In this document: piece after piece, positions 1-64,000 of the stretch
Layout: each line of letters begins with the position of its first letter
How positions within the stretch are numbered: position 1 is the first letter of the stretch
Source of the DNA: a virus
Lineage: Duplodnaviria > Caudoviricetes
DNA length: 64,000 nt
Strand: one strand, 5' to 3'
Virus record (IMG/VR): IMGVR_UViG_3300038530_003247
Coordinates: 32,001-96,000 of that record
The notes under the pieces: generated by a model
What the model was told of the DNA's origin: nothing
The model's database searches: none
Seen by the model: only the letters and a program-made list of their open reading frames with translations
Program-made: the position numbers and the translations under genes

Positions 1-1
1 A

Positions 2-862
2 GCACTCGCCTGGGCCAAGAGAGTTGTCTTCGATCCTCTCAAAGAGAAGGGGATTACGATGCACCTTATGGCTGGTAATCATGATTGTTACTACAAGAAT
101 ACTAATTCTGTAACATCAGTCGACCTTCTTTTGAGTGAGTACGAAAATGTCAAAGTTTACACGGAAGCAACTGAAGTCAATCTGGAAGGAAGGGACATTC
201 TTTTCATCCCCTGGATCAACTCCGAAAATGAAAATGACGCTCTCAGCAAGATTAAGAATAGCACTAGCGAGTGCGCGATGGGGCACCTTGAGCTCAAAGG
301 ATTTAGAGCTCATCGAGGCTGCATCATGGAAGATGGTCTTGATGGCTCCGTCTTTGAGAAGTTCAGGGTGGTCTACTCGGGGCACTTTCACACTCGATCG
401 GATGATTCTCGAATCTTCTATCTCGGGAACCCCTACGAAATGTTCGCCAACGATGTACTCGATAAGCGTGGTTTTCACATCTTTGAAACAGAAACTCTTC
501 AGAAAACGGAAGTAAATAATCCTTACAGGATGTTCTATAACATCTACTTTGAGGATAGTGATTACCAACTTCTTGACACTTCAGAACTTTCTGATAAGAT
601 TGTCAAGGTGATTGTTCGTAAGAAGACAAACATTCAGAAGTTTGAGAAGTTTATTGATAAGATCTTTTCAGCTGGACCTGCTGAAATGAAGGTTGTTGAG
701 AACTTCCAGTTGATTGAAGCAGAGGACTTCGAAGCAGAGGAATCGGAGGACACCATGTCTATTCTGGCTCGTTATGTTGCCGAGTCTGAAACTGAACTCG
801 ACAAGGGTGTAATTCAGAATCTTATCCGAGAGGTCTACCAAGAAGCATGTGAGGTAATCTGA
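2..862 (+). CDS. gp47: Recombination endonuclease subunit gp47 (Mre11/SbcD-like), 5'-truncated by window edge
   Basis: Frame open from position 2; metallophosphoesterase motifs GNHD, GH, SGHFH; directly upstream of gp46. Confidence 0.93.
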   Translation, partial: ALAWAKRVVFDPLKEKGITMHLMAGNHDCYYKNTNSVTSVDLLLSEYENVKVYTEATEVNLEGRDILFIPWINSENENDALSKIKNSTSECAMGHLELKGFRAHRGCIMEDGLDGSVFEKFRVVYSGHFHTRSDDSRIFYLGNPYEMFANDVLDKRGFHIFETETLQKTEVNNPYRMFYNIYFEDSDYQLLDTSELSDKIVKVIVRKKTNIQKFEKFIDKIFSAGPAEMKVVENFQLIEAEDFEAEESEDTMSILARYVAESETELDKGVIQNLIREVYQEACEVI

Positions 863-1137
863 TGTTCATCATCACTATTCAGGGACACGAAAAGGAAGGA
901 GCTTACTCAGTCATCGATGAGGATGGTGAGGAGGTTTTGTATATCTTTGAAGAGGAAGATGATGCGATCCGTTATTCTCTTCAATTGGAGGAGATGGATT
1001 ATCCTAAGATGAAAGTGATGAGAGTTGAGAATGATATAATGGTGAAGACTTGTGAGATGCATGGACATCGTTATGCTGTAATCACAAAAAATGATATTGT
1101 AATTCCTCCTGAAATCCCACATGATCCTTTTTCATAA
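862..1137 (+). CDS. Conserved cyanophage hypothetical protein between gp47 and gp46
   Basis: Translationally coupled 91-aa ORF, FEEEDDAIRY motif. Confidence 0.75.
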   Translation: MFIITIQGHEKEGAYSVIDEDGEEVLYIFEEEDDAIRYSLQLEEMDYPKMKVMRVENDIMVKTCEMHGHRYAVITKNDIVIPPEIPHDPFS

Positions 1138-2833
1138 TGTATCCTGGCGTAACTTTCTGAGCACAGGTAACACACCTTCAACGGTTCAGTTGGACAGCCA
1201 TCCAACCACTATGATCATGGGATCCAACGGGGCTGGTAAGTCTACAATTCTTGATGCACTTTGCTTTTCACTTTATGGGAAAGCATTCCGTAAGATCAAT
1301 AAACCACAACTTGTGAATTCCGTCAATGAGAAAGGTTGTTTGGTGACAATTGAGTTCTCTGTGAATGAAACTCAATGGAAAGTTGAGAGAGGAATTAAAC
1401 CAAACATCTTCAAGGTCTACAGAGACGGGAAAGAACTTGATCAGAAAGCAAATATTGCTGATCAACAGAAGTGGTTGGAACAAACTGTTCTGAAGATGAA
1501 TTATAAGAGTTTCACACAGATTGTGATTCTTGGATCTTCGACCTTTGTTCCTTTCATGCAACTTCCTATCAACTCTCGGAGAGAAGTTGTGGAGGACTTA
1601 TTGGATATCAAGATCTTCTCCTCAATGAATGTGGTCATTAAGGAAAAGATTCGAAACATCAAATCAGAAATCAAAACTCTTGAACTCAGAAAGGAGTCTT
1701 TGATCGATAAAGTTTCAATGCAAGAAGAATTCATTCGACAGATTGAACAGGACAGTAAGGAACTTATTGATGGTAAGTTGGCTAAGATCAGAGTCCTGGA
1801 ACAGGAGTCAGATGTAAAACTTGAAGAGAATAATCGACTGAACGGTGAGGTCAATAATCTCCGTGATGAGATGGTAAAGTTTGAAGGAGCGAGTGACGCA
1901 CTGAGGAAATATGGCACAATCAAAGGTAAACTCTCTCAGAAGATTTCTGCAATCGTTGAGGAACATAAGTTCTTCACAGAGAATACTGTTTGTCCCACCT
2001 GTGAACAGGATATAGAAGAGTCATTTCGTGTAAATAGAATTGGAGACTCTCAAAATAAGGCAAAGGAATTGCAGAAAGGGTTCGAAGAACTCAAGCTGGC
2101 AATCGAAAAAGAAGAACAAAGAGAGTCCAACCACAAGTCGATTTCACTGGAGGTTACTTCACTTCTTAATGGCATTTCTAAGAACCATACTCAAATCTCT
2201 TCATGTCAGAAACAAATCCGAGATCTTGAATCTGAAATTCAAACAATTAACGACAGATCAGAAGATAGAAATTCTGAACATGACAAGTTAGAGTCCTTTA
2301 GAAGGAGTCTCCAAGAGACTTACGAGGAACTCGGTAACCGGAGGGAGAGTGTTTCTTATCACGACTTCACCTACAGTCTTCTAAAAGACGGGGGAGTAAA
2401 ATCTAAGATCATCAAGAAGTACCTTCCTCTTATCAACCAGCAGGTTAACAAGTACCTGCAACGAATGGATTTTTACATCAACTTTAAACTGGATCAAGAG
2501 TTTAACGAGAAGATTGAAACTCCAATTCATGAAGACTTTACTTATGCTTCTTTCTCGGAGGGAGAGAAGGCAAGAATTGACCTTGCTCTGATTCTTGCCT
2601 GGAGAGAAGTAGCAAGGTTCAAGAACTCAGTCAATACCAATCTGATTTTGTTTGATGAGGTGTTCGATTCCTCACTCGATTCTGCTGGTTCTGAAGAGTT
2701 GATGAAGATTCTTCGTTATGTGATCAAGGATGCAAACGTCTTTGTTATCACGCATAAGACTGAAAACAGTGACAAGTTCTCAAGAGTTCTTGAGTTTGTC
2801 AAAGAAAAAGGTTTCTCTCGTGTAGTTTCTTGA
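1121..2833 (+). CDS. gp46: Recombination endonuclease subunit gp46 (Rad50/SbcC-like ATPase)
   Basis: Walker A GSNGAGKST, coiled coil, Zn-hook CPTC, signature FSEGE, Walker B LFDEVFD. Confidence 0.96.
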   Translation: MILFHNVSWRNFLSTGNTPSTVQLDSHPTTMIMGSNGAGKSTILDALCFSLYGKAFRKINKPQLVNSVNEKGCLVTIEFSVNETQWKVERGIKPNIFKVYRDGKELDQKANIADQQKWLEQTVLKMNYKSFTQIVILGSSTFVPFMQLPINSRREVVEDLLDIKIFSSMNVVIKEKIRNIKSEIKTLELRKESLIDKVSMQEEFIRQIEQDSKELIDGKLAKIRVLEQESDVKLEENNRLNGEVNNLRDEMVKFEGASDALRKYGTIKGKLSQKISAIVEEHKFFTENTVCPTCEQDIEESFRVNRIGDSQNKAKELQKGFEELKLAIEKEEQRESNHKSISLEVTSLLNGISKNHTQISSCQKQIRDLESEIQTINDRSEDRNSEHDKLESFRRSLQETYEELGNRRESVSYHDFTYSLLKDGGVKSKIIKKYLPLINQQVNKYLQRMDFYINFKLDQEFNEKIETPIHEDFTYASFSEGEKARIDLALILAWREVARFKNSVNTNLILFDEVFDSSLDSAGSEELMKILRYVIKDANVFVITHKTENSDKFSRVLEFVKEKGFSRVVS

Positions 2834-2865
2834 TGTTGTGTTTACCTTTGTGTATTTTTTACAAA

Positions 2866-2881
2866 TGTTAGTAAATTAACA
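2866..2881 (+). promoter_or_regulatory. Palindromic TGT-N10-ACA (NtcA-like) site
   Basis: TGTTA-GTAAAT-TAACA; near-identical copy at 37745. Confidence 0.4.
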
Positions 2882-2921
2882 CAAACTTCACTAAATAATG
2901 ACGTTGTTAGGAATTCACTGA

Positions 2922-3095
2922 ATGATTTGGGACTTACTTTGGAAAGTAAAGAAATTTGATTCTTCCGAACAAATCGTGGATGTTATCCAAGATACACAAG
3001 ACGATCAATTATCTAATTACTACCAATGTATAGTTGAGTGTGACCTGGAGCAACATGTTTGTAAACGGAGGTGTAAACATCTTCTTCTTACTTAG
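2922..3095 (+). CDS. Small Cys-rich protein (57 aa), not in ORF track
   Basis: MIWDLLWK...YYQCIVECDLEQHVCKRRCKHLLLT; TAAATA at 2892 upstream. Confidence 0.7.
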   Translation: MIWDLLWKVKKFDSSEQIVDVIQDTQDDQLSNYYQCIVECDLEQHVCKRRCKHLLLT

Positions 3096-3185
3096 TTTTA
3101 TTTTTCCCCAAGGAGGACAAAACCGAGTGCCCCGTCGAGAGGTGGGGATGGTGACTGAAATGCTAAATTGAGTTACAAGGCGCCG

Positions 3186-3211
3186 AACCACCCCCCTTGG
3201 GGTGGTTTTTT
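3186..3211 (+). terminator. Rho-independent terminator
   Basis: AACCACCCC-CCTT-GGGGTGGTT followed by T run. Confidence 0.8.
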
Positions 3212-3243
3212 ATGTTATGGTGTAACCACTGAAACGAACAACC

Positions 3244-5319
3244 ATGATCAACCTGGAAACCAAGGGAATTCTGGCTAAACTTCTGGCCACTGAGAACTTG
3301 GTGGTTGAGCACCAAAGCGTTGAGACTGCATGTTTCAACGTTGAGAACCGTGTTCTGACCCTCCCTAAGTGGGAGAAGGCATCCGAAGAGGTTTATGACC
3401 TTCTGGTGTGTCATGAAGTTGGTCATGCACTCTTCACCCCCAACACCGATTGGGAAACAGAAATTAAAGCAAGCCAATCTTACCTGAACGTTACTGAAGA
3501 TGCAAGGGTTGAGAAACTAATGAAACGTAAGTTTGGTGGGCTTCCAAAGACCTTCTTCAAAGGTTATCAAGAACTGTCTGAGCAGGACTTCTTTGACCTT
3601 GAGAATGAGGATATCGCCAAGATGAACTTAGTTGACCGTGTCAATCTTCACTTCAAGATTGGTCACTTCGTTGAGATTCCTTTTCACAACGATCGTGAAC
3701 TTGAGATTGTTGATCTCGTCTCCAAGTCTGAGACCTTTGAAGATGCTTTGAACGCAGCTGAGGTTCTTTACGAGTATTGTAAAGAGCAGAAGCAAGATAA
3801 GATTCAAGAACCAAAAGAAGCTCCTCAAGGTCAATCTGGATCTTCTCAAGAAGAATCTAAAGGTGGGACCTCTTCTCAATCACAATTTGAGAACAATGAA
3901 GATTCTGAGACAGAACAGGATGGTGAAGGTGAAAGTGATGACATTGAGGATGGAGAGTATGGTGACGATGAGGTGAAGACGGATAACGCTTTCACAGAGA
4001 ACGCCAAGAAGTTCATCAATAAGAACAAGTTTGGTAATAGTAAGTATTACGAACTTGGTGAACTCTACATGAACAACATTGTTATTTCAAACAAAGAGAT
4101 TCATCAAACCGCTGACTCCTGGTTCTCTGATTATGTGAACAACGAACTCTCTTTTACTGACAGTGAGTTCAACTTTTTCAAGAAGTCTGCACAATCTGAA
4201 GTCAACTTCTTGGTAAAAGAATTTGAGATGAAGAAGTCAGCTGACGAATATGCAAGAACTTCTGTCACCAAGACTGGTGTTCTTGATTGTTCTAAACTTC
4301 ACAGCTTCAAGTACAGTGAAGATCTTTTCAAGAAGATCAATGTTGTCCCTGATGGTAAGAACCATGGTCTGATCTTCATCCTTGATTGGTCTGGTTCGAT
4401 GGGCAATGTTCTCCTCCCCACTCTTAAGCAACTGTTCAATCTGATCTGGTTCTGTGACAAAGTTCAGATCCCATTTGATGTTTACGCTTTTACCAACTCT
4501 TACAGGTTTATCAATCGTTATGATCAAGATGCTGAACCGTGCAGTAAAGTCGTTGAAGGTAAGATTGCAATCACACCAGACTTCTCTCTAATGAACCTTC
4601 TTACAAGTAAAGTTCGTAAGAATGTTCTTGACAAACACATGAAGAACCTCTGGAGACTTGCTTATTCCTTCACCAGGGCTGTGAGATTCACTTTCCCTCC
4701 ACAACTTGGACTTTCTGGAACTCCTTTGAATGAGGCACTTATCTGTCTTCACAAACTGATCCCTCAGTTCAAGAAGGAAAATAATGTCCAGAAACTTCAC
4801 ACCATTGTCCTCACTGATGGTGAGGCACATTCCTTGTCTGTTTATGACAGGAGGTGGAATGATTATCGGAACAAGTGGGAAGTCACAACAAGTTACCTTA
4901 CTCATGGTGGTGATTATCTCCGTAATCGTAAGACCGGTTATACTTACAAATTGCCAAGTGTTTATGTTGAGTTCACCAAAGTTATTCTTGATGATCTTCG
5001 TCAAACATTTCCTGATATTAATCTGATTGGAATTCGTGTTTGTTCAACTCGTGACATTCGTAGAGTGAAGCAGATGTTTGGTGAGTGGTGTAGTGACACT
5101 GAAGTGAAAAATATTAGGAAAGAGAAATTTCACACAATGAAGAACACTGGTTACACCAGTTACTTTCTTATGGTTGACAGTGCACTTGAAACTGACACCA
5201 CATTTGATGTGAGTGTGGATGCCACAAAGACACAGATAAAGAGAGCGTTTATGAAAAGCCTCAAGGGTAAGGCACTAAATAAAAAAGTGCTAAGTCAGTT
5301 CATGGACCTGGTTTGTTAA
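3244..5319 (+). CDS. HEXXH metallopeptidase-like / VWA domain protein (CobT-like partner of the AAA+ ATPase)
   Basis: HEVGH, acidic linker, MIDAS DWSGS, GTPL, LTDGE. Confidence 0.85.
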   Translation: MINLETKGILAKLLATENLVVEHQSVETACFNVENRVLTLPKWEKASEEVYDLLVCHEVGHALFTPNTDWETEIKASQSYLNVTEDARVEKLMKRKFGGLPKTFFKGYQELSEQDFFDLENEDIAKMNLVDRVNLHFKIGHFVEIPFHNDRELEIVDLVSKSETFEDALNAAEVLYEYCKEQKQDKIQEPKEAPQGQSGSSQEESKGGTSSQSQFENNEDSETEQDGEGESDDIEDGEYGDDEVKTDNAFTENAKKFINKNKFGNSKYYELGELYMNNIVISNKEIHQTADSWFSDYVNNELSFTDSEFNFFKKSAQSEVNFLVKEFEMKKSADEYARTSVTKTGVLDCSKLHSFKYSEDLFKKINVVPDGKNHGLIFILDWSGSMGNVLLPTLKQLFNLIWFCDKVQIPFDVYAFTNSYRFINRYDQDAEPCSKVVEGKIAITPDFSLMNLLTSKVRKNVLDKHMKNLWRLAYSFTRAVRFTFPPQLGLSGTPLNEALICLHKLIPQFKKENNVQKLHTIVLTDGEAHSLSVYDRRWNDYRNKWEVTTSYLTHGGDYLRNRKTGYTYKLPSVYVEFTKVILDDLRQTFPDINLIGIRVCSTRDIRRVKQMFGEWCSDTEVKNIRKEKFHTMKNTGYTSYFLMVDSALETDTTFDVSVDATKTQIKRAFMKSLKGKALNKKVLSQFMDLVC

Positions 5320-5397
5320 GGTTCGTTTCGATCCCCTCACATCCCTTGTTTTGGGGGTGAGGGGTGTTATGATATCTGTATTGAACAAACAACTCTC

Positions 5398-6468
5398 ATG
5401 TCCCTTTCCACTAAAACCGTTGTTGAGTCCCTCATGGAACTCTATGGTGAGAGTGTAACCACAGCTGATCTCAAGGGATATGCTGCCATGAATGGAACCA
5501 CTTATGTAACCCTGACTCGTAAGTTGGAAGAGTATAAGATTGGTCGTGGTAAGTGGAACCTCACCGTCAAACAAAAACTCGAAGAGACCTATAATGCTCT
5601 AGACGCAAAACCAGTGAGTGTTAAGAACCTGGTCCCAGAATGTGATCCAAACTATATTCCCTTTGGAAACTTCGCAGATGTTAAACGCATTATCAAGTCT
5701 GGTATTTTCTATCCTACTTTTGTTACAGGACTTTCTGGCAATGGTAAGACCCTCTCGATTGAGCAAGCATGTGCTCAACTCGGACGTGAGATTATTCGTG
5801 TTAACATTACAATCGAAACTGACGAAGACGATCTTATTGGTGGTTTCCGTCTTGTTGGTGGCGAAACTGTCTTTCATCGTGGCCCTGTCGTCGAAGCTCT
5901 TGAACGTGGAGCTGTTCTACTTCTAGACGAACTTGATCTCGCATCGAACAAGATCATGTGTCTCCAGTCCATCCTTGAGGGTAAGGGTGTTTACTTGAAG
6001 AAAGTCAATGAGATGGTCAAACCCGCTGATGGTTTCCAAATCTTCGCCACAGCAAACACCAAAGGTAAGGGATCTGAGGATGGTCGATTCATTGGAACTA
6101 ATGTTCTCAATGAGGCATTCCTTGAACGTTTTCCTGTCACCTTCGAGCAAGAGTATCCTACCCCTTCCACTGAAGCAAAGATTCTCTCTAAGATCTGTGC
6201 TGATACTCGATTTGTTTCTCACCTGGTTGATTGGGCTGACATTATCCGTAAGACATTCAATGATGGTGGTGTTGATGAGGTTATCTCAACCCGTCGTTTG
6301 GTTCACATCGTCAAGGCTTATTCAATCTTTGGTAACAAACAGAAAGCACTTGAAGTTTGTGTGAACCGATTTGATGATGAGACCAAACAAGCATTTATTG
6401 ATCTTTATGATAAGGTCGATGGTGACTTTGTGACTCAACAGATTGACACTTATCGGAATGAGGGTTAG
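5398..6468 (+). CDS. cobS: CobS/MoxR-like AAA+ ATPase
   Basis: GLSGNGKT, LLLDELD, TANTKG, AFLERF; usual cyanophage position. Confidence 0.88.
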   Translation: MSLSTKTVVESLMELYGESVTTADLKGYAAMNGTTYVTLTRKLEEYKIGRGKWNLTVKQKLEETYNALDAKPVSVKNLVPECDPNYIPFGNFADVKRIIKSGIFYPTFVTGLSGNGKTLSIEQACAQLGREIIRVNITIETDEDDLIGGFRLVGGETVFHRGPVVEALERGAVLLLDELDLASNKIMCLQSILEGKGVYLKKVNEMVKPADGFQIFATANTKGKGSEDGRFIGTNVLNEAFLERFPVTFEQEYPTPSTEAKILSKICADTRFVSHLVDWADIIRKTFNDGGVDEVISTRRLVHIVKAYSIFGNKQKALEVCVNRFDDETKQAFIDLYDKVDGDFVTQQIDTYRNEG

Positions 6469-6471
6469 GAT
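6443..6471 (+). promoter_or_regulatory. Sigma70-type early promoter
   Basis: TTGACA-N17-TAGGAT. Confidence 0.6.
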
Positions 6472-6493
6472 TAAACTAACTAAGTGAAATTTT

Positions 6494-6958
6494 ATGGCTG
6501 GACCTACTGAAAATGAGTTTTCAGAATTGCTGCGAGAGGGGTTTGAATATACCCCTCCCGTTGATTCTTATGAACACACTCCTGAATATTATGATCGAAC
6601 AAGAAACATTGATCCAAATCGAGAGGAACGCCACTTGAGTCTTAATTTCGACAAGGTTAGTCCTGCACATTACTGGAAGTATAGTGAAGATTTGACTCTT
6701 AATGAGGTCAAAGAATACTTGTCAGGAACTTATAGATCGCATTATACTTCTAAGGACTCAAAGACACAAACTCTTGATTTGATTGAGAGTATTGGTGATG
6801 GTGAAGCATTCTGCCGTTCAAATGCAATCAAATATCTTTCAAGATTTGGTAAGAAGGATGGTAAGTCTAAACGAGACATCCTAAAAGCAATTCATTATTG
6901 TATTCTTCTTTATCACTTCGCTGGACTTCACCAACAACAGAACAACTACAACTTCTAA
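6494..6958 (+). CDS. Conserved T4-like cyanophage protein (DUF3310-like)
   Basis: FCRSNAIKYLSRFGKKDG...DILKAIHY. Confidence 0.75.
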   Translation: MAGPTENEFSELLREGFEYTPPVDSYEHTPEYYDRTRNIDPNREERHLSLNFDKVSPAHYWKYSEDLTLNEVKEYLSGTYRSHYTSKDSKTQTLDLIESIGDGEAFCRSNAIKYLSRFGKKDGKSKRDILKAIHYCILLYHFAGLHQQQNNYNF

Positions 6959-6961
6959 TAA

Positions 6962-7627
6962 ATGAAACTCTCTGAAACTACATTGAACCTTCTGAAGAAC
7001 TTTAGTTCTATCAACCAGTCTATTCTGTTTAAGTCTGGAACAAAGCTTCGGACGATTTCGGTGATGAAGAATATCTTGGTTGAAGCTACCGTCACTGAAG
7101 ACTTTCCTCGTGACTTTGGTATCTATGACCTGAACCAGTTCCTCCAAGGAATGTCACTTCACTCTTCTCCTGAACTTGACTTTGCTGAAGATGAGTTTGT
7201 GACTATCCGAGAAGGTAAGATGCGTTCTAAGTATTTCTTCGCTGACCCCTCTGTCATCGTGTCTCCTCCAGAGAAAGAGATCAATCTTCCGTCTGAGGAT
7301 GTGTCTTTTGATTTGACATCACAACAACTGGAGAAGTTGAAGAAGGCTGCGTCTGTTTACCAACTCCCTGACATCTCGGCCATTGGTGAGGCTGGTGTTG
7401 TTAAGTTGGTTGCTCGTGATAAGAAGAATGGAACTTCTAATGACTTCTCCATTGTTGTTGGTGAGACAGATCAAGAGTTTGTCTGTAACTTTAAAGAAGA
7501 GAACCTGAAGATTATTCCTGGCAATTATGCAGTCACCATTTCCAGCAAACTTCTTTCTAAGTTTGAAAACACAGGATTGGATGTTGTTTACTATGTCGCT
7601 CTCGAACCTGACTCGAAGTTCAACTAA
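6962..7627 (+). CDS. gp45: Sliding clamp gp45
   Basis: MKLSETTLNLLKNFSSINQS, FGIYDLNQFL, YYVALE; size and position. Confidence 0.95.
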   Translation: MKLSETTLNLLKNFSSINQSILFKSGTKLRTISVMKNILVEATVTEDFPRDFGIYDLNQFLQGMSLHSSPELDFAEDEFVTIREGKMRSKYFFADPSVIVSPPEKEINLPSEDVSFDLTSQQLEKLKKAASVYQLPDISAIGEAGVVKLVARDKKNGTSNDFSIVVGETDQEFVCNFKEENLKIIPGNYAVTISSKLLSKFENTGLDVVYYVALEPDSKFN

Positions 7628-7958
7628 GCCGATTAATCAACCAGATCCTTATATTCTGTTTCTTGAAAATTGGATACCTGGTATAGGTGAAGACACTAAA
7701 CTCCATGACCAACTTCATATTCATTTTGGTCTTGGATTTAGTGTAAATGATGAAGCAAGACTACTTGGATTTCAATTGGGACACCACCCAGCAGGAAATT
7801 TCATTCATGTTGTTGTTTTTTCAATCATGAGTCTTACGATATATCCAAAAGATTATCGTAATACTTGGAAGGACGTGACAGATTTTTATCAGGCATATTT
7901 GATTGGTAAATACTGGCAGTCTGTGTCATACTGGTTTATACCAAAAACAATATTATGA
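7593..7958 (+). CDS. Hypothetical protein (start uncertain, overlaps gp45 end)
   Basis: Fills the gp45-speD gap; ATGA overlap with speD. Confidence 0.55.
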   Translation: MSLSNLTRSSTKPINQPDPYILFLENWIPGIGEDTKLHDQLHIHFGLGFSVNDEARLLGFQLGHHPAGNFIHVVVFSIMSLTIYPKDYRNTWKDVTDFYQAYLIGKYWQSVSYWFIPKTIL

Positions 7959-8290
7959 GACATATTCTCTTCACTTTGAAGGGTTGTCCTTTTGGGTTGT
8001 TGGATGATGAGTCACATGTTCGTAATGTTCTTGCGAATGCTGCCACATTGTCTGAGAGTAAACTGCTCGGTGTTCAATCTCATAAGTTTCAACCTCAAGG
8101 AGTCACTGCTGTTGCTCTTCTTGCGGAGTCCCATATCTCTATCCACACATGGCCTGAGAAGGGTATGGCAATATGTGACGTTTTTACATGTGGTGAGCAC
8201 ACAAATCCTATGGCTGGGGTAAGATATGTGTATGAAGCCATGGGTGCTACAGACATGGTTTCTGAAATGTTTACGAGACCTTTTGAATGA
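7955..8290 (+). CDS. speD: S-adenosylmethionine decarboxylase proenzyme
   Basis: HKFQPQGVT, LAESHISIHTWPE (E|S autocleavage), DVFTCG. Confidence 0.95.
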   Translation: MRHILFTLKGCPFGLLDDESHVRNVLANAATLSESKLLGVQSHKFQPQGVTAVALLAESHISIHTWPEKGMAICDVFTCGEHTNPMAGVRYVYEAMGATDMVSEMFTRPFE

Positions 8291-8814
8291 ACATCTTCGT
8301 CACAAGCCCAAGTCCTCACGAAAGTGCAATTGCACTCCCTGATAAACATATCGTCAAGATGCCTCTGGAGACTTGTCAGATGCTTTCCATTGTTTGTTCT
8401 GATAAGTGGGGTCATGGGTTTGGGACTCTCCCTAAGGCTGACGGGACACCTTATGCGACCGACAAAGGTGCCTTCCGTAATCACCCTTGTACGGTCTGGG
8501 CTAACTCTTTTGTGATGAACTGGCAGTGGCTTCTCCATCATGGTCTTGCTCTCTGTGAGGAGTATAGAGTTCGATATGGTAAAATACACACATGCCACAA
8601 CACACTTCTTGAGGCAAAGAAGATTCTACCTACAGGAGATCCCACAGGACGATCTGGAAAGAGTCCTGAAAATTTTGTCTTTGCTGGACCTGATGAGTTT
8701 AAGCTGGACACATCGATAGACATCTATGACAAATACAAGATGTACATTTCATCTAAACCTTGGGTGAAGGATAATTATCTTCGTCTTCCTGATCGTAAAC
8801 CGGAGTGGGTATGA
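8287..8814 (+). CDS. Pyrimidine dimer DNA glycosylase-like protein
   Basis: MNIF...DKHIVKMPLETCQMLS, NHPCTVW, LCEEY..RYGKIH. Confidence 0.75.
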   Translation: MNIFVTSPSPHESAIALPDKHIVKMPLETCQMLSIVCSDKWGHGFGTLPKADGTPYATDKGAFRNHPCTVWANSFVMNWQWLLHHGLALCEEYRVRYGKIHTCHNTLLEAKKILPTGDPTGRSGKSPENFVFAGPDEFKLDTSIDIYDKYKMYISSKPWVKDNYLRLPDRKPEWV

Positions 8815-9878
8815 AACTGTTAGAAAGAATTGATGAACTCTCAAAGATCGGATTGACTGATGGGGGTGTCTGTAGAAAGTCTGGATCTAAAGAGGATCAA
8901 GAGGCAAGAGATCTGGTTGTCCGATGGATGATGGAAGATGGTCTCACTGTTCAGAACGATGAACACGGGAACATCATTGGTCGTCTGGATGGTTTAGGCC
9001 CACGTATCGTGACTGGTTCTCACATCGACACAGTAGCCACCGCTGGTAAGTATGATGGTGTGTTGGGTGTTCTCGCTGGTCTGGAGGTTGCAAGGACCCT
9101 GAAGGGTTCTCTCAGGGGACCTCTGGAGGTCGTTGTGTTTGATGACGAAGAAGACACAATGAGAGGTTCTATTGGTTATACAAAGGATAAACCAGATATC
9201 AAGGCATTTTTGGAACTTCACGTTGAACAAGGTCCAGTTCTTGATGTTCAACAACTTGACATTGGTGTGGTGACTGGTATTGTTGGTCAACGAAGATGTT
9301 CATTCACTGTCAATGGTCAAGAAAATCACGCTGGAACCACACCAATGAGTATGAGGGATGATGCTCTCTACAAGGCATCGGAACTTGTTGTTTATGTCAG
9401 TGACATGGCCAATGAGATGTATGATGGTCTTGTGGCGACAGTTGGTCAACTCAATGTGTCACCAAATGCCTTCAGTGTTATTCCTGGAAGAGTTGATCTC
9501 ACCCTCCAGATAAGAGATTTGTCTGTTGAGAATATGGAAGGTTTTGTGGAGAATGTCTCAAATATGTTTGAACTTGATTATAAGGTTGAACATGCCTCAG
9601 ACCCAGCAATTTGTGATGAGGAAATCAAAGACATTATCAAGTCTGTCTCTCAAGATTTGAATTTGAAACATATTGAGATGCCATCAAGAGCATCACATGA
9701 CGCTCAAAACTTCACCTTCTGTCCTATGGGGATGATCTTTGTCCCATCCATTGGTGGTGTTAGTCATTCTCCCTTGGAGAAGACATCTGAAAAACACTGC
9801 GAGGACGGAGTAAGGGTTCTGACTGAAGTTATTAAAAAAATTGATCAAACCCGAATCAAACCATTTGGTGTGTTATAA
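8811..9878 (+). CDS. M20 Zn-dependent amidohydrolase (N-carbamoyl-amino acid / allantoate / beta-ureidopropionase family)
   Basis: GSHIDTV, GKYDG, DEE, ELHVEQG, NHAGTTPM, SRASHDAQ, GVSHSPLE. Confidence 0.9.
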   Translation: MKLLERIDELSKIGLTDGGVCRKSGSKEDQEARDLVVRWMMEDGLTVQNDEHGNIIGRLDGLGPRIVTGSHIDTVATAGKYDGVLGVLAGLEVARTLKGSLRGPLEVVVFDDEEDTMRGSIGYTKDKPDIKAFLELHVEQGPVLDVQQLDIGVVTGIVGQRRCSFTVNGQENHAGTTPMSMRDDALYKASELVVYVSDMANEMYDGLVATVGQLNVSPNAFSVIPGRVDLTLQIRDLSVENMEGFVENVSNMFELDYKVEHASDPAICDEEIKDIIKSVSQDLNLKHIEMPSRASHDAQNFTFCPMGMIFVPSIGGVSHSPLEKTSEKHCEDGVRVLTEVIKKIDQTRIKPFGVL

Positions 9879-9901
9879 TTTTATTATCCTGAGGAAAGTT
9901 G

Positions 9902-10849
9902 ATGAGTCGTAATGAATTCGTGTGGGTCGAGAAGTATCGTCCTCAAACGATTGATGAATGTATTCTTCCTGACAACATCAAGAAGACTTTCAAGGACTTC
10001 TTGGAACAGGGTGAGGTTCCAAACCTTTTGCTTTCTGGACCTCCTGGATGTGGTAAGACCACTGTCGCTAAAGCACTTTGTAATGAATTAGGAGTTGATG
10101 TTTATGTCATTAATGGATCCGATGAGGGGAGATTCCTTGATACCGTCAGAAACAATGCGAAGAACTTTGCTTCGACCGTATCGCTTTCGTCAGCTGCTAA
10201 ACACAAAGTCATCATCATTGATGAAGCAGATAACACGTCCAACGATGTACAACTCGCCTTACGGGCATTTACTGAGGAGTTTGTTGGTAACTGTCGCTTC
10301 ATCTTCACCTGTAACTACAAAAACAAAATCATCGAACCCCTCCACAGTCGATGTGCGGTCGTGGATTTTGCTATCCGTGGAAAGGACAGACAATCCCTTG
10401 CCGCAAAGTTCTTCGGAAGAATCCAAGAAATCCTCACAGGAGAAGGAGTTTCTTTCGAACCTAAAGTTCTGGCGACGCTAATTCAAAAACATTTCCCTGA
10501 CTGGAGACGTGTCCTTAATGAGTGTCAACGTTATTCCAGTAGTGGAAAGATTGATGCTGGAATCCTTGCAACCTTCTCCAATATTAAGACTGATGACCTT
10601 TTTACCTTCCTCAAGGAAAAGGACTTCCCAGCAGTGAGGAAGTGGGTTGTTGAGAACTCTGATGGTGACAGTCATCATCTGTTCAGGACCATTTATGATG
10701 GAGCTTACACTCATCTCACTGGTCCTGGTGTTGCTGCCGCTGTTCTTATTATTGCAAAGTATTTGTATCAGTCAGCCTTTGTTGCTGACCAAGAGATAAA
10801 TACACTTGCTTGTCTAACCGAAATTATGGTGGAGTGTGAATTCAAATGA
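9902..10849 (+). CDS. gp44: Clamp loader large subunit gp44
   Basis: WVEKYRP, GPPGCGKTT, IIDEAD, SRC; extended -10 TGnTATAAT at 9871. Confidence 0.96.
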   Translation: MSRNEFVWVEKYRPQTIDECILPDNIKKTFKDFLEQGEVPNLLLSGPPGCGKTTVAKALCNELGVDVYVINGSDEGRFLDTVRNNAKNFASTVSLSSAAKHKVIIIDEADNTSNDVQLALRAFTEEFVGNCRFIFTCNYKNKIIEPLHSRCAVVDFAIRGKDRQSLAAKFFGRIQEILTGEGVSFEPKVLATLIQKHFPDWRRVLNECQRYSSSGKIDAGILATFSNIKTDDLFTFLKEKDFPAVRKWVVENSDGDSHHLFRTIYDGAYTHLTGPGVAAAVLIIAKYLYQSAFVADQEINTLACLTEIMVECEFK

Positions 10850-11130
10850 ATGTAAAAGTAATGCGTACAAACATTGGTGAGGAAGTAATCTTTACCCTTA
10901 TCAATGAGGATGAGAACACCATTGAGATCGAAAACGCACTGGTTGCTGTGCCTAATGCACAGGGATCTATCGGTTTCGGTGCTTGGTCTTATCTCCAAAA
11001 GAAAGACACAACACTCACTGTCAATAAACAGTTTGTCGTTTACATTATTGAAGCGAATGATGAGGTTGTTGAAAACTATGAGAAAATCTTTTCTCCCATC
11101 CAAACCCCTAGTAAGAGCTTGATCCTATGA
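10846..11130 (+). CDS. Conserved hypothetical protein
   Basis: Coupled ORF, 94 aa. Confidence 0.7.
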   Translation: MNVKVMRTNIGEEVIFTLINEDENTIEIENALVAVPNAQGSIGFGAWSYLQKKDTTLTVNKQFVVYIIEANDEVVENYEKIFSPIQTPSKSLIL

Positions 11131-11510
11131 AAAGGGTAATTGCCTTAGCCATGTTACTTGCGGTTGGTTCTCCAGCGTTTGCAGACTACAGACAACCTGG
11201 TGGAACTCAACAGACCAACTGTTATAAAACTGTGTATCGTGAAAAGTATGTTCCTGGCACCAGAAACAACCCTGGTTATGTGAGAAAGTGGACTGAGAGA
11301 GTCAAAGTTACTTGTGAAAACCGTGGTGGTCATTATGAACATCATGAGTCTCATGTGGATGACAACTCTTGTGTTGAGGGTGCAATTCTTGGTGGGATCG
11401 CTGGCGGTGGTGCTGGTGCGGCCCTCTCTCGTGGTGATGGACGTTGGTGGGCAATCCCTCTGGGAATTGTTAGTGGATCCATGGTAGGATGTCAAATTGA
11501 TGGTGGTTGA
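11127..11510 (+). CDS. Secreted/membrane protein with C-terminal glycine zipper
   Basis: Signal peptide; GAILGGIAGGGAGAAL...WWAIPLGIVSGSMVG. Confidence 0.75.
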   Translation: MKRVIALAMLLAVGSPAFADYRQPGGTQQTNCYKTVYREKYVPGTRNNPGYVRKWTERVKVTCENRGGHYEHHESHVDDNSCVEGAILGGIAGGGAGAALSRGDGRWWAIPLGIVSGSMVGCQIDGG

Positions 11511-11516
11511 TTTATT

Positions 11517-11897
11517 ATGGAATTGAAGGATTGGTTGAATTCAATCAATAATACAAAGAAGGATCTTCTTCAGGAGGATCCCTCTTTATCGAAGGAATAT
11601 CCCCCATACATTATTAATAAGTGTTTGTCAGGTCATATGGACTCTGTTCTTTTCGCCAATGAAATGAACAAAGCCCACTTTCTTGATAAAGATATGCAAT
11701 ATTTGTTTTATCTAAATAGTCTGAGGAAACGGAGGAGATTTTCTCCTTGGGTTCGAAAAGGTAAGATTGAAGACCTAGATTGTGTTAAACAATACTATGG
11801 TTATAGTAATGAGAAGGCATCTCAAGTCCTAAAGATTTTATCTAGAGAACAAATTGACTTTATCAAGAAAAGACTTGACACTGGTGGAGTGAAATGA
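11517..11897 (+). CDS. gp62: Clamp loader small subunit gp62
   Basis: YPPYIINKCLS, NEMN, YYGYSNEKA; position. Confidence 0.92.
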   Translation: MELKDWLNSINNTKKDLLQEDPSLSKEYPPYIINKCLSGHMDSVLFANEMNKAHFLDKDMQYLFYLNSLRKRRRFSPWVRKGKIEDLDCVKQYYGYSNEKASQVLKILSREQIDFIKKRLDTGGVK

Positions 11898-12334
11898 ATC
11901 AAACGACTGAACCGCAGATCAACTGGTCTCAGGATCAAATGATCGAAGTGAGGCTGAGTGAACCGGATGACTTTCTAAAGGTAAGAGAGACTCTGACCAG
12001 AATTGGAGTTGCTTCCCGTAAGGAAAAGAAATTGTATCAATCCTGTCACATTCTGCATAAGCAGGGGAGATACTTTATTGTGCACTTTAAAGAACTTTTT
12101 GCTCTTGATGGTAAGTACGCAAATCTCACAAGTAATGATATTCAAAGACGTAATAGAATCACAAAACTCCTAACAGATTGGAACTTGATTCAGATTGTTG
12201 ATGAGGATTCAATCCTTGATATTGCTCCACTTAATCAAATCAAAGTCCTACCTTATAAGGAAAAGAGTGAGTGGGTTCTGGAACAGAAATACAACATCGG
12301 TAAAAGGTCCAAGGCAGAGGGTGAAAACCAGTAA
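11894..12334 (+). CDS. regA: Translational repressor RegA
   Basis: DDFLKVRETLTRIGVAS, LYQSCHILHKQGRY, HFKELF. Confidence 0.97.
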   Translation: MNQTTEPQINWSQDQMIEVRLSEPDDFLKVRETLTRIGVASRKEKKLYQSCHILHKQGRYFIVHFKELFALDGKYANLTSNDIQRRNRITKLLTDWNLIQIVDEDSILDIAPLNQIKVLPYKEKSEWVLEQKYNIGKRSKAEGENQ

Positions 12335-12340
12335 TAAATG

Positions 12341-12366
12341 GAGGGTTTCCAACACCCTCTTTTTTT
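12341..12366 (+). terminator. Rho-independent terminator after regA
   Basis: GAGGGT...ACCCTC + T run. Confidence 0.75.
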
Positions 12367-12389
12367 ATGCTTTCTGTTATAATTAGTAT

Positions 12390-12482
12390 GTAAGAGGTTC
12401 GGGTTCTACGGAACCCCCTTTTACGCCAAAGATGCCTTCGGGGTCTTTACTTAACATACTCGCTTACTAAGGAGATCTATGT
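12390..12482 (+). promoter_or_regulatory. Structured hsp20 5' UTR, ROSE-like RNA thermometer candidate
   Basis: Hairpins with TACG and TTCG loops, then a stem with TCGCT opposite AGGAG and ACATA/TATGT covering the start codon; TGnTATAAT at 12375. Confidence 0.55.
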
Positions 12483-12925
12483 CTACACTAGCAAGGTACA
12501 ATGTTGCCAACATCGACCAACTGGTTGATAGAATCGCAAGAAATAGTATTGGAATGGAAGACTACTTCAATCGTGTCTTCACCCATGAAACAAACAATTA
12601 CCCACCATACAATCTAGTTGCTGTAACTGAAGATGAGTTCAAACTAGAGATTGCATTGGCTGGTTTTGCTGAGACCGATGTGAAGGTCTACACAGAGAGG
12701 GGTAAACTAACCGTAGAGGGGTCTAAGGCCAATCAGACAGCTGAAGACGCATACGTCCATCGTGGACTCGCACAAAGGTCTTTCACAAGGGCTTGGACTA
12801 TCGCTGACGATACTGAGGTCAAGTCTGTTGAATTTGTGAATGGTCTTCTCACTGTCACCCTGGGTAGAATTGTCCCAGAGAAACATCAGAAGAAACTTTG
12901 GTTTGGAACCGAAGACAATTCGTAG
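12479..12925 (+). CDS. hsp20: Small heat shock protein Hsp20
   Basis: NYPPYN, IALAGF, YVHRGLAQRSF, NGLL, PE. Confidence 0.95.
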   Translation: MSTLARYNVANIDQLVDRIARNSIGMEDYFNRVFTHETNNYPPYNLVAVTEDEFKLEIALAGFAETDVKVYTERGKLTVEGSKANQTAEDAYVHRGLAQRSFTRAWTIADDTEVKSVEFVNGLLTVTLGRIVPEKHQKKLWFGTEDNS

Positions 12926-12944
12926 TGTAATCTTATACCAAAAG

Positions 12945-12961
12945 TGTATCACTATGATACA
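12945..12961. promoter_or_regulatory. Perfect palindrome TGTATCA-N3-TGATACA (GTA-N9-TAC)
   Basis: Seen directly; TATAAT at 12971. Confidence 0.45.
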
Positions 12962-12999
12962 TTTTTTCTATATAATTATGTACTTATGGAGGACGACTT

Positions 13000-13083
13000 A
13001 TGAATCTTACAGCCGCCACTCTTACAATTGGGACCGCAATGACTCTTTTTTTCAATGGGTTCCTTGGAAGCGCATTCCCCTAA
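13000..13083 (+). CDS. Hydrophobic microprotein (27 aa)
   Basis: GGAGG SD at 12988; MNLTAATLTIGTAMTLFFNGFLGSAFP. Confidence 0.55.
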   Translation: MNLTAATLTIGTAMTLFFNGFLGSAFP

Positions 13084-13125
13084 TGGTCCCCCTAGTATAG
13101 AGACCTTTTATTTTACGACACTATA

Positions 13126-13230
13126 ATGGCACTATTCGCACTCTTCTCATCTCTTACCGCAACAGCAATTTTAGCATACAAACTAACACCAAAATCAGAA
13201 GAAGAAGAAGAACTATTTCTTCCTTACTAA
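13126..13230 (+). CDS. Hydrophobic microprotein (34 aa)
   Basis: MALFALFSSLTATAILAYKLTPKSEEEEELFLPY. Confidence 0.5.
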   Translation: MALFALFSSLTATAILAYKLTPKSEEEEELFLPY

Positions 13231-13264
13231 ATAAACTGACTCTACATCCGCAAACGTAGAGAGT

Positions 13265-13291
13265 GAGGGGTCTAAACACCCCTCTTTTTTT
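13265..13291 (+). terminator. Rho-independent terminator
   Basis: GAGGGG...CCCCTC + T7. Confidence 0.75.
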
Positions 13292-13315
13292 GCATTAAAA
13301 TGATCAATAAAGCTC

Positions 13316-13684
13316 ATGATTAAACTTGTAGTTCTTAAAAGTGGTGAAGACTTGATTTGTGACGTTGAGGAGATGGTGGTGGCCGAGAAGGTCGTCGGTT
13401 ATTATCTCATCAATCCATGTGTAGCTTCAATCTCTCAAGACAAGAGAATGAGAATTACTCCCTGGAAGCCCCTCTCAAGTGATATTAGTATTCCTGTGAT
13501 TACTGATCACGTTCTCACTATCATCACCCCACAAGATGCACTTATGAATCTTTACGTTCAAACTCTGGAGAAATATGAAAATCGAAAATTTAAAAGTGGT
13601 CCTACTAGTGAACAACCTGAGGTTGGTGACACAGATCGAGGAAGTGACAGCGGATCTGGGAGAGCCAGACTGCAAGCTGACTGA
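13316..13684 (+). CDS. Conserved cyanophage hypothetical protein
   Basis: MIKLVVLKSGEDLI...PW.PLS. Confidence 0.75.
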   Translation: MIKLVVLKSGEDLICDVEEMVVAEKVVGYYLINPCVASISQDKRMRITPWKPLSSDISIPVITDHVLTIITPQDALMNLYVQTLEKYENRKFKSGPTSEQPEVGDTDRGSDSGSGRARLQAD

Positions 13685-13838
13685 ACCTTTTGTTCTGAAT
13701 GATGACGGGACTTTGTCCCCATGGTTGTTGGATGTGACCAATGACAACACATTCATGATTCTTTCTGATAAGATCTTGACTTTGTGTGACCCAACTGGTA
13801 AGATTAAAGACAAATACGATAACCTGGTGAAGGGATGA
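13575..13838 (+). CDS. Conserved cyanophage hypothetical protein preceding gp43
   Basis: GEPDCKL.EP, LSPWL, SDKILT; ATGA overlap with gp43A. Confidence 0.75.
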   Translation: MKIENLKVVLLVNNLRLVTQIEEVTADLGEPDCKLTEPFVLNDDGTLSPWLLDVTNDNTFMILSDKILTLCDPTGKIKDKYDNLVKG

Positions 13839-15295
13839 GATTTTATACGAATGTGACAGCTCTTGGAAATAACATCCTTGTCAGGGGTTATGAAAATGGT
13901 AAGTCTGTCAAGTTCAAGGAAGAGTTTTATCCTACTCTTTTTGTAAAGTCCAACAAAGAAACAAAGTATAAAACCCTTGATGGTGATCCTGTTGAACCCA
14001 TAAAGCCAGGTACCATTAGAGACTGTCGTGAGTTCTTCAAGAAGTATGATGGTGTTGATGGGTTCAAGATCTTTGGGAATGAAAAGTACATCTATCAGTA
14101 CATCTCAGAGAAGTATCCTGAAGATGAGATCAAGTGGGACATGTCGAAGATCAGTCTGGTTACGATTGACATCGAGGTCCAGTCTGAATATGGTTTCCCA
14201 GATCCATGGGAATGTAATGAGGAGATGTTGACAATCTCCATTCAGGATTACAACACCAAATCGATAACAACTTGGGGAAGGAAACCTTATTATCCTACTC
14301 AAGCCAATGTGACTTATCATCATTATTCAGATGAGCAGGAGATGCTTCGTGCTTTTCTGAATTGGTGGACGATGAACACACCAGACATTGTGACTGGTTG
14401 GAACTGTCGTCTTTATGATATTCCTTATCTCTGTGGTCGGATTAATCGCTTATTTGGTAGCAAGGTGATGAGGGAACTCTCTCCTTGGAATTATGTCAAT
14501 CATGAGGAGATCACACTCAATGGTCGTCCACATAATGTGTTTGATCTGACTGGTGTGTCTGTTCTTGACTATATGGATTTGTATAAGAAGTTTACTTATA
14601 CAAACCAAGAGAGTTACCGATTGGATTATATTGCAGAGGTTGAACTTGGACAGAAGAAGTTGGACCATAGTGAGTTTGACACATTCCGAGACTTCTATCG
14701 TGGGAACTGGAAGAAGTTCGTTGATTACAACATCGTTGACGTTGAGCTTGTTGATAGACTTGAAGATAAGTTAAGATTGATTGAACTTGTTATCACAATG
14801 GCTTACGATGGCAAAGTTAACCTCAGAGATCCAATGTTCCAAGTTAGACTTTGGGACGCTATCATTTACAACTATCTGAAGAAACATGATGTTGTGATTC
14901 CCCAGATGGACAGGTCTGAGAAAGAATCCAAATTTGCAGGTGCTTATGTTAAGGAACCGATTCCGGGAGTCTATGATTGGGTTGTCAGCTTTGACCTTAA
15001 TTCTCTCTACCCTCATCTTATTATGCAGTACAATATCTCGCCCGAGACACTTCAAGAGTCTCGACATCCCAGCGTCTCTGTTGAAAGGATCTTGAATGAG
15101 GACATCACATTCGAGATGTACAAAGACTTTGCTGTGTGTGCTAACGGAGCAATGTTCAGTAAGAAAGAGGAGGGCTTCCTCCCAAAACTCATGAAGAAGA
15201 TGTACGCTGAACGTAAAGCATTCAAGACTCAGATGTTGAAGAGTAAACAAAAGTTAGTTGACATTGAATCAGAAATCAAAAGGAGAGGATTATGA
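13835..15295 (+). CDS. gp43: DNA polymerase gp43, N-terminal half (exonuclease + palm motif A)
   Basis: ExoI DIE, ExoII GWN...YDIPY, ExoIII YNIVD, motif A SFDLNSLYP; stops in the fingers region. Confidence 0.93.
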   Translation: MRFYTNVTALGNNILVRGYENGKSVKFKEEFYPTLFVKSNKETKYKTLDGDPVEPIKPGTIRDCREFFKKYDGVDGFKIFGNEKYIYQYISEKYPEDEIKWDMSKISLVTIDIEVQSEYGFPDPWECNEEMLTISIQDYNTKSITTWGRKPYYPTQANVTYHHYSDEQEMLRAFLNWWTMNTPDIVTGWNCRLYDIPYLCGRINRLFGSKVMRELSPWNYVNHEEITLNGRPHNVFDLTGVSVLDYMDLYKKFTYTNQESYRLDYIAEVELGQKKLDHSEFDTFRDFYRGNWKKFVDYNIVDVELVDRLEDKLRLIELVITMAYDGKVNLRDPMFQVRLWDAIIYNYLKKHDVVIPQMDRSEKESKFAGAYVKEPIPGVYDWVVSFDLNSLYPHLIMQYNISPETLQESRHPSVSVERILNEDITFEMYKDFAVCANGAMFSKKEEGFLPKLMKKMYAERKAFKTQMLKSKQKLVDIESEIKRRGL

Positions 15296-15585
15296 CTAAG
15301 TTTTTGATGTTCACAAAGGAATCTTGCGGACCATGTGGTCTGGTGAAGAGGTATATCAATGCACTTAAAGATGATCGTGCTGAAGTTATTGAAGAGATTT
15401 ATCTTGAGGATGTGAGTGATGTTCCCATCCCTGAAGAGAATCTTGCACTCGCTAAGTCTTATGGTGTGACCGCGACTCCTGTTCTTGTCATTACTGATGA
15501 GGATGGAAACCACCTGGAAACTTACACTGGTGGTGTTCCCATCACACAGAACATTCGTAAGCTATGGGACAAGTATAATGTTTAA
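15292..15585 (+). CDS. Thioredoxin/glutaredoxin-fold protein
   Basis: CGPC active site, YGVTATP cis-Pro motif. Confidence 0.85.
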   Translation: MTKFLMFTKESCGPCGLVKRYINALKDDRAEVIEEIYLEDVSDVPIPEENLALAKSYGVTATPVLVITDEDGNHLETYTGGVPITQNIRKLWDKYNV

Positions 15586-15703
15586 GGAGATTACACCTGA
15601 GACATACGAAAAGATGAATGAGGAGTTTGAGGAGGAAGGTCTTTCCTTCCGAATCATTGTCCCTACTCAAGAACAAATTGATGAATGGAGGCAACGTGAT
15701 TGA
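15578..15703 (+). CDS. Small acidic hypothetical protein (41 aa)
   Basis: MFKEITPETYEKMNEEFEEEG...; coupled overlap. Confidence 0.6.
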   Translation: MFKEITPETYEKMNEEFEEEGLSFRIIVPTQEQIDEWRQRD

Positions 15704-15851
15704 CGACAATTTTAGAGACTCTTCTGTCAGAGCACAATTAGATAACATCTGCAAACTTTTGGGTGGTGAGGTGACGTATCATACTTGTTGTGATAGGACA
15801 ACTGAACATAAAAAGATCGTAATCAAGTACGATCATCGTAATAAAGAATGA
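15696..15851 (+). CDS. Small hypothetical protein (51 aa, GTG start)
   Basis: GGAGG SD at 15687. Confidence 0.6.
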   Translation: MIDDNFRDSSVRAQLDNICKLLGGEVTYHTCCDRTTEHKKIVIKYDHRNKE

Positions 15852-15863
15852 GGAGGTTTGTTA

Positions 15864-17027
15864 GTGGGATACTTAATTGGAGGTGCTGGTGAGGGAGCAG
15901 AGCAGGAGATTGTAACTTCTGATAAAGATTACTCTGGTCTTTCTAATGAACAACTTCTGAAACTTAGAGACCAGACAGTTAAAGACATCGCGAAGTTCAA
16001 CAACTTCCAGATGGTCAGAAAGATTACTCTTAACTCTTGTTATGGTGCCTTAGGTAATCAATACTTCAGGCACTTTAAACTTGCAAACGCAGAAGCAATC
16101 ACTCTGTCTGGTCAAGTGAGTATCAGGTGGATTGAGAATCGAATGAATGGATTTATCAATAAGATTCTGAAGACTGAAGATGTTGATTATGTGATTGCGT
16201 CTGATACTGACTCCATCTACATCAACTTCGGTGGAATCGTTGAATCGTTTCTTAAGAAGTTCGACGGTGATAAACAGAAGACCGTTGACATGATTGATAA
16301 GATTTGTCAGGACCAACTTGAACCATTCATTGATAAATCTTATCAACAACTTTCTGAGTATGTGAATGCATACGATCAGAAGATGCAGATGAAACGGGAG
16401 AACATTGCAGACCGTGGAATCTGGACAGCGAAGAAGAGATACATTCTCAACGTGTGGGACAGTGAGGGTGTTCGTTATGAAGATCCTAAACTAAAGATTA
16501 TGGGAATTGAGGCTGTGAAGTCATCAACTCCAGCTCCTGCTCGTAAGATGATTAAGGATGGTCTGAAGTTGATGATGGAAGCAACTGAGGATGAGATGAT
16601 TGACTTCATCGATGCATCGAGAACTCAGTTCTATAACATGTCACCAGAGGAGGTTGCCTTCCCACGTTCAGTCTCTGATGTTGATAAGCATAAATCATCA
16701 TTGAATATCTACGGAAAGGGATGTCCCATCCATGTTCGTGGATCTCTTCTTCATAACCATTACATCAAAGAGAAAGGTCTGGAGAAGAAATACTCCATGA
16801 TTAACAACGGAGATAAGATTAAGTTTGTTTATCTCAAGAAAGCAAATCCCATTAGAGAGAATGTAATTTCTTTTGCAAATGAGTTCCCGCATGAACTCGG
16901 ACTTGCCAAATATATCGATTATGAGTTACAATTTGAGAAAGCTTTCCTTGAACCAGTGAAGAACATTCTTGATGCAATTGGTTGGAGTGTTGAGAAAACT
17001 GTAAACTTAGAACTATTTTTTGGATAA
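15864..17027 (+). CDS. gp43: DNA polymerase gp43, C-terminal half (motifs B, C, thumb, clamp-binding tail)
   Basis: AGGAGG SD 7 nt before GTG; KITLNSCYG, SDTDS, KKRY, C-terminal LELFF. Confidence 0.93.
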   Translation: MGYLIGGAGEGAEQEIVTSDKDYSGLSNEQLLKLRDQTVKDIAKFNNFQMVRKITLNSCYGALGNQYFRHFKLANAEAITLSGQVSIRWIENRMNGFINKILKTEDVDYVIASDTDSIYINFGGIVESFLKKFDGDKQKTVDMIDKICQDQLEPFIDKSYQQLSEYVNAYDQKMQMKRENIADRGIWTAKKRYILNVWDSEGVRYEDPKLKIMGIEAVKSSTPAPARKMIKDGLKLMMEATEDEMIDFIDASRTQFYNMSPEEVAFPRSVSDVDKHKSSLNIYGKGCPIHVRGSLLHNHYIKEKGLEKKYSMINNGDKIKFVYLKKANPIRENVISFANEFPHELGLAKYIDYELQFEKAFLEPVKNILDAIGWSVEKTVNLELFFG

Positions 17028-18031
17028 TGGATTTTCTAAAAGAAATTGTAAAAGAGATTGGTGATGAGTACACTCAGTTAGCATCTGATATTGATGAGAC
17101 AGAATCTTATGTGGACACGGGTTCTTACATTTTTAACGGACTTGTTTCAGGGTCTATATTTGGTGGTGTATCTGGGAATAAGATTACTGCCATTGCTGGT
17201 GAGTCTAGTACTGGAAAAACTTTTTTCAGTCTTGCTGTCGTCAAGAACTTCCTTGATTCTAACCCTGATGGTTATTGTTTATATTTTGACACTGAAGCCG
17301 CTGTTAACAAGTCTCTTCTCGCAGATCGAGGCATCGATCTCGACAGGTTTGTTGTAGTCAACGTTGTTACAATTGAACAATTCAGACAGAAGGCACTTCA
17401 AGCTGTCGACATTTATTTGAAGAAACCTGAGGGTGAACGTAAACCTTGTATGTTTGTTCTTGACTCTCTTGGAATGCTCTCCACTGAGAAGGAGATTACC
17501 GATGCCCTGAATGATAAACAGGTTCGTGACATGACAAAATCACAGCTTGTTAAAGGTGCTTTCAGGATGCTGACCTTGAAGTTAGGTCAAGCTAAGATAC
17601 CTATGATCGTCACTAATCACACCTACGATGTTATCGGAGCTTATGTCCCTACTAAGGAAATGGGAGGAGGTAGTGGCCTCAAGTACGCCGCGTCTACGAT
17701 CGTTTATCTCTCAAAGAAAAAAGAAAAGGATGGAACAACTATTGTCGGCAACCTTATCAAAGCTAAAACGGCAAAGTCGAGACTGAGTAAGGAGAACAAG
17801 GATGTTACAGTACGTCTTTATTACGATGAGCGTGGTCTTGATCGATATTATGGTCTTCTTGAACTCGGTGAGATTGGCGGACTTTGGAAAAACGTTGCTG
17901 GTCGATATGAGATGAATGGTAAGAAGGTCTACGCCAAGGCTATCTTGAAAGACCCAGAACAATACTTCACTGATGAAGTGATGCAACAATTGGATGAAGT
18001 TGCTAAAAGGGAGTTTAGTTATGGCAGCTGA
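17027..18031 (+). CDS. uvsX: RecA-like recombinase UvsX
   Basis: GESSTGKT, FDTE, LDSLG, MGGGSGLKY. Confidence 0.95.
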   Translation: MDFLKEIVKEIGDEYTQLASDIDETESYVDTGSYIFNGLVSGSIFGGVSGNKITAIAGESSTGKTFFSLAVVKNFLDSNPDGYCLYFDTEAAVNKSLLADRGIDLDRFVVVNVVTIEQFRQKALQAVDIYLKKPEGERKPCMFVLDSLGMLSTEKEITDALNDKQVRDMTKSQLVKGAFRMLTLKLGQAKIPMIVTNHTYDVIGAYVPTKEMGGGSGLKYAASTIVYLSKKKEKDGTTIVGNLIKAKTAKSRLSKENKDVTVRLYYDERGLDRYYGLLELGEIGGLWKNVAGRYEMNGKKVYAKAILKDPEQYFTDEVMQQLDEVAKREFSYGS

Positions 18032-18587
18032 ACTGTCTTATGACTTTTCTAGATTGTCGAAAGAAAGTGATATCATCCAAATCCAGTATGACTGCAACAT
18101 ACACAAATCCGATGGAGAAGAAGCTCAGGTTTGGACATCAGATAATGAAGATGGTTTTTATTCTGACACTCGAAAATGTGATGCTTGGAATTTGGAACCC
18201 GAAGATATAAGCTTCTGTGAGAAATTTTCAAACATCATTAAAAGAGTGAATGCAGATAAGTGGAGAATGGATTTGAAGGGTGAATTTGAGATACCCTTAC
18301 AATTTCTACATTATCATGAACCTGGTCATCATTTTGACTGGCACCATGATGTTATGGTCGACATCGACTTTAATTTAGTAGGACTCCGTAAGATAACGAT
18401 GGTTTATTGTTTATCTAAGTCGAGTGACTATGAGGGTGGTGAATTTAATGTGATTAATTTTGACCAAAACATACACAGTGTTAAAATGGATAGGGGTGAT
18501 CTTATGATCCTCCCCTCAGCTGTTATGCACAAAGTCTCTCCTCTCATTAGTGGAGAGAGGAAAACTCTTGTTGGATGGTATGGATAG
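18021..18587 (+). CDS. 2OG-Fe(II) oxygenase
   Basis: WHHD, DYEGGE, HKV, GERKTLVGW. Confidence 0.88.
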   Translation: MAAELSYDFSRLSKESDIIQIQYDCNIHKSDGEEAQVWTSDNEDGFYSDTRKCDAWNLEPEDISFCEKFSNIIKRVNADKWRMDLKGEFEIPLQFLHYHEPGHHFDWHHDVMVDIDFNLVGLRKITMVYCLSKSSDYEGGEFNVINFDQNIHSVKMDRGDLMILPSAVMHKVSPLISGERKTLVGWYG

Positions 18588-19956
18588 TATTGAAATTCTG
18601 ATTCTTAAGAATCTGATTAATGATGAAGAGTTCCTCAGGAAGGTAATCCCTTTTCTCAAGAAAGATTATTTTCAAGATTATTCTCAGAAAGTTACCTTTG
18701 AGGAGATAAGTTCTTTTGTTGAGAACTATAATCGTATTCCATCTAAGGAAGTTCTTCTCATCGAGACCGAGAAGAGAAATGATATGAATGAGACAACCTT
18801 CAAAGAGGTTGCCACTTTCATTTCAAATTTGAATGAGTGTCCTGCTGAGTTTGAGTGGTTGTGTAACACCACAGAGAAGTGGTGTAGAGATCGCGCAATC
18901 TATCTGGCATTGATGGAGTCCATCAACATCGCTGATGGTAACGATGAGAAGAAGTCACCTGATGCGATTCCAAGTATTCTCTCTGATGCTCTTGCGATTT
19001 CATTTGATAATCACGTCGGTCACGATTATTTACAGGACTATGAAACACGTTATGAGAGCTACCACAGGAAGGAAGACAAGATTGAATTTGATCTCGAACA
19101 CTTTAACAAGATTACGAAAGGTGGTCTCCCTAACAAAACTCTTAACATCGCGCTTGCTGGTACAGGCGTCGGCAAGTCTCTATTCATGTGCCACATGGCT
19201 AGCTCCGTCTTGCTCCAAGGACGGAACGTTCTGTACATTACAATGGAAATGGCAGAAGAGAAGATTGCTGAACGAATTGACGCAAACTTATTAAATGTTA
19301 ATATACAGGAGATCACAGATCTTCCTAAACAAATGTTTGAAACCAAGGTAAATAACCTTGCGAAGAAGACACAGGGAACCCTGATCATTAAAGAGTATCC
19401 AACAGCCTCTGCTCATGTCGGACATTTCAAAGGACTTCTCAATGAACTTTCTCTTAAGAAATCATTTAGACCTGACATTATTTTCATTGATTACCTTAAT
19501 ATTTGTGCTTCCTCTCGGTATCGGGGAGGCAGCAATATCAATTCATATACGGTTATCAAGTCTATTGCTGAGGAGCTTAGAGGTTTGGCGTGTGAGGCAA
19601 ATGTTCCAATCGTCTCTGCTACTCAAACCACTCGTTCTGGTTATGGTAGCTCTGATGTTGAGCTTACTGATACTTCTGAGTCCTTTGGTCTCCCTGCTAC
19701 TGCTGATCTTATGTTTGCCCTTATTTCAACTGAAGAGCTTGAAGAACTTGGACAAATTCTGGTAAAACAACTCAAAAACAGGTACAATGATCCTACCATC
19801 CACAAGCGCTTTGTTGTCGGCATTGACAGGGCTAAAATGCGTCTCTATGATTGTGAGCAATCTGCACAAGATGACTTACTCAATTCGTCGTCCGATCCGG
19901 AGAATGTTGGGGAACAACCAAAACCAAAGAAATCATTTGAGGGATTCAAGTTCTAA
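18580..19956 (+). CDS. gp41: Replicative helicase gp41
   Basis: AGTGVGKS, IFIDYL, SATQTTR, KQLKNRY. Confidence 0.96.
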   Translation: MDSIEILILKNLINDEEFLRKVIPFLKKDYFQDYSQKVTFEEISSFVENYNRIPSKEVLLIETEKRNDMNETTFKEVATFISNLNECPAEFEWLCNTTEKWCRDRAIYLALMESINIADGNDEKKSPDAIPSILSDALAISFDNHVGHDYLQDYETRYESYHRKEDKIEFDLEHFNKITKGGLPNKTLNIALAGTGVGKSLFMCHMASSVLLQGRNVLYITMEMAEEKIAERIDANLLNVNIQEITDLPKQMFETKVNNLAKKTQGTLIIKEYPTASAHVGHFKGLLNELSLKKSFRPDIIFIDYLNICASSRYRGGSNINSYTVIKSIAEELRGLACEANVPIVSATQTTRSGYGSSDVELTDTSESFGLPATADLMFALISTEELEELGQILVKQLKNRYNDPTIHKRFVVGIDRAKMRLYDCEQSAQDDLLNSSSDPENVGEQPKPKKSFEGFKF

Positions 19957-20294
19957 TGGAAAGTAATGAACTGAGTGTAAAGAAAGAGAGTCAACTCGCA
20001 AGGAATGATGCACCTCATTATTATGAGGTGAAGATTAAAGGTCATCCTAATGGTGTGCCACAGATGCACTGTGGTAAAATCAAAGATGCAGAAAGACTTC
20101 TGGAGATGTATCCAGGCTCAACTATGAGCAAGATCTACTTTCCCCATCCACCCGAAACGGTTGACGTTTCTTATGTTACAATGGAGAACGACAAGCAACT
20201 TCCCACAATCAAAATTAGAGGACAGGAGATCTTCATCCAACAACAGTTGCCTCAAAATTGTCAAGAACCATTTATCCCTGATTTTCATGACTAA
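19956..20294 (+). CDS. Hypothetical protein
   Basis: Coupled ORF between gp41 and mazG. Confidence 0.65.
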   Translation: MESNELSVKKESQLARNDAPHYYEVKIKGHPNGVPQMHCGKIKDAERLLEMYPGSTMSKIYFPHPPETVDVSYVTMENDKQLPTIKIRGQEIFIQQQLPQNCQEPFIPDFHD

Positions 20295-20697
20295 ACAAGT
20301 TGACACTGACAAGTATCTGGAGTTTGTTAATGGAGTTACCTCACAGCCAAGTAAAGATCACGAAGCTTTCATCTATCGTCTTCAAGAGTTGGAAGGCCAA
20401 GGATTTCATTCCGAGCGACTGCTTACTGCTGCTGTAGGATTGTGTGCAGAGAGTGGTGAGTTTACTGAGGTTGTGAAGAAGATTGTGTTCCAGGGTAAAC
20501 CTGTGAATGAGGATAACATCTTTCACCTCAAGAGGGAACTTGGAGATGTGATGTGGTATCTTGCACAAGCTTGTATGGCTCTGGACACAACCATCGATGA
20601 GGTTATTGAGATGAATGTTGATAAACTTCAATCTCGTTACCCTGGTGGTAGTTTTGATGTACACTATTCTGAAAATCGTAAAGAAGGAGACGTCTGA
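20287..20697 (+). CDS. mazG: MazG nucleotide pyrophosphohydrolase
   Basis: ESGEFTEVVKK, ELGDVMWY, N..KL..RYP. Confidence 0.93.
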   Translation: MTKQVDTDKYLEFVNGVTSQPSKDHEAFIYRLQELEGQGFHSERLLTAAVGLCAESGEFTEVVKKIVFQGKPVNEDNIFHLKRELGDVMWYLAQACMALDTTIDEVIEMNVDKLQSRYPGGSFDVHYSENRKEGDV

Positions 20698-21116
20698 TGA
20701 ATGGCAATTTAGAACCAGAGGAGAGAGTTATGGACGATGAGCTGATTGCAAATCGTAAGTCTGCTGCTGTGATGAAGGCATTGCATGACAAGATTAAAGA
20801 AACGATCGCAACTCTTGGTTGGGATTGTTATGATAATGTTACCGTTGAAATTGGAGGTACTCAAGTCTCTGGTATCGATGTTGGTGAGGTCTACAATAAG
20901 AAGTGGCAGTCACCTATTGGTACTCGCAAGTACAATAAAGACGCCTTCATTATTATCAAGAACCAGGATCGTAGAGACTTGAGTAAGTCTGAACCCTTTG
21001 GTGATGGTGAGTTTAAACCACAACACCCATACACTCCTCCCTCTGAAGATCAAGAAATTGTTGTAAACATGGATGGTGGAGTTGGTGGGTCTTGGGAAGT
21101 TAAAGAAGAATCTTGA
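20697..21116 (+). CDS. Hypothetical protein
   Basis: Coupled ORF, 139 aa. Confidence 0.7.
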   Translation: MNGNLEPEERVMDDELIANRKSAAVMKALHDKIKETIATLGWDCYDNVTVEIGGTQVSGIDVGEVYNKKWQSPIGTRKYNKDAFIIIKNQDRRDLSKSEPFGDGEFKPQHPYTPPSEDQEIVVNMDGGVGGSWEVKEES

Positions 21117-21135
21117 ACACTTATCTTAGAAAATT

Positions 21136-21339
21136 ATGATCAATGTAGAAGTACCAGTTAGAACTGCTGCAGCAGTCAGACAAGTTCTGTTTGATGAACA
21201 GAAAATTTATACTCATGATGATGACACCACTCCAGAACGAATCAAAGAAATTCGTGGAGTGATTCAACAACTTGACGAAGGAATTGAAGCTGCTCTCAAG
21301 ACACTTGAAGAACAAATTCAGAAGGGGTCTGAGGAATGA
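21136..21339 (+). CDS. Hypothetical protein
   Basis: 67-aa ORF in the co-directional array. Confidence 0.65.
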   Translation: MINVEVPVRTAAAVRQVLFDEQKIYTHDDDTTPERIKEIRGVIQQLDEGIEAALKTLEEQIQKGSEE

Positions 21340-21449
21340 AGTATCTTTTTGTTGGTCTTGTTGCCACTCTTGTTTGGGAGTTTGGTCACCCTTACATCCC
21401 TGGATTGGTTGTTGATCATGAACACACACATGTGGAGGAAGTTCGATGA
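21336..21449 (+). CDS. Membrane microprotein with His cluster (37 aa)
   Basis: MKYLFVGLVATLVWEFGHPYIPGLVVDHEHTHVEEVR; ATGA overlaps at both ends. Confidence 0.6.
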   Translation: MKYLFVGLVATLVWEFGHPYIPGLVVDHEHTHVEEVR

Positions 21450-21658
21450 AAATTCTTACTCTCGAAGATTATCAAAAGGCTGGTGAACATTTCTGGTCAA
21501 AGTACTGGTATGTTGCTAAAGAACTTGGTGAAGATGCCAAGACAGAAGACATCCTGAAAGTCATGGAGACTCTCGGTGGTGTAGCTCTTCAGTTCAAAAA
21601 CGAGGAAGATGGTGTAGGACCATTTGGGTTCAACAAAGGCGAGAAAGAAGAAGCATAA
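21446..21658 (+). CDS. Conserved cyanophage hypothetical protein
   Basis: YWYVAKELGEDAKTEDILKVME; GGAGG SD. Confidence 0.7.
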   Translation: MKILTLEDYQKAGEHFWSKYWYVAKELGEDAKTEDILKVMETLGGVALQFKNEEDGVGPFGFNKGEKEEA

Positions 21659-21661
21659 ATA
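21655..21661 (+). promoter_or_regulatory. T4-type late promoter
   Basis: ATAAATA; TAAATA cores also at 26322, 27572, 28314, 28557, 56274, 57802, 59109. Confidence 0.65.
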
Positions 21662-21687
21662 ACTTCTAGGAATATTCTAAAAGTAAG

Positions 21688-22665
21688 ATGTCAGACATGA
21701 ATGACTTGTGCAGAGTGTATTCTGCTGTACATAATTCGGAAGTCAAAAAAGAAATCACAGAGGCTAGAGATGCATTTAGTGAGATGGATCTCTCGAAGAT
21801 GACTAAGTCCGATCTTTATGAGATGGCTGAAGAAATCTTTGAAGAGATCTTCTCCACCGGACTCACTCTCAAACAAGTAGACACTGTTCTTGGTTCCGTT
21901 ATGGAGGAAGTCTCCTCTGTCACCACGTCTGAATTTAGGGCTGATAAGATTGAGAGATTGGCCGAAGCTTTTGATGAAGTGTTTGAGAAGGTCACAGAGA
22001 ATTCTGAAAGAAACTGCGTTGAGATGTTCCTCAAGTATCGGAAGAACAAGCCTCTCAATGAGAAGTGGTACAGCAGAGTTAATCATGAACAAGGAAATGA
22101 TAAAATCCACGCAGCTCTGATTGCTCAGGACAAGAAGAACATCAAGGAAAGCATTCTGTCTCTCGTTGAGAAGAAGGTTATGGATTCTTCTTACCTTGAG
22201 ACCAATATGAAGAAGAGACAAGAGAATAACGAGAAGGCTCGTAAGGACATGAAGAAGATGGGCACTTCTATGAAGAACCCTCACTTTGAAGAAGTTTCTC
22301 AGATCAGAAAGGACTGGTCCGGAGCTTACTCTTCCATCTATGAGAAGAAGCTTGATCCCGTTGGTCAGGAAGATGGTGACATCGACAATGATGGTGACGA
22401 GGATTCCTCTGATAAGTATCTCGCCAAGAGACGTAAGGCCATTGCCAAGGCCATGGGTAAGGACAAGGAAGAGATGAAGGAAACCTACACTGTCACTAAT
22501 GCTGACAAGAAAGGTAACACCAAAGCATATCAGAACTACAAAGCTGGTATGAAGAAGAAAGATGGTAGCCCAATGTACAAGGCTGCTGATCACATGAAAG
22601 AGAGTAAGTTCTCCGAGGCTGAACTGAAGGCTATTGAAGAGAAGGTAAATAGCTGGGAAGACTGA
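21688..22665 (+). CDS. Probable virion/internal head protein with Asp-rich Ca-binding-like motif
   Basis: Late promoter; EDGDIDNDGDEDSSDKYL; several hydrophobic-X-E sites. Confidence 0.7.
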   Translation: MSDMNDLCRVYSAVHNSEVKKEITEARDAFSEMDLSKMTKSDLYEMAEEIFEEIFSTGLTLKQVDTVLGSVMEEVSSVTTSEFRADKIERLAEAFDEVFEKVTENSERNCVEMFLKYRKNKPLNEKWYSRVNHEQGNDKIHAALIAQDKKNIKESILSLVEKKVMDSSYLETNMKKRQENNEKARKDMKKMGTSMKNPHFEEVSQIRKDWSGAYSSIYEKKLDPVGQEDGDIDNDGDEDSSDKYLAKRRKAIAKAMGKDKEEMKETYTVTNADKKGNTKAYQNYKAGMKKKDGSPMYKAADHMKESKFSEAELKAIEEKVNSWED

Positions 22666-22683
22666 TAAACTGGAGGATCGGTA

Positions 22684-24717
22684 ATGAGAGACGTTTTTAA
22701 GTATTTTAAATACGCAAGATCCGTCCAACAAGATGTTATCTCTGAGAGCACAACTTCTGAAAGAGCTCATGAACTGGGTTATGAATATCAGTCTCGTGGT
22801 GTCTGGTTAGACCCACAGACTGGTAAGAAGTATCGTGCTCAGGGAACTCAGTTCAAAGAGATTGATACTGTACAACCAAAAGAAAGAGAGCCAGCTGCTC
22901 AAGGGGAACCGAAATCTGAGAGAAAACCTGCACAGTCGGAAAAAGAAGAGGGTGGTGAGAAACAAGTTCTATCTAATCCTCAGGTCAACAGAGTTGTTGC
23001 TGGTGGTCCGACGGCGACTGCTCTTGCTACTGGAGATCAAAAGTCTGTTGAGAAACAACTCTCAAGAGGAAGAGAGGATGTCCAAAGTGCAGAGAGAAAG
23101 GCACAGATCAAAGCTCAGGCAGCTGCTTTGATTTCTGCAGACAGGGCTAAGAGACAGGCTGAAGCTGATGCCGCTGCTGAAGCAGAAGCACCAGAGGGTC
23201 TCGATGATCTTCTTAGTGACATCAGGGATGAGGAACCTGCGAAGAAACCAGAAGACTTCCCCACAGTTGATGATAAGATTGCTGAAGTTGACCAAGAACT
23301 GGATGGTCTTGACGACGATGAGGCCTTTGAGTATGAGTATGATAGGTTCCAACAGGATCTTAAGAAGACCATGAAGGACTTGACTGATCGTCAACGTAAG
23401 ATGATGGAGAAGAAGTTCGCAAATTTCCGAGAGAGTCTAAAGAACATTCCTTCTGCATCTGATAGGAGGTCATTCATTCAGTCCATGGCACATGCGAAGA
23501 CTTTTGAGGGTAGAACGAATGCAGGTGCAGGTAAGAATAACCTGGGATATGCCGATGTTCAGAATCTGATGGCCAATCGTGATAGGTTGTTGGAAGGTTA
23601 TGGTGACGGATCACCAAAACAAATTAAGAAATTTGTCAAATCTGTCAGATCTAATAAAGTATCTGATGATTTTGTTGATGCATCTTTTGAGATTCTCCCT
23701 GACGTCTTCAAGAAATCATTGAGTGGTAAAGGTCAAGTGACCAACGATAAATATGTGTCCGACGACAAGGCTCATAAAGACATTCATTACCTCGGTAAAA
23801 ACAAGGATGGAACAATTCGTCGTGGACCTGCATCCAATAAAGAAAGAGCAAAACATATGTGGAGGATCTACCTGGAACAGGGTGGTCGTGACGCATACAC
23901 AGGTCTCCCTCTTGACCTGCAAGCCATGGATCTTGAGCACGTCCGTGGTTTTAACAATAAAGATGGTGGCGCGCCGGGTAAAGAACAGTGGGAACAGAGA
24001 GAAAATGATGATAACATGACTCTCATCAACTCAAACATCAACCAGAAGAAGGTTGATCTTTCGATGGAAGATTTCTTCAAGAGAGAAGTTGATCCCCATA
24101 AGGATAAGTCTGAAGATGACTTTGGAGGAATTGAGAAACTCTTTGAGAAGCAGAACGAGATTGGTAGTGTTGGTGATCAACTAGCCAAAACACTTCTGGG
24201 TGAAGGTGGTAAGGGACTTGGTGATCAAGTTACTAAGGACATTCTCCTTCAATACTTCTCGGATGATGACAAAAGATATACTGATCTTAGAAATGAGTTC
24301 CGTAGAGTAGCAACAGATGATAAGGATAAAAAGAAAGCAGCTGGTATGAAGTCAAAACTTGGTAAAACACTCCTGAAAGCCACTGGTTTGTCTCGTGGTA
24401 TTACTGACCCATCAGGTAGAAGGACAGTTGCACTTCAAGAAAATGTGTATCGTGGTTTCCTTCAGTCGATGGCTGGAGCAAAATCAACAGATCGTCAGAG
24501 ATATATGGATGGTTGGGCTCAGGCCATCAAGGCTGGTAACGACGAAAGATCACCAAAGGCAGTTAACAGAACACTGGTTGAACTGGGACTGATTGATGAG
24601 GATATCTTGAACGATAGGAAGGCTGGAAGAGTGTTCAAAGAGGAATTGGAAGAGTTGACAAAACTATCAGGACGCGATAGAATTGAAAGACTGAAAAGAT
24701 CTCTAAGAGACATTTGA
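22684..24717 (+). CDS. Large protein with HNH-like nuclease domain
   Basis: DAYTG...DLEHV...NMTLINSNINQKK; N-terminal module shared with ORF 26359. Confidence 0.65.
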   Translation: MRDVFKYFKYARSVQQDVISESTTSERAHELGYEYQSRGVWLDPQTGKKYRAQGTQFKEIDTVQPKEREPAAQGEPKSERKPAQSEKEEGGEKQVLSNPQVNRVVAGGPTATALATGDQKSVEKQLSRGREDVQSAERKAQIKAQAAALISADRAKRQAEADAAAEAEAPEGLDDLLSDIRDEEPAKKPEDFPTVDDKIAEVDQELDGLDDDEAFEYEYDRFQQDLKKTMKDLTDRQRKMMEKKFANFRESLKNIPSASDRRSFIQSMAHAKTFEGRTNAGAGKNNLGYADVQNLMANRDRLLEGYGDGSPKQIKKFVKSVRSNKVSDDFVDASFEILPDVFKKSLSGKGQVTNDKYVSDDKAHKDIHYLGKNKDGTIRRGPASNKERAKHMWRIYLEQGGRDAYTGLPLDLQAMDLEHVRGFNNKDGGAPGKEQWEQRENDDNMTLINSNINQKKVDLSMEDFFKREVDPHKDKSEDDFGGIEKLFEKQNEIGSVGDQLAKTLLGEGGKGLGDQVTKDILLQYFSDDDKRYTDLRNEFRRVATDDKDKKKAAGMKSKLGKTLLKATGLSRGITDPSGRRTVALQENVYRGFLQSMAGAKSTDRQRYMDGWAQAIKAGNDERSPKAVNRTLVELGLIDEDILNDRKAGRVFKEELEELTKLSGRDRIERLKRSLRDI

Positions 24718-24737
24718 AAACCCACTAGATATTTTTA

Positions 24738-25589
24738 ATGACACTTGAAATTAACAAAGTTCACTTGATGAATAACATTGAGGGGACTCAATTGATGGAG
24801 CCTGACTCAGTCAATCTGGTTGTCACTTCTCCACCCTATGATAACCTCAGAGAATACAATGACTCCTCTTCTTGGAACTTTGATGTGTTCAAGAAGGTTG
24901 CTGATGGACTCATTCGTGTTCTCAAACCAGGTGGTGTGATTGCATGGAACGTTGCTGATGCCATCGTTGAACTTCACAAGAAGCAAGGAACTTCGAGAAC
25001 TGGTTCTTCATTCCGTCAGTGTCTTTACTTCCAAGAACAGGGACTGAACTTCCACGACCTTATCATTTACGAGAAACCAGCTGCTCGTTTCTCAGCTTCT
25101 GTAACTGGACTTCGTTACTCTGATGTGTTTGAGTATGTCTTCATCATGACGAAGGGGAAACCAGATCACATGCAAGTGATTGCAGACAAGAAGAACAAAG
25201 GTTTCGGAACAACCTTCACCAAAGATGGTGGACGAAACAAGGATGGAACTCGTAACCGTGACGCAAAGAAGACACAGATTGCTGTGAAGGAGTTCGGTGT
25301 TCGTCATAATATCTGGAGAATCAATAACTCATGTGGAGCTCACGGGATGCCCAAGGAGGCTTACGAACACCCAGCTCTGATGCCACAGGAACTGGCAGAT
25401 GACCTGATTCGTTCTTACTCTCGTGAAGGTGACCTGGTGTTGGACCCCTTCATGGGTTCTGGAACCACAGCAAGAATGGCTTACAAGAACAATCGTGATT
25501 ATATTGGGTTTGAGATCGACCCCACTTACCATGAGTTGTGTGTCAACCTCAACGCTTCCGAATGTAACTCCGTATTTGACAAACTCTAA
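24738..25589 (+). CDS. DNA methyltransferase (N4-C/N6-A, beta class)
   Basis: Motif IV VTSPPY near N-terminus, HPA, motif I DPFMGSGTT near C-terminus. Confidence 0.92.
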   Translation: MTLEINKVHLMNNIEGTQLMEPDSVNLVVTSPPYDNLREYNDSSSWNFDVFKKVADGLIRVLKPGGVIAWNVADAIVELHKKQGTSRTGSSFRQCLYFQEQGLNFHDLIIYEKPAARFSASVTGLRYSDVFEYVFIMTKGKPDHMQVIADKKNKGFGTTFTKDGGRNKDGTRNRDAKKTQIAVKEFGVRHNIWRINNSCGAHGMPKEAYEHPALMPQELADDLIRSYSREGDLVLDPFMGSGTTARMAYKNNRDYIGFEIDPTYHELCVNLNASECNSVFDKL

Positions 25590-25604
25590 AACACCTGTTA
25601 GTAT
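25576..25604 (+). promoter_or_regulatory. Sigma70-type early promoter of the sigma factor gene
   Basis: TTGACA-N17-TAGTAT with extended TG. Confidence 0.65.
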
Positions 25605-25626
25605 AAGATCCCATCACACATCACCC

Positions 25627-26328
25627 ATGCAATTCGCCAAACAAATTGATCACGTTGAAGAAATTGAACTTTGTAAGAAGGCACAACAAGGAGGAGATGA
25701 GGGTGAGAGGGCTAAGAGTGTAGTGGTCAATGCCAATCTTGGTTTGGTTGCTCACATCGCAAAGAAGAACTATTACAAGAACGATCAATATTCTTTTGAC
25801 GATCTCTTCCAAGAAGGAGTGTTTGGTCTTGTTCGTGCAATCGAAAAGTTCGATCCAACAGAAGGTTGTAGGTTCTCAACTTATTCTTATTACTGGATCT
25901 ATGCTTTCGTTAGTAGGTTTAAGAATAATAACAGGGGAAGCATTCGTCTCCCTCTTCATGTGACCGATAAGATGAGGAGTCTTGAGAAGAAAGACAAGGT
26001 TGCTTTTGAGGAATATAAATCGAAGATCCCTGTGGTGGTCTCTCTGAACAAGATGATTGGTGATTCTACTTCTATCTTGGACTTGATATCTGATGAAGAT
26101 GAAACAAATATTCTTGACCGAATCGATAACGAACTTCTGATGGAACAAATCAAAGAACTTCTTTCTGAGAAAGAGTTTGATGTCCTTTGTAATCGTTATG
26201 GTCTTGAGGGACGAGAGCAGAAGACTCACCGTGAATGTGCCAAGATTTATGGAGTCTCCCACACCGCAGTTTATCTGATTGAGAAGAAGGCTTTTGAGAA
26301 AATTAGGAAAACATTTGCCACTAAATAA
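25627..26328 (+). CDS. Sigma70-family (RpoD-like) RNA polymerase sigma factor
   Basis: ANLGLV, DLFQEGVFGLVRAIEKFDP..G.RFSTY, IRLPLH, VSL, region 4 RYGL...YGVS...IEKKA. Confidence 0.88.
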   Translation: MQFAKQIDHVEEIELCKKAQQGGDEGERAKSVVVNANLGLVAHIAKKNYYKNDQYSFDDLFQEGVFGLVRAIEKFDPTEGCRFSTYSYYWIYAFVSRFKNNNRGSIRLPLHVTDKMRSLEKKDKVAFEEYKSKIPVVVSLNKMIGDSTSILDLISDEDETNILDRIDNELLMEQIKELLSEKEFDVLCNRYGLEGREQKTHRECAKIYGVSHTAVYLIEKKAFEKIRKTFATK

Positions 26329-26358
26329 TAAAAACACTGAGTGTAAGTGTAGTAAGTG

Positions 26359-27594
26359 ATGAAAAGTTTTCTGAATTTCTTCTCCGAAGCTAGGGTTACC
26401 CGTGCTGCACAAGAGGCAAAGAAGAGAGGTTTAACATATAAGGATGGTTATTGGGTAAACAGATCTGGTAAAAGGATCGCGAGAACAGAGGATGGAGAGC
26501 TCAAGTTGCTCTCAAATAGAGAAGCTGCACAGGAAGAAGAACCCACTCAAGGAAAGGAAAAAGAAGAAGATCAACAAGTTCAGAGTTCTGGTGAAGAAGG
26601 GGAAGAGACTCCTAAGAAGACTGAGGAGAAAGATGTAACGATTGTGTTTGGGAGATTCAATCCTCCTACAATCGGACACAAGTTGGTTCTCGATAAAGCT
26701 TCATCTCTTCCTGGAGATTATGTGGTTTACCCTTCGAGATCAAATGATCCTCAGAAGAATCCTCTTGATCCTTCTGAGAAGACGGAAATGATGAAGAAGA
26801 TGTTTCCCAAACATGCTAGTTCTATTGTTAATGATGATAGCATAAGGACAATCTTTGATGCTCTTAAAGTTGCAGATGATCAGGGATATACAAATGTAAA
26901 TATCGTTGTCGGTTCCGATAGAATCTCTGAGTTCGATTCGTTGGCTCAGAAGTATAACGGAGAGATGTATAACTTTGAAGAGATCAACACGATCTCTGCT
27001 GGTGAAAGAGATGAAGAAGAGTCTGGTGTTGGTGGAATGTCAGCATCCAAGATGAGAAAGGCTGCAGCCGAAGATGATTTTGACTCTTTCAGGAAAGGAA
27101 TTCCAGAAGAAATGGATGACAAAGATGTTAGATCTTTGTTGAATCTTCTGAGAAAGAGAATGAATGTCACAGAAGGTTGGAACTTGTGGGAGATTGCTCC
27201 TAAGTTTGATTGGAAGAATCTTCGTGAGAATTATGTAACTGGTAAGATCTTCAATCTTGATCAAATTGTAGAGAGTCTGAAAACAGGTTTGATCGGAAAG
27301 GTAATCAGAAGAGGAACTAATTATCTGATCTGTGTGACAGAAGAGGATGTCATGTTCAAGTCTTGGATTCGTGATCTCAAAGAATACACTGAGGTCAAGA
27401 TGGAACGTAAGATGAGAACAAAGAATAAGCCAAACACTCTTGAGGGAACTGGTGGTTACTTTAAGAACGTAGCTGCAATTACCCCTGGATTTGAGAAAGG
27501 TGATAAGACCAACCTCCAACCAGGTGGTAAGCCTTACAAAGGGTATCAGAAACAAACAGTCAAGGAATTCATAAATAGGTTTAGGAAAAATTAA
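26359..27594 (+). CDS. Cytidylyltransferase-family (HIGH) protein, cyanophage type
   Basis: FGRFNPPTIGH, VVGSDR, MSASKMR; late promoter at 26322. Confidence 0.85.
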   Translation: MKSFLNFFSEARVTRAAQEAKKRGLTYKDGYWVNRSGKRIARTEDGELKLLSNREAAQEEEPTQGKEKEEDQQVQSSGEEGEETPKKTEEKDVTIVFGRFNPPTIGHKLVLDKASSLPGDYVVYPSRSNDPQKNPLDPSEKTEMMKKMFPKHASSIVNDDSIRTIFDALKVADDQGYTNVNIVVGSDRISEFDSLAQKYNGEMYNFEEINTISAGERDEEESGVGGMSASKMRKAAAEDDFDSFRKGIPEEMDDKDVRSLLNLLRKRMNVTEGWNLWEIAPKFDWKNLRENYVTGKIFNLDQIVESLKTGLIGKVIRRGTNYLICVTEEDVMFKSWIRDLKEYTEVKMERKMRTKNKPNTLEGTGGYFKNVAAITPGFEKGDKTNLQPGGKPYKGYQKQTVKEFINRFRKN

Positions 27595-27602
27595 GATCTA
27601 AC

Positions 27603-28313
27603 ATGAATAACCAAAAAAGAATGTCAGAGGATTATTCTGACTGGAGAAGTGACCTGATTGAAGTCAGTGGTTATTCCTATGCTGACAAAGCTGATGTCGT
27701 TCCGACTAAAGGAAAGAAGAGTGAAGAGAGAGATAAGGAAATCACAGTCAAGAAGATCAACAATAAGATTCTAATTAATCCAAACATGAGAGAGGAGTTT
27801 GCTTCGATCGGTGCGGAAGTCATTGAAGTTTCTGAGATCGATGAAAAGATCAACATGAGAACGGCAGATGTTGGAGAGGTTGTTAAGGATTTCTATAAGT
27901 CTGATGCTCCTCAGTTCAAAGGCAAGTCAAAAGAGAAGAGACGCCAGATGGCGATCGCTGCTAAACTTGAAGCCGAGGAACAGAATGAGGAGTTCACTGT
28001 TGATGATGTGATTGAGTTTCTCGTTACTGAGGGTTATGTTTGGGACCGTGATGGTGCTGAGAAGATGCTTGAGGAAGCTTCTGAAACAGAACTGGAACTG
28101 GTTGTTGAAACATTCATCAAAGAGGGTCTTTCTATTGATGATCAGATGAAAATGGCTCGCGAGGCAGCAAAGAAGAGAAATCCCAATCCTGATCACAAGG
28201 CAATTCGTGCCAAGATGATGAAGAAACCTCTTCCTAAGGACACCAGAACAGATGCCCAGAAGATGACTGACGCAACTGGACCTCGTCCTGGTTCCCGTTA
28301 CAGAGGTGATTGA
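27603..28313 (+). CDS. Probable virion/internal head protein
   Basis: Late promoter at 27571; charged, SDAPQFKGKSKEKRRQMAIAAK. Confidence 0.65.
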   Translation: MNNQKRMSEDYSDWRSDLIEVSGYSYADKADVVPTKGKKSEERDKEITVKKINNKILINPNMREEFASIGAEVIEVSEIDEKINMRTADVGEVVKDFYKSDAPQFKGKSKEKRRQMAIAAKLEAEEQNEEFTVDDVIEFLVTEGYVWDRDGAEKMLEEASETELELVVETFIKEGLSIDDQMKMAREAAKKRNPNPDHKAIRAKMMKKPLPKDTRTDAQKMTDATGPRPGSRYRGD

Positions 28314-28342
28314 TAAATAACTAAAGATATTTGGTAACTATT

Positions 28343-28519
28343 ATGTGGGAACTCTTTCTTCCTTTTGCGCGTTCTGTCGCTTTGCACCTCATTGATTCTC
28401 CGAAGATCAAACTTTTGGTTGTAGAACTCCTTGAGCAACTGGCATTACGCACCGATAACAAACTCGATGACCTCGCTGTCGCTCAGGTTCGTAAAGCCTT
28501 GATCGAAGAAGAGGAATGA
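28343..28519 (+). CDS. Small conserved cyanophage protein
   Basis: LVVELLE...TDNKLDDLAV; late promoter at 28313. Confidence 0.7.
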   Translation: MWELFLPFARSVALHLIDSPKIKLLVVELLEQLALRTDNKLDDLAVAQVRKALIEEEE

Positions 28520-28525
28520 TAACAA

Positions 28526-28555
28526 TGGGGGGACATCTTATGTGTCCCCATTTTT
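28526..28555 (+). terminator. Rho-independent terminator
   Basis: TGGGGGGACA...TGTCCCCA + T run. Confidence 0.65.
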
Positions 28556-28597
28556 ATAAATATTCATTAGCACAGAAATTCTACTAAGGGCAAAGAC

Positions 28598-29107
28598 ATG
28601 GCACTTTGGGGCAATAACGACAATGTGACTTCTACCGGAACGGTCTCATTGAATTATGATACTGGTGTAGTCACTGGTTCCGGAACCACATTCGTAACTG
28701 ACCTTGCAGCGGGACAGGTAATTCGCTTTGGTACTAGAGACAATGTTTATTTCGGTGACGCTGTAATTACTGGTATTACTAGTGCCACTCTTCTTACCAT
28801 TGGTAGTACCGCTGGTTTGAGTGGAGCAGCTATCGCATCCACAGACTTCCAGGTAAGTGAACTTCCTAAGTCCTCGGTTCTGGATTCTACTTTCAGTGAG
28901 GTCAACAGCGACTTCGACAAGTATATGTACGGTGTCGCCGCTGAGGAAGTTTCCGATTCTGCTGGTGGACAATTTGAAACCGGTGCTGGTTGGGTTGGTG
29001 TTACTACTTACATGGATAATCACGGAAATCTCAGAGTGAAGAAGGAAATTATGGTTGCGATGTCTGGAATCACAACTGGTAATACTCCTCTCTATCCTCC
29101 TGCTTGA
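28598..29107 (+). CDS. Virion structural protein
   Basis: TATAAATA at 28555; MALWG...GWV...GNLRVKKE.MVAMS, Thr/Gly-rich. Confidence 0.7.
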   Translation: MALWGNNDNVTSTGTVSLNYDTGVVTGSGTTFVTDLAAGQVIRFGTRDNVYFGDAVITGITSATLLTIGSTAGLSGAAIASTDFQVSELPKSSVLDSTFSEVNSDFDKYMYGVAAEEVSDSAGGQFETGAGWVGVTTYMDNHGNLRVKKEIMVAMSGITTGNTPLYPPA

Positions 29108-29114
29108 TATGTAA

Positions 29115-29507
29115 ATGTTTTTCACTGAATTGAATGAGGAGAACTTTCTCCTCTTTGCTATTAAAAATTATGAGAACCCTCAGGCAGTGACCAAAGAGGA
29201 CTTTGAAAAGGATTTAAATCATTTCAAGTACATCAAAAGGTTACTTAAGAGATATAAAAACAATGGTGAGTTGAGATCTCACTTGTTGATCAACCACTTT
29301 ATTGTTCTTTACAATATTTTTGGTGAGGCAACTACACCAATGCTTTTTTATAAACTTGAGAATAATCTCTGGCCTGTCATTAAGACATTTGTTGTCTTTC
29401 TTGACAGACTTCCTGACTATCCTCGTACATACATCCATGAAATTGAGATGGATGAACAATGTCTAAAAGAACTGGAGAGAATTACAGATGGAAAAGTCAA
29501 AGATTGA
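29115..29507 (+). CDS. Conserved T4-like hypothetical protein
   Basis: FAIKNY.NP, FKYIKRLL, LINH..VLYNIFG. Confidence 0.75.
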   Translation: MFFTELNEENFLLFAIKNYENPQAVTKEDFEKDLNHFKYIKRLLKRYKNNGELRSHLLINHFIVLYNIFGEATTPMLFYKLENNLWPVIKTFVVFLDRLPDYPRTYIHEIEMDEQCLKELERITDGKVKD

Positions 29508-29805
29508 CAAGGTCATCAATGCATTTAGAAATGCAATGTATCAAGAGTTCAGTGTTGAAGATAGTGTCAACGAGGAAGGAATGGTAGCGAACCCTCCTGG
29601 GGGAAGTGGTGGATTCAGTGGGTCGTCTCCTGCTCCCGGCCCTACGGCTGGTTTTGATCCAGTTATGAAAATGGATGGTCGAAGGAAGTATGTCAAGAGA
29701 TATCTTGAGAAGCTTTCGAGAGACAGAGAAAAAAGAGCAGAGAGAAAAAGAAAAAAAGAAGCTTCGAAGTTCAACCCATTCTTTACGACCGATGGACGAA
29801 AATGA
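29488..29805 (+). CDS. Hypothetical protein
   Basis: Gly/Pro-rich middle, AGFDP. Confidence 0.65.
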   Translation: MEKSKIDKVINAFRNAMYQEFSVEDSVNEEGMVANPPGGSGGFSGSSPAPGPTAGFDPVMKMDGRRKYVKRYLEKLSRDREKRAERKRKKEASKFNPFFTTDGRK

Positions 29806-30202
29806 TGTCCCAGTAAGAATAGCTGTATCAGAACAAAGGATCAAGGATCTCAATGTTGTGGTGGTTAGGGTAAACACTGCAATTGAAAAACTGAGTGAGG
29901 TAAATACATCAGTTAGCAGAATGCTTGCCCTCCATGAAGAGCGTATATCGAAACAAGAAGAGATTGACTCTATACTATTTGCAAAGATTGACCAACTCCG
30001 CGATAAAACTGACGAGCATCATAACAATCTCTTGCAAAGAGTTTATCAATTAGAGCGAAAGGTTTGGACAGCCTTTGGTGTTGCAGTTACTATTGCATTC
30101 TTTGTTTCAAATTACGCAGACTTTTTTGAAAAGTTCACCCCCACCAACTTGACCCCGTCTCACAACTCAGTTATCATTGAGAAGACTAGCCGTGACATTT
30201 GA
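29792..30202 (+). CDS. Coiled-coil protein with C-terminal TM segment
   Basis: IEKLSEVN..VSRMLALHEERI; hydrophobic VWTAFGVAVTIAFFV. Confidence 0.65.
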   Translation: MDENDVPVRIAVSEQRIKDLNVVVVRVNTAIEKLSEVNTSVSRMLALHEERISKQEEIDSILFAKIDQLRDKTDEHHNNLLQRVYQLERKVWTAFGVAVTIAFFVSNYADFFEKFTPTNLTPSHNSVIIEKTSRDI

Positions 30203-31200
30203 TGGATTATATTGATGTTAAGTACATCAACCTTCTTTCTCCAAGACTTGAGAGGTTCAAGAAGGTAAAACCAAATCTCTATAATTGCAGATGTCCCCTT
30301 TGTGGAGATTCCAAAAGGAACAAGACAAAGGCAAGGGGTTACTTCTACCAGGTAAAGAATAATACAAACTACAAGTGTCACAACTGTGGAGTTAACATCT
30401 CTCTTAGCAATATGTTGAAAGAGGTGGACCCTGTTATGCAAAAAGAATATATCTTTGAGAAATTTAAAGAGACAGGTACAGGTTCTTCAACAAAAAGACC
30501 TGAGGATATCCTTTCTCAATTGAAGTCATCTAAACCTCAATTCAAGAAGAAGGTAATGGTAGAAGAGTTCAAGGATTTGAAAAAAGCATTCGAGGTTGAT
30601 GTGTCTCGTCATTACCTTGAGTCAAGGGCAATCAACTCCGGTGAGTTTTACTTTGTTGAAAACTTTAAGGAGTTTATCAACACCCTCAAGCCAGGAACAT
30701 TTAATGATACTATATTTGGTGAACCGAGAATTGTGATTCCTCTTGTTAGGAATGACAAACTAATCGGAGTTCAGGGGAGAGCTGTATCCTCCAACCCTGT
30801 TAAATACTTAACCATCATGTTTGATGAAGATGCACCAAAAATCTATGGGCTTGATAGAGTTGATCGAAAGCTTCCCATCTTTGTCGTCGAAGGACCGTTC
30901 GACAGCACTTTCCTCCCTAATAGTGTGGCTCTGTGTGGTAGTGACGGTGAAGTTGGTGATCTTGAGGGAAGCGATATTGTTTTTGTTTATGATAATGAGC
31001 CTCGTAACAAAGAAATTGTTAGAAGAATCGGAGACACAATTGAGGGAGGAGGAAAGGTCGTCATCTGGCCACCCAACATAACTCAGAAAGATATCAATGA
31101 CATGGTCCTCTCTGGACATAATGTGGTTGAAGTTGTGAACCAGAACATTTATGAAGGGCTTCAAGCAAAACTTAAATTTACAAATTGGAAAAGAGTATGA
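30202..31200 (+). CDS. gp61: DNA primase gp61
   Basis: CPLCGDS...CHNC Zn finger, EGPFDS, DNEPRN, KDIND. Confidence 0.95.
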   Translation: MDYIDVKYINLLSPRLERFKKVKPNLYNCRCPLCGDSKRNKTKARGYFYQVKNNTNYKCHNCGVNISLSNMLKEVDPVMQKEYIFEKFKETGTGSSTKRPEDILSQLKSSKPQFKKKVMVEEFKDLKKAFEVDVSRHYLESRAINSGEFYFVENFKEFINTLKPGTFNDTIFGEPRIVIPLVRNDKLIGVQGRAVSSNPVKYLTIMFDEDAPKIYGLDRVDRKLPIFVVEGPFDSTFLPNSVALCGSDGEVGDLEGSDIVFVYDNEPRNKEIVRRIGDTIEGGGKVVIWPPNITQKDINDMVLSGHNVVEVVNQNIYEGLQAKLKFTNWKRV

Positions 31201-33500
31201 GTAACGGTACAAAGGTTAAGAAGAGAGACGGAAGAATTGAGTCTCTCGATCTCGAAAAGATGCACCTCATGGTTCAGGAAGCATGTGAGGGACTGGCTGG
31301 AGTTTCTGCATCTCAGGTTGAGATGACATCTGGAATCCAGTTTTATGATGGGATTACAACTTCTGAGATTCAGGAGATTTTGATCAAGAGTGCCAGTGAC
31401 TTGATTGATTTGGAAAACCCAAACTATCAGTTTGTTGCTGCTCGTCTTCTTCTATTCTCTGTTCGTAAACAACTTTATGGACGCAGGAGTCAACTCCCCA
31501 ATCTGATTGATCACATCACTTCTTTGGCTTATCAGGATCTTTATGATAAGGACATCTTCAATCATTACTCAAAAGAAGAGATTGAAAAGGTTGGTGGTTG
31601 GGTCGACCACTCAAGAGATTTCCTGTTTACTTACGCTGGATTGAGACAAGTTGTTGATAAGTATCTCGTTCAGGACAGGAGCACTGGGGAGGTCTATGAA
31701 ACTCCACAGTTCATGTACATCATGATTGCTTTGACCATCTTTAAGAATTATCCCAAAGAGACACGACTTTCTTACATCAGAAGGTACTACGATGCAATCT
31801 CAAAGCACAAAATCAACATCCCCACACCAATCATGGCGGGTGTCAGAACTCCCCTCCGTCAGTTTGCGTCTTGTGTTCTGGTTGATGTTGATGACACCCT
31901 GGACAGTATTTTTAGTTCTGATATGGCCATTGGCCGTTATGTCGCACAAAGGGCTGGTATCGGTATCAACGCTGGGAGGATTCGTGGGATCAACGCTAAG
32001 ATCAGGGGTGGAGAAGTACAGCACACTGGCGTTGTTCCTTTCCTTAAAAAGTTTGAATCAACTGTACGATGTTGTACACAAAATGGCATCCGAGGTGGAA
32101 GTGCAACAGTCCACTTCCCAATCTGGCACCAAGAGATCGAAGACATCATCGTTCTGAAGAACAACAAAGGTACAGAAGACAACAGGGTAAGGAAACTTGA
32201 CTATTCCATCCAGATTTCAAAACTTTTCTACGAACGTTTCATCCAGGATGGAGAAATTAGCCTGTTCTCACCGCACGACGTACCAGGTCTATATGACGCT
32301 TTTGGTACTGATAGGTTCGATGATTTATATGTGGGGTTTGAACGAGATGAGTCTATTCCAAGAAAAGTTGTCGGAGCTCAAGAACTCATTCTGGACCTCC
32401 TGAAGGAAAGAGCAGAGACTGGTCGTATCTATATCATGAACATTGATCACTGTAACAGTCACTCCTCCTTCAAGGATAAGGTGGAGATGTCTAACCTGTG
32501 TCAGGAGATCACTCTTCCCACTTATCCTCTTCAACACATTGATGATGAGGTTGGTGAGATTGCCCTGTGTATCCTTTCCGCAATCAATGTGGGTAAGGTT
32601 CACTCTGACAGGGAACTGGAAGACCTCTGTGACCTCGCTGTGAGGGCTCTGGAGGAACTCATTGATCATCAGAACTATCCAATCAAGGCAGCTGAGATTG
32701 CCACCAAGGCTCGCCGATCACTTGGAGTTGGGTTCATTGGTCTAGCTCACTATTTGGCTAAATTAGGTTATGGTTATGATTCGCAAGAAGCTTGGGATGC
32801 CGTTCATTCTTTGAGTGAGTCCTTTCAGTACTTCCTTCTGAAGTCGTCTAATGAAATTGCCAAAGAAAAGGGACACTGTGAGTACTTTGGTAGAACTAAG
32901 TACGCTGATGGGATCCTTCCTATCGACACCTACAAGAAGGATGTTGATGAGATCTGTTCACAGCCTCTTCAACACGATTGGGAATCGCTTAGAAAGTCGA
33001 TTCTGGCTCACGGATTACGGCACTCAACATTGTCTGCTCAGATGCCATCTGAAAGCTCGTCCGTTGTGTCAAACGCAACAAATGGAATCGAGCCACCTAG
33101 AGACTATTTGTCCATTAAGAAGAGTAAGAAAGGACCCCTTAAGCAGGTTGTACCGTCTTATCAAAAGCTTAAAAACAATTACACACTTCTCTGGGACATG
33201 AAGAGTAACGATGGTTATGTGAATGTGGTGGCAGTGATGCAGAAGTTCTTTGATCAGGCGATCAGTGGAAACTGGTCTTATAATCCAGAGAACTATCCTG
33301 ACAATGAGGTTCCTGTTTCTGTCATGGCACAGGACTTCCTCAACACTTATAAGTATGGTTGGAAGACCTCTTATTACCAAAATACATATGACAATAAGAC
33401 AGATGAAGTGAAAGAAGAACCAGACAATTCTAAACTAAACGACATCTTAAACGAACTAACCAATTCAGAGGAGGAAGCTTGTGAAAGCTGTGCAATTTAA
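31197..33500 (+). CDS. nrdA: Ribonucleotide reductase alpha subunit
   Basis: ATP cone VKKRDG, SCV, SNLCQEI, C-terminal CESCAI. Confidence 0.97.
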   Translation: MSNGTKVKKRDGRIESLDLEKMHLMVQEACEGLAGVSASQVEMTSGIQFYDGITTSEIQEILIKSASDLIDLENPNYQFVAARLLLFSVRKQLYGRRSQLPNLIDHITSLAYQDLYDKDIFNHYSKEEIEKVGGWVDHSRDFLFTYAGLRQVVDKYLVQDRSTGEVYETPQFMYIMIALTIFKNYPKETRLSYIRRYYDAISKHKINIPTPIMAGVRTPLRQFASCVLVDVDDTLDSIFSSDMAIGRYVAQRAGIGINAGRIRGINAKIRGGEVQHTGVVPFLKKFESTVRCCTQNGIRGGSATVHFPIWHQEIEDIIVLKNNKGTEDNRVRKLDYSIQISKLFYERFIQDGEISLFSPHDVPGLYDAFGTDRFDDLYVGFERDESIPRKVVGAQELILDLLKERAETGRIYIMNIDHCNSHSSFKDKVEMSNLCQEITLPTYPLQHIDDEVGEIALCILSAINVGKVHSDRELEDLCDLAVRALEELIDHQNYPIKAAEIATKARRSLGVGFIGLAHYLAKLGYGYDSQEAWDAVHSLSESFQYFLLKSSNEIAKEKGHCEYFGRTKYADGILPIDTYKKDVDEICSQPLQHDWESLRKSILAHGLRHSTLSAQMPSESSSVVSNATNGIEPPRDYLSIKKSKKGPLKQVVPSYQKLKNNYTLLWDMKSNDGYVNVVAVMQKFFDQAISGNWSYNPENYPDNEVPVSVMAQDFLNTYKYGWKTSYYQNTYDNKTDEVKEEPDNSKLNDILNELTNSEEEACESCAI

Positions 33501-34677
33501 AGTTTCACCAGAGATGATGAACAATGGTATTACAGATGTGAAGAGATTGACTGTATTCAATACAGAGCAAGTTAATTCCAAGAAACAACCAATGTTTTTT
33601 GGCAAACCGTTGGGAGTTCAAAGATACGATTCTTATAAGTATCCAGTCTTCGAAAAACTAACAACACAACAACTGGGTTATTTCTGGAGACCTGAGGAAA
33701 TCTCCCTTCAGAAGGACAGAGGTGATTATCTCACCTTGAGACCGGAACAGAAGCACATTTATACTTCTAACCTGAAGTATCAAATCATGTTGGACTCCGT
33801 TCAAGGTAGAGCTCCTGGAATGGCTTTTGCTCCCTATTGTTCTCTCCCTGAACTTGAGTCTTGTATGAAGGTGTGGGAGTTCATGGAGATGGTTCATTCT
33901 CGTTCTTACACTCACATCATCAAGAACATCTATTCTGACCCCTCAGAGGTGTTTGACACCATCCTGAAGGACGATCGAATCCTTGAGAGGGCAAAGACTG
34001 TCACTGAGTCTTATGATGACTTTGTCAACAGCGCTCATGTGTATGATCAGAACAACTTCTGGGAACTTGCCAACGAAGGTCACGATCTTGGTAAGTTTGA
34101 AAGGAAGGAACTGAAGCGTAAACTTTATCGTGCAGTTGCTAATGTCAACATCCTTGAAGGTATTCGTTTCTATGTGAGTTTCGCTTGTTCTTTCGCTTTC
34201 GGTGAACTCAAACTCATGGAAGGATCGGCTAAGGTTATTTCCTTTATCGCAAGGGATGAGAATCAGCATCTTGCAATCACTCAAAACATTCTGAACAACT
34301 GGAAGAAGGGTGATGATCCTGAGATGGTAGAGATCGCTAAGGAAGAGGAGGAGTGGTTCTACGCAATGTTTGACAGAGCCGTGAATGAAGAGAAGAGATG
34401 GGCTGATTATCTCTTCAAAGAAGGAAGTATGATTGGTCTCAATGACAAACTACTACAAAAGTATGTTGAGTGGATTGCTAATCGTCGTATGAAGGCAATT
34501 GGTCTGAGACCTGTCTATGATGTGGCAGCCAAGAACAATCCTCTCCCCTGGACACAACACTGGATCTCTTCTAAGGGTCTCCAGAATGCACCACAGGAAA
34601 CTGAAATTGAATCGTATCTCATTGGAGGTATCAAACAAGATGTCAAGAAGGACACCTTCTCGGGATTCAAACTCTGA
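33481..34677 (+). CDS. nrdB: Ribonucleotide reductase beta subunit
   Basis: FWRPEE, EMVHSRSY, LEGIRFY, RDENQH. Confidence 0.97.
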   Translation: MKAVQFKVSPEMMNNGITDVKRLTVFNTEQVNSKKQPMFFGKPLGVQRYDSYKYPVFEKLTTQQLGYFWRPEEISLQKDRGDYLTLRPEQKHIYTSNLKYQIMLDSVQGRAPGMAFAPYCSLPELESCMKVWEFMEMVHSRSYTHIIKNIYSDPSEVFDTILKDDRILERAKTVTESYDDFVNSAHVYDQNNFWELANEGHDLGKFERKELKRKLYRAVANVNILEGIRFYVSFACSFAFGELKLMEGSAKVISFIARDENQHLAITQNILNNWKKGDDPEMVEIAKEEEEWFYAMFDRAVNEEKRWADYLFKEGSMIGLNDKLLQKYVEWIANRRMKAIGLRPVYDVAAKNNPLPWTQHWISSKGLQNAPQETEIESYLIGGIKQDVKKDTFSGFKL

Positions 34678-34758
34678 TGTCTGGGAAGACTTCCCACTGA
34701 GGGAAGGAGATTATATCACTGGTCATCCTCTAAATAATGAGACTGATGATGATGGCCA

Positions 34759-35199
34759 GTGTGTGACTACGAGAACCCATGGATCTATCTGGAGAAACCC
34801 TTTACTAGTGATGATGTTCGGGACTTTTATGGTTTTGTTTATCTCATTACCAATCTCTCCAATCAACGACTCTACATTGGCAGAAAAGTTTTCTGGTTTT
34901 ATCGAAAACCTCCTGGAAAGAAACGAAGAGTAAAGAAAGAATCTGATTGGAAGCTGTATTACGGATCTTGTGATGAACTGAAAGAAGACGTTGAACTCCT
35001 CGGAACTCACATGTTCAAGAGGGAGATTCTTTCGCTGCATAAAACTAAAGGTAAGACAAACTTTGCCGAGACTGAGGCACTGTTCAAGAACAATGTCCTC
35101 ACAGAGTCCATGAAGGATGGCTCTCCTCTTTATTATAATTCCAACATTATGAATCGTTACTACAGAAAAGACTACTTCACAGGCTTGACAGAGGAGTGA
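34759..35199 (+). CDS. GIY-YIG family endonuclease
   Basis: GFVYLITN...YIGRK...YYGS, YYNSNI. Confidence 0.8.
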   Translation: MCDYENPWIYLEKPFTSDDVRDFYGFVYLITNLSNQRLYIGRKVFWFYRKPPGKKRRVKKESDWKLYYGSCDELKEDVELLGTHMFKREILSLHKTKGKTNFAETEALFKNNVLTESMKDGSPLYYNSNIMNRYYRKDYFTGLTEE

Positions 35200-35242
35200 G
35201 GTTTTGGATAAGATAACTAGTGTTAGAAGTTAAGGCTTTTAA

Positions 35243-35461
35243 ATGGAAGACATTTCCACAGAGACTCTTGTCGAGAATATTCATGAATGGGCTTGCGAGC
35301 GCATGAATGAACTGGAACAAAAACGAAAGTATCTTGATCTGGTTGCTCTTTATGAAGAGTATCAAGAGTGGATGACCAAAGACGACGACGAGGACATCGA
35401 GGTCATGTCCATCACAAAGATTGACACTGATGATCATGAAGATTATGGATGGTATGATTAA
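35243..35461 (+). CDS. Hypothetical acidic protein
   Basis: 72-aa ORF; TTGACA-N18-TAAGAT at 35185. Confidence 0.65.
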   Translation: MEDISTETLVENIHEWACERMNELEQKRKYLDLVALYEEYQEWMTKDDDEDIEVMSITKIDTDDHEDYGWYD

Positions 35462-36134
35462 TCTAAGAAATTTCTTTCTCTATTACAGAGACAAGTTTTC
35501 TCAACAGCTAGGTGTTGAGAAACTCTATGAGGACATCAAAAGAGATGCACCGCATCTCTTGGATGAGAATTCAGAGTGGGTTAGAATTTACAGAGATCAA
35601 GTTGAGACACTCTCACCTGTGTCTAAGACTGGACTTGAACTCATCAAAGAGTTTGAGGGTCTCCATGAGGTCCGCTCTGATGAGGAGTTCGTCCACGCTT
35701 ATTATGATCCTCTCAGTGGAGGACTTCCTATTACCATTGGTTATAAATCTACCAAGACAATGAGTGGTGGCCCTTTCTTCATCGGAGACTACATCACAAA
35801 AGAAGATGCAAGTGATCTTCTTGAAGTTCAGGCAGAGAAAGATTATTGGTCTGTCCTTGAGAAGTCAATCCCTTATTGGAATGAGATGAATGACAATCAA
35901 CGTGGAGCACTGCTGAGCTTTAGTTATAATCTTGGAGCTCACTTCTACAACACAAGAGGATTTGATACTATTTCACGAGTTCTTAGGGAGAAGGACTGGG
36001 ATGGAGTTCCTGATGCTCTTTTCCTTTATCGTAGCCCAGGTACCAGTATTGAAGCTGAACTGGCAAGAAGAAGGACTGCTGAGGGTGAACTTTGGAAAAA
36101 ACCAGTCTATGTTCCCTTTCATCATCCAGTCTAA
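35454..36134 (+). CDS. GH24 lysozyme (endolysin-like)
   Basis: LIKEFEG, AYYDP, TIGY, ALLSFSYNLG, LARRRTAE..LW. Confidence 0.88.
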   Translation: MINLRNFFLYYRDKFSQQLGVEKLYEDIKRDAPHLLDENSEWVRIYRDQVETLSPVSKTGLELIKEFEGLHEVRSDEEFVHAYYDPLSGGLPITIGYKSTKTMSGGPFFIGDYITKEDASDLLEVQAEKDYWSVLEKSIPYWNEMNDNQRGALLSFSYNLGAHFYNTRGFDTISRVLREKDWDGVPDALFLYRSPGTSIEAELARRRTAEGELWKKPVYVPFHHPV

Positions 36135-36226
36135 TATTAAGAAATATGTGTTAGGGTCTATATATAAGATGGGAGAGAATGATGATGAGTCACCTCTCTC
36201 TTCTTTTTGCCCTATAGTAATGGAAC

Positions 36227-36826
36227 ATGAAAGTGCCTAATATTAAAACTAGTGTGGCTATCGTTGGAGCTCTAGCATCCTTCGTTGTGGTGACAGATTA
36301 TATATCAATTAAATTTCAAAAGCCACCAGTCACCCTCCAATCAACAGAACTTCCACCTCCAACACCAAAAGAACTGAAACTCAGGAAAGCTACAGAAACA
36401 GAACAAGTGGTTCTTGATTTTATTGTTGATGTTGGAATTACTGATAAGAATGCGGTTGCAACTGTTCTTGGAAATATTAAACAAGAGTCAAGGTTTGATA
36501 CTTATGTATGTGAAGGTGGAAAGAGAACCGGGTATAGAGGTTGCCACAAAGGTGGATTTGGTCTCATTCAATGGACGACATTTGGAAGGTATAATGGACT
36601 TGGTAAGTATGCTCGTTCGAGAAATGCCGATCCCAACAACCTTCAAATTCAATTGGAATACATGTTGACAGAGAGACCATGGAAGAGAGCTGTCGAGACA
36701 TTCAAGACACCTGGTAAAACCATTGACAGTTATATGGATGCTGCTCACATCTGGTTAGGGTGGGGAGTTCATGGAGCGAGAACCAATTACGCTCACGATT
36801 ACGCAGACCGACTTTATTGGGGATAG
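36227..36826 (+). CDS. Phage tail-lysozyme-like protein with N-terminal anchor
   Basis: LGNIKQES, GFGLIQWT, Q..YM..E. Confidence 0.78.
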   Translation: MKVPNIKTSVAIVGALASFVVVTDYISIKFQKPPVTLQSTELPPPTPKELKLRKATETEQVVLDFIVDVGITDKNAVATVLGNIKQESRFDTYVCEGGKRTGYRGCHKGGFGLIQWTTFGRYNGLGKYARSRNADPNNLQIQLEYMLTERPWKRAVETFKTPGKTIDSYMDAAHIWLGWGVHGARTNYAHDYADRLYWG

Positions 36827-36829
36827 AGG

Positions 36830-36857
36830 TTGACACCGTCCTCTCAGGAGTTATAAT
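36830..36857 (+). promoter_or_regulatory. Sigma70 promoter of the tRNA cluster
   Basis: TTGACA-N16-TATAAT. Confidence 0.75.
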
Positions 36858-36884
36858 AAAAGGGTTGAGAGGGAAACCACTCAA

Positions 36885-36933
36885 CTGCGGTGACTCCCTT
36901 GGTGGTTCAGGGTCAGCGGCGATAGGAACCACC
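36885..36933 (+). ncRNA. Pseudoknotted RNA element in the tRNA leader
   Basis: TGACTCCCT/AGGGTCA crossed by GGTGGTTC/GAACCACC. Confidence 0.45.
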
Positions 36934-36937
36934 TAAT

Positions 36938-37011
36938 GGGTCCGTAGCTCAGTGGAATAGAGCATCGCTCTTCTAAAGCGTTGGTCGTTGGTTCGAATCC
37001 AACCGGACCCG
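36938..37011 (+). tRNA. tRNA-Arg(UCU)
   Basis: Cloverleaf, GGGTCCG/CGGACCC, loop CT-TCT-AA, GTTCGAATC. Confidence 0.93.
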
Positions 37012-37031
37012 TTGGTAACTCTGTTACCTTT

Positions 37032-37104
37032 GCCTTCTTAGCTCAGCTGGTAGAGCAGGGCTTTTGTAAAGCTCAGGTCGTCGGTTCAAGTCCGTCAGAA
37101 GGCT
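37032..37104 (+). tRNA. tRNA-Thr(UGU)
   Basis: GCCTTCT/AGAAGGC, loop TT-TGT-AA. Confidence 0.93.
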
Positions 37105-37106
37105 CC

Positions 37107-37178
37107 GCGGAATTAGTTCAGTGGTAGAACGCCATCCTTCCAAGTTGGATGTCACCGGTTCGAATCCGGTATTCCGCT
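37107..37178 (+). tRNA. tRNA-Gly(UCC)
   Basis: GCGGAAT/ATTCCGC, loop CT-TCC-AA. Confidence 0.93.
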
Positions 37179-37195
37179 TTCCCTTCGGGGAACAT

Positions 37196-37267
37196 TCCTC
37201 TGTAGCTCAGCGGTAGAGCCATCGACTGTTAATCGATTGGTCCCAGGTTCGAATCCTGGCGGGGGAG
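37196..37267 (+). tRNA. tRNA-Asn(GUU)
   Basis: TCCTCTG/CGGGGGA, ATCGA-CT-GTT-AA-TCGAT. Confidence 0.93.
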
Positions 37268-37270
37268 TAA

Positions 37271-37438
37271 ACGGACTGGAATACATCCGTGCTCGCGTCT
37301 CCAGGAGAAAAAAGAACTGGAAAACCAACCCACGCGGGAGAGAGGTGGGATCCCTCTTGGTGCCCCCTCTGCTGACGAGCAGAGGGTATTATAAAATACC
37401 AGGACTTTGGTCCGAATTGCAGGTTGGTTCACCTGCCA
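37271..37438 (+). ncRNA. Multi-stem structured RNA between tRNA-Asn and tRNA-Val (family not assigned)
   Basis: At least 7 GC-rich stems plus an 8-bp long-range AACCAACC/GGTTGGTT complement. Confidence 0.55.
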
Positions 37439-37439
37439 C

Positions 37440-37511
37440 GCCCGAATAGCTCAGCGGTAGAGCACCTCCTTTACACGGAGATTGTCGGGGGTTCGATCCC
37501 CTCTTCGGGCA
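37440..37511 (+). tRNA. tRNA-Val(UAC)
   Basis: GCCCGAA/TTCGGGC, loop TT-TAC-AC. Confidence 0.93.
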
Positions 37512-37527
37512 TTTCATACAAAGACTT

Positions 37528-37758
37528 ATGTGGAGAATCTGGTGTTACGCACTTGGTAAAAAGGAAGGCCGCAACAAGAAAGATGCAGATCGAATTGCTC
37601 TCATAAGATCTTTCATACTTCTCACATATCTCATCACTAATTGCTTCATTATCGCTGGTGTTGTCAGACACTGGAACACTGAAGGTAAGACATTGATTTA
37701 CATGTGTCAGGAAGAAAGAAACATGAGAAGGTCTTGTACATTAGTGTCTGAAAATTAA
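37528..37758 (+). CDS. Small membrane protein conserved in marine T4-like phages
   Basis: MWRIWCYALGKKEG...AD.IALIRS...NCFIIAGVVRHW. Confidence 0.7.
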   Translation: MWRIWCYALGKKEGRNKKDADRIALIRSFILLTYLITNCFIIAGVVRHWNTEGKTLIYMCQEERNMRRSCTLVSEN

Positions 37759-37820
37759 CACATAAGATTTATTATTAACATTAATTCTCTTATAATTAGT
37801 TGAGCAATAAAGATTTTTGT

Positions 37821-38144
37821 ATGAAATTTCTATTCACACTAATCGCAACATTGTTCATCGCTTTCCCTGCCTGGGCAGTGGATGTAACCATGGGATCAAA
37901 CGGTAATCTGGTTTTTGAACCAAATGAAATCACCATCTCTTCAGGTGATACTGTTCACTTTGTGAATGGTATGTTACCCCCACACAATATCATCGTTGAG
38001 GGAAGAGATGATCTTTCGAAAGACCAACTCCTGTTTGCAACAGGAGATACACAAGACATTGTCTTTCCCGATGCTGGTGACTATAATTTCTATTGTGGGC
38101 CTCACCAAGGCGCTGGAATGACGGGAGTTGTGCATGTACAATGA
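37821..38144 (+). CDS. petE: Plastocyanin
   Basis: Signal peptide, PHN, C-GPH-QGAGM copper ligands. Confidence 0.95.
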   Translation: MKFLFTLIATLFIAFPAWAVDVTMGSNGNLVFEPNEITISSGDTVHFVNGMLPPHNIIVEGRDDLSKDQLLFATGDTQDIVFPDAGDYNFYCGPHQGAGMTGVVHVQ

Positions 38145-38284
38145 TTGATGAACATGGTTGGACACAAAGAGATCCTATCAGTGATGATGAGTTGATTCTT
38201 TTGTGTGTCAAGAATGCCCCTTGTGGTACAGATAGAAAACAAGTATTGGCCCTTATCAAAAAGTACGAAGAAAAATTAAAATGA
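38141..38284 (+). CDS. Small hypothetical protein
   Basis: ATGA overlaps at both ends. Confidence 0.6.
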   Translation: MIDEHGWTQRDPISDDELILLCVKNAPCGTDRKQVLALIKKYEEKLK

Positions 38285-38991
38285 AAATCTTTTTAGACAC
38301 AGCTGACACTGAAGTAATTAGAGAGTACTTCGATACTGGTCTTGTTGATGGGGTAACAACTAACCCAACTCTTATTCGAAAGTCTGGACGGAATCCAGAG
38401 GATGTTTATCAGGAAATCAAAGACATTGGTGTCAAGGATATCAGTATGGAAGTTAGTGGAACTGCTGCTGAGATGTACCATGAAGGACGTAGACTTCACT
38501 TAAAGTTTGGTGATGTTACCACTATCAAAGTTCCTTGTACCAGAGATGGTCTGAGTGTATGTAAACAGCTCTCCAGGGAACTCATCAAAACAAACGTCAC
38601 ACTCGTCTTCTGTGCCAGTCAGGCAATCCTGGCAGCCAAGGCAGGAGCAACTTATGTTTCTCCTTTCGTTGGTCGTCTTGATGACCAGTCCGTTGCTGGT
38701 CTTGAGGTGGTCCGTTCTATCTCTGAACTTTACAGAATTCATGGGATGAGAACTCAGGTTCTTTCTGCATCGATTCGTTCTATTCAGAGAGTTGTTCGTT
38801 CCTATTACAATGGAGCTCAAATCGTCACAATGCCACCAGACATCTTTGATAAGATGTATGATCACATTCTTACAGACGCAGGAATGGAAATCTTTGAGAA
38901 GGATCTAAAGATGACTGAAGCATTGACGAGACTTCATAATGACATCCGTAAAGCTGAGGCCGAATCCTCAGACTATGGTGTCGGTAAATAA
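38281..38991 (+). CDS. talC: Transaldolase TalC
   Basis: FLDTAD, GVTTNPTLI, IKVP, NVTLVF, YVSPFVGRLDD. Confidence 0.96.
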   Translation: MKIFLDTADTEVIREYFDTGLVDGVTTNPTLIRKSGRNPEDVYQEIKDIGVKDISMEVSGTAAEMYHEGRRLHLKFGDVTTIKVPCTRDGLSVCKQLSRELIKTNVTLVFCASQAILAAKAGATYVSPFVGRLDDQSVAGLEVVRSISELYRIHGMRTQVLSASIRSIQRVVRSYYNGAQIVTMPPDIFDKMYDHILTDAGMEIFEKDLKMTEALTRLHNDIRKAEAESSDYGVGK

Positions 38992-39017
38992 ATAACCAAG
39001 TAAACTTTTACAAACAT

Positions 39018-39152
39018 ATGAAACTTTTACAAATTGCTGGACTCCTCGGAGTAGTCGCTTTCCTTGGTGCTGGCGTGATTCACGGCCAGTTCCATATTTA
39101 CAATAGCTCAATTCCTCACGTTCATGAGAATGGTGTAGTTCACGCTCACTGA
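39018..39152 (+). CDS. His-rich membrane microprotein (44 aa)
   Basis: MKLLQIAGLLGVVAFLGAGVIHGQFHIYNSSIPHVHENGVVHAH; TAAATA upstream. Confidence 0.6.
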   Translation: MKLLQIAGLLGVVAFLGAGVIHGQFHIYNSSIPHVHENGVVHAH

Positions 39153-39179
39153 TAAATATGTTCATGAACATATCATATT

Positions 39180-39377
39180 ATGGATTACAAACCTTATTCC
39201 CCAGAATGGCATCGCAAAAGATACCTAAAAGAGGCACTAGATAAGTACCTTGATGACTATATTGAAAATGACATTATTGTGGGGGACATTCTGAATATTA
39301 TTTGTGCTCGTCAGGAACGGGCACAAACAGAATATCAAAAATTAGAAGACTTAGAATCAAAACTTCGCAAGAAATAA
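39180..39377 (+). CDS. Conserved cyanophage hypothetical protein
   Basis: YKPYSPEWHRKRYLKEALD. Confidence 0.7.
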   Translation: MDYKPYSPEWHRKRYLKEALDKYLDDYIENDIIVGDILNIICARQERAQTEYQKLEDLESKLRKK

Positions 39378-39381
39378 AAAA

Positions 39382-39696
39382 ATGCTATCTACCCAATATA
39401 GACTCCGTTTAGAGTCCATTTGTCGGTGCATCGCAAATAAAGAAGAGGTGCCACTAGAAGACATGATCTGGGCAGAGAAGTTAGCTAAGGCAAACACAAC
39501 AGCTCGAGATTGGTTGAAGAAGGCTCGTCGTCAATCTTCTCAAGATATCGAAGAAGGTTCGGTCGATGATTTTATGAATAGGATGGGTCTTGGGGACCCC
39601 GATCCATCTAATCACAAAACGGGGTTCTCTGGAGCGGATGAAATCGTGGATTGGTTTAAGCAAGATAAACCTGATGATTGGAGGCAGAGGGATTAA
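39382..39696 (+). CDS. Conserved cyanophage hypothetical protein
   Basis: MLSTQYRLRLE...DDWRQRD. Confidence 0.75.
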   Translation: MLSTQYRLRLESICRCIANKEEVPLEDMIWAEKLAKANTTARDWLKKARRQSSQDIEEGSVDDFMNRMGLGDPDPSNHKTGFSGADEIVDWFKQDKPDDWRQRD

Positions 39697-39944
39697 TGCA
39701 ATCAGTAATCTATTCAAATAAAAATCAAGAGTCAGAAAGAGCTGTTATGCTTCTCTCAAATGTGAGAGAAGATTTCCATGAGTATGTTCTGGGTAGGGAC
39801 TTCACTGAGAATCAATTTAAAGCAGAGTTTGGTGAAACTGCTGAATATCCACAGATTGCTATTGGATTAGTTCATAGAGGAGGGTTGAAAGAGACTCTTC
39901 AGTTCATGAAAGAAAACAATTATTTTGACTTAGAAAATGAATGA
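39696..39944 (+). CDS. Glutaredoxin-like protein lacking CxxC
   Basis: IYS...ERA..LL, FG..AEYPQI, H.GGLKETL. Confidence 0.65.
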   Translation: MQSVIYSNKNQESERAVMLLSNVREDFHEYVLGRDFTENQFKAEFGETAEYPQIAIGLVHRGGLKETLQFMKENNYFDLENE

Positions 39945-40110
39945 GGTTGTTAGAGGTCTTATGGGGAATGACTTTTTCCTCGCCTCACTTTGTTATCTTC
40001 TAGTTGTAGTTCCCACACTGGGGATTGCTTATGTCCATAGACCAAAGAAAAAGGTTGAGTTGTCTGATGAGGACAAACACCTTTACACAAATCACGATGA
40101 GGGTCCTTGA
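39937..40110 (+). CDS. Small membrane protein (57 aa)
   Basis: Hydrophobic FFLASLCYLLVVVPTLGIAYV; coupled overlap. Confidence 0.55.
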   Translation: MNEVVRGLMGNDFFLASLCYLLVVVPTLGIAYVHRPKKKVELSDEDKHLYTNHDEGP

Positions 40111-40135
40111 CAGAAACCTTCCTTTCCCTTACAAT
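40107..40135 (+). promoter_or_regulatory. Sigma70-type early promoter
   Basis: TTGACA-N17-TACAAT. Confidence 0.7.
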
Positions 40136-40156
40136 AAGAGAGTAAACAGTTAAATC

Positions 40157-40363
40157 ATGACCATCACAACAAAGTTCAAGAAGGATCTTCAAACTCTTGA
40201 GGGTGCTGCTAACGGTGACTTCTTCCTTGACGTGAAGAATCCAAAACTTTTCAAAAAGGTCCGTAAGTTTTATGAGAACGACGGTGTAGAATTCTCTGGT
40301 GATCCTCTGGATGACTATGATATTCTTATTGATTGTATTGCTGAAGACCTGGAAACTAAGTGA
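40157..40363 (+). CDS. Conserved cyanophage hypothetical protein
   Basis: LDVKNPKLFKKVRKFYE..GV.FSGDPLDDY. Confidence 0.7.
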   Translation: MTITTKFKKDLQTLEGAANGDFFLDVKNPKLFKKVRKFYENDGVEFSGDPLDDYDILIDCIAEDLETK

Positions 40364-40365
40364 TC

Positions 40366-40620
40366 ATGACAACTAAAGTTATTTTTGAAAGGTTCCCGTA
40401 CAGGTACGTTGAAGTCGGCATGCTGGAAAACGGATGTGGGGATTACCGAATTCAAAAAGCAGATAACTATACTAACAGGTATCGTGACATGTATCTTCTG
40501 GATAACAAGATGCAAATGATCACGGCAATTGATGACTTCGAATATACGAAGTGGCTTGATCCCGAAGGGATTCCCTGTTATATTAAAGACACAGTATCAA
40601 AAAAAGAGACTTATGACTGA
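40366..40620 (+). CDS. Conserved cyanophage hypothetical protein
   Basis: ERFPYRYVE.G.LENG..DYRIQK. Confidence 0.7.
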   Translation: MTTKVIFERFPYRYVEVGMLENGCGDYRIQKADNYTNRYRDMYLLDNKMQMITAIDDFEYTKWLDPEGIPCYIKDTVSKKETYD

Positions 40621-40822
40621 GCAACAAGACCATCTGAAAAGCTTGATTCAACAATCAGACAATCTGGCAAAAGAACTTCAAGAACTTCAAGCACAGGTTG
40701 ATAACAAACGCCAATTGTTACTTAAAGTTCAAGGTGCAATCGAATACCTTATTCAAACTGGAGTTAAACTCGATGAAGAGCCAGTAGAGGAGTCAGTAGA
40801 AGAACCAACTGAAGATGAGTAA
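40613..40822 (+). CDS. Coiled-coil hypothetical protein
   Basis: Heptad pattern, QGAIEYL. Confidence 0.65.
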   Translation: MTEQQDHLKSLIQQSDNLAKELQELQAQVDNKRQLLLKVQGAIEYLIQTGVKLDEEPVEESVEEPTEDE

Positions 40823-40840
40823 AACTTAAAAGGAGACACG

Positions 40841-41140
40841 ATGGCCCTCAAATGGGAAACAGAAGAACTGGAGATCCTCAAAAAGAGGGAGGTTATTATC
40901 TTTTCTGAAAACATCAAGAGAGAAGATCTGAATGATTCAGAACTACCAACAGATATTCATCTTGTCGAATATCGAATTGGTACAACACTTTTCTGTGATG
41001 CTGTTAGGTGTTACAAGAAAGTTCCAATCTTTGATGTTTACTTTGATAAGTTGAAACTCCTTGGTGGGGAGATCATCTCCATCACAAATGGTTATGGTAA
41101 AATCAAACCAAATCTATATCAAAAAGAAAAAGCAAAATAA
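40841..41140 (+). CDS. Hypothetical protein
   Basis: AGGAG SD, 99 aa. Confidence 0.7.
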   Translation: MALKWETEELEILKKREVIIFSENIKREDLNDSELPTDIHLVEYRIGTTLFCDAVRCYKKVPIFDVYFDKLKLLGGEIISITNGYGKIKPNLYQKEKAK

Positions 41141-41229
41141 ATTCATAAAGTAATATGGGGAAGTTCGTCTTCCCCTTTCTTTTGCTTCTAAATATTAGAA
41201 AGTATCCATATCATCTAAGGTGTGTCATT

Positions 41230-41400
41230 ATGGACCAACACGATGAATACAGACAACTAGAGTGGGAGATCTACAAAGCAAACCAAGAAGTTCTAACCTC
41301 AGTAGTTGAGAACTTTGGAAAGCTGTCTGTTTCTGGAATAGACATAAATATGGATAGTCTAATTACAGGAATTTCACATGGAAAAGAAAAGGACGACTAG
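41230..41400 (+). CDS. Small hypothetical protein
   Basis: ATG downstream of TAAATA at 41188. Confidence 0.45.
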   Translation: MDQHDEYRQLEWEIYKANQEVLTSVVENFGKLSVSGIDINMDSLITGISHGKEKDD

Positions 41401-41524
41401 ACCCAGATCTGAAAGTGGTGCATCTATGTCGAAGTATGACGTTGAAGTAGAAGCAAGACTCCAAGCTCTTGAGGCAAAACTCGATGACCTCATCAAGAAG
41501 CTTTCCAAAAAGATGTCTTTCTGA
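41378..41524 (+). CDS. Small coiled-coil protein (48 aa)
   Basis: SGASMSKYDVEVEARLQALEAKLD. Confidence 0.6.
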   Translation: MEKKRTTRPRSESGASMSKYDVEVEARLQALEAKLDDLIKKLSKKMSF

Positions 41525-41553
41525 TAAAATACAATTACAGTAAATCTTAAATC

Positions 41554-42609
41554 ATGGTTGACTATAAGAAGACTGCACTTGTTCTTGGTGCGGGTGGATT
41601 CATTGGATCTCACATGGTGAAAAAGCTTCGGAGTGAAGGTTACTGGGTAAGAGGCGTAGACCTCAAGCGACCTGAATTCTCTGAGACACAAGCCAACGAA
41701 TTCATTCAGGGGGACCTGACTGATGTTGGTTTCGTTCGCCGTGTGTTAGAATTTCGTGGTTATAGTGGTAACTATTATGCGTCTGTTCCTTACAGACTCG
41801 TTCGTCCCTTTGATGAGATCTATCAATTCGCTGCTGACATGGGTGGTGCAGGTTTCGTCTTCACTGGTGAGAACGATGCTGAAATCATGCACAACTCTGT
41901 TACCATTAACTTGAATGTTCTTGAGGAACAACGCAAGTTGAATGACCAGAAGGGATCTAATTATACCAAGATCTTCTACTCTGGATCAGCTTGTATGTAC
42001 CCAGAACACAATCAACTTGATCCTGACAATCCTGACTGTCGTGAAGAATCAGCATACCCAGCAGACCCAGACTCAGAGTACGGATGGGAGAAACTCTTCT
42101 CCGAGCGTTTGTACTTTGCTTATAATCGCAATCATGGCATCCCTGTTCGGGTTGCTCGATATCATAACATCTTTGGGCCAGAAGGAACCTGGGAAGGAGG
42201 AAGGGAGAAAGCCCCAGCAGCCATGTGCAGGAAGGTAGCATATCTTCCTTATGATGGTGGAGCCATTGAGGTGTGGGGTGATGGTGAACAGACCCGTTCA
42301 TTTCTTTATATCGATGAGTGCATCGAAGCAACTCGTCGGTTGATGGACTCTGACTTCATGGGACCTGTCAACATTGGTTCTGAGGAGATGGTCACCATCA
42401 ATAAGTTGGTTGACACGGCAGCAAAGGTTGCCAATAAAGATGTTAAGAAGATTCACGTCGACGGACCTCTCGGTGTTCGTGGTCGTAACTCTAACAACGA
42501 TCTCATTCGTGAGAAGTTGGGTTGGGATTACTCACAGACATTGGAAGAAGGGATCCGTAAAACATACGAATGGATTAAAGAACAAGTATCATTGAATAAC
42601 AATAAATGA
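41554..42609 (+). CDS. GDP-mannose 3,5-epimerase-like NAD-dependent epimerase
   Basis: GAGGFIG, AADMGGAG, SACMYP, YGWEK, REKAPAA, GPLGVRGRNS. Confidence 0.85.
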   Translation: MVDYKKTALVLGAGGFIGSHMVKKLRSEGYWVRGVDLKRPEFSETQANEFIQGDLTDVGFVRRVLEFRGYSGNYYASVPYRLVRPFDEIYQFAADMGGAGFVFTGENDAEIMHNSVTINLNVLEEQRKLNDQKGSNYTKIFYSGSACMYPEHNQLDPDNPDCREESAYPADPDSEYGWEKLFSERLYFAYNRNHGIPVRVARYHNIFGPEGTWEGGREKAPAAMCRKVAYLPYDGGAIEVWGDGEQTRSFLYIDECIEATRRLMDSDFMGPVNIGSEEMVTINKLVDTAAKVANKDVKKIHVDGPLGVRGRNSNNDLIREKLGWDYSQTLEEGIRKTYEWIKEQVSLNNNK

Positions 42610-42749
42610 CAGTTCTTATTTTCTTGACGAGTGTGAGTGTTACTTTTTCTGGCCATGTGCCCGAGGAATGTAATCAGAATCACAGACAATATGATACTCA
42701 AAAAGAGAATCATATTCAAAGAACTTGTATCATTGAAAACAATAAATGA
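42577..42749 (+). repeat. Imperfect ~33-bp direct repeats (42577-42609, 42718-42749) flanking a 47-aa ORF (42606-42749)
   Basis: AAAGAACAAGTATCATTGAATAACAATAAATGA vs AAAGAACTTGTATCATTGAA-AACAATAAATGA. Confidence 0.7.
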
Positions 42750-43600
42750 GAGTTTTAATTCTTGGGTCAAGTGGGCAGATCGGTGCTTACTTGACCACTT
42801 ACCTGAGAGATCGGGGACATGAGGCGATTGAGTTTGACGTTGCTAGACATCATGGTCAAGATCTGACACAGATCCCAAACCATAATCTTGAACGTGAGGT
42901 GGAGAAGGCAGACTTTGTGTTCTTCCTTGCGTTTGATGTTGGTGGGTCACGTTATCTAAAGAAGTATCAACACACCTTCCAGTTTATCAATAATAACGCC
43001 AGGTTGATGGCGAACACATTTGGTTGCCTTGAGAAATGGAATAAACCATTCGTCTTTGCATCATCTCAGATGAGTAACATGAGTTACTCTCCTTATGGTG
43101 TTCTGAAGAATGTGGGAGAACTTTATACCAAATCTCTTGGTGGTCTGATCTGTCACTTCTGGAATGTTTATGGTATTGAGAAGGATCACGATAAGGCACA
43201 CGTCATCACGGACTTTATCCGTAAGGGATTTGAGACTGGTGTGATTGACATGATGACTGATGGCACAGAGGAGAGGGAGTTCCTTTACGCAGAAGATTGT
43301 TGTAAGGCATTGGAGATGTTGATGAACAATCATGAGAAGTTCACTCCAGAGGACCATCTTCACATCACCAGTTTCCATTCAACAACAATCAAAGAGGTTG
43401 CATCGATCATTCAAGGTCAGTTCAACATCATTGGTAAGAGTGTTGAAGTCCAACCAGCGGAAGCGAAAGATCAAGTTCAACTTGATAAGAGAAACTCAGC
43501 AAACACTTTTATCACAAAGTGGTGGTTACCAGAGACAACGATTGAACAAGGTATTTCTAAAGTATTTGAGGAAATGAAGAATGACTATTTCGTTCAATGA
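42746..43600 (+). CDS. NAD-dependent nucleotide-sugar epimerase/dehydratase
   Basis: GSSGQIG, FASS, YGVLK, NVYG, REFLYAED. Confidence 0.85.
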   Translation: MRVLILGSSGQIGAYLTTYLRDRGHEAIEFDVARHHGQDLTQIPNHNLEREVEKADFVFFLAFDVGGSRYLKKYQHTFQFINNNARLMANTFGCLEKWNKPFVFASSQMSNMSYSPYGVLKNVGELYTKSLGGLICHFWNVYGIEKDHDKAHVITDFIRKGFETGVIDMMTDGTEEREFLYAEDCCKALEMLMNNHEKFTPEDHLHITSFHSTTIKEVASIIQGQFNIIGKSVEVQPAEAKDQVQLDKRNSANTFITKWWLPETTIEQGISKVFEEMKNDYFVQ

Positions 43601-44474
43601 TCTTGGTAGAGCAGGTCGTCTGGGTAACCAGATGTTTCAGTATGCTGCTCTGAGAGGAATTGCAGCACATAAAGGTTACAACTGGATGATCCCTCCTGAG
43701 GATGTTCCTCGTCCAGATAACTATGGTCTTCATGAGGCATTCGAACTTACTAATTGTAAGCCCGAGAATGTTGGTGAGCAAAGAACAAAGCAACTCTCTT
43801 GGAGAGAGTTTCATTACAATCAGGACCTGATGGATAACATTCCTGATGGAATTGATGTGGATGGATACTTCCAGACAGAGAGATGGTTCAAACACATCGA
43901 GGACGAGATTAGAGAAGACTTTACTTTCAAGAACGAGTGGCTGGATCCTTGTCTTGAGTACATTGAGAGTATTGGAAATAAGAAACTGGTTTCTCTTCAC
44001 ATCAGAAGAGGTAATCCCAACCTCCAGGGTGAGAGAGGAGAGAAGTGGTCTTATCAACTACTTCAACACACTCATCCTTTGATGAAACAAGAATATTATG
44101 AGAGAGCACTTTCACACTTCGATGATGATTATCAGGTGTTAGTGTTCTCAGATGTGATTGATTGGTGTAAGAGACAACCATGGTTGCAAGGTGACAGGTT
44201 CCTTTTCTCTGACAACTCAAAGATGTTGTTTGAGGATGGTGCATCTGTTCCATATGTGGACCTGTGTTTGATGAGCCTCTGCTCTGATGCCATCATCGCC
44301 AACAGCAGTATGAGTTGGTGGGGTGCTTGGTTGATTAACAATCCTGACAAGAAAGTGGTTGCACCTAACCCTTGGTTTGGACCTGCAGTATCTCATTACA
44401 TCATGGACGATCTGATCCCTGAAGGTTGGATCGAGGAGTATAACGACCCTGCAGAAGTTCCCCCAGAAGTATGA
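43581..44474 (+). CDS. GT11 alpha-1,2-fucosyltransferase-like
   Basis: GRLGNQMFQYA, GYFQ, HIRRG, FSD, NSSMSWWGAWL. Confidence 0.88.
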   Translation: MTISFNDLGRAGRLGNQMFQYAALRGIAAHKGYNWMIPPEDVPRPDNYGLHEAFELTNCKPENVGEQRTKQLSWREFHYNQDLMDNIPDGIDVDGYFQTERWFKHIEDEIREDFTFKNEWLDPCLEYIESIGNKKLVSLHIRRGNPNLQGERGEKWSYQLLQHTHPLMKQEYYERALSHFDDDYQVLVFSDVIDWCKRQPWLQGDRFLFSDNSKMLFEDGASVPYVDLCLMSLCSDAIIANSSMSWWGAWLINNPDKKVVAPNPWFGPAVSHYIMDDLIPEGWIEEYNDPAEVPPEV

Positions 44475-45277
44475 TTGGTTTTAATTATCTTGGAAAACTA
44501 GGACAACTTGGCAATCAGATGTTCCAGTATGCGACTGTGATGGGAGTGGCAAAGAACATTGGCACTTCCTATTGCATTCCAAATCATGATGAAGTTTTTG
44601 ATGATGGAATTGGAAACAAACTTAGGATTGAATTGTTCAATGCCTTTGACATTAATCCAGAGAGAACTGGTTTTGTTCCTGGACCAAACATTCAAGAGAA
44701 GGACTTTACCTTTGACCCTTCTCTGTTTGAGATCCCATCTAGTCATGATGTATCTCTTGTTGGTTTCTTCCAGACACAGAGATACTTTGAACACATTGCC
44801 GATGAGGTGAGAAAGGAATTCAAGTTCAGACAACACATCGTTAATGATTGTAAGGAGATTGTTGAGGAGGTCTTTGAGGACCCCATTGCACTTCACATTA
44901 GAAGAGGTGATTATCTAATCAACTCTGACAATCATCACAACTTATCTTTAGAATATTACAAACAAGCACTCAAACAATTCTCTAGAAGGAGACAGGTGAT
45001 TATCTTTACAGATGACCCTGAGTGGGCATCTAAACAAAAGATATTTAAATCAGATAGGTTTGTAGTTTCAGAAGGGACTGGTTCTTACCATGACCTTTAT
45101 CTGATGACACAGTGTAGTGATTTCATTATCGCTAACTCAACTTATTCTTGGTGGGGTGCGTGGTTAGCAAACCACGGAAGAGTGATTGCACCAGCAAGAT
45201 GGTTTGGTCCCAACAATCAACATAAATCACTCAAAGATCTTTATCCATCTCATTGGGAAATCTTAGATTATGATTGA
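44471..45277 (+). CDS. GT11 alpha-1,2-fucosyltransferase-like
   Basis: GQLGNQMFQYA, HIRRGDY, NSTYSWWGAWL. Confidence 0.88.
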   Translation: MIGFNYLGKLGQLGNQMFQYATVMGVAKNIGTSYCIPNHDEVFDDGIGNKLRIELFNAFDINPERTGFVPGPNIQEKDFTFDPSLFEIPSSHDVSLVGFFQTQRYFEHIADEVRKEFKFRQHIVNDCKEIVEEVFEDPIALHIRRGDYLINSDNHHNLSLEYYKQALKQFSRRRQVIIFTDDPEWASKQKIFKSDRFVVSEGTGSYHDLYLMTQCSDFIIANSTYSWWGAWLANHGRVIAPARWFGPNNQHKSLKDLYPSHWEILDYD

Positions 45278-46148
45278 TCTCAAACAGACAACGTTTATCA
45301 TTCCTCTGAGGATTGACACTGGAGACAGACTTCGTAACGTCATCCTCTCAACTTGCTTTCTTCTTCATCACTTCGACACCACTGTGTTGATCAAGGAAGT
45401 TGATAGTGAGAGGAGGTTTGAAACCTTTGCTCTTCCCATCATCAAGAGACTTGTTGATACAAAGAACCTGGTTCACGTCTTCGAAGAAGATACAAGAACC
45501 GATGATGCCTTCCACAGGACCAAGGTTCTGAATGACATGGTGATGATGTCAAAGACTGACATCGTTGTGAACTATGACACGGACATCATCCTCCCTGTTT
45601 CGAGTTACACAACTGCAGTAGAGATGTTGTCTGGTGAATGTGATGTTGTTTATCCATATAAGTTTGGTGAAAAGGGAGAAAGGAAAGTCAATCTTCCTCT
45701 CACCATTGACACTCAGGAGGACATGGATGAGTTTGAGAACAACGATTGGGTTAAGGAGTTTATCGGGACTGGTTACTCACCAGATCTCCTTAATAAGAAC
45801 GCCTTCTATGCTCGGAATGTAAATGGTATTGGGTGGGCAGAATATGGAATGGTTCAGTTTTTCAACAGACAAGTTTACATTGATGGTTACCTAGAGAACG
45901 AGGGGTTTATCGCGTATGCTCCGGAGGATGTAGAGAGACATCACAGATGGAAGACGTTGGGTTATAATATTGGAAGAGTGGATAGACATGCTTATCACCT
46001 TGAGCATGATAGAACTCAGAACTCATGGTACACTAACCCACATATGGTTAGGAACAATCAACTCTGGGAAGAACTGAAAGTCCTTTCAAAGGAACAATTG
46101 ATTGAGTATTACACACAACAAGATTACGTCAAGGAGAGGTTGGGATGA
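45270..46148 (+). CDS. GT-A glycosyltransferase (GT2/GT7-like)
   Basis: FIIPLR, DTD (DxD), ENEGF..YAPEDVE, YHLEH. Confidence 0.75.
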   Translation: MIDLKQTTFIIPLRIDTGDRLRNVILSTCFLLHHFDTTVLIKEVDSERRFETFALPIIKRLVDTKNLVHVFEEDTRTDDAFHRTKVLNDMVMMSKTDIVVNYDTDIILPVSSYTTAVEMLSGECDVVYPYKFGEKGERKVNLPLTIDTQEDMDEFENNDWVKEFIGTGYSPDLLNKNAFYARNVNGIGWAEYGMVQFFNRQVYIDGYLENEGFIAYAPEDVERHHRWKTLGYNIGRVDRHAYHLEHDRTQNSWYTNPHMVRNNQLWEELKVLSKEQLIEYYTQQDYVKERLG

Positions 46149-46918
46149 AGTTTTGGAACTTAGTTACATTTGCTGATAAGGACAACTCTGTAAAGCAGAA
46201 GTACTTGAATGATTATGCAGAGTCCTTGGGTTTGATAACTCATCCTTTCACTCAAACATGGCTGAAGAAGCAATCTTTTTACAAGGACAACAAAGAGATT
46301 CTGAGTAGTAAGACAGGTGCAGGTTATTGGTTGTGGAAACCTTTCATCATTGCCAACCTGATGGATAAACTCAACGATGGTGAGTTGATTGTTTATTCTG
46401 ATGTTGGTGACATGTTCCATCCAGAACTCTTCCCTTACGTTGAGGATCTGATGGATCCTGATGATCCTTGTCTTCTTTTGATTGGTGGTTTCCCTCAGAA
46501 ACTTCTGACTAAGAGAGACTGCTTTGTTTACATGGATTGTGACGAAGAGGATTACTGGGAGTGTACTCAACTTGAAGGTGGAATGCAGTTCTGGAGAAAC
46601 ACACCAGAGGCAAGAAAGGTTGTGGGTGAGTGGCTGGAAGCATGTACTGATCGAAGGATTCTTACAGATGATGAGAATGTTTCTGGTAAGGAGAACTTTG
46701 ATGGGTTCCGTGGACACTTCCATGACCAGGCAGTTCTGACTAATCTGGCGTGTAAGTATGGTCTCTCTGCCGTCCCTCAACAGGATCAGATTAGACATTA
46801 CCTTGAGTGTAATGTTGATTATTGGTATGAGAGAAATGAGAAGAGTGGGTTTAACATGGGAAGACCGATTGAGTCACTCTTGTTACAACTGAAGGAGGAT
46901 TCTCCACATGCTGCATAG
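46145..46918 (+). CDS. Putative glycosyltransferase-like protein
   Basis: GAGYWLWKPFII, YSD.GD, HDQAVL; cluster context. Confidence 0.55.
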   Translation: MKFWNLVTFADKDNSVKQKYLNDYAESLGLITHPFTQTWLKKQSFYKDNKEILSSKTGAGYWLWKPFIIANLMDKLNDGELIVYSDVGDMFHPELFPYVEDLMDPDDPCLLLIGGFPQKLLTKRDCFVYMDCDEEDYWECTQLEGGMQFWRNTPEARKVVGEWLEACTDRRILTDDENVSGKENFDGFRGHFHDQAVLTNLACKYGLSAVPQQDQIRHYLECNVDYWYERNEKSGFNMGRPIESLLLQLKEDSPHAA

Positions 46919-47711
46919 TATCATTCTCACAGTTCACAATAAAGATTATCTCATTGAGAATGTCATTCGAGGAATCTACGAAAACACAGTGGGTGATTAT
47001 GAACTCATTGTTGTTCTGGATGGTTGTACTGACAACTCAGCATCAGTTGTTGAGAGTGTTGTGAATGATAAGACAACTGTCATTGAAACACCTGATGTTT
47101 TTGAGACCAAGGCAAACAATGCTGGATTGAAATTTGCAGAAGGTGATTATGCCATCATAGTTCAGGATGACATCATCGTTCGTGAACCTGGTTGGAACTT
47201 GAGAATGATGGAACCCTTTGAGGTGTTTGATGATGTGTTTGCCGTCACTGCCAACACAGCACACAACTGGGTTCCCAATCCTCACTCGATTCATCTGGGA
47301 ATGAAGGAAGACCTTGACTCTTGTTGGTGTGACATCCTTCACCACACAGACCATGCACAGAGAAGGAATACTCCAAGAAATGAATTTGCTGTCAGAGCAA
47401 CTGCCAATCGTGGTCCTCTGATAATTGACATGTCTGACCTGAGGAAGTTGAATTATTTTGATGAGGAGTTCGCACCTCAGGACATGGACGATCATGACCT
47501 GATGTTTAGGATGCACAAGGAGTTAAATAAGGTGTGTGGTTGTTATTGGATTGACTTCGAATCAAGAGATGAGTGGGGTGGAACTAGAGTGTCTGGATCT
47601 GTTGCTCCTTGGTTACTGAAGGCAAACCAAAAGAACATGAAACTATTCTATCAAAGACATAAAGATCTTATTGATATGGATTACAACAATGAGAACCGTG
47701 TGATTAAATGA
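46908..47711 (+). CDS. GT2 glycosyltransferase
   Basis: SIILTVHN, VVLDGCTDNS, QDD, FDEEF, DDHDL. Confidence 0.85.
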   Translation: MLHSIILTVHNKDYLIENVIRGIYENTVGDYELIVVLDGCTDNSASVVESVVNDKTTVIETPDVFETKANNAGLKFAEGDYAIIVQDDIIVREPGWNLRMMEPFEVFDDVFAVTANTAHNWVPNPHSIHLGMKEDLDSCWCDILHHTDHAQRRNTPRNEFAVRATANRGPLIIDMSDLRKLNYFDEEFAPQDMDDHDLMFRMHKELNKVCGCYWIDFESRDEWGGTRVSGSVAPWLLKANQKNMKLFYQRHKDLIDMDYNNENRVIK

Positions 47712-48349
47712 CTTATTCTAAGAGATTCAGTAGCAAATTCTTTTCTAAACTTCTTCAACCAGCAGGAAACAATCCTCAGAGAGACAGAGCATCTTCTTTG
47801 GAAATTGTGTTTGAGGAACTCGATAAGAAGAAGATCAAAGACTTTTTTATCGTCGAGACAGGTTGTATGAGACCTGACCATGGACACCTAACCTTTGGTG
47901 ATGATGGTGCCAGCACTTATATCTGGGACGACTTTGTCAATTATTATGAGGGAGATGTTGCATCTGTTGACATCAATCCGGTCAATGTTGATTATGCCAA
48001 TGCTAACACGTCGGATAAGACACAAGTTTACTGTCAGGACTCTGTTGAGTATCTATGGGATCTATCTGAAAAGAGAAAGATTGATTTCCTTTACCTTGAT
48101 TCCTACGATTTCGTTCCTACTGATCCTATTCCTTCACAGCTTCATCATGTGAAAGAACTCTGTGCGTGTATGAAGAACCTCAAGAAGGGAACCATTATTG
48201 CTGTTGATGATCATCTAAACACCCCTGTGTTTGATCAGTATAGATCAACTCTTGCACAGGGTGGAAAGGCAAGGTTTGTTGAAGACTTCATGAACAACAT
48301 TGGAGCAGAACTTCTTCATGATGGGTATCAGATCGTATGGAGACTTTAA
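47708..48349 (+). CDS. Class I SAM methyltransferase-like protein
   Basis: IVETG, SVDI, DS, IDFLYLDS, IAVDD. Confidence 0.6.
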   Translation: MTYSKRFSSKFFSKLLQPAGNNPQRDRASSLEIVFEELDKKKIKDFFIVETGCMRPDHGHLTFGDDGASTYIWDDFVNYYEGDVASVDINPVNVDYANANTSDKTQVYCQDSVEYLWDLSEKRKIDFLYLDSYDFVPTDPIPSQLHHVKELCACMKNLKKGTIIAVDDHLNTPVFDQYRSTLAQGGKARFVEDFMNNIGAELLHDGYQIVWRL

Positions 48350-48771
48350 CTTTAAGATATGATGGTGACCCTTGTCTAAGGAGAGTGTCCCATAAAGTGA
48401 AGTACTTTGATGAGCCTTTGAATGTCCTTTTGGGTGAGATGAGAAGGATTATCAAAACTGAGAATGGTGTTGGTCTCGCTGCACCTCAGGTTGGTGTCAA
48501 CACAAGAGTTATTCTTGTGATTGATAATGACATTACTGAGATGATTAACCCTGAGATCACTTGGACATCTTCTGAGTTTGTTATGATGGAAGAAGGATGT
48601 CTGAGTGTTCCTGATCACTATATTGACATCGAAAGACCGAGAGAGATCAAGGTCAAGTTTCAAACAAGAGATGGTAAGTATAAGAAGTGGAAATTGAAAG
48701 GACTCCAAGCAAGGATTGTTCTACATGAGGTTGATCATTTAGATGGGAAGTTGATGACGGACTATGAGTGA
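48337..48771 (+). CDS. def: Peptide deformylase
   Basis: GVGLAAPQVG, EGCLS, HEVDH. Confidence 0.93.
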   Translation: METLTLRYDGDPCLRRVSHKVKYFDEPLNVLLGEMRRIIKTENGVGLAAPQVGVNTRVILVIDNDITEMINPEITWTSSEFVMMEEGCLSVPDHYIDIERPREIKVKFQTRDGKYKKWKLKGLQARIVLHEVDHLDGKLMTDYE

Positions 48772-49525
48772 TGTTTTATTGAGACCATGGCATGGAGGCC
48801 TGGGGGATCACCTTCAGTTTTCTACGTTGCCTGAAGAGTTTCACAAACAACAAGGAAGAAAGACTTATCTTCTCGATGGAGCAGAGTTCCGTAATGAGGA
48901 GATTTATAAACTCGTCTGGGAACATAATCCTTATGTCTTGGATGTGAAGGAAGGTGAGTGGAACGCTGGTGACCTCCCTCACTTTGACATGTCAGAGTGT
49001 AAGACCGGGAACTGGATTAGTAACTGGGAGAGGCTTCATGGTCTCGAACCAACAAACACAAGACCAAAGATTTATTATGAACCACAAAAGGTTGATGGTC
49101 TCAGTGATACTATCTTAGTGGATCTTTCAAGTATCTCTATCAGTCATGATGGAAAGGTTCTTGGTTATACCGTGGAGGAAATTGATAAGACATTTAAAAA
49201 GGTACACAAAATTTTTTCTGGCAAGAAATTCGTCTCTATAAGCTTCAAAAACTACATCGCAGATGACATCAACAGGTTCGAACCAGAAGTGGATGGGACT
49301 CTGGAGATCGAGAGTATCTTTCACTACTGTGATGTGATTCGATCTTCGTTTGGTATCTGTTGTCTTTACAGTGGACCAATGGTTCTCTCGACGGCAATTC
49401 AAAGGTTCAACCCAGACTTGAAGATCTTCTGTATTACTTCACCGCTCACATTTAACAGTGACAGAATTCAGAAACAAGGGATGTTTTATTTCCCTGAGTA
49501 TGTTGATTACATGGTAACAGAATGA
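48764..49525 (+). CDS. Hypothetical protein, possibly GT-B/GT9-like
   Basis: N-terminal GGLGD..QFSTLP, SGP near C-terminus. Confidence 0.5.
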   Translation: MSDVLLRPWHGGLGDHLQFSTLPEEFHKQQGRKTYLLDGAEFRNEEIYKLVWEHNPYVLDVKEGEWNAGDLPHFDMSECKTGNWISNWERLHGLEPTNTRPKIYYEPQKVDGLSDTILVDLSSISISHDGKVLGYTVEEIDKTFKKVHKIFSGKKFVSISFKNYIADDINRFEPEVDGTLEIESIFHYCDVIRSSFGICCLYSGPMVLSTAIQRFNPDLKIFCITSPLTFNSDRIQKQGMFYFPEYVDYMVTE

Positions 49526-50181
49526 ACAACAGAGTTTTTATTACAGGGTGTGGGAGTGGACTCGGTAAGTCTCTTTATTTGAAAGCAAGTGGGACTTCCG
49601 CGGTCTTCCCCCATTATCGTAAAGGAGACCCAACAATTGCAAGATTGATTGGAGACCTGAGAGACACTGACTTTCCTGATAAGGTAGATGAGTTTATTCG
49701 TCGGTCTGACATCAATGTGTTTATCAATAACGCTGGTGTGCATCTGAATAAGTCTCCAAGAAAAACAACAGATGAAGAAGTGGATGAGGTGATTGAGAGT
49801 AATCTGACTTCACAAATCAAAGTTATCAACAGAGTTTACAATTACTTTGTTGAGAAGAACAATGGAATGATTATCAACATCAACTCTCTGTGTGTCAGAC
49901 ATCCATCACCGACAGAGAGTGTTTATTGTGCTTCTAAGTTTGGTCTGTTAGGTTTCTCAAAGGCACTTCAGATTGACGCTCTGGGACGAAACGTGGAGAT
50001 TGTTGATATCTTCCCTGGAGCAGTTCAAACAAGAATGACAAGAAACAGAGACAATTATGAAACTCTGATGTCCGCTGATGAGGTGGCAGAGGAGGTTGTT
50101 TCCCTTCTTGATAAAAGAGGGAAAACGTTCTATAATAGTGAAGTGGTACTTAGAAAGAGAAATGAAAGCAGCGGTTCTTGA
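49522..50181 (+). CDS. Short-chain dehydrogenase/reductase
   Basis: TGCGSGLG, INNAG, YCASK, PG.V.T. Confidence 0.9.
   Translation: MNNRVFITGCGSGLGKSLYLKASGTSAVFPHYRKGDPTIARLIGDLRDTDFPDKVDEFIRRSDINVFINNAGVHLNKSPRKTTDEEVDEVIESNLTSQIKVINRVYNYFVEKNNGMIININSLCVRHPSPTESVYCASKFGLLGFSKALQIDALGRNVEIVDIFPGAVQTRMTRNRDNYETLMSADEVAEEVVSLLDKRGKTFYNSEVVLRKRNESSGS
50108..50136 (+). promoter_or_regulatory. Internal sigma70 promoter for the downstream sugar sub-operon
   Basis: TTGATA-N17-TATAAT at the 3' end of the SDR gene. Confidence 0.6.
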
Positions 50182-51175
50182 GAAGCTGAACTCACCACTG
50201 ACAGTCCGGGAGGTTGAACTGACTCCCCTGTCGATCGGTCAAGTTCTTGTACGGGTACTGACAAGTGGAATCTGTGGAGCACAACTCCATGAGATCAAAG
50301 GTTATAAGGGAAACAAGAAGTTTCTTCCACATCTGATGGGTCATGAGGGGTGTGGAATTGTTGAGTCTGTTGGTCTGGGTGTCAATACTGTGGAGGTTGG
50401 TGATAAGGTTGTGATGCATTGGAGACCAGGTGATGGAATTGAATCACCGTTTCCTTCTTACATGCTTGATGGGAAGAGAATCTCAAGTGGAAAGGTGACG
50501 ACACTCAGTGAGTATTCGATTGTCTCTGAGAACCGACTGACCAAGATTGATCCCAAGACACCAACGGTCTTGGCTGCGATGTTGGGTTGTTCGATGACCA
50601 CAGCTCTAGGTCTAATTGATAATGAGATCAACCTGAAGTTTGGTGAAAGTGTTGCTGTCATTGGTTGTGGTGGGGTGGGACTCAATCTCATTCAGGGATT
50701 GAAGATGAAAGGAGCACATGAGATCTTTGGTGTTGATGTCAATGAGTCACTGGGTGACATGGTTCTGGATCTTGGAGCTGATTACTTCCTCTACAATGTT
50801 GAGGCTCTTCGTAATGTGGATGTTGTGATTGACACCACTGGTAACCCATCTGTAATTGGTAAGTCATATGAGAGGCTAAATCCTAGTGGTCGTTTGATTC
50901 TTGTGGGTCAACCAGCACCAAAGATGGCGATTGCAATTCCAAATGCAGTCTCTATGTTCGAGGGGTCTGGAAAAACTATCAAGGCAACACAGGGTGGAAT
51001 GACAAATCCAACTGTGGATATTCCTCGTTACATCAACTTGGCACTTGCTGGAAAACTGGAATACGAGAGTATTCATACTCACACATATACACTGGATGAA
51101 GTGAATGACGCATTTGACCTCCTTCGAAGTGGAAATGCTGGAAGGATTATGATCAAGATTGGAGAAGAACAATGA
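50162..51175 (+). CDS. Zn-binding (MDR) dehydrogenase
   Basis: GIC, GHEG, GCGGVG. Confidence 0.9.
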   Translation: MKAAVLEKLNSPLTVREVELTPLSIGQVLVRVLTSGICGAQLHEIKGYKGNKKFLPHLMGHEGCGIVESVGLGVNTVEVGDKVVMHWRPGDGIESPFPSYMLDGKRISSGKVTTLSEYSIVSENRLTKIDPKTPTVLAAMLGCSMTTALGLIDNEINLKFGESVAVIGCGGVGLNLIQGLKMKGAHEIFGVDVNESLGDMVLDLGADYFLYNVEALRNVDVVIDTTGNPSVIGKSYERLNPSGRLILVGQPAPKMAIAIPNAVSMFEGSGKTIKATQGGMTNPTVDIPRYINLALAGKLEYESIHTHTYTLDEVNDAFDLLRSGNAGRIMIKIGEEQ

Positions 51176-52383
51176 GAAAACAATGGACTAAACAGGAACT
51201 GATTGACTTTGAGAGTGAGATTGGTGTTCTTTATGAGAACAACCAACTCCCCTTCTTGTTTCACCTCTCAGGAGGAAATGAAGATCAACTCATTGATATC
51301 TTCAGTCAAATTAATGAAGGAGACTGGGTGATTTCGAATCACAGAAGTCACTATCATGCACTTCTTCATGGCATTCCTCCTGAGATTGTCAAACAAAGAG
51401 TCATTGATGGACGAAGTATGTTCATCTACGATAAACAACGGAAGTTCTTTGTCTCTGCCATCATTGGTGGAACTCCTGCCATTGCTGCTGGAATTGCCTG
51501 GGCATTGAAGAAGAAAGGAAGTCAGAATAAGGTCTGGTGTTTCATTGGTGATGGAACAGAGGATAATGGACATCTGTTTGAGGCTGCTCGTTATGTTGAT
51601 GGTTGGAATCTTCCTTGTAACTTTGTGATCGAGAGTAACAATCGATCTGTGGAGGCATCCAATGAGGACCGTTGGGGAACTCAATCAAACCTTCAGTGGA
51701 ACTTTGATTGTGTGACCAAGTATGAATATGAATGTTCTTATCCTCACTGTCGTAAGCCTGGAATGATTGACCTGGAGGAGGCTCTGAAGGTCAAGAAGAC
51801 TGATAAAGAGTACTTCCCTCCCCTTCCTGACTTTAAGTATCCTGACCTCTCTTCAAAGGTCCTGGAGGACAAACCCACTTACAAGGAGGGTGTCAAGAGA
51901 TCAATGCAGAAACTGGCTGAGAGAGGTGCCATCTTCATTGGTTACAACGTCAAGTATGGAAAGGCAATGGGAACACTTGAGGGTGTTCCTGATGACCAAC
52001 TGGTGGAGACACCAGTTGCAGAGAACCTGATGTCAGGACTGGCCATCGGAATGAGTTTCGAAGGTTTCCTTCCTGTCATTTACTTTGAACGACATGACTT
52101 TATGTTGGTGGCAGCAGACGCCATTGTGAATCACATTGATAAGATTGAACGCATTTCTCATGGTGAGTTCAAGGTTCCTGTTATAATGAGAGCTGTGACC
52201 GCAGACGCTGGTCCATTCTACTCTGGTCCAACTCACTCACAGAACCTAACAGAAATGTTTAGACGAGCTGTTGACTTCCCTGTCATCTGTCCTCAGGATG
52301 GTCTTGGTGTGATTTGGGCTGTGGATGGAGCACTTGCAAGTGGTCAACCCATGATGTTGATTGAGAAGAAATCACTTTACTGA
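51172..52383 (+). CDS. ThDP-dependent enzyme: E1-alpha-like domain fused to a pyrimidine-binding (E1-beta N-terminal) domain
   Basis: HLSGG.E, HRSHYH, GDG...ESNN, ETPVAEN, GPTHSQ; no beta C-terminal domain. Confidence 0.82.
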   Translation: MRKQWTKQELIDFESEIGVLYENNQLPFLFHLSGGNEDQLIDIFSQINEGDWVISNHRSHYHALLHGIPPEIVKQRVIDGRSMFIYDKQRKFFVSAIIGGTPAIAAGIAWALKKKGSQNKVWCFIGDGTEDNGHLFEAARYVDGWNLPCNFVIESNNRSVEASNEDRWGTQSNLQWNFDCVTKYEYECSYPHCRKPGMIDLEEALKVKKTDKEYFPPLPDFKYPDLSSKVLEDKPTYKEGVKRSMQKLAERGAIFIGYNVKYGKAMGTLEGVPDDQLVETPVAENLMSGLAIGMSFEGFLPVIYFERHDFMLVAADAIVNHIDKIERISHGEFKVPVIMRAVTADAGPFYSGPTHSQNLTEMFRRAVDFPVICPQDGLGVIWAVDGALASGQPMMLIEKKSLY

Positions 52384-52384
52384 T

Positions 52385-53128
52385 ATGACAAAGAAACGTA
52401 TTCTTGTTATTGGTGACAGTTGTAGAGACGTTTACACTTATTGTGAGGCTTCACGTCTGGCTCCGGATCGTCCGGTCCCAGTCTTGGAGCCTGTTCATGT
52501 AGATAAGATGCCTGGGATGGCAATGAATGTCTATGAGAACTTGATTAAGATGACATCAAAGAGTAGTGTGGACATCGTCACAAACTCTAACTGGAAGTCA
52601 ATTCGTAAAGAACGATTTGTTGATTCCAAGAGTAACCACATGTTTATTCGTGTGGACCATGGTGAAGAGGTTGAGAGGTGTGATGTGAGTCAGCTCAACC
52701 TTGATTATGATTGCATTGTTATTTCAGATTACGATAAAGGTTTTCTCACAGAAGCTGACATTGATGAGATCTGTCGGAAACATGACAACGTGATTCTTGA
52801 TACAAAGAAACAACTGGGTGTCTGGGCAACAGATGCAACATGGATTAAGATCAATCAACATGAGTATGAGAGGTCAGAAGTCTTCATAAGGAGATACATG
52901 CCAAACAACATCATCAAGACCCTTGGTGGTGAGGGGTGTGAGTATGGTGGAGAAGTTTATCCTGTACTAAAAAAGAAACAAGTTATTGATGTTTCTGGTG
53001 CTGGTGACACCTTCTTGGCTGCTTTCGTGGTAAGATGGTGTCAAGATAGAGATGTAGTTGGTGCAATCAAAGTTGCCAATCACATGGCATCCAAAGTCGT
53101 ATCTAAAAGAGGAACAAGCACACCATGA
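52385..53128 (+). CDS. PfkB/HldE(RfaE-I)-like sugar kinase
   Basis: IGD..RD, RLAP..PVPV, PG.A.NV, SDYDKG, DVSGAGDTF. Confidence 0.85.
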   Translation: MTKKRILVIGDSCRDVYTYCEASRLAPDRPVPVLEPVHVDKMPGMAMNVYENLIKMTSKSSVDIVTNSNWKSIRKERFVDSKSNHMFIRVDHGEEVERCDVSQLNLDYDCIVISDYDKGFLTEADIDEICRKHDNVILDTKKQLGVWATDATWIKINQHEYERSEVFIRRYMPNNIIKTLGGEGCEYGGEVYPVLKKKQVIDVSGAGDTFLAAFVVRWCQDRDVVGAIKVANHMASKVVSKRGTSTP

Positions 53129-53931
53129 TGTCAATCATAACCGGACATAAAGGTTTCATTGGACAGAACCTCTATAACACTCTGAAGGTCATGGGTCATG
53201 ATCCTATTGGGATTGAGATTAAAAATGCTTGGAATTTCATAGAGAACTTTAATGACTGGAAAAATGTAAGTGCTGTTTATCACCTTGGTGCAATCTCCGA
53301 TACAAGGGAGACTGATCTCGATAAGATTTACAATTACAACATTGACTTCAGTCGAGCTTTATTTGAAGCTTGTGCTATGAATGGAGTTACTGTAAAGACT
53401 GCATCATCGGCAAGTGTGTATGGTAACCTTGTTCATGAGATCAATCCTCTCAATTATTATGCTCTGTCTAAACTGACGATGGATTATTGGATTGAAGATC
53501 ACATTTCACACTTCCCTTTGATCCAATCATTCAGGTTCTTCAATGTTTATGGAGACGGTGAGGAAGATAAGGTCAGGAAAGGAACAGCTTCTCCTGTCTC
53601 GACATTCATTCACCAGGCAAAGACCAAAGGATTTGTCAAAGTCTTTAGGGGGTCAGAGGACTTCATGAGAGACTTTGTTTGTGTGAGAGATGTTGTCTCT
53701 CTGATGATCAAGAACAATGAAAAAAGTGGTGTTTATGATCTTGGAACAAGTAATCCAATCTCATTTCAGATGGTGGCAGAGTTGGTCTGTGCGAAGTATG
53801 GAGCAAAGATAAAGGAAGTCCCTTTTCCTAAAGACTTGGATGGTAAGTATCAGATCTTCACCTCAGCCAAGAGGGATTTCAAACACAACTTTATCACCGT
53901 GAGAGATTACCTGGAGTCAATTCATGAGTAA
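53125..53931 (+). CDS. hldD: ADP-L-glycero-D-manno-heptose 6-epimerase-like
   Basis: TGHKGFIG, HLGAISDT, ASSASVYG, PLNYYALSK, FFNVYG, GKYQ.FT.A. Confidence 0.8.
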   Translation: MMSIITGHKGFIGQNLYNTLKVMGHDPIGIEIKNAWNFIENFNDWKNVSAVYHLGAISDTRETDLDKIYNYNIDFSRALFEACAMNGVTVKTASSASVYGNLVHEINPLNYYALSKLTMDYWIEDHISHFPLIQSFRFFNVYGDGEEDKVRKGTASPVSTFIHQAKTKGFVKVFRGSEDFMRDFVCVRDVVSLMIKNNEKSGVYDLGTSNPISFQMVAELVCAKYGAKIKEVPFPKDLDGKYQIFTSAKRDFKHNFITVRDYLESIHE

Positions 53932-54334
53932 AATCGTATGGACAAATGGATGTTTTGACATCCTCCACCCTGGTCATATCGAACTCTTTAAGATTGGAAA
54001 GACACTTTCCAATGGAGGTAAGTTGATCGTTGGTCTTGATTATGACGAGAAGGTGAAGGTGGATAAGGGTGCCGAGAGACCCATCAACACTTTTCAAGAC
54101 AGAAAGATCATGCTAGAATGCATTAAATATATTGATGTGGTTCTTGGATTTGGATCAAGAAAAGAACTTGAAGACCTTATTGAGTTACACAGACCTGACA
54201 TTCTAATTGACGGAGGAGAATGGCGCCATGATGGAGTGGGACGAGAATTTGCGAAGGAAACTCGGTTTTTCAATCGGATCGGAGGATATTCCTCCAGTGA
54301 AATCATCGAAAGAATCCGCAGCGGATCCAATTAA
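53924..54334 (+). CDS. HldE(RfaE-II)-like nucleotidylyltransferase
   Basis: TNGCFDILHPGH, KG..RPIN, GYSSSEII. Confidence 0.85.
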   Translation: MSKIVWTNGCFDILHPGHIELFKIGKTLSNGGKLIVGLDYDEKVKVDKGAERPINTFQDRKIMLECIKYIDVVLGFGSRKELEDLIELHRPDILIDGGEWRHDGVGREFAKETRFFNRIGGYSSSEIIERIRSGSN

Positions 54335-54671
54335 GTTTGTTCCCAAAGGTTGGGGATACGAAAAGTGGATCGCCAACGGGCCTGAATACTGTGGTAAGCT
54401 TTTGTTTATTGCAAAGGACAGGAAATGTTCATGGCACTATCATGAACTGAAAGATGAGGTCTTCTTCATTTACAAAGGTGCCATTGAGGTTTATCATTCT
54501 ACTGGGGACAGTCTTGAGAGTGCAGATATGACTCTCCTGGGTCCCGGTGAGAAGTTTCATGTTCCTCGTGGGATGAGACACCAGATGGTTGCTCTTGCTG
54601 ATACAGAGTTGTTTGAGTTTAGTACTCAACACTTTGATTCAGATTCTCACAGAATTATCAAAGGAGATTGA
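54228..54671 (+). CDS. Cupin sugar-isomerase-like protein (start uncertain)
   Basis: KGWGYE.W, YCGKLL, SWHYH..KDE.F, H.M, EFST. Confidence 0.75.
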   Translation: MMEWDENLRRKLGFSIGSEDIPPVKSSKESAADPIKFVPKGWGYEKWIANGPEYCGKLLFIAKDRKCSWHYHELKDEVFFIYKGAIEVYHSTGDSLESADMTLLGPGEKFHVPRGMRHQMVALADTELFEFSTQHFDSDSHRIIKGD

Positions 54672-55009
54672 TGAAAAGGTATTGTATTGACATTGACGGT
54701 ACAATCTGTACCCCCACAGTTGGTAGAGATTATGAATCCGCTAAACCTTTTCCTGAAAGGATTGCAAGTATCAATGAGATGTATGATCAAGGACATTACA
54801 TCATCTTCTTTACTGCAAGGGCGATGGGTCGATTCTGTGGTGACCCTGACGACAGACAGAAAGCTGAGGATCTTATGAGAGATCTCACAGAGAAACAACT
54901 TGAGAAGTGGGGAGTGAAGTATCACGAACTTCTTTTCGGTAAACCACACGCCGATGTTTTCATCGACGACAAAGCTGTAAGTGACAAGGATTGGTTCTGT
55001 TATGGTTAG
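54671..55009 (+). CDS. HAD-family (capsule biosynthesis-type) phosphatase
   Basis: DIDGTI, FTAR, GKP, FIDDKA. Confidence 0.82.
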   Translation: MKRYCIDIDGTICTPTVGRDYESAKPFPERIASINEMYDQGHYIIFFTARAMGRFCGDPDDRQKAEDLMRDLTEKQLEKWGVKYHELLFGKPHADVFIDDKAVSDKDWFCYG

Positions 55010-55796
55010 AGACAAGAATAAATCACTCTCCAAAGTAAAAGGGATTGGTCCAATTTATTATCTCAATCTTGATGGGCAACCTGAGAGACGTGAGTTTATG
55101 GAGGAGCAGTTCAAGTACTGGGAGATTGATAATTACAAAAGAATCTCTGCTTATGATGGTCGAGACGATGACCTGAGTGACATCATCAAGGGACGTTATC
55201 CTGACATGATGACCTCTGGTGAGATTGGTTGCACAACATCACACCTCAAGGCTATCAAGGAGTTCTATGAGACTGGAGAACCTTATGCAATCATCATGGA
55301 AGATGATTGTAGTCTTGACTTGATTCGGTTCTGGAACTTTACATGGAAGGACTTTTACTCTAGGATCCCTTATGATTGGGATGTCGTACAGATTGCAATC
55401 ATCTGTACAGGAGATATTCACATCAAAATCCATAAGAGATTTGTGAATGAGTTCTCAACCGCTTGTTATCTTATCACTCGTCATCATGCCGAGAAGATGA
55501 TCAAGCTTCACTGTAGAGGTGACAAGTATAAGTTGGACAATGGAGTGAGACCTCGTCCCGTTGCGGATGACCTTCTCTATAACTCTGGAAACACTTATTC
55601 AATCCCTCTTCTTCTTTATCATATTCCCTTGGGATCATCGATTCATCCTGATCATGTTGACGCATTTCATAAAGGAAACTTCGATGCACAAATGAACTTC
55701 TGGCAAAACATGGGAGCTCAGAAGACAGTTGATGAGTTGATGGATTATGATCCCTATCTGGGTCGTGTCAGTGAGTCATCAGCAAACGGGGGATAA
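55002..55796 (+). CDS. GT25 glycosyltransferase
   Basis: YLNLD..PERR, GEIGC..SH, IMEDD. Confidence 0.82.
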   Translation: MVRDKNKSLSKVKGIGPIYYLNLDGQPERREFMEEQFKYWEIDNYKRISAYDGRDDDLSDIIKGRYPDMMTSGEIGCTTSHLKAIKEFYETGEPYAIIMEDDCSLDLIRFWNFTWKDFYSRIPYDWDVVQIAIICTGDIHIKIHKRFVNEFSTACYLITRHHAEKMIKLHCRGDKYKLDNGVRPRPVADDLLYNSGNTYSIPLLLYHIPLGSSIHPDHVDAFHKGNFDAQMNFWQNMGAQKTVDELMDYDPYLGRVSESSANGG

Positions 55797-55837
55797 ATAA
55801 AGAAAACCCAACAATAATCAATTAGCCATTATCAAAT

Positions 55838-56125
55838 ATGGAAAAAGAGGTATCTGACTTTTCTCTTAAGAGGAAAGAGTGTTCTGTTTGTAAGGCGGTC
55901 TGGATCAACGATCAACACATCTGGTCTGGAACTGGTGCTCAGGGGGACGAACAGACACTCCACAACTTGGTGTGTTACTCTCAACCTGATGGGTCTGGGT
56001 GTATCAATCCAGCAAGAGAAGGTAAGGGTGGACAGATGTATCCAGATAAAGACTCTTGGGAAAAGAGATCCCAAAAGATTGAACAACTTATGAAAGACAT
56101 GGAGAACGGTAATGCCTCGTGGTAA
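55838..56125 (+). CDS. Conserved hypothetical protein with CxxC
   Basis: CSVC.A.WIN.QH.W.GTG, LVC, CINP. Confidence 0.7.
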   Translation: MEKEVSDFSLKRKECSVCKAVWINDQHIWSGTGAQGDEQTLHNLVCYSQPDGSGCINPAREGKGGQMYPDKDSWEKRSQKIEQLMKDMENGNASW

Positions 56126-56267
56126 AATTGACAGAATCGGAGCTGAATCACGGATTTATAAGCTTATGACCAGACTAGATTCTGAGTCCTGTCCTGACAA
56201 TGAGAAGTACATTGCAAAAAGGTATCTTAATTATGTCTTAGATTACATAAAGGAACATACGAATTAG
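56112..56267 (+). CDS. Small hypothetical protein (51 aa)
   Basis: GGAG SD; MPRGKIDR...YLNYVLDYIKE. Confidence 0.6.
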   Translation: MPRGKIDRIGAESRIYKLMTRLDSESCPDNEKYIAKRYLNYVLDYIKEHTN

Positions 56268-56282
56268 AATAGATAAATAAAC

Positions 56283-56390
56283 CTTGGGCGAATGGCTCAA
56301 TTACTATCGCTAGCCCAAGAAAAACACAGAGACATGTCGAGTCTCTTATCATCCGTGGGTTAAACTCCACGAGACAAAAAGGTAAAACAA
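56283..56390 (+). promoter_or_regulatory. Structured 5' leader of the OMP gene
   Basis: CTTGGGC/GCCCAAG, AGAGAC/GTCTCT, CGTGG/CCACG hairpins after late promoter at 56273. Confidence 0.45.
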
Positions 56391-56765
56391 ATGTTCAAAT
56401 CTGTATTCGCAGCAACCGCTGTAATGTCCATGTCCGCTGGTGCTGCATTTGCAGGGCCCTACGTTAACGTAGAAACCAACGCTGGTTGGGTTGGCGATGA
56501 CTATCAGGCCGCAACGACTGAATTCCACCTTGGCTATGAAGGTGAACTCGGTACCGACGCTGGTTGGTACATCCAGGGTGGCCCCGCGCTGGTGAGCGTT
56601 GACGGTGAGCCCACCGAGGCCGAGCTTTCTGGTAAGATTGGTGTTGGCGTTGACGTTGACGAGAACGTTAACATCTATGGAGAACTGGCTGTCCTGACCG
56701 ATGGCAAAGACCTGGACGATGACCTGAATGTTGGCGCTAAGTTTGGTGTCAAGTGGACCTTCTGA
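56391..56765 (+). CDS. Small outer-membrane beta-barrel-like protein
   Basis: Signal peptide (AFA), alternating beta strands, C-terminal GVKWTF. Confidence 0.72.
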   Translation: MFKSVFAATAVMSMSAGAAFAGPYVNVETNAGWVGDDYQAATTEFHLGYEGELGTDAGWYIQGGPALVSVDGEPTEAELSGKIGVGVDVDENVNIYGELAVLTDGKDLDDDLNVGAKFGVKWTF

Positions 56766-56790
56766 TCCATACATAGTATGTTATAATACA

Positions 56791-56813
56791 GGGGGGTCTT
56801 CCGACCCCCTTTT
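56791..56813 (+). terminator. Terminator-like hairpin
   Basis: GGGGGTC-TTCC-GACCCCC + TTTT. Confidence 0.65.
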
Positions 56814-56826
56814 GACTGCGATAAAA

Positions 56827-56845
56827 TAGTTAAGGTACAGTTAAA
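56827..56845 (-). promoter_or_regulatory. Pho-box-like tandem repeat
   Basis: Minus strand TTTAACTG-N3-CTTAACTA (PyTTAAPyPy, 11-bp period) abutting the pstS start. Confidence 0.4.
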
Positions 56846-57804
56846 TGAAAAGAGTGCTTGCCTCAATTCTAGCAGCAGGAGCACTTGTCGGTTGTGCAAG
56901 TGGTCCCAAAGAGACTGTGAGATTAAATGCAGCGGGAGCTACCTTCCCTGCACCTTTGTATAATTCTTGGTTCCAGACAATGGCACGAGAAGGTGGACCT
57001 CAGGTAAACTATCAAGCCATTGGTAGTGGTTCGGGTGTCCGTCAGTTCAATGCTGGTACAACAGATTTCGGAGCATCAGATAAATCCGTCAAGGACGGTA
57101 ACGAGAGACCGGTAGTTCAGATTCCAATGACAGGTGGAGCTATCGTTCCTGCCTACAATAATCCTGGATGTGATCTGAGAGTAACTCAGACTCAACTTGC
57201 AGATATCTTCCTTGGAAACATTGACACCTGGGAAGAGGTAGGTTGTGATGGTGGTACAATCACTGTTGTTCATCGTTCAGATGGTTCTGGTACAACAGCT
57301 GGATTCACCAACTCTCTTTCTGCATTCTCTCCTGAGTGGAAAAAGAATGTAGGAACTGGTAAGGCGGTTGCATGGCCTACTGGTGTCGGTGGTAAAGGTA
57401 ACTCTGGTGTTGCTGGTATCATCAAGAACACTGAAGGTGCTATTGGTTATCTAAATTATGGTTATGTGAATGGTGGTCAGTTCCAACAAGCCTGGGTTCA
57501 GAACAGAGATGGTAACTTTGTTCAAGCCAACGTAGAGACATCTGCTGCAGGTCTGTCACAGATTGTCCTTGACGATCAACTTCGTGGGTCTGATCCTAAC
57601 CCCGCAGGTGCAAACTCTTACCCCATCGTCTCTCTGACTTGGGTCTTGGCACATCCAGAACACAAGAACAATGACACGATGAAGGAAGTGTTTGGTTACA
57701 TGTTGAGTGACGAAGCTCAGGGTGTATCTGACTCACTGGGATATGTCCCTCTTCCGGAATCGATCCGTGAACAGGCTCGTGAAGTTGTTGAAACACTCAA
57801 ATAA
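56845..57804 (+). CDS. pstS: Phosphate-binding protein PstS
   Basis: Lipobox LVGC, AGATFP, GSGSG, DFGASD, RSDGSGTT, YPI. Confidence 0.96.
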   Translation: MKRVLASILAAGALVGCASGPKETVRLNAAGATFPAPLYNSWFQTMAREGGPQVNYQAIGSGSGVRQFNAGTTDFGASDKSVKDGNERPVVQIPMTGGAIVPAYNNPGCDLRVTQTQLADIFLGNIDTWEEVGCDGGTITVVHRSDGSGTTAGFTNSLSAFSPEWKKNVGTGKAVAWPTGVGGKGNSGVAGIIKNTEGAIGYLNYGYVNGGQFQQAWVQNRDGNFVQANVETSAAGLSQIVLDDQLRGSDPNPAGANSYPIVSLTWVLAHPEHKNNDTMKEVFGYMLSDEAQGVSDSLGYVPLPESIREQAREVVETLK

Positions 57805-57829
57805 ATATCATTGAATATCGTTGCCGCTG

Positions 57830-57868
57830 AGGGAGTGGTTGGCAAAATCCAACAAACACTCCCTTTTT
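57830..57868 (+). terminator. Terminator hairpin after pstS
   Basis: GGGAGTG...CACTCCC + T6. Confidence 0.7.
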
Positions 57869-57886
57869 TCTTGATTAAACTAAATT

Positions 57887-58579
57887 ATGATTGAATATTT
57901 CCCTTATCATAGGAAACTTCTAAAGAAGAAGATTGTCAAAGAACTTTTAAACTATTTCGACCAGGAGCAGTTGGAACCTGGGACGATGGTTGGGAATAAC
58001 AAAGATCAAATCGAAGAAGTAAAGCAAGCTTATAACGGAAACTTCGCAGATCCATATCCAAATAAAATGGTCTGGAATGCCCTGGACCTGGATGACGGTT
58101 TCGCGTGGAGAACTTTACCAAAAAGTACTGAACCTCCGATGTTATCGAGGAGTGAGGTTGGTCATTTCTATCATCCACATCATGACAGCCCCTTTCTTGG
58201 AGACTACAGTACAACAATTCTTCTGAATGATGATTATGAAGGTGGAGAATTTCAGTTACGAGTTGGTGGTGAGATAAAGAACTACAGATTGAAATCTGGT
58301 GAGGCAATTACTTATCCAACAGGAATGGATCATTGTGTTCGTCCTGTGACCAAAGGAGAAAGGAAGGCACTAATCCTTTGGACCAAGAGTGATGTGTCAA
58401 ATCCTTTCTTAAGAGAGATTAGTTCTCTTGCACAAAAGGCTTCACTTATCATTCGTGATGAAAAAGAAAGGAAAGGAATCAATCCATATCTTTACCCTGA
58501 AGGAATTGAAGATGCCTCAAATGATCCCCATTTCTTGTTAAATAAGATCATCACCATCATCGCCAGGGCCGAGTCTTGA
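57887..58579 (+). CDS. 2OG-Fe(II) oxygenase (PKHD-type)
   Basis: HHD, DYEGGE, YPT..DH.V.PVT.GER. Confidence 0.87.
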   Translation: MIEYFPYHRKLLKKKIVKELLNYFDQEQLEPGTMVGNNKDQIEEVKQAYNGNFADPYPNKMVWNALDLDDGFAWRTLPKSTEPPMLSRSEVGHFYHPHHDSPFLGDYSTTILLNDDYEGGEFQLRVGGEIKNYRLKSGEAITYPTGMDHCVRPVTKGERKALILWTKSDVSNPFLREISSLAQKASLIIRDEKERKGINPYLYPEGIEDASNDPHFLLNKIITIIARAES

Positions 58580-58656
58580 GGTTCTGTATCACCCTAAACT
58601 CTTCTTTAGGGTGAACTTTTGCATCTTCATAAATCATTATGAGGAGGTAAAGTTAA

Positions 58657-58821
58657 ATGTTTAGGATCAAATTTGAGTGGGACCACGGTCTTCCTGATTA
58701 TGATCCAGAAATTCATGATCCAGACAAAGTCTTTAGACTTTTGACTTATCGTGGAGTTTACTATGCTAAATGGGTTTTATTAAAATCCAGAGGCATACAA
58801 AATTGGAAAGTAAATAAATGA
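58657..58821 (+). CDS. Small protein with one YRGV motif (54 aa)
   Basis: GAGGAGG SD; LLTYRGVYY; followed by terminator. Confidence 0.65.
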   Translation: MFRIKFEWDHGLPDYDPEIHDPDKVFRLLTYRGVYYAKWVLLKSRGIQNWKVNK

Positions 58822-58846
58822 GGACCTTGACGGGTCCTCTTTTTTG
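58820..58846 (+). terminator. Rho-independent terminator
   Basis: GAGGACC...GGTCCTC + T7. Confidence 0.78.
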
Positions 58847-58877
58847 TCTTAGGATGAACACAAATCAATGGAGTTTC

Positions 58878-59111
58878 ATGAAAACTGACCGTACTTATTA
58901 TATTGCTTACGATAACGAAACAAGGTTTTGGATTCAGAAAACAAGGTTCGGTTTGTATCAGACAGGGCTTGAGGATGGAACCAAACTTCTGACAGGATTG
59001 GATAAGGATGGGACTCTGAAGATGACAGCTCAACACATTGTCTGGATGAAGGAGGGTTTCCCTGATCCACCGAGTGGTTCTTATGATAGTGTGGTTGGTG
59101 GAAAACTCTAA
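58878..59111 (+). CDS. Conserved hypothetical protein
   Basis: KTRFGLY...LLTG, YDSVVGGKL. Confidence 0.65.
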   Translation: MKTDRTYYIAYDNETRFWIQKTRFGLYQTGLEDGTKLLTGLDKDGTLKMTAQHIVWMKEGFPDPPSGSYDSVVGGKL

Positions 59112-59136
59112 ATAAAGAGAAGAGTAGGACCATTAG

Positions 59137-60351
59137 ATGAGAAGTTTCGATCAGTTTGTTGAATCATCTTCGAAGATTATAAAAGATGAACTCAACCCAA
59201 AGTTCTGGGATGAGAAAGAACTGAAAGAAGATGTAAGAAAGGCATCGATGAGAATCGCTAAGTATTATGCCAACTGGACTGACATTCCCATGACAGCTGT
59301 GGAGGATGTTCATCTGGTGGGTGGCAATGCTTCTTATCTTTATAATGATAAGTCTGACCTTGATATTCATCTCATCGTTGATAAAAGTAAGATCTCTGAG
59401 TGTGGAGAACTCCTGGATGATTATCTGAGATCGAAGAAGAAACTCTGGGCGTTTGAGCACGACGTAAAGATTTACGGAACAGAGGTTGAACTTTATGCTG
59501 AGGACATTGGTGATCCCAAACCTGCTGCTCAGGGTCGTTACTCAATCAAGAATGATAAGTGGATCACTCAACCGAATAAAGAGATTCCAAAGATCAATGA
59601 TGTTGCAGTTGAGAGCAAGGTAAAGAACCTGGCTGGTGAGATTGATGACATCATTGATGATGAGGTGGCAAATGAGTCACGTCTTGAGTTTATCAAAGGT
59701 AAACTCTTTAAGCTTAGAAGACAATCCCTCTCTGAGGGTGGTGAGTTTGCCCTGGGTAACCTCGTATTTAAGTCCCTGAGAAACAAAGGTTACATTGATA
59801 AGCTCAATGATTACATGACCAATGTCACTGATAAGAACCTCTCTCTTTACGAGTGGCTTGATATTGAAGAGTCTTCACTTACTCGTGTGATGAGTAAGGA
59901 TAAGAAGGGTGGAATGGCAATCATGTCAGCACAGAGAGGTGACAAGAGTGCGAAGGAGAACAGAGCTCGTTCTCAACAACTCGATAAAGACATCAGAGGG
60001 AAAGGGTTACCTGGAGCAACCAAAGTTTCTGGTCGTTACACAGAGAATAAGGGTCAGAAAGATGAGAGAAAGGTTGGTGAGAGATCTCATGTGATCTCCA
60101 GTGGTAAGATGGGTAAGAAAAGATTTGCCAAAGCAATCAAGTCCCTTGGTAAGAAATACAACCAAGACAGTGTACTCTTGAAGAAGAAAACAAAAGGAGA
60201 TGCGGCACTGGTGGGGACTAACAAATCCTCATTCCCAGGCTATAATAAACGCATGAAAACTGGTAAGATGAATCCTGGTAAGACAGGTGAGTTCGACACC
60301 AAAGTCAAAAACAAAACGTTCACTTATGAATCAACTGAAGAAAGCATCTAA
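59137..60351 (+). CDS. Pol-beta-like nucleotidyltransferase fused to a second basic domain
   Basis: GGNASY.Y...SDLDIH, VELY; second module begins at IEE/SSL; late promoter at 59109. Confidence 0.72.
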   Translation: MRSFDQFVESSSKIIKDELNPKFWDEKELKEDVRKASMRIAKYYANWTDIPMTAVEDVHLVGGNASYLYNDKSDLDIHLIVDKSKISECGELLDDYLRSKKKLWAFEHDVKIYGTEVELYAEDIGDPKPAAQGRYSIKNDKWITQPNKEIPKINDVAVESKVKNLAGEIDDIIDDEVANESRLEFIKGKLFKLRRQSLSEGGEFALGNLVFKSLRNKGYIDKLNDYMTNVTDKNLSLYEWLDIEESSLTRVMSKDKKGGMAIMSAQRGDKSAKENRARSQQLDKDIRGKGLPGATKVSGRYTENKGQKDERKVGERSHVISSGKMGKKRFAKAIKSLGKKYNQDSVLLKKKTKGDAALVGTNKSSFPGYNKRMKTGKMNPGKTGEFDTKVKNKTFTYESTEESI

Positions 60352-60559
60352 GAAGTTTATGAAGAAGTTTCCATTTAATCATGTGGTCCTTGAGGATCGC
60401 AAAGAAGTCTGGATCAAGGGTGGTTATCCTGGATGTATGGCTGTTCCTAAACTCATGGAAAAGTTCTATCCTGACTACGATGCTAAGTTGGCAAAGAATG
60501 AATTCATCGAAGAACTCAAGAGAGATCCTTCTGTGCGGGATAGGTTAGACAAGACATGA
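60326..60559 (+). CDS. Hypothetical protein
   Basis: KEVWIKG...FYPDY. Confidence 0.6.
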   Translation: MNQLKKASKKFMKKFPFNHVVLEDRKEVWIKGGYPGCMAVPKLMEKFYPDYDAKLAKNEFIEELKRDPSVRDRLDKT

Positions 60560-60663
60560 AGAACGAAGATATCCCTCACAGTATGGGACCTCTCGCTAAT
60601 TTGGTGGGAGGATTTCTAATAGCATTATTCGTTGTTATGATACCATTCATTATTCTATTATGA
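60556..60663 (+). CDS. Membrane microprotein (35 aa)
   Basis: ATGA overlaps at both ends; single TM helix. Confidence 0.55.
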   Translation: MKNEDIPHSMGPLANLVGGFLIALFVVMIPFIILL

Positions 60664-60896
60664 CTTTTACTGTTTATTCGAAACAAGGATGTCCTTACTG
60701 TGTTAAGGTCATTAGGGCTCTGCAACTTTCAGAACAGAAATACGTTGAGTTGAAGTTAGATAGAGACTTCACTCGTCCTGAGTTCATTGGGAAGTTCGGG
60801 AGGACAACTTTTCCAAGAGTTCTACTAAATAACGAAACACTTATTGGTGGTTGCACCGAAACTGTCAAATACCTACGGGAGAACAATCTAGTCTAA
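60660..60896 (+). CDS. Glutaredoxin
   Basis: CPYC, TFPRV, IGGC. Confidence 0.9.
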   Translation: MTFTVYSKQGCPYCVKVIRALQLSEQKYVELKLDRDFTRPEFIGKFGRTTFPRVLLNNETLIGGCTETVKYLRENNLV

Positions 60897-61261
60897 TGTT
60901 TGATCCGGATCTGGAAATCAATAACGCTGTCGAACTGGCAGTTGACCATGCTTTCGGAGGCAAGATTACTATCAACATGTACGAATACCTAAAGTCCCTT
61001 AAGGCAACGAGAGGAGACGCTGAGAGGTTCCTTGAGAGTCCAACCGCAAGGAATGTCAATCTTTTGATTTATGATCTCGACGATTATCTTGAGGGAGGTT
61101 CCGACTCTGACCATAAACAACTCAGAGAGGCTTATGGTCACCTTGGGAAGCCAGAAGCAAGAAAGATAAGAAACTTTCTTGACAGTATTATTACAGACGC
61201 AGGGAAGTATGCACATGACAAAAGACCGGGAAGAAGGAAAAGATCTGGTCCCTCTAAATAA
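60896..61261 (+). CDS. Conserved cyanophage hypothetical protein
   Basis: YLEGGSD..HKQLREAYGHL.KP.ARKI. Confidence 0.75.
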   Translation: MFDPDLEINNAVELAVDHAFGGKITINMYEYLKSLKATRGDAERFLESPTARNVNLLIYDLDDYLEGGSDSDHKQLREAYGHLGKPEARKIRNFLDSIITDAGKYAHDKRPGRRKRSGPSK

Positions 61262-61460
61262 TGAAGATCAACCCCGAAAAAACAGAGGGGTTGAGCTAAT
61301 GATGAGAAACAAAAACAGGAGGAGAGAAGAGCCTAGCCCGAAACCTAAGTGGTTTCAATTTCGATTGGGGCAAGTGATTACTCTCTTTCGTAGAGAATTT
61401 CACTTTGGATTCGAAATCTATCTGGATACAAACAAAGGTAAGTTCTCAAAGGAGGAATAA
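61215..61460 (+). CDS. Hypothetical protein (start uncertain)
   Basis: NRGVELM, LFRREFHF. Confidence 0.55.
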   Translation: MTKDREEGKDLVPLNNEDQPRKNRGVELMMRNKNRRREEPSPKPKWFQFRLGQVITLFRREFHFGFEIYLDTNKGKFSKEE

Positions 61461-61461
61461 G

Positions 61462-61683
61462 ATGATAGCTGTTACCCTCACACTATCCGCTTTAATTTCA
61501 CTGTTGTTTCTTGGACTTGGTGGAGTTATTGGATGGATCGCAAAGGATGTTGTTATTCAAAAGAACACAGCGTTCTATCCCATGCATCCAGAGTTCTTGG
61601 ATGAAGATGGAAATATCATTGCAGATGAGATTATGTCTGTGAGATTCGAAAACCCCGAAGAGCTTGGGGAAGATCATTACTAA
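61462..61683 (+). CDS. Membrane-anchored conserved protein
   Basis: GGAGG SD, TM helix, HPEFLDEDGNIIADE. Confidence 0.7.
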   Translation: MIAVTLTLSALISLLFLGLGGVIGWIAKDVVIQKNTAFYPMHPEFLDEDGNIIADEIMSVRFENPEELGEDHY

Positions 61684-61706
61684 ACACTGATTATTTTATT
61701 AAGACC

Positions 61707-62162
61707 ATGGCAACAACAAAACTTCCACCCAACCCCTTTATTCATGAAATTCTTGAGTTGGTAAGTAAGCAAAGGAGTGCCGCAAAGAAAGTTGAGGTTC
61801 TGAAAGAATACAGAACAGATGCACTTACAGCGGTTTTGATTTGGAACTTTGATGATAGTATCATCTCCCTCCTTCCTGAGGGAGAAGTTCCTTATGAGAA
61901 GAATGATGTTCCTGTTGGGACAGACCACACTTCTCTTCGTAAGGAGTGGAGAAACCTTTATCACTTTGTGAAGGGTGGTAACGACAGTCTCTCGAAGACA
62001 CGTCGTGAGTCGATGTTCATCCAAATCCTTGAAGGACTTCATCCCACTGAGGCAGAACTCTTGTGTCTTGTGAAGGACAAACAACTGGCTACGAAGTTCA
62101 AGATTACTAAGGCGAATGTTGATACCGCTTTCCCTGATATTCGATGGGGTGATCGGTCATGA
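61707..62162 (+). CDS. Conserved T4-like hypothetical protein
   Basis: LPEGEVPY, RRESMFIQILEGLHP.EAE. Confidence 0.8.
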   Translation: MATTKLPPNPFIHEILELVSKQRSAAKKVEVLKEYRTDALTAVLIWNFDDSIISLLPEGEVPYEKNDVPVGTDHTSLRKEWRNLYHFVKGGNDSLSKTRRESMFIQILEGLHPTEAELLCLVKDKQLATKFKITKANVDTAFPDIRWGDRS

Positions 62163-62347
62163 GTAAAGGTTTCGACATCAACTTTGAAGGACTTGATATG
62201 GATCCAGATCAAGTCCAGGCCCTCCTTAAACAATACAAAAAGATTAAGAAGTATCAGAAATCAAATCTGTTTGCCATCAAGACAATGGATGGAACAGAGG
62301 ATGTTGTATCCAAGATGATTGAGGAAGCTCATGAAGGAGGATTTTAG
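62159..62347 (+). CDS. Small hypothetical protein
   Basis: ATGA-coupled. Confidence 0.65.
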   Translation: MSKGFDINFEGLDMDPDQVQALLKQYKKIKKYQKSNLFAIKTMDGTEDVVSKMIEEAHEGGF

Positions 62348-62498
62348 CCTCACCAACGTTCTTAGACTTATCAGTGAGCTAGAAGGATCCTCTCAGATGC
62401 TCAACCTGATCGACGAACAGGAAGACAAAAGAATCATTGATCTTCTGAAGTCAAAGTATTATAAAATTTATTTCACTCTTAAGAAACTTGATAAATAA
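62331..62498 (+). CDS. Small hypothetical protein (55 aa)
   Basis: MKEDFSLTNVLRLISELEGS...YYKIYF. Confidence 0.55.
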   Translation: MKEDFSLTNVLRLISELEGSSQMLNLIDEQEDKRIIDLLKSKYYKIYFTLKKLDK

Positions 62499-62541
62499 TT
62501 CAAAGAGTATTATAATATACTCATCGGGTCGGAGGAACATC

Positions 62542-62760
62542 ATGACGAAACTCTTGTCGAGTTTATTTGTGATTGTATCATTGGGTGTTACACCCTCCTT
62601 GGCATCTAACTCTACACGAATGAATTGTGTGGAGTACTTTGAGATTCGTGATCTTATTATAGAAACTGAATGGTTCTCTCCGGAGGAAAAAGATCAGCTT
62701 CTTAGGAATCTCGAATCGTTTCATGGATTATCCTGTCTCTGGCCATCGTTCATTCCTTGA
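62542..62760 (+). CDS. Small secreted protein with two Cys
   Basis: GGAGG SD, signal peptide; 3' end overlaps the first aptamer. Confidence 0.6.
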   Translation: MTKLLSSLFVIVSLGVTPSLASNSTRMNCVEYFEIRDLIIETEWFSPEEKDQLLRNLESFHGLSCLWPSFIP

Positions 62761-62870
62761 GTTTTCATTTTTGGGTAGAAGACTAAAGGAACGCAAGTAG
62801 GACAACGCGGAACGGATCGTTCATTTGAGACCACCCATATCTCAAACGCACACGTTGCCCAAAGGAACGG
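62745..62870 (+). ncRNA. Tandem glutamine riboswitch-like aptamers (glnA / Downstream-peptide class)
   Basis: Two CGTTCA-P2-CGCA...GAACG units upstream of a YRGV-repeat gene. Confidence 0.75.
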
Positions 62871-62936
62871 GAACTAACTCGGATCACCCGAAAGGGTTAA
62901 AGGAGAAAAACTGTTCACCAACTTTGGAGTAAACAA

Positions 62937-63188
62937 ATGTCTCAAGCTACTTATCGTGGTGTTGCATACACCATCCAGAACGACACACAGAGTGTCCCTC
63001 AAGCCATCTTGACTTATCGTGGTGTGGACTACCGTCCCATCACTGAGATCAACCAACCCTCTGGTGAGCGCATCTATCGTGGTGTCTCTTACCAAGCTGG
63101 TGTCAATCTCGAAGTCGAGCATGTTCGTAAGAACATCCGTAAGCAGAACGCTCTTCACGGAGCACAAAAGTCTCTGGCAATGCGGTGA
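62937..63188 (+). CDS. DUF4278-like protein with three YRGVxY repeats
   Basis: TYRGVAY, TYRGVDY, IYRGVSY. Confidence 0.8.
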   Translation: MSQATYRGVAYTIQNDTQSVPQAILTYRGVDYRPITEINQPSGERIYRGVSYQAGVNLEVEHVRKNIRKQNALHGAQKSLAMR

Positions 63189-63208
63189 TTGGTCACTCAT
63201 AGTTTGTG

Positions 63209-63236
63209 AGGGGAGGGGTTACACCCCTCCTTTTTT
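63209..63236 (+). terminator. Rho-independent terminator
   Basis: GGAGGGGT...ACCCCTCC + T6. Confidence 0.8.
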
Positions 63237-63266
63237 AGTTTATACTGTTAAATATTATCAATCATC

Positions 63267-63425
63267 ATGGATACAGAAAAACTAAAGCTGATTGTCAGAA
63301 ATCTAAAGTCTCTGGTCGATGTGTTGGAGTCTGAGATTTATTCTGATGTTGAATCGTACACTAAAGGAACAGAGTATCTCCCCCCACTTGCTGATTACGA
63401 TGAGGTCTTCGAAGATGACGAATGA
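63267..63425 (+). CDS. Small conserved cyanophage protein (52 aa)
   Basis: EKLKLIVRNLKSLVDVLESEIYSD...DYDEVF. Confidence 0.65.
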   Translation: MDTEKLKLIVRNLKSLVDVLESEIYSDVESYTKGTEYLPPLADYDEVFEDDE

Positions 63426-63651
63426 GGATTGGAGATATTCGGAAGACAAACTTAAACTCAGGGGAGAATGTCTTCACATCCTGTTAAATAAGTTTAGTTA
63501 TGACGACCCTAACAAAGTCAATTACACAACTCAGGACATCTATGAGTGTGCTCATGACTGGGTGTCGCAAGGAAATAAGATCAGCAGTGGAATCATTGCT
63601 TACTTCCAAGCTTACTATGTAAACAAGGTGGACAAAGAACGTTATGTATGA
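63415..63651 (+). CDS. Hypothetical protein
   Basis: DWRYS...IYECAHDWVSQG. Confidence 0.65.
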   Translation: MTNEDWRYSEDKLKLRGECLHILLNKFSYDDPNKVNYTTQDIYECAHDWVSQGNKISSGIIAYFQAYYVNKVDKERYV

Positions 63652-63823
63652 AGAACTAAACGAGTTTGAAACCGCACTCCAACACTTTGGAACAAGAGTT
63701 GAGGTTTACTCTTGTATGGAAATGGGTGGTAAGATTACAGCTGAAGAAGCTTACCAACTCATTAAGGCAGAACTGAAAGAACTCAAGAAATGTCGAAAAC
63801 AATTTAAATCTAAGGAGAATTGA
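63644..63823 (+). CDS. Small cyanobacterial-like protein (59 aa)
   Basis: FGTRVE...EMGGKIT.EEAYQ.IK. Confidence 0.65.
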
Positions 63824-63828
63824 CACCA

Positions 63829-64000
63829 ATGAAAGTTAGTTTAGTGACAGTTACTCCTGATGCAGAGAAGCACATCGCTTACTGTGCAAGAGTCAGTAAC
63901 CCACAGAATCAAAACAATGATTCGTTTGAAGGATTGCTCCGTTATTGCATCAAACATCAACACTGGAGCATCTTTGAACAAGCATCAATGACTCTGGAGA
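63829..64000 (+). CDS. thyX: Flavin-dependent thymidylate synthase, 3'-truncated by window edge
   Basis: AGGAG SD; [24 protein letters not shown]. Confidence 0.88.

Follow-up and report, generated by a model that had tools for sequence, protein, structure and literature searches.

In Gram-negative bacteria, ADP-L-glycero-beta-D-manno-heptose is made by GmhA, HldE, GmhB, and HldD. The lincomycin octose route runs LmbR-LmbN-LmbP-LmbK-LmbO, in which LmbR is a transaldolase and LmbN is a SIS/GmhA homologue, and E1-like pairs act in deoxysugar C2-branching. Phage "LPS genes" of the kind described here have already been remarked on for their co-occurrence (Sullivan et al., 2010; PMC3037559).

We analyzed a 64-kb stretch of DNA (the window) from a T4-like cyanomyovirus, a marine cyanobacterial virus, and we also searched the full IMG/VR record (129 kb, 67% complete). 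The ORF listing for 43581-55796 is a single co-directional array of overlapping neighbors. The relevant features are:

48764-49525, + strand: protein of 253 aa, unannotated, with the fold of GT9 heptosyltransferases (AF2 and Foldseek)
49522-50181, + strand: SDR, a FabG-like short-chain dehydrogenase (PF00106, E = 5.5e-30)
50108-50136, + strand: sigma-70-like TTGATA-N17-TATAAT within the SDR coding sequence, probably fortuitous
50162-51175, + strand: MDR Zn-dependent dehydrogenase, class I/III ADH-like (ADH_N, ADH_zinc_N)
51172-52383, + strand: fused ThDP enzyme, 403 aa (E1_dh at residues 10-157, Transket_pyr at 235-403)
52385-53128, + strand: HldE-domain-I-like PfkB sugar kinase (best family rfaE_dom_I, TIGR02198)
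53125-53931, + strand: HldD-like SDR epimerase (best family TIGR02197, heptose_epim)
53924-54334, + strand: HldE-domain-II-like nucleotidyltransferase, NT (best family rfaE_dom_II, TIGR02199)
54297-54671, + strand: metal cupin (Cupin_2; start at GTG 54297 or ATG 54228)
54671-55009, + strand: cap-less mini-HAD phosphatase, 112 aa (DxDGT motif; TIGR01689, E = 4e-9)
54981-55796, + strand: GT25 glycosyltransferase, downstream (PF01755, E = 3e-15)

Our best explanation, to which we give a probability of roughly 0.55 as a whole, is that the nucleotide-sugar genes belong to a 14-kb cyanomyovirus glycan island and encode a stripped-down ADP-heptose-type route, with the cupin and the mini-HAD replacing GmhA and GmhB and with the MDR and ThDP enzymes added. 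The block of seven genes, from the MDR dehydrogenase to the mini-HAD, is syntenic with P-TIM68 gp188-197 and S-SM2 SSM2_196-216. The gene set itself is not new (sequenced phages were already known to have it), and part of its public annotation is wrong. Profile searches and motifs agree with the seven family assignments of the original prediction, and the genes are as tightly packed as it described (every one overlaps or abuts its neighbor).

The block had also been described as separately promoted. The TTGATA-N17-TATAAT motif does exist (its hexamer score is 11/12, the top site in 16 kb), but separate promotion is not supported because the motif is intragenic (the SDR coding sequence ends at 50181), has overlapping ORFs on all sides, and lacks conservation among relatives. 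At the SDR/MDR junction, strain L003 (97% identical) alone retains it, and it is missing from the equivalent junction in the relatives compared (P-TIM68, L005, L007, and L010). Nor is there an excess of promoter-like sites in the region (37, versus 31.7 ± 5.2 in shuffles). Judging from the sequence, the motif is probably a chance match. We rejected 50108 as a block boundary, as the ORF array runs unbroken through it. On our reading there is no separate promoter, and the genes form one long translationally coupled array. Only 8 of 61 viral loci have the SDR gene together with MDR-ThDP.

The MDR gene begins at ATG 50162 (a start at 50078 was rejected). The top PDB matches of its product are class III ADHs (E = 4e-38), the structural-zinc loop is absent, and reading of the sequence gives C38, H61, and C143 as candidate Zn ligands, together with a GCGGVG motif. 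The ThDP enzyme joins an E1alpha-type PP domain and an E1beta-type Pyr domain in one chain. Profile matches confirm that this is an E1alpha-E1beta(N) fusion without the beta C-terminal domain: the chain stops at the Pyr domain, with no Transketolase_C domain. The GDG...NN ThDP motif, Glu284 of the Pyr domain, and THSQ are conserved, and a profile search of the cluster found no gene for an E2/lipoyl partner. Homologues of the ThDP enzyme are abundant in ocean viromes (over 1200, the majority marine viral). In its cellular relatives, the two domains are mostly split between separate proteins, of about 200 aa for PP and about 170 aa for Pyr.

The kinase ORF opens at TTG 52361, and its likely start is ATG 52385. 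The kinase carries a GAGD motif and scores 117 bits against TIGR02198 (E = 8e-34; the cut-off is 345). The epimerase has the GxxGxxG and YxxxK motifs and scores 174.8 bits against TIGR02197 (E = 2e-51; the cut-off is 274.6). The NT has HxGH and ISST-like motifs and scores 98.3 bits against TIGR02199 (the cut-off is 181.5), and its runner-up family is glycerol-3-P cytidylyltransferase. As all four of the hld-like proteins score under the curated NCBIfam cut-offs, the substrate need not be a heptose.

The cupin is a candidate ketose/aldose isomerase in place of GmhA. Its AF2 model is confident (pLDDT 96), and the top Foldseek matches are KdgF, D-lyxose isomerases, CapF, and phosphomannose isomerase, with KdgF and the CapF epimerase domain ranking equal to the isomerases. 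The invariant residues H35, H37, E42, and H83 are the HxH...E...H metal ligands, and the profile matches D-lyxose/D-mannose isomerase along its entire length, with HxH..K.E, H, and EFS aligned. The sequence similarities are weak (E of 1e-5 to 1e-2), and cupins are functionally diverse. The cupin gives no match to PF00908 and is therefore outside the RmlC family. (In public annotation, its relatives are labeled "cysteine dioxygenase.") In every isolate cassette that we examined, the cupin travels with the kinase, the NT, and the HAD. Its fold and motifs, its constant co-occurrence, and the way it complements GmhA all support the proposal that the cupin is a candidate for the isomerase.

The complementarity is as follows. 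Neither the window nor the 129-kb record (67% complete) gave a match for a SIS GmhA (TIGR00441, PF13580), and we found none in P-TIM68, S-SM2, P-SSM2, S-SSM7, Bellamy, and two IMG/VR genomes (controls matched), so the reported absence of GmhA from the window extends to its own record and to seven related phage records. Across 55 fetched loci, 43 have the cupin only, 12 have GmhA only, and none has both, but these are not independent observations because the exclusivity is largely a split between phages and cells. One cyanobacterial island (L135) counts against the exclusivity, as its GmhA genes are accompanied by a distant cupin domain, here part of a fusion with NeuB. In favor of the replacement is a locus (L080) whose genes keep the phage-type order, as MDR-ThDP-kinase-SIS.

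The mini-HAD does not match the GmhB model (TIGR00213); its best model is TIGR01689. It matches a capsule biosynthesis protein in the PDB (9iqw, E = 3e-14), and its best named relatives are capsule phosphatases. It also aligns, at 49% identity (E = 3e-31), with the N-terminal portion of a cyanobacterial HAD+SIS(GmhA) fusion of 309 aa, in which the partner is a true GmhA. This fusion to GmhA supports the earlier suggestion that the HAD is a candidate stand-in for GmhB. Relatives of this 112-aa protein are named "phosphoheptose isomerase" in GenBank, which is wrong, as the protein is a mini-HAD phosphatase.

Glycosyltransferase genes flank the block. The AF2 model of the 253-aa protein (pLDDT 82) has a GT-B fold, and most of its top Foldseek matches in the PDB are GT9 enzymes (TibC, Veillonella GT9, WaaF, and WaaC; E down to 1e-7, TMq about 0.6). 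The ESM Atlas also gave GT9 as a lead. The protein has no match in Pfam or NCBIfam, and none to PF01075 even at E = 0.1. Its gene lies outside 50108-55009, the region that the original prediction covered. On the other side, the GT25 gene is syntenic in P-TIM68 and in many further loci, and GT25 is a probable user of the sugar product.

In 60 of 61 viral loci, the genes for the MDR, the fused ThDP enzyme, and the PfkB kinase are mutually adjacent. The full set of five hld-like genes occurs in 36 of the 61, and in 26 of the 40 that are well flanked. The ThDP and hld-like genes also occur together in cells, so their association, whose absence elsewhere would have counted against the original prediction, holds beyond this virus: on one Prochlorococcus chromosome, MDR-ThDP adjoins canonical gmhB-hldE-hldD-gmhA, and in distant bacteria and archaea, ThDP homologues are near SIS and/or HldE-like genes. 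P-SSM2, S-SSM7, and about 14 named cyanophage isolates likewise carry the NT-kinase-HAD-cupin-epimerase cassette. Most isolates with the cassette (about a dozen) have no ThDP gene, so ThDP/MDR may be a separate module. Conversely, two large phage genomes (complete or near-complete) have MDR-ThDP-kinase without the cupin, the mini-HAD, or GmhA. Because of these two groups, the idea that the route is self-contained fails as a general property.

The analysis shows the gene families with their motifs and folds, the synteny and co-occurrence, and the GmhA fusion, whereas each substrate and each reaction of the following pathway is inferred. The cupin, replacing the SIS enzyme GmhA, would convert a ketose phosphate (in the simplest case sedoheptulose-7-P) to the manno-aldose phosphate. 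The PfkB kinase would form the 1,7-bisphosphate, the mini-HAD would strip the distal phosphate in place of the HAD-IIIA enzyme GmhB, the small NT would yield an NDP-sugar, and the HldD-like SDR would epimerize it. The MDR and the E1-type ThDP enzyme, which form a fixed trio with the kinase, would most likely alter the carbon skeleton of an intermediate by C2 transfer and then a redox step; alternatively, they may supply a non-standard ketose precursor. The neighboring GT9-fold protein and other glycosyltransferases would consume the product. A bolder form of this proposal is that the cupin is a new non-SIS isomerase of sedoheptulose-7-phosphate or a higher ketose phosphate, that MDR-ThDP adds a two-carbon unit to an intermediate of the heptose pathway, and that the outcome, in marine cyanophages and a few Prochlorococcus, is a higher-carbon or branched NDP-sugar of a kind not yet described, put on a host or virion target by GT9-type transferases. 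We offer this tentatively, as less likely than not.

Could the product be ordinary ADP-L-glycero-D-manno-heptose, made with the host's GmhA? The cupin would then perform a 3,5-/C3-epimerization (as in RmlC or CapF) on the NDP-sugar or a KdgF-like step, and the MDR and ThDP enzymes would perform an unrelated step in the same glycan island. Some Prochlorococcus do have canonical gmhA-hldE-hldD-gmhB, the leading structural hits of the cupin include KdgF and the cupin domain of CapF, and the hld-like cassette lacks ThDP in most isolates. But a gmhA-like gene is present in only 35 of 151 sampled picocyanobacterial genomes (we found none in the other 116), so the host's supply of GmhA is not dependable. 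Given also that the cupin accompanies the kinase, the NT, and the HAD so consistently, that it is not in the RmlC family, and that the MDR-ThDP-kinase adjacency is near-invariant, this seems rather unlikely. Another possibility is that MDR-ThDP-PfkB is an independent module: it would make a DXS-like small keto-sugar or deoxy-ketose from pyruvate or hydroxypyruvate plus an aldehyde and phosphorylate it for phospho-sugar or alditol-phosphate decoration, and a TagD-like NT would give a CDP-linked donor rather than ADP-heptose. The two large phage genomes with the bare trio fit this, as do the weak matches of the ThDP enzyme to DXS, the NT's second-best family, and the capsule phosphatases related to the mini-HAD. 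We consider it quite unlikely because the best matches of the kinase, the NT, and the epimerase are heptose-pathway families, true GmhA and HldE are found in cellular ThDP loci, a relative of the mini-HAD is fused to GmhA, and the adjacent transferase has a GT9 heptosyltransferase fold.

Finally, the ThDP enzyme could be a central-carbon auxiliary metabolic gene product, that is, a mini-transketolase that boosts sedoheptulose-7-P or pentose-P during infection, like cyanophage talC, and not a sugar-tailoring enzyme. Cyanophages do carry pentose-phosphate genes (PMC3037559; PMC9602691), and the enzyme shares its PP-Pyr domain order with transketolase, DXS, and E1. This is very improbable because the ThDP gene is in every case within glycan clusters, with glycosyltransferases adjoining, and because the sequence is E1-like rather than transketolase-like. 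Also, a host that runs the Calvin cycle already has sedoheptulose-7-P in abundance.

The genes of the block are now tallied as "LPS" or "gmhA" auxiliary metabolic genes, and the annotation behind that tally is wrong. If the cupin truly replaces GmhA, then catalogues of viral auxiliary metabolic genes would be corrected, and this would be a clean non-orthologous displacement in a pathway that is a target for antibiotics and for innate immunity. If the ThDP and MDR enzymes remodel a heptose, then phages, Prochlorococcus, and diverse bacteria and archaea would have a new sugar-tailoring chemistry in common, and there would be a handle on the targets of cyanophage glycosylation during infection. 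Should the phage genes yield plain ADP-heptose, then the result is a tidy re-annotation only.

The block is a variant of a known pathway. Like the ADP-heptose pathway, it has the "bisphosphate" logic of a kinase and then a phosphatase; its kinase matches HldE domain I best, its NT HldE domain II, and its epimerase HldD; and it has an adjacent GT9-fold transferase. In one Prochlorococcus genome, MDR-ThDP is beside the four canonical genes. Unlike that pathway, the phage block has a cupin and no SIS GmhA, its phosphatase, a cap-less HAD of 112 aa, is not the HAD-IIIA GmhB, its kinase and NT are separate and shortened, all its scores are sub-cut-off, and the MDR and ThDP genes are extra. Compared by description, the lincomycin octose route is like the proposed one in that a C-C bond-forming enzyme makes a higher ketose phosphate, which an isomerase, a kinase, a phosphatase, and a nucleotidyltransferase turn into an NDP-higher-sugar, but it has the transaldolase LmbR where the phage has a ThDP enzyme, and the SIS/GmhA homologue LmbN where the phage block has no SIS protein.

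For the individual enzymes, the cupin resembles D-lyxose/D-mannose isomerases and archaeal phosphomannose isomerases (PDB 7nzo, 2y0o, 3kmh, and 7zvm), which convert ketoses to manno-configured aldoses, in its fold and in HxH...E...H, K-x-E, and E-F-S, but it is only about 20% identical to them and is shorter (about 112-124 aa). The ThDP enzyme has the PP and Pyr domains, ThDP motif, catalytic Glu, and HSQ of the E1 of 2-oxo-acid and acetoin dehydrogenases. It differs in that alpha and beta are fused within 403 aa, with alpha truncated and the beta C-terminal domain missing, and in that it has no E2/E3 partner and is set in a glycan cluster. The cyanomyovirus "LPS gene" clusters (S-SM2 SSM2_196-216, P-TIM68 gp188-197, and the P-SSM2/S-SSM7 cassette; T4-GCs 304-308) contain direct homologues in the same order, with 46-72% amino-acid identity. 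Those of P-SSM2 and S-SSM7 do not include the MDR and ThDP genes, unlike the window, which by its gene content and order is another member of this group.

The window covers bases 32001-96000 of a 129-kb IMG/VR virus record. The nearest isolates to its sugar region are Prochlorococcus phage P-TIM68 and Synechococcus phage S-SM2, both of which are T4-like cyanomyoviruses. P-TIM68 has a gene set and order identical to those of the window cluster (gp188-197), and S-SM2 has the cluster's genes with insertions (SSM2_196-216). (At record positions 154113-158172 of S-SM2, our locus L002, a sugar pyrophosphorylase, a class II aldolase, a second mini-HAD, and other genes lie between the nucleotidyltransferase and the cupin.) Pfam and NCBIfam bore out all of the families that the original prediction had assigned:

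MDR dehydrogenase, 50162-51175; the real start is the ATG at 50162, which gives a 20-nt overlap with the upstream SDR gene
Fused ThDP enzyme, 403 aa; E1_dh at residues 10-157 and Transket_pyr at residues 235-403
PfkB kinase; top family rfaE_dom_I
SDR epimerase (HldD-like); top family heptose_epim, E = 2e-51
Nucleotidyltransferase (NT), cytidylyltransferase-like; top family rfaE_dom_II
Cupin; Cupin_2 family
Mini-HAD, 112 aa, with a DxDGT motif; top family TIGR01689 capsule phosphatase

The ThDP chain stops after Transket_pyr, with no Transketolase_C domain by Pfam or NCBIfam. Catalytic motifs are unbroken in all seven proteins, but none of the heptose-family scores reaches its curated cut-off. 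By these profile scores, the cluster proteins are relatives of heptose enzymes and not certified equivalogs.

These genes are real and conserved, and they are linked to heptose biosynthesis. The fused ThDP protein has over 1,200 homologs, mostly from marine viruses, and the ESM Atlas places it in viral clusters of the "transketolase central region" only. Among 61 IMG/VR loci with the ThDP gene, MDR is adjacent in 60, as is the PfkB kinase; NT is present in 46, the epimerase in 47, the HAD in 37, and the cupin in 36. All five hld-like genes (kinase, NT, epimerase, HAD, and cupin) occur together in 26 of the 40 well-flanked loci. The ThDP gene does co-occur with hld-like genes in other genomes; the original prediction would have been refuted had it not. 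The link is not obligatory: two large phage genomes have MDR-ThDP-kinase but lack the cupin, the mini-HAD, and GmhA. In a Prochlorococcus chromosome segment, MDR and ThDP homologs (60% and 71% identity) directly adjoin canonical gmhB, hldE, hldD, and gmhA. This segment is genuinely chromosomal (it is flanked by mutY, ahcY, tsaE, and mreB), and just upstream in a sister contig is a gene for a TPR protein that weakly matches GT9. More remote ThDP homologs in bacteria and archaea, fused or split, lie near SIS and/or HldE-like genes. For example, an operon in a Burkholderiales MAG (L120:6217-15906) encodes an SDR, a methyltransferase, an ALS-type ThDP enzyme, a SIS protein, E1-PP, E1-Pyr, an NT, two epimerases, another methyltransferase, and a radical SAM protein, and the pathway probably leads to a sugar with many modifications. 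(At L068:4721-6943, the window's ThDP family occurs as split Pyr and PP subunits with a radical-SAM/SPASM gene between them, in a phage-like glycan cluster with an Acb1-like gene.)

The ThDP enzyme is E1-like in sequence, which suggests that it may transfer a C2 unit from a 2-oxo-acid or ketol donor. The closest relatives of the MDR are class I/III alcohol dehydrogenases.

Which enzyme would perform the isomerase step? We found no gmhA or other SIS gene in the virus's own record (129 kb, 67% complete), nor in the complete genomes of P-TIM68, S-SM2, P-SSM2, S-SSM7, and Bellamy, nor in two IMG/VR genomes; positive controls matched in these searches. When 151 relatives of a Prochlorococcus host genome were sampled, only 35 had a gmhA-like gene, so a phage could not depend on its host for this step. 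We propose, as did the original prediction, that the cupin acts in place of GmhA. The cupin was modeled with high confidence (pLDDT 96), and its top structural matches act on sugars: KdgF, D-lyxose isomerases, the cupin domain of CapF, and an archaeal phosphomannose isomerase. A profile of 16 cupin homologs matches D-lyxose/D-mannose isomerase from end to end, and the HxH, K-x-E, H, and E-F-S positions agree between the two and are invariant across the phage cupin family. These similarities are weak at the sequence level. D-lyxose/D-mannose isomerases convert ketoses to manno-configured aldoses, and GmhA performs ketose to manno-aldose chemistry on sedoheptulose-7-phosphate. Among 124 fetched loci, 43 have only the cupin, 12 have only GmhA, and none have both, and this split largely tracks phage versus cell. 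One contig (L080) has the gene order MDR-ThDP-kinase-SIS.

The public annotation of the cupin as a cysteine dioxygenase has no sequence-family support, and sugar-acting cupins outrank the putative cysteine dioxygenase structure 4qm9, which is at rank 25 in the fold search. Assignment to the RmlC family also fails, as there is no match to PF00908.

The mini-HAD corresponds to T4-GC 306, which GenBank annotates as "phosphoheptose isomerase." It has HAD motifs and HAD-family matches and lacks a SIS domain, and among solved structures it is closest to PDB 9iqw, a capsule biosynthesis protein (E = 3e-14). The name probably arose because a homolog is fused to GmhA: in a picocyanobacterial genome, a 309-aa protein (L135:15228-16154) has an N-terminal mini-HAD (49% identity to the window's HAD, E = 3e-31) followed by a SIS GmhA domain. 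(The GmhA matches in two other genomes, G010 and G027, also lie within open frames of about 300 aa.) As Rosetta-stone evidence, the fusion argues that the mini-HAD would be a stand-in for GmhB in the heptose pathway; this proposed substitution is well motivated, as is that of the cupin for GmhA. The same island, which has GmhA genes, encodes two adjoining fusion proteins at L135:7279-9898: a 525-aa protein with a NeuB domain and a distant C-terminal cupin of the window-cupin family, and a 358-aa protein in which a CMP-sugar synthetase-like part is joined to a mini-HAD. The presence of this cupin domain alongside GmhA genes qualifies the cupin/GmhA split noted above. These two fusions suggest that the cupin and mini-HAD domains also serve a nonulosonic-acid route.

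The product of an unannotated gene (48764-49525) was modeled at pLDDT 82, and most of its top PDB matches are GT9 heptosyltransferases (TibC, WaaC, and WaaF); the protein atlas also points to GT9. (One P-TIM68 protein was left out of the fold alignment.) This predicted GT9-like fold fits with a heptose-type donor. We consider sugar modification of DNA unlikely because several GT2, GT9, GT11, and GT25 transferases are present, which speaks for an oligosaccharide. We also considered a phosphonate route (PepM/Ppd), but the scanned cluster ORFs had no PEP-mutase match and the ThDP enzyme is of the E1 type, not the Ppd type. (A peptide deformylase gene at 48337-48771, PF01327, E = 2e-41, sits amid the glycosyltransferase array and overlaps both neighbors.)

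The seven genes had also been predicted to form a separately promoted sub-operon, which we do not see. The TTGATA-N17-TATAAT motif at 50108-50136 is the top-scoring match within 16 kb, but it lies within the SDR coding sequence, and promoter-like sites in the region are about as numerous as in shuffled sequence (37 versus 31.7 ± 5.2). It is kept only in one 97%-identical strain and is missing at the matching junction of P-TIM68 and of three further SDR-bearing loci. Also, 43581-55796 is an unbroken run of overlapping or abutting ORFs. The entire glycan array more plausibly starts just 5' of the first epimerase gene, where a TG-extended promoter-like site (41502-41530) comes after a bidirectional terminator-like hairpin (41157-41175).

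Sullivan et al. (2010, PMC3037559) already noted co-occurring "LPS genes," among them T4-GC 304 (NT), 305 (kinase), 307 (the cupin, under the name cysteine dioxygenase), and 308 (epimerase), without assigning them a function. "Phosphoheptose isomerase" appears among the cyanophage genes listed in later genome notes (PMC7378029). A literature search on a ThDP-heptose link and on cyanophage heptose work found mentions at the annotation level only. The NT-kinase-HAD-cupin-epimerase cassette is present in about 14 named isolates, most of which lack the ThDP gene; among isolates, only P-TIM68 and S-SM2 have it. As the cluster is already in public phage genomes, what is new is a variant of a known pathway and a correction to its annotation.

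Follow-up and report, generated by a model that had tools for sequence, protein, structure and literature searches.

A probable two-site variant of the glutamine-I riboswitch in cyanophages, with one sensor core nested in the other

The window analysed in this work is a stretch of 64,000 nucleotides of viral DNA (Caudoviricetes; IMG/VR record IMGVR_UViG_3300038530_003247, positions 32,001 to 96,000), and all positions given below are those of the window. Close to its end, the region 62745-62872 is a relative of the glutamine riboswitches, carried by a cyanophage and located ahead of a small nitrogen-regulator-like gene. A promoter-like site and a terminator enclose a small operon, made up of a 72-codon open reading frame (ORF), the RNA element and a gene for a DUF4278 protein. 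The features of the locus are the following:

62488-62516, plus strand: promoter-like site TTGATA-17-TATAAT (consensus scan, 11/12 matches), likely start of the small operon
62542-62760, plus strand: upstream 72-codon ORF (ORF list), product with a hydrophobic N-terminus and two Cys
62886-62897, plus strand: spacer hairpin ACCC-GAAA-GGGU (full leader fold)
62911-62932, plus strand: expression platform, whose segments CUGUUC, CUUUGG and GUAA are able to pair with 62855-62870 (full-leader minimum-energy fold)
62937-63188, plus strand: regulated gene, encoding an 83-aa DUF4278 protein that resembles the N-terminal portion of IF17, a glutamine synthetase inactivating factor
63208-63236, plus strand: hairpin with a T run, resembling an intrinsic terminator and closing the operon

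Many homologues carry a similar promoter directly 5' of the first CGTTCA. The ORF 62937-63188 matches Pfam family PF14105 with 35.3 bits (cut-off 25.3). DUF4278 is the usual partner family of glutamine riboswitches in cyanobacteria, where its link with IF17 has been described (PMC6212724). Elsewhere in the window, a cluster of five tRNA genes (36938-37511, plus strand; Rfam, 62.6-70.5 bits) is typical of T4-like cyanomyophages, and an ORF running off the window end (63830-64000) corresponds in position to the ThyX (thymidylate synthase) gene annotated downstream of the S-CAM7 locus.

The original prediction, made from the sequence of the window, had proposed two glutamine-aptamer-like units at this place, and the motifs it listed are all found at their positions. 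The four P1 strands, read directly from the plus strand, are CGTTC-1 (62747-62751), GAACG-1 (62810-62814), CGTTC-2 (62818-62822) and GAACG-2 (62865-62869). When the whole window was searched with Rfam at the gathering threshold, only the five tRNAs were reported and no glutamine riboswitch. The two Rfam models suggested for a check were then used permissively. The glnA model (RF01739) matched 62745-62818 in a local scan with 26.8 bits, below its cut-off of 35 (E 9e-4; E 6.7e-5 when the whole virus record was searched), and the Downstream-peptide model of glutamine-II (RF01704) had zero matches in the region 62600-63000 at E up to 10. The RF01739 alignment comprises unit 1 only, closed by a local P1 and with its P3 part badly aligned, and leaves unit 2 unmatched. 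Taken together, the RF01739 match, the recurrence of the two-unit layout in more than 140 independent viral contigs and the DUF4278 gene as next gene place the element beyond chance. The presence of two glutamine-aptamer-like cores is supported.

This recurrence was established by several scans. Viral contigs were searched with a 22-nt pattern spanning the junction of unit 1 alone (fixed part GCAAGTAGG....CGCGGAACG), and at least 119 of them matched. Among the matches listed, 76 of the 76 unique readable elements also contained CGTTCA, a hairpin, ACG[C/G]A, the 8-nt complement, (G/A)AAGGAACGG, a Shine-Dalgarno sequence and an ORF with a YRG repeat. A second viral scan, for unit 1 with ACGG replacing ACGC, yielded 28 further contigs, and a looser pattern at least 120 further matches in metagenomes. 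By blastn, the same two-unit layout was found in the Synechococcus phages S-B68 and S-CAM7. The leader of the window itself has four partial matches only among isolate phages; the commonest version of the element (L005) matches 47 isolate phage records, including S-PM2, S-CREM1, S-CAM7, P-SSM2, P-SSM4 and S-SSM7. Since unit 1 recurs across the viral contig, metagenome and isolate phage scans, it is conserved in viral homologues, as had been anticipated. The junction pattern was also searched in 185,579 prokaryotic species (one genome each), and the 11 matches obtained, none of them cyanobacterial, were all due to chance; they were rejected, as they lie in unrelated bacteria with the remainder of the element absent. 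Within the range of these viral, metagenome and species-genome scans, the element belongs to phages.

Neither unit has a P3 hairpin of its own, in agreement with the original prediction. The P3 strands pair across the units:

62800-62807, plus strand: 5' strand of the shared P3, GGACAACG, pairing with 62853-62860
62853-62860, plus strand: 3' strand of the shared P3, CGUUGCCC, the 3' half of which doubles as the predicted anti-Shine-Dalgarno strand

Between GGACAACG and CGTTGCCC seven of the eight pairs form, A62802 lying opposite C62858. This helix was the first of two cross-pairings proposed earlier, next to which AAGUA and AAAG face each other as an E-loop, and covariation upheld it. In an alignment of 44 unique phage elements, two-sided changes occur at 5 of the 8 pairs, for instance C-G, U-A or G-C at position 4, G-C or A-U at position 5 and G-C, U-A or A-U at position 8. 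Position 1 is G-C or G-U. None of 500 shuffles reached the observed covariation score, and the pairing of 92% fell to 28-53% once the 3' partners were slid by one to three columns. Further variants of the helix were present in the metagenome set (GGUUGACU/AGCCAACU and GGCCGACA/UGUUGACU), and in Sf-CH5 the helix is shortened to 5 bp, AGUCG/CGACU. When window-type P3 variants, in which position 5 is not G, were sought, only L032, a near-twin of the window, was retrieved, and the sublineage formed by these two contributed no extra covariation. GGACAACG/CGTTGCCC is a P3 helix shared by both units.

Two positions of this helix behave differently from the others. Position 3 (62802/62858; columns 60/123) is A.C, C.A or U.U in 44 of 44 elements and U-A in one metagenome variant, and position 6 (62805/62855; columns 63/120) is mismatched in 38 of 44 and an A-U pair in the window. 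These are the third pairs from each junction, mostly kept mismatched while other pairs co-vary, a symmetry which hints at a role for each pocket.

The way in which the P1 strands combine determines the topology of the RNA. As these strands are invariant, P1 is beyond covariation testing and cannot itself decide between partners. The known structures provide another criterion. In glutamine-I, the third base of J2/3, G23, inserts under P1 and pairs with C60 just 3' of P1, with glutamine wedged alongside (PMC11477058); the equivalent linchpin pair of glutamine-II is C19:G41 (PMC6698751). In both, the linking strand occupies the groove of the P1 whose CGUUC joins this same strand via an A and a hairpin (PMC11477058, PMC6698751). 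The partner of the linchpin base hence identifies the GAACG strand used by each CGUUC. In the alignment of 44 sequences, CG[C/G] of unit 1 and the base after GAACG-2 (columns 52/136) form C:G in 33 and G:C in 11, with 0 mismatches, and the CG[C/G] strand of unit 2 and the base after GAACG-1 (columns 73/114) form G:C in 30, C:G in 13 and another combination in 1. Standard linchpin pairs are therefore found in 100% and 97.7% under this nested reading, as against 56.8% and 54.5% when each unit closes with its local P1, the remainder being C.C or G.G. All four combinations of the two linchpin pairs occur. An independent metagenome sample, retrieved with a pattern that fixed none of the four linchpin bases, gave nested linchpins in 61/61 elements for the outer and 59/61 for the inner pair. 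Because the inner linchpin flips in at least three P3 backgrounds, we infer several independent substitution events; judged from the distinct P3 backgrounds their number is probably small, at least three or four.

By this comparative evidence the topology is nested: CGTTC-1 pairs with GAACG-2 to form the outer P1, and GAACG-1 with CGTTC-2 to form the inner one, in place of the local pairs CGTTC-1/GAACG-1 and CGTTC-2/GAACG-2 assigned originally. This assignment rests on the two co-varying pairs plus structural homology. Thermodynamic predictions point in the same direction, the minimum-energy fold of 62745-62872 being exactly the nested fold, with weak z-scores of -1.4 for the fold of the aptamer region and -1.3 for that of the full leader. 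In relative L130, Infernal with the Rfam glnA model aligned the entire element as a single aptamer having 46 nt inserted into P3 (50.2 bits). At the level of sequence comparison, the helices, their nested arrangement and the conservation of both cores are established, with the following parts:

62747-62751, plus strand: outer P1 5' strand CGUUC-1, pairing with 62865-62869 (linchpin covariation; minimum-energy fold of 62745-62872)
62753-62791, plus strand: outer P2 (unit 1), extended hairpin of 6 + 7 bp (TTCCTT/AAGGAA plus AGTTTTC/GAAGACT) with an 11-nt loop (sequence, fold)
62792-62799, plus strand: outer J2/3, CGC linking strand (linchpin pair C62794:G62870), followed by the 5' strand of the E-loop, AAGUA
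62809-62814, plus strand: GGAACG-1, of which GAACG (62810-62814) is the inner P1 strand pairing with 62818-62822 (linchpin covariation; both minimum-energy folds)
62815-62817, plus strand: GAU loop closing the inner P1; inner linchpin G62815 pairs with C62849 (alignment columns 73/114)
62818-62823, plus strand: CGUUCA-2, the other inner P1 strand and junction A (sequence, alignment, fold)
62824-62846, plus strand: inner P2 (unit 2), 7 bp (TTTGAGA/TCTCAAA) with a 9-nt loop, closing pairs co-varying (sequence, fold, alignment)
62847-62852, plus strand: inner J2/3, CGC linking strand (linchpin C62849), then ACA, without an E-loop strand
62861-62864, plus strand: AAAG, forming the 3' side of the outer E-loop and the outer J3/1 (corresponds to GAAG in the RF01739 consensus; (G/A)AAG in homologues)
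62865-62870, plus strand: outer P1 3' strand GAACG-2 and linchpin G62870 (linchpin covariation)

The pair C62794:G62870 is homologous to G23:C60 of glutamine-I (PMC11477058) and to C19:G41 of glutamine-II (PMC6698751). Each of the four closing pairs of the outer P2 shows two-sided changes in the 44 homologues. A CGUUC/GAACG P1 followed by an A and a P2 hairpin, characteristic of glutamine-I, is thus present twice. The glutamine-I E-loop, AAGUA opposite GAA, exists in the outer core only, where AAGUA (62795-62799) faces AAAG (62861-62864), the inner core having CG and ACA instead. P3 is not a loop-capped local hairpin, its strands being 45 nt apart and enclosing the second core. The low RF01739 score follows from this, because P3 is uncapped and leads into a second, permuted core. 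The loop of the inner P1 measures 3-20 nt in homologues and about 600 nt in Sf-CH5, where it harbours a homing endonuclease gene. In L094, a long insertion lies directly 3' of GAACG-1, the usual place of the short linker.

The nucleotides listed as contacting glutamine in PMC6698751 are present in both cores, and glutamine binding is predicted. The inner P1 is closed by 3 nt only, one of which is needed for the linchpin pair, and the inner pocket is putative. The element might also contain a single working glutamine-I aptamer, the outer one, with the inner unit as a structured, non-binding P3 insert, either a decayed aptamer or a folding scaffold. The missing inner E-loop would agree with this, as would the handling of the inner unit as a P3 insertion by the Rfam model and the tolerance of the loops for very large inserts, including whole ORFs and the homing endonuclease gene. 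It does not readily explain why the inner CGUUCA, ACG[C/G] and GGAACG, which the first viral scan left unconstrained, are nevertheless retained in 76/76 of the readable elements listed, nor why covariation of the inner linchpin extends over more than one P3 background; moreover, the inner nucleotides are those contacting glutamine and Mg in the glutamine-II crystal (PMC6698751). We consider a single working aptamer unlikely.

The original prediction had joined the two units differently, as two locally closed aptamers interlocked by a strand-swapped P3 and by kissing P2 loops. The identical P1 strands allow this by sequence alone, P3 is real, the local P1 of unit 1 could form first in transcription, and the best Rfam alignment in the window is unit 1 with its local P1. 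In L127 and L148 the linchpin bases fit both topologies, and there a local aptamer of unit 1 reaches 41.3 bits. The linchpins are nevertheless standard in little more than half of the 44 elements under local P1s, and 19/61 of the metagenome sample are mismatched under them. In most elements no more than CG joins the far end of the P3 5' strand to GAACG-1, L127 and L148 having a single A there, and the reach from this point to the unit 1 junction across an 8-bp helix would seem strained. The interlocked arrangement is consequently very improbable, and with CGTTC-1 closing with GAACG-2 and GAACG-1 with CGTTC-2 the RNA is nested without a strand-swap pseudoknot.

The second cross-pairing did not hold up either. 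TGGGT (62772-62776) and ACCCA (62833-62837) are indeed situated in the two P2 hairpin loops, but a run of at least five Watson-Crick pairs arises in about 12% of loop shuffles (P about 0.12), close to chance in the window, and among 48 unique elements such a 5-pair run is limited to 2, the window and its near-twin L032; all others, 46/48, have 2 pairs or fewer. Apart from L032, only chance matches were obtained when the P2-1 loop motif TTTTGGGNA was sought upstream of CGCAAGTAGG. GGG and CCC in the corresponding regions of S-B68 were considered as a loop-loop pair and rejected, since the fold puts GGG in a stem.

Finally, the nested and local-P1 folds might both form during switching, for example if a co-transcriptional local P1 of unit 1 were later displaced, so that the duplicated CGUUC and GAACG strands would be a strand-exchange device; the P1 strands are identical and a third P1-like decoy, CUGUUC (62911-62916), pairs with GAACGG in the predicted OFF fold, but the local-P1 linchpins are without covariation support and we regard such an exchange as having only a slight chance of being correct.

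Downstream of the nested cores lie a single Shine-Dalgarno sequence and a single start codon. The Shine-Dalgarno sequence GGAG (62926-62929) is part of the segment 62911-62932, and three of its four bases are covered by a predicted helix. In the minimum-energy fold of the full leader, taken through the start codon, both P2 hairpins and the inner P1 are kept, and P3 and the outer P1 are replaced by a three-part helix, 62855-62870/62911-62932. This fold has -49.3 kcal/mol, as against -45.7 for the enforced nested fold. The anti-Shine-Dalgarno duplex alone reaches -15.7 kcal/mol, a value matched by 3.1% of shuffles and hence of modest support. In most homologues of the main clade, CCC(G/A)AAGGAA is predicted to pair with UUUCUUUGG(A)G of the ribosome site, with energies of -7 to -12 kcal/mol. 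Comparable anti-Shine-Dalgarno pairing was not found among relatives whose outer linchpin is G:C. Known glutamine riboswitches are ON switches (PMC6212724). From the leader folds together with this ON logic, a translational ON switch with release of the ribosome site and a single expression platform is suggested.

The spacer hairpin of the window is followed by a second Shine-Dalgarno-like sequence, AAAGGAG (62900-62906), within a stretch of roughly 45 nt that is absent in most relatives. L032 keeps the spacer stem with the loop UUAG, and Sf-CH5 has the same hairpin.

The reading that we favour, with a probability of roughly 0.72, is that of a two-site variant of the glutamine-I riboswitch, one sensor core being nested in the other, with a proposed ON mechanism. 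The outer core would be an ordinary three-way junction, the P3 of which runs into another three-way junction, built from the same core nucleotides but circularly permuted. The shared helix would thereby carry a pocket at each end, with one core lying within the other. Without glutamine, the P3 3' strand, AAAG and the outer P1 3' strand (62855-62870) would pair with 62911-62932 and hide GGAG. Glutamine at either pocket would stabilise P3 and the outer P1, thereby freeing the ribosome site and turning ON the translation of the IF17-like DUF4278 protein. A steeper dose response than that of a single aptamer is plausible, because both pockets would stabilise the same helix. Two-site, possibly cooperative glutamine sensing can thus reasonably be inferred, ligand binding at both sites, the ON logic and cooperativity being predictions of this model. 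More tentatively, and at somewhat less than even odds, the element may represent an undescribed, cyanophage-specific architecture, in which both pockets of the shared helix bind glutamine and drive one platform cooperatively, and which may occur in hundreds of genomes.

Some ORFs overlap the riboswitch or are inserted in it. The end of the ORF 62542-62760 (...TGG CCA TCG TTC ATT CCT TGA; stop 62758-62760) reaches into the 5' strands of the outer P1 and of P2-1, so that ribosomes translating it should unfold the outer core. This ORF belongs to no Pfam family. Many relatives have a complete ORF of 55-70 codons within a P2 hairpin. Its start codon belongs to the 5' strand of the stem (CGTTCATCCTATG...) and its stop codon to the 3' strand (...TAGGACGCAAGTAGG), and the products resemble one another in their hydrophobic N-terminus and in two Cys spaced by about 40 residues. 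Against an HMM of these nested ORFs, 62542-62760 was the best of 705 ORF fragments of the window, with a weak E of 0.0098 (next 0.69). The ORF lies in the P2 of unit 1 in L009, L107, L112 and many other viral contig loci, and in the P2 of unit 2 in L124, L128, L135, L138, L140 and L147, found in the ACGG-type scan. The Sf-CH5 riboswitch (L183:230-480, L003:420-640) holds three genes in three loops, namely a homing endonuclease gene in the inner P1 linker and one small ORF in each of the P2 hairpins of units 1 and 2.

A survey published in 2017 found two glutamine aptamers only in cyanophage genomes and concluded that phages use riboswitches rarely (PMC5473149). The element described here, a probable two-site variant within a known riboswitch class, is widespread among cyanomyophages; its presence in the model phages S-PM2, P-SSM2 and S-CAM7 and in more than 140 viral contigs suggests that phage riboswitches are undercounted. 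Its scores are often at or below the Rfam cut-off, and standard scans report few phage riboswitches. It also provides a testable model of how cyanophages may read host nitrogen status to time the synthesis of an IF17-like protein. In the literature searched, which excluded Ames and Breaker 2011 and Ren et al. 2015, such RNAs are termed "tandem" only, and no description of a nested, circularly permuted or shared-helix glutamine riboswitch was found.

The closest known system is glutamine-I (glnA RNA, RF01739; e.g. the Synechocystis gifB leader, PMC6212724), with which the element has the core CGUUCA, hairpin, ACG[G/C], AAGUA, P3, GAAG and GGAACG in common, as well as the linchpin between J2/3 and the base after P1 (PMC11477058), the E-loop, a DUF4278/IF17-type gene downstream and the likely nature of a translational ON switch. 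It differs from glutamine-I in that its P3 is uncapped and opens into a second complete, permuted core, and in having two putative ligand pockets for one expression platform.

Glutamine-II (Downstream-peptide motif, RF01704; PMC6698751) has the same ligand-contacting nucleotides, C1, G2, G18, C19 and A37-G41, and a C:G linchpin as in the window, and it precedes DUF4278 genes of marine picocyanobacteria. Its crystal structure shows that the core can assemble from two strands (PMC6698751). The original prediction had drawn on this class for a pseudoknot strand supplied from upstream, an analogy that did not stand: RF01704 has no match in the window and scores only 24.9 bits on unit 2 of S-B68. 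In glutamine-II, the two flanks of GGAACG pair with each other and so enclose it in a hairpin loop (H-type pseudoknot), whereas in the window the flanks of GGAACG-2, which belong to P3 and the E-loop, pair not with one another but with unit 1 or the Shine-Dalgarno region.

Tandem glnA RNAs were noted at the discovery of this class (PMC2864571), and a review of tandem riboswitches counts 157 glutamine doublets and 4 triplets, filed as serial, pseudo-cooperative and with multiple expression platforms (PMC9481103). These likewise have two cores within about 120 nt of one leader, but the cores of the window are nested, with a helix in common and one platform. Neither unit has an aptamer fold and an expression platform of its own, P3 being shared and the P1s nested. 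As L125 is reported by Rfam as two adjacent weak matches, some of the published doublets may be this element. The tandem glycine riboswitch (PMC5066625, PMC5666159) similarly combines two homologous aptamers for the same amino acid with one platform and structural coupling; its aptamers are arranged in series with tertiary contacts, and they are neither nested nor joined by a common Watson-Crick helix. Compared with such serial aptamers, a nested pair with a common helix would be a different way of coupling two ligand sites, in which the 3' strand stabilised by both sites doubles as the anti-Shine-Dalgarno strand.
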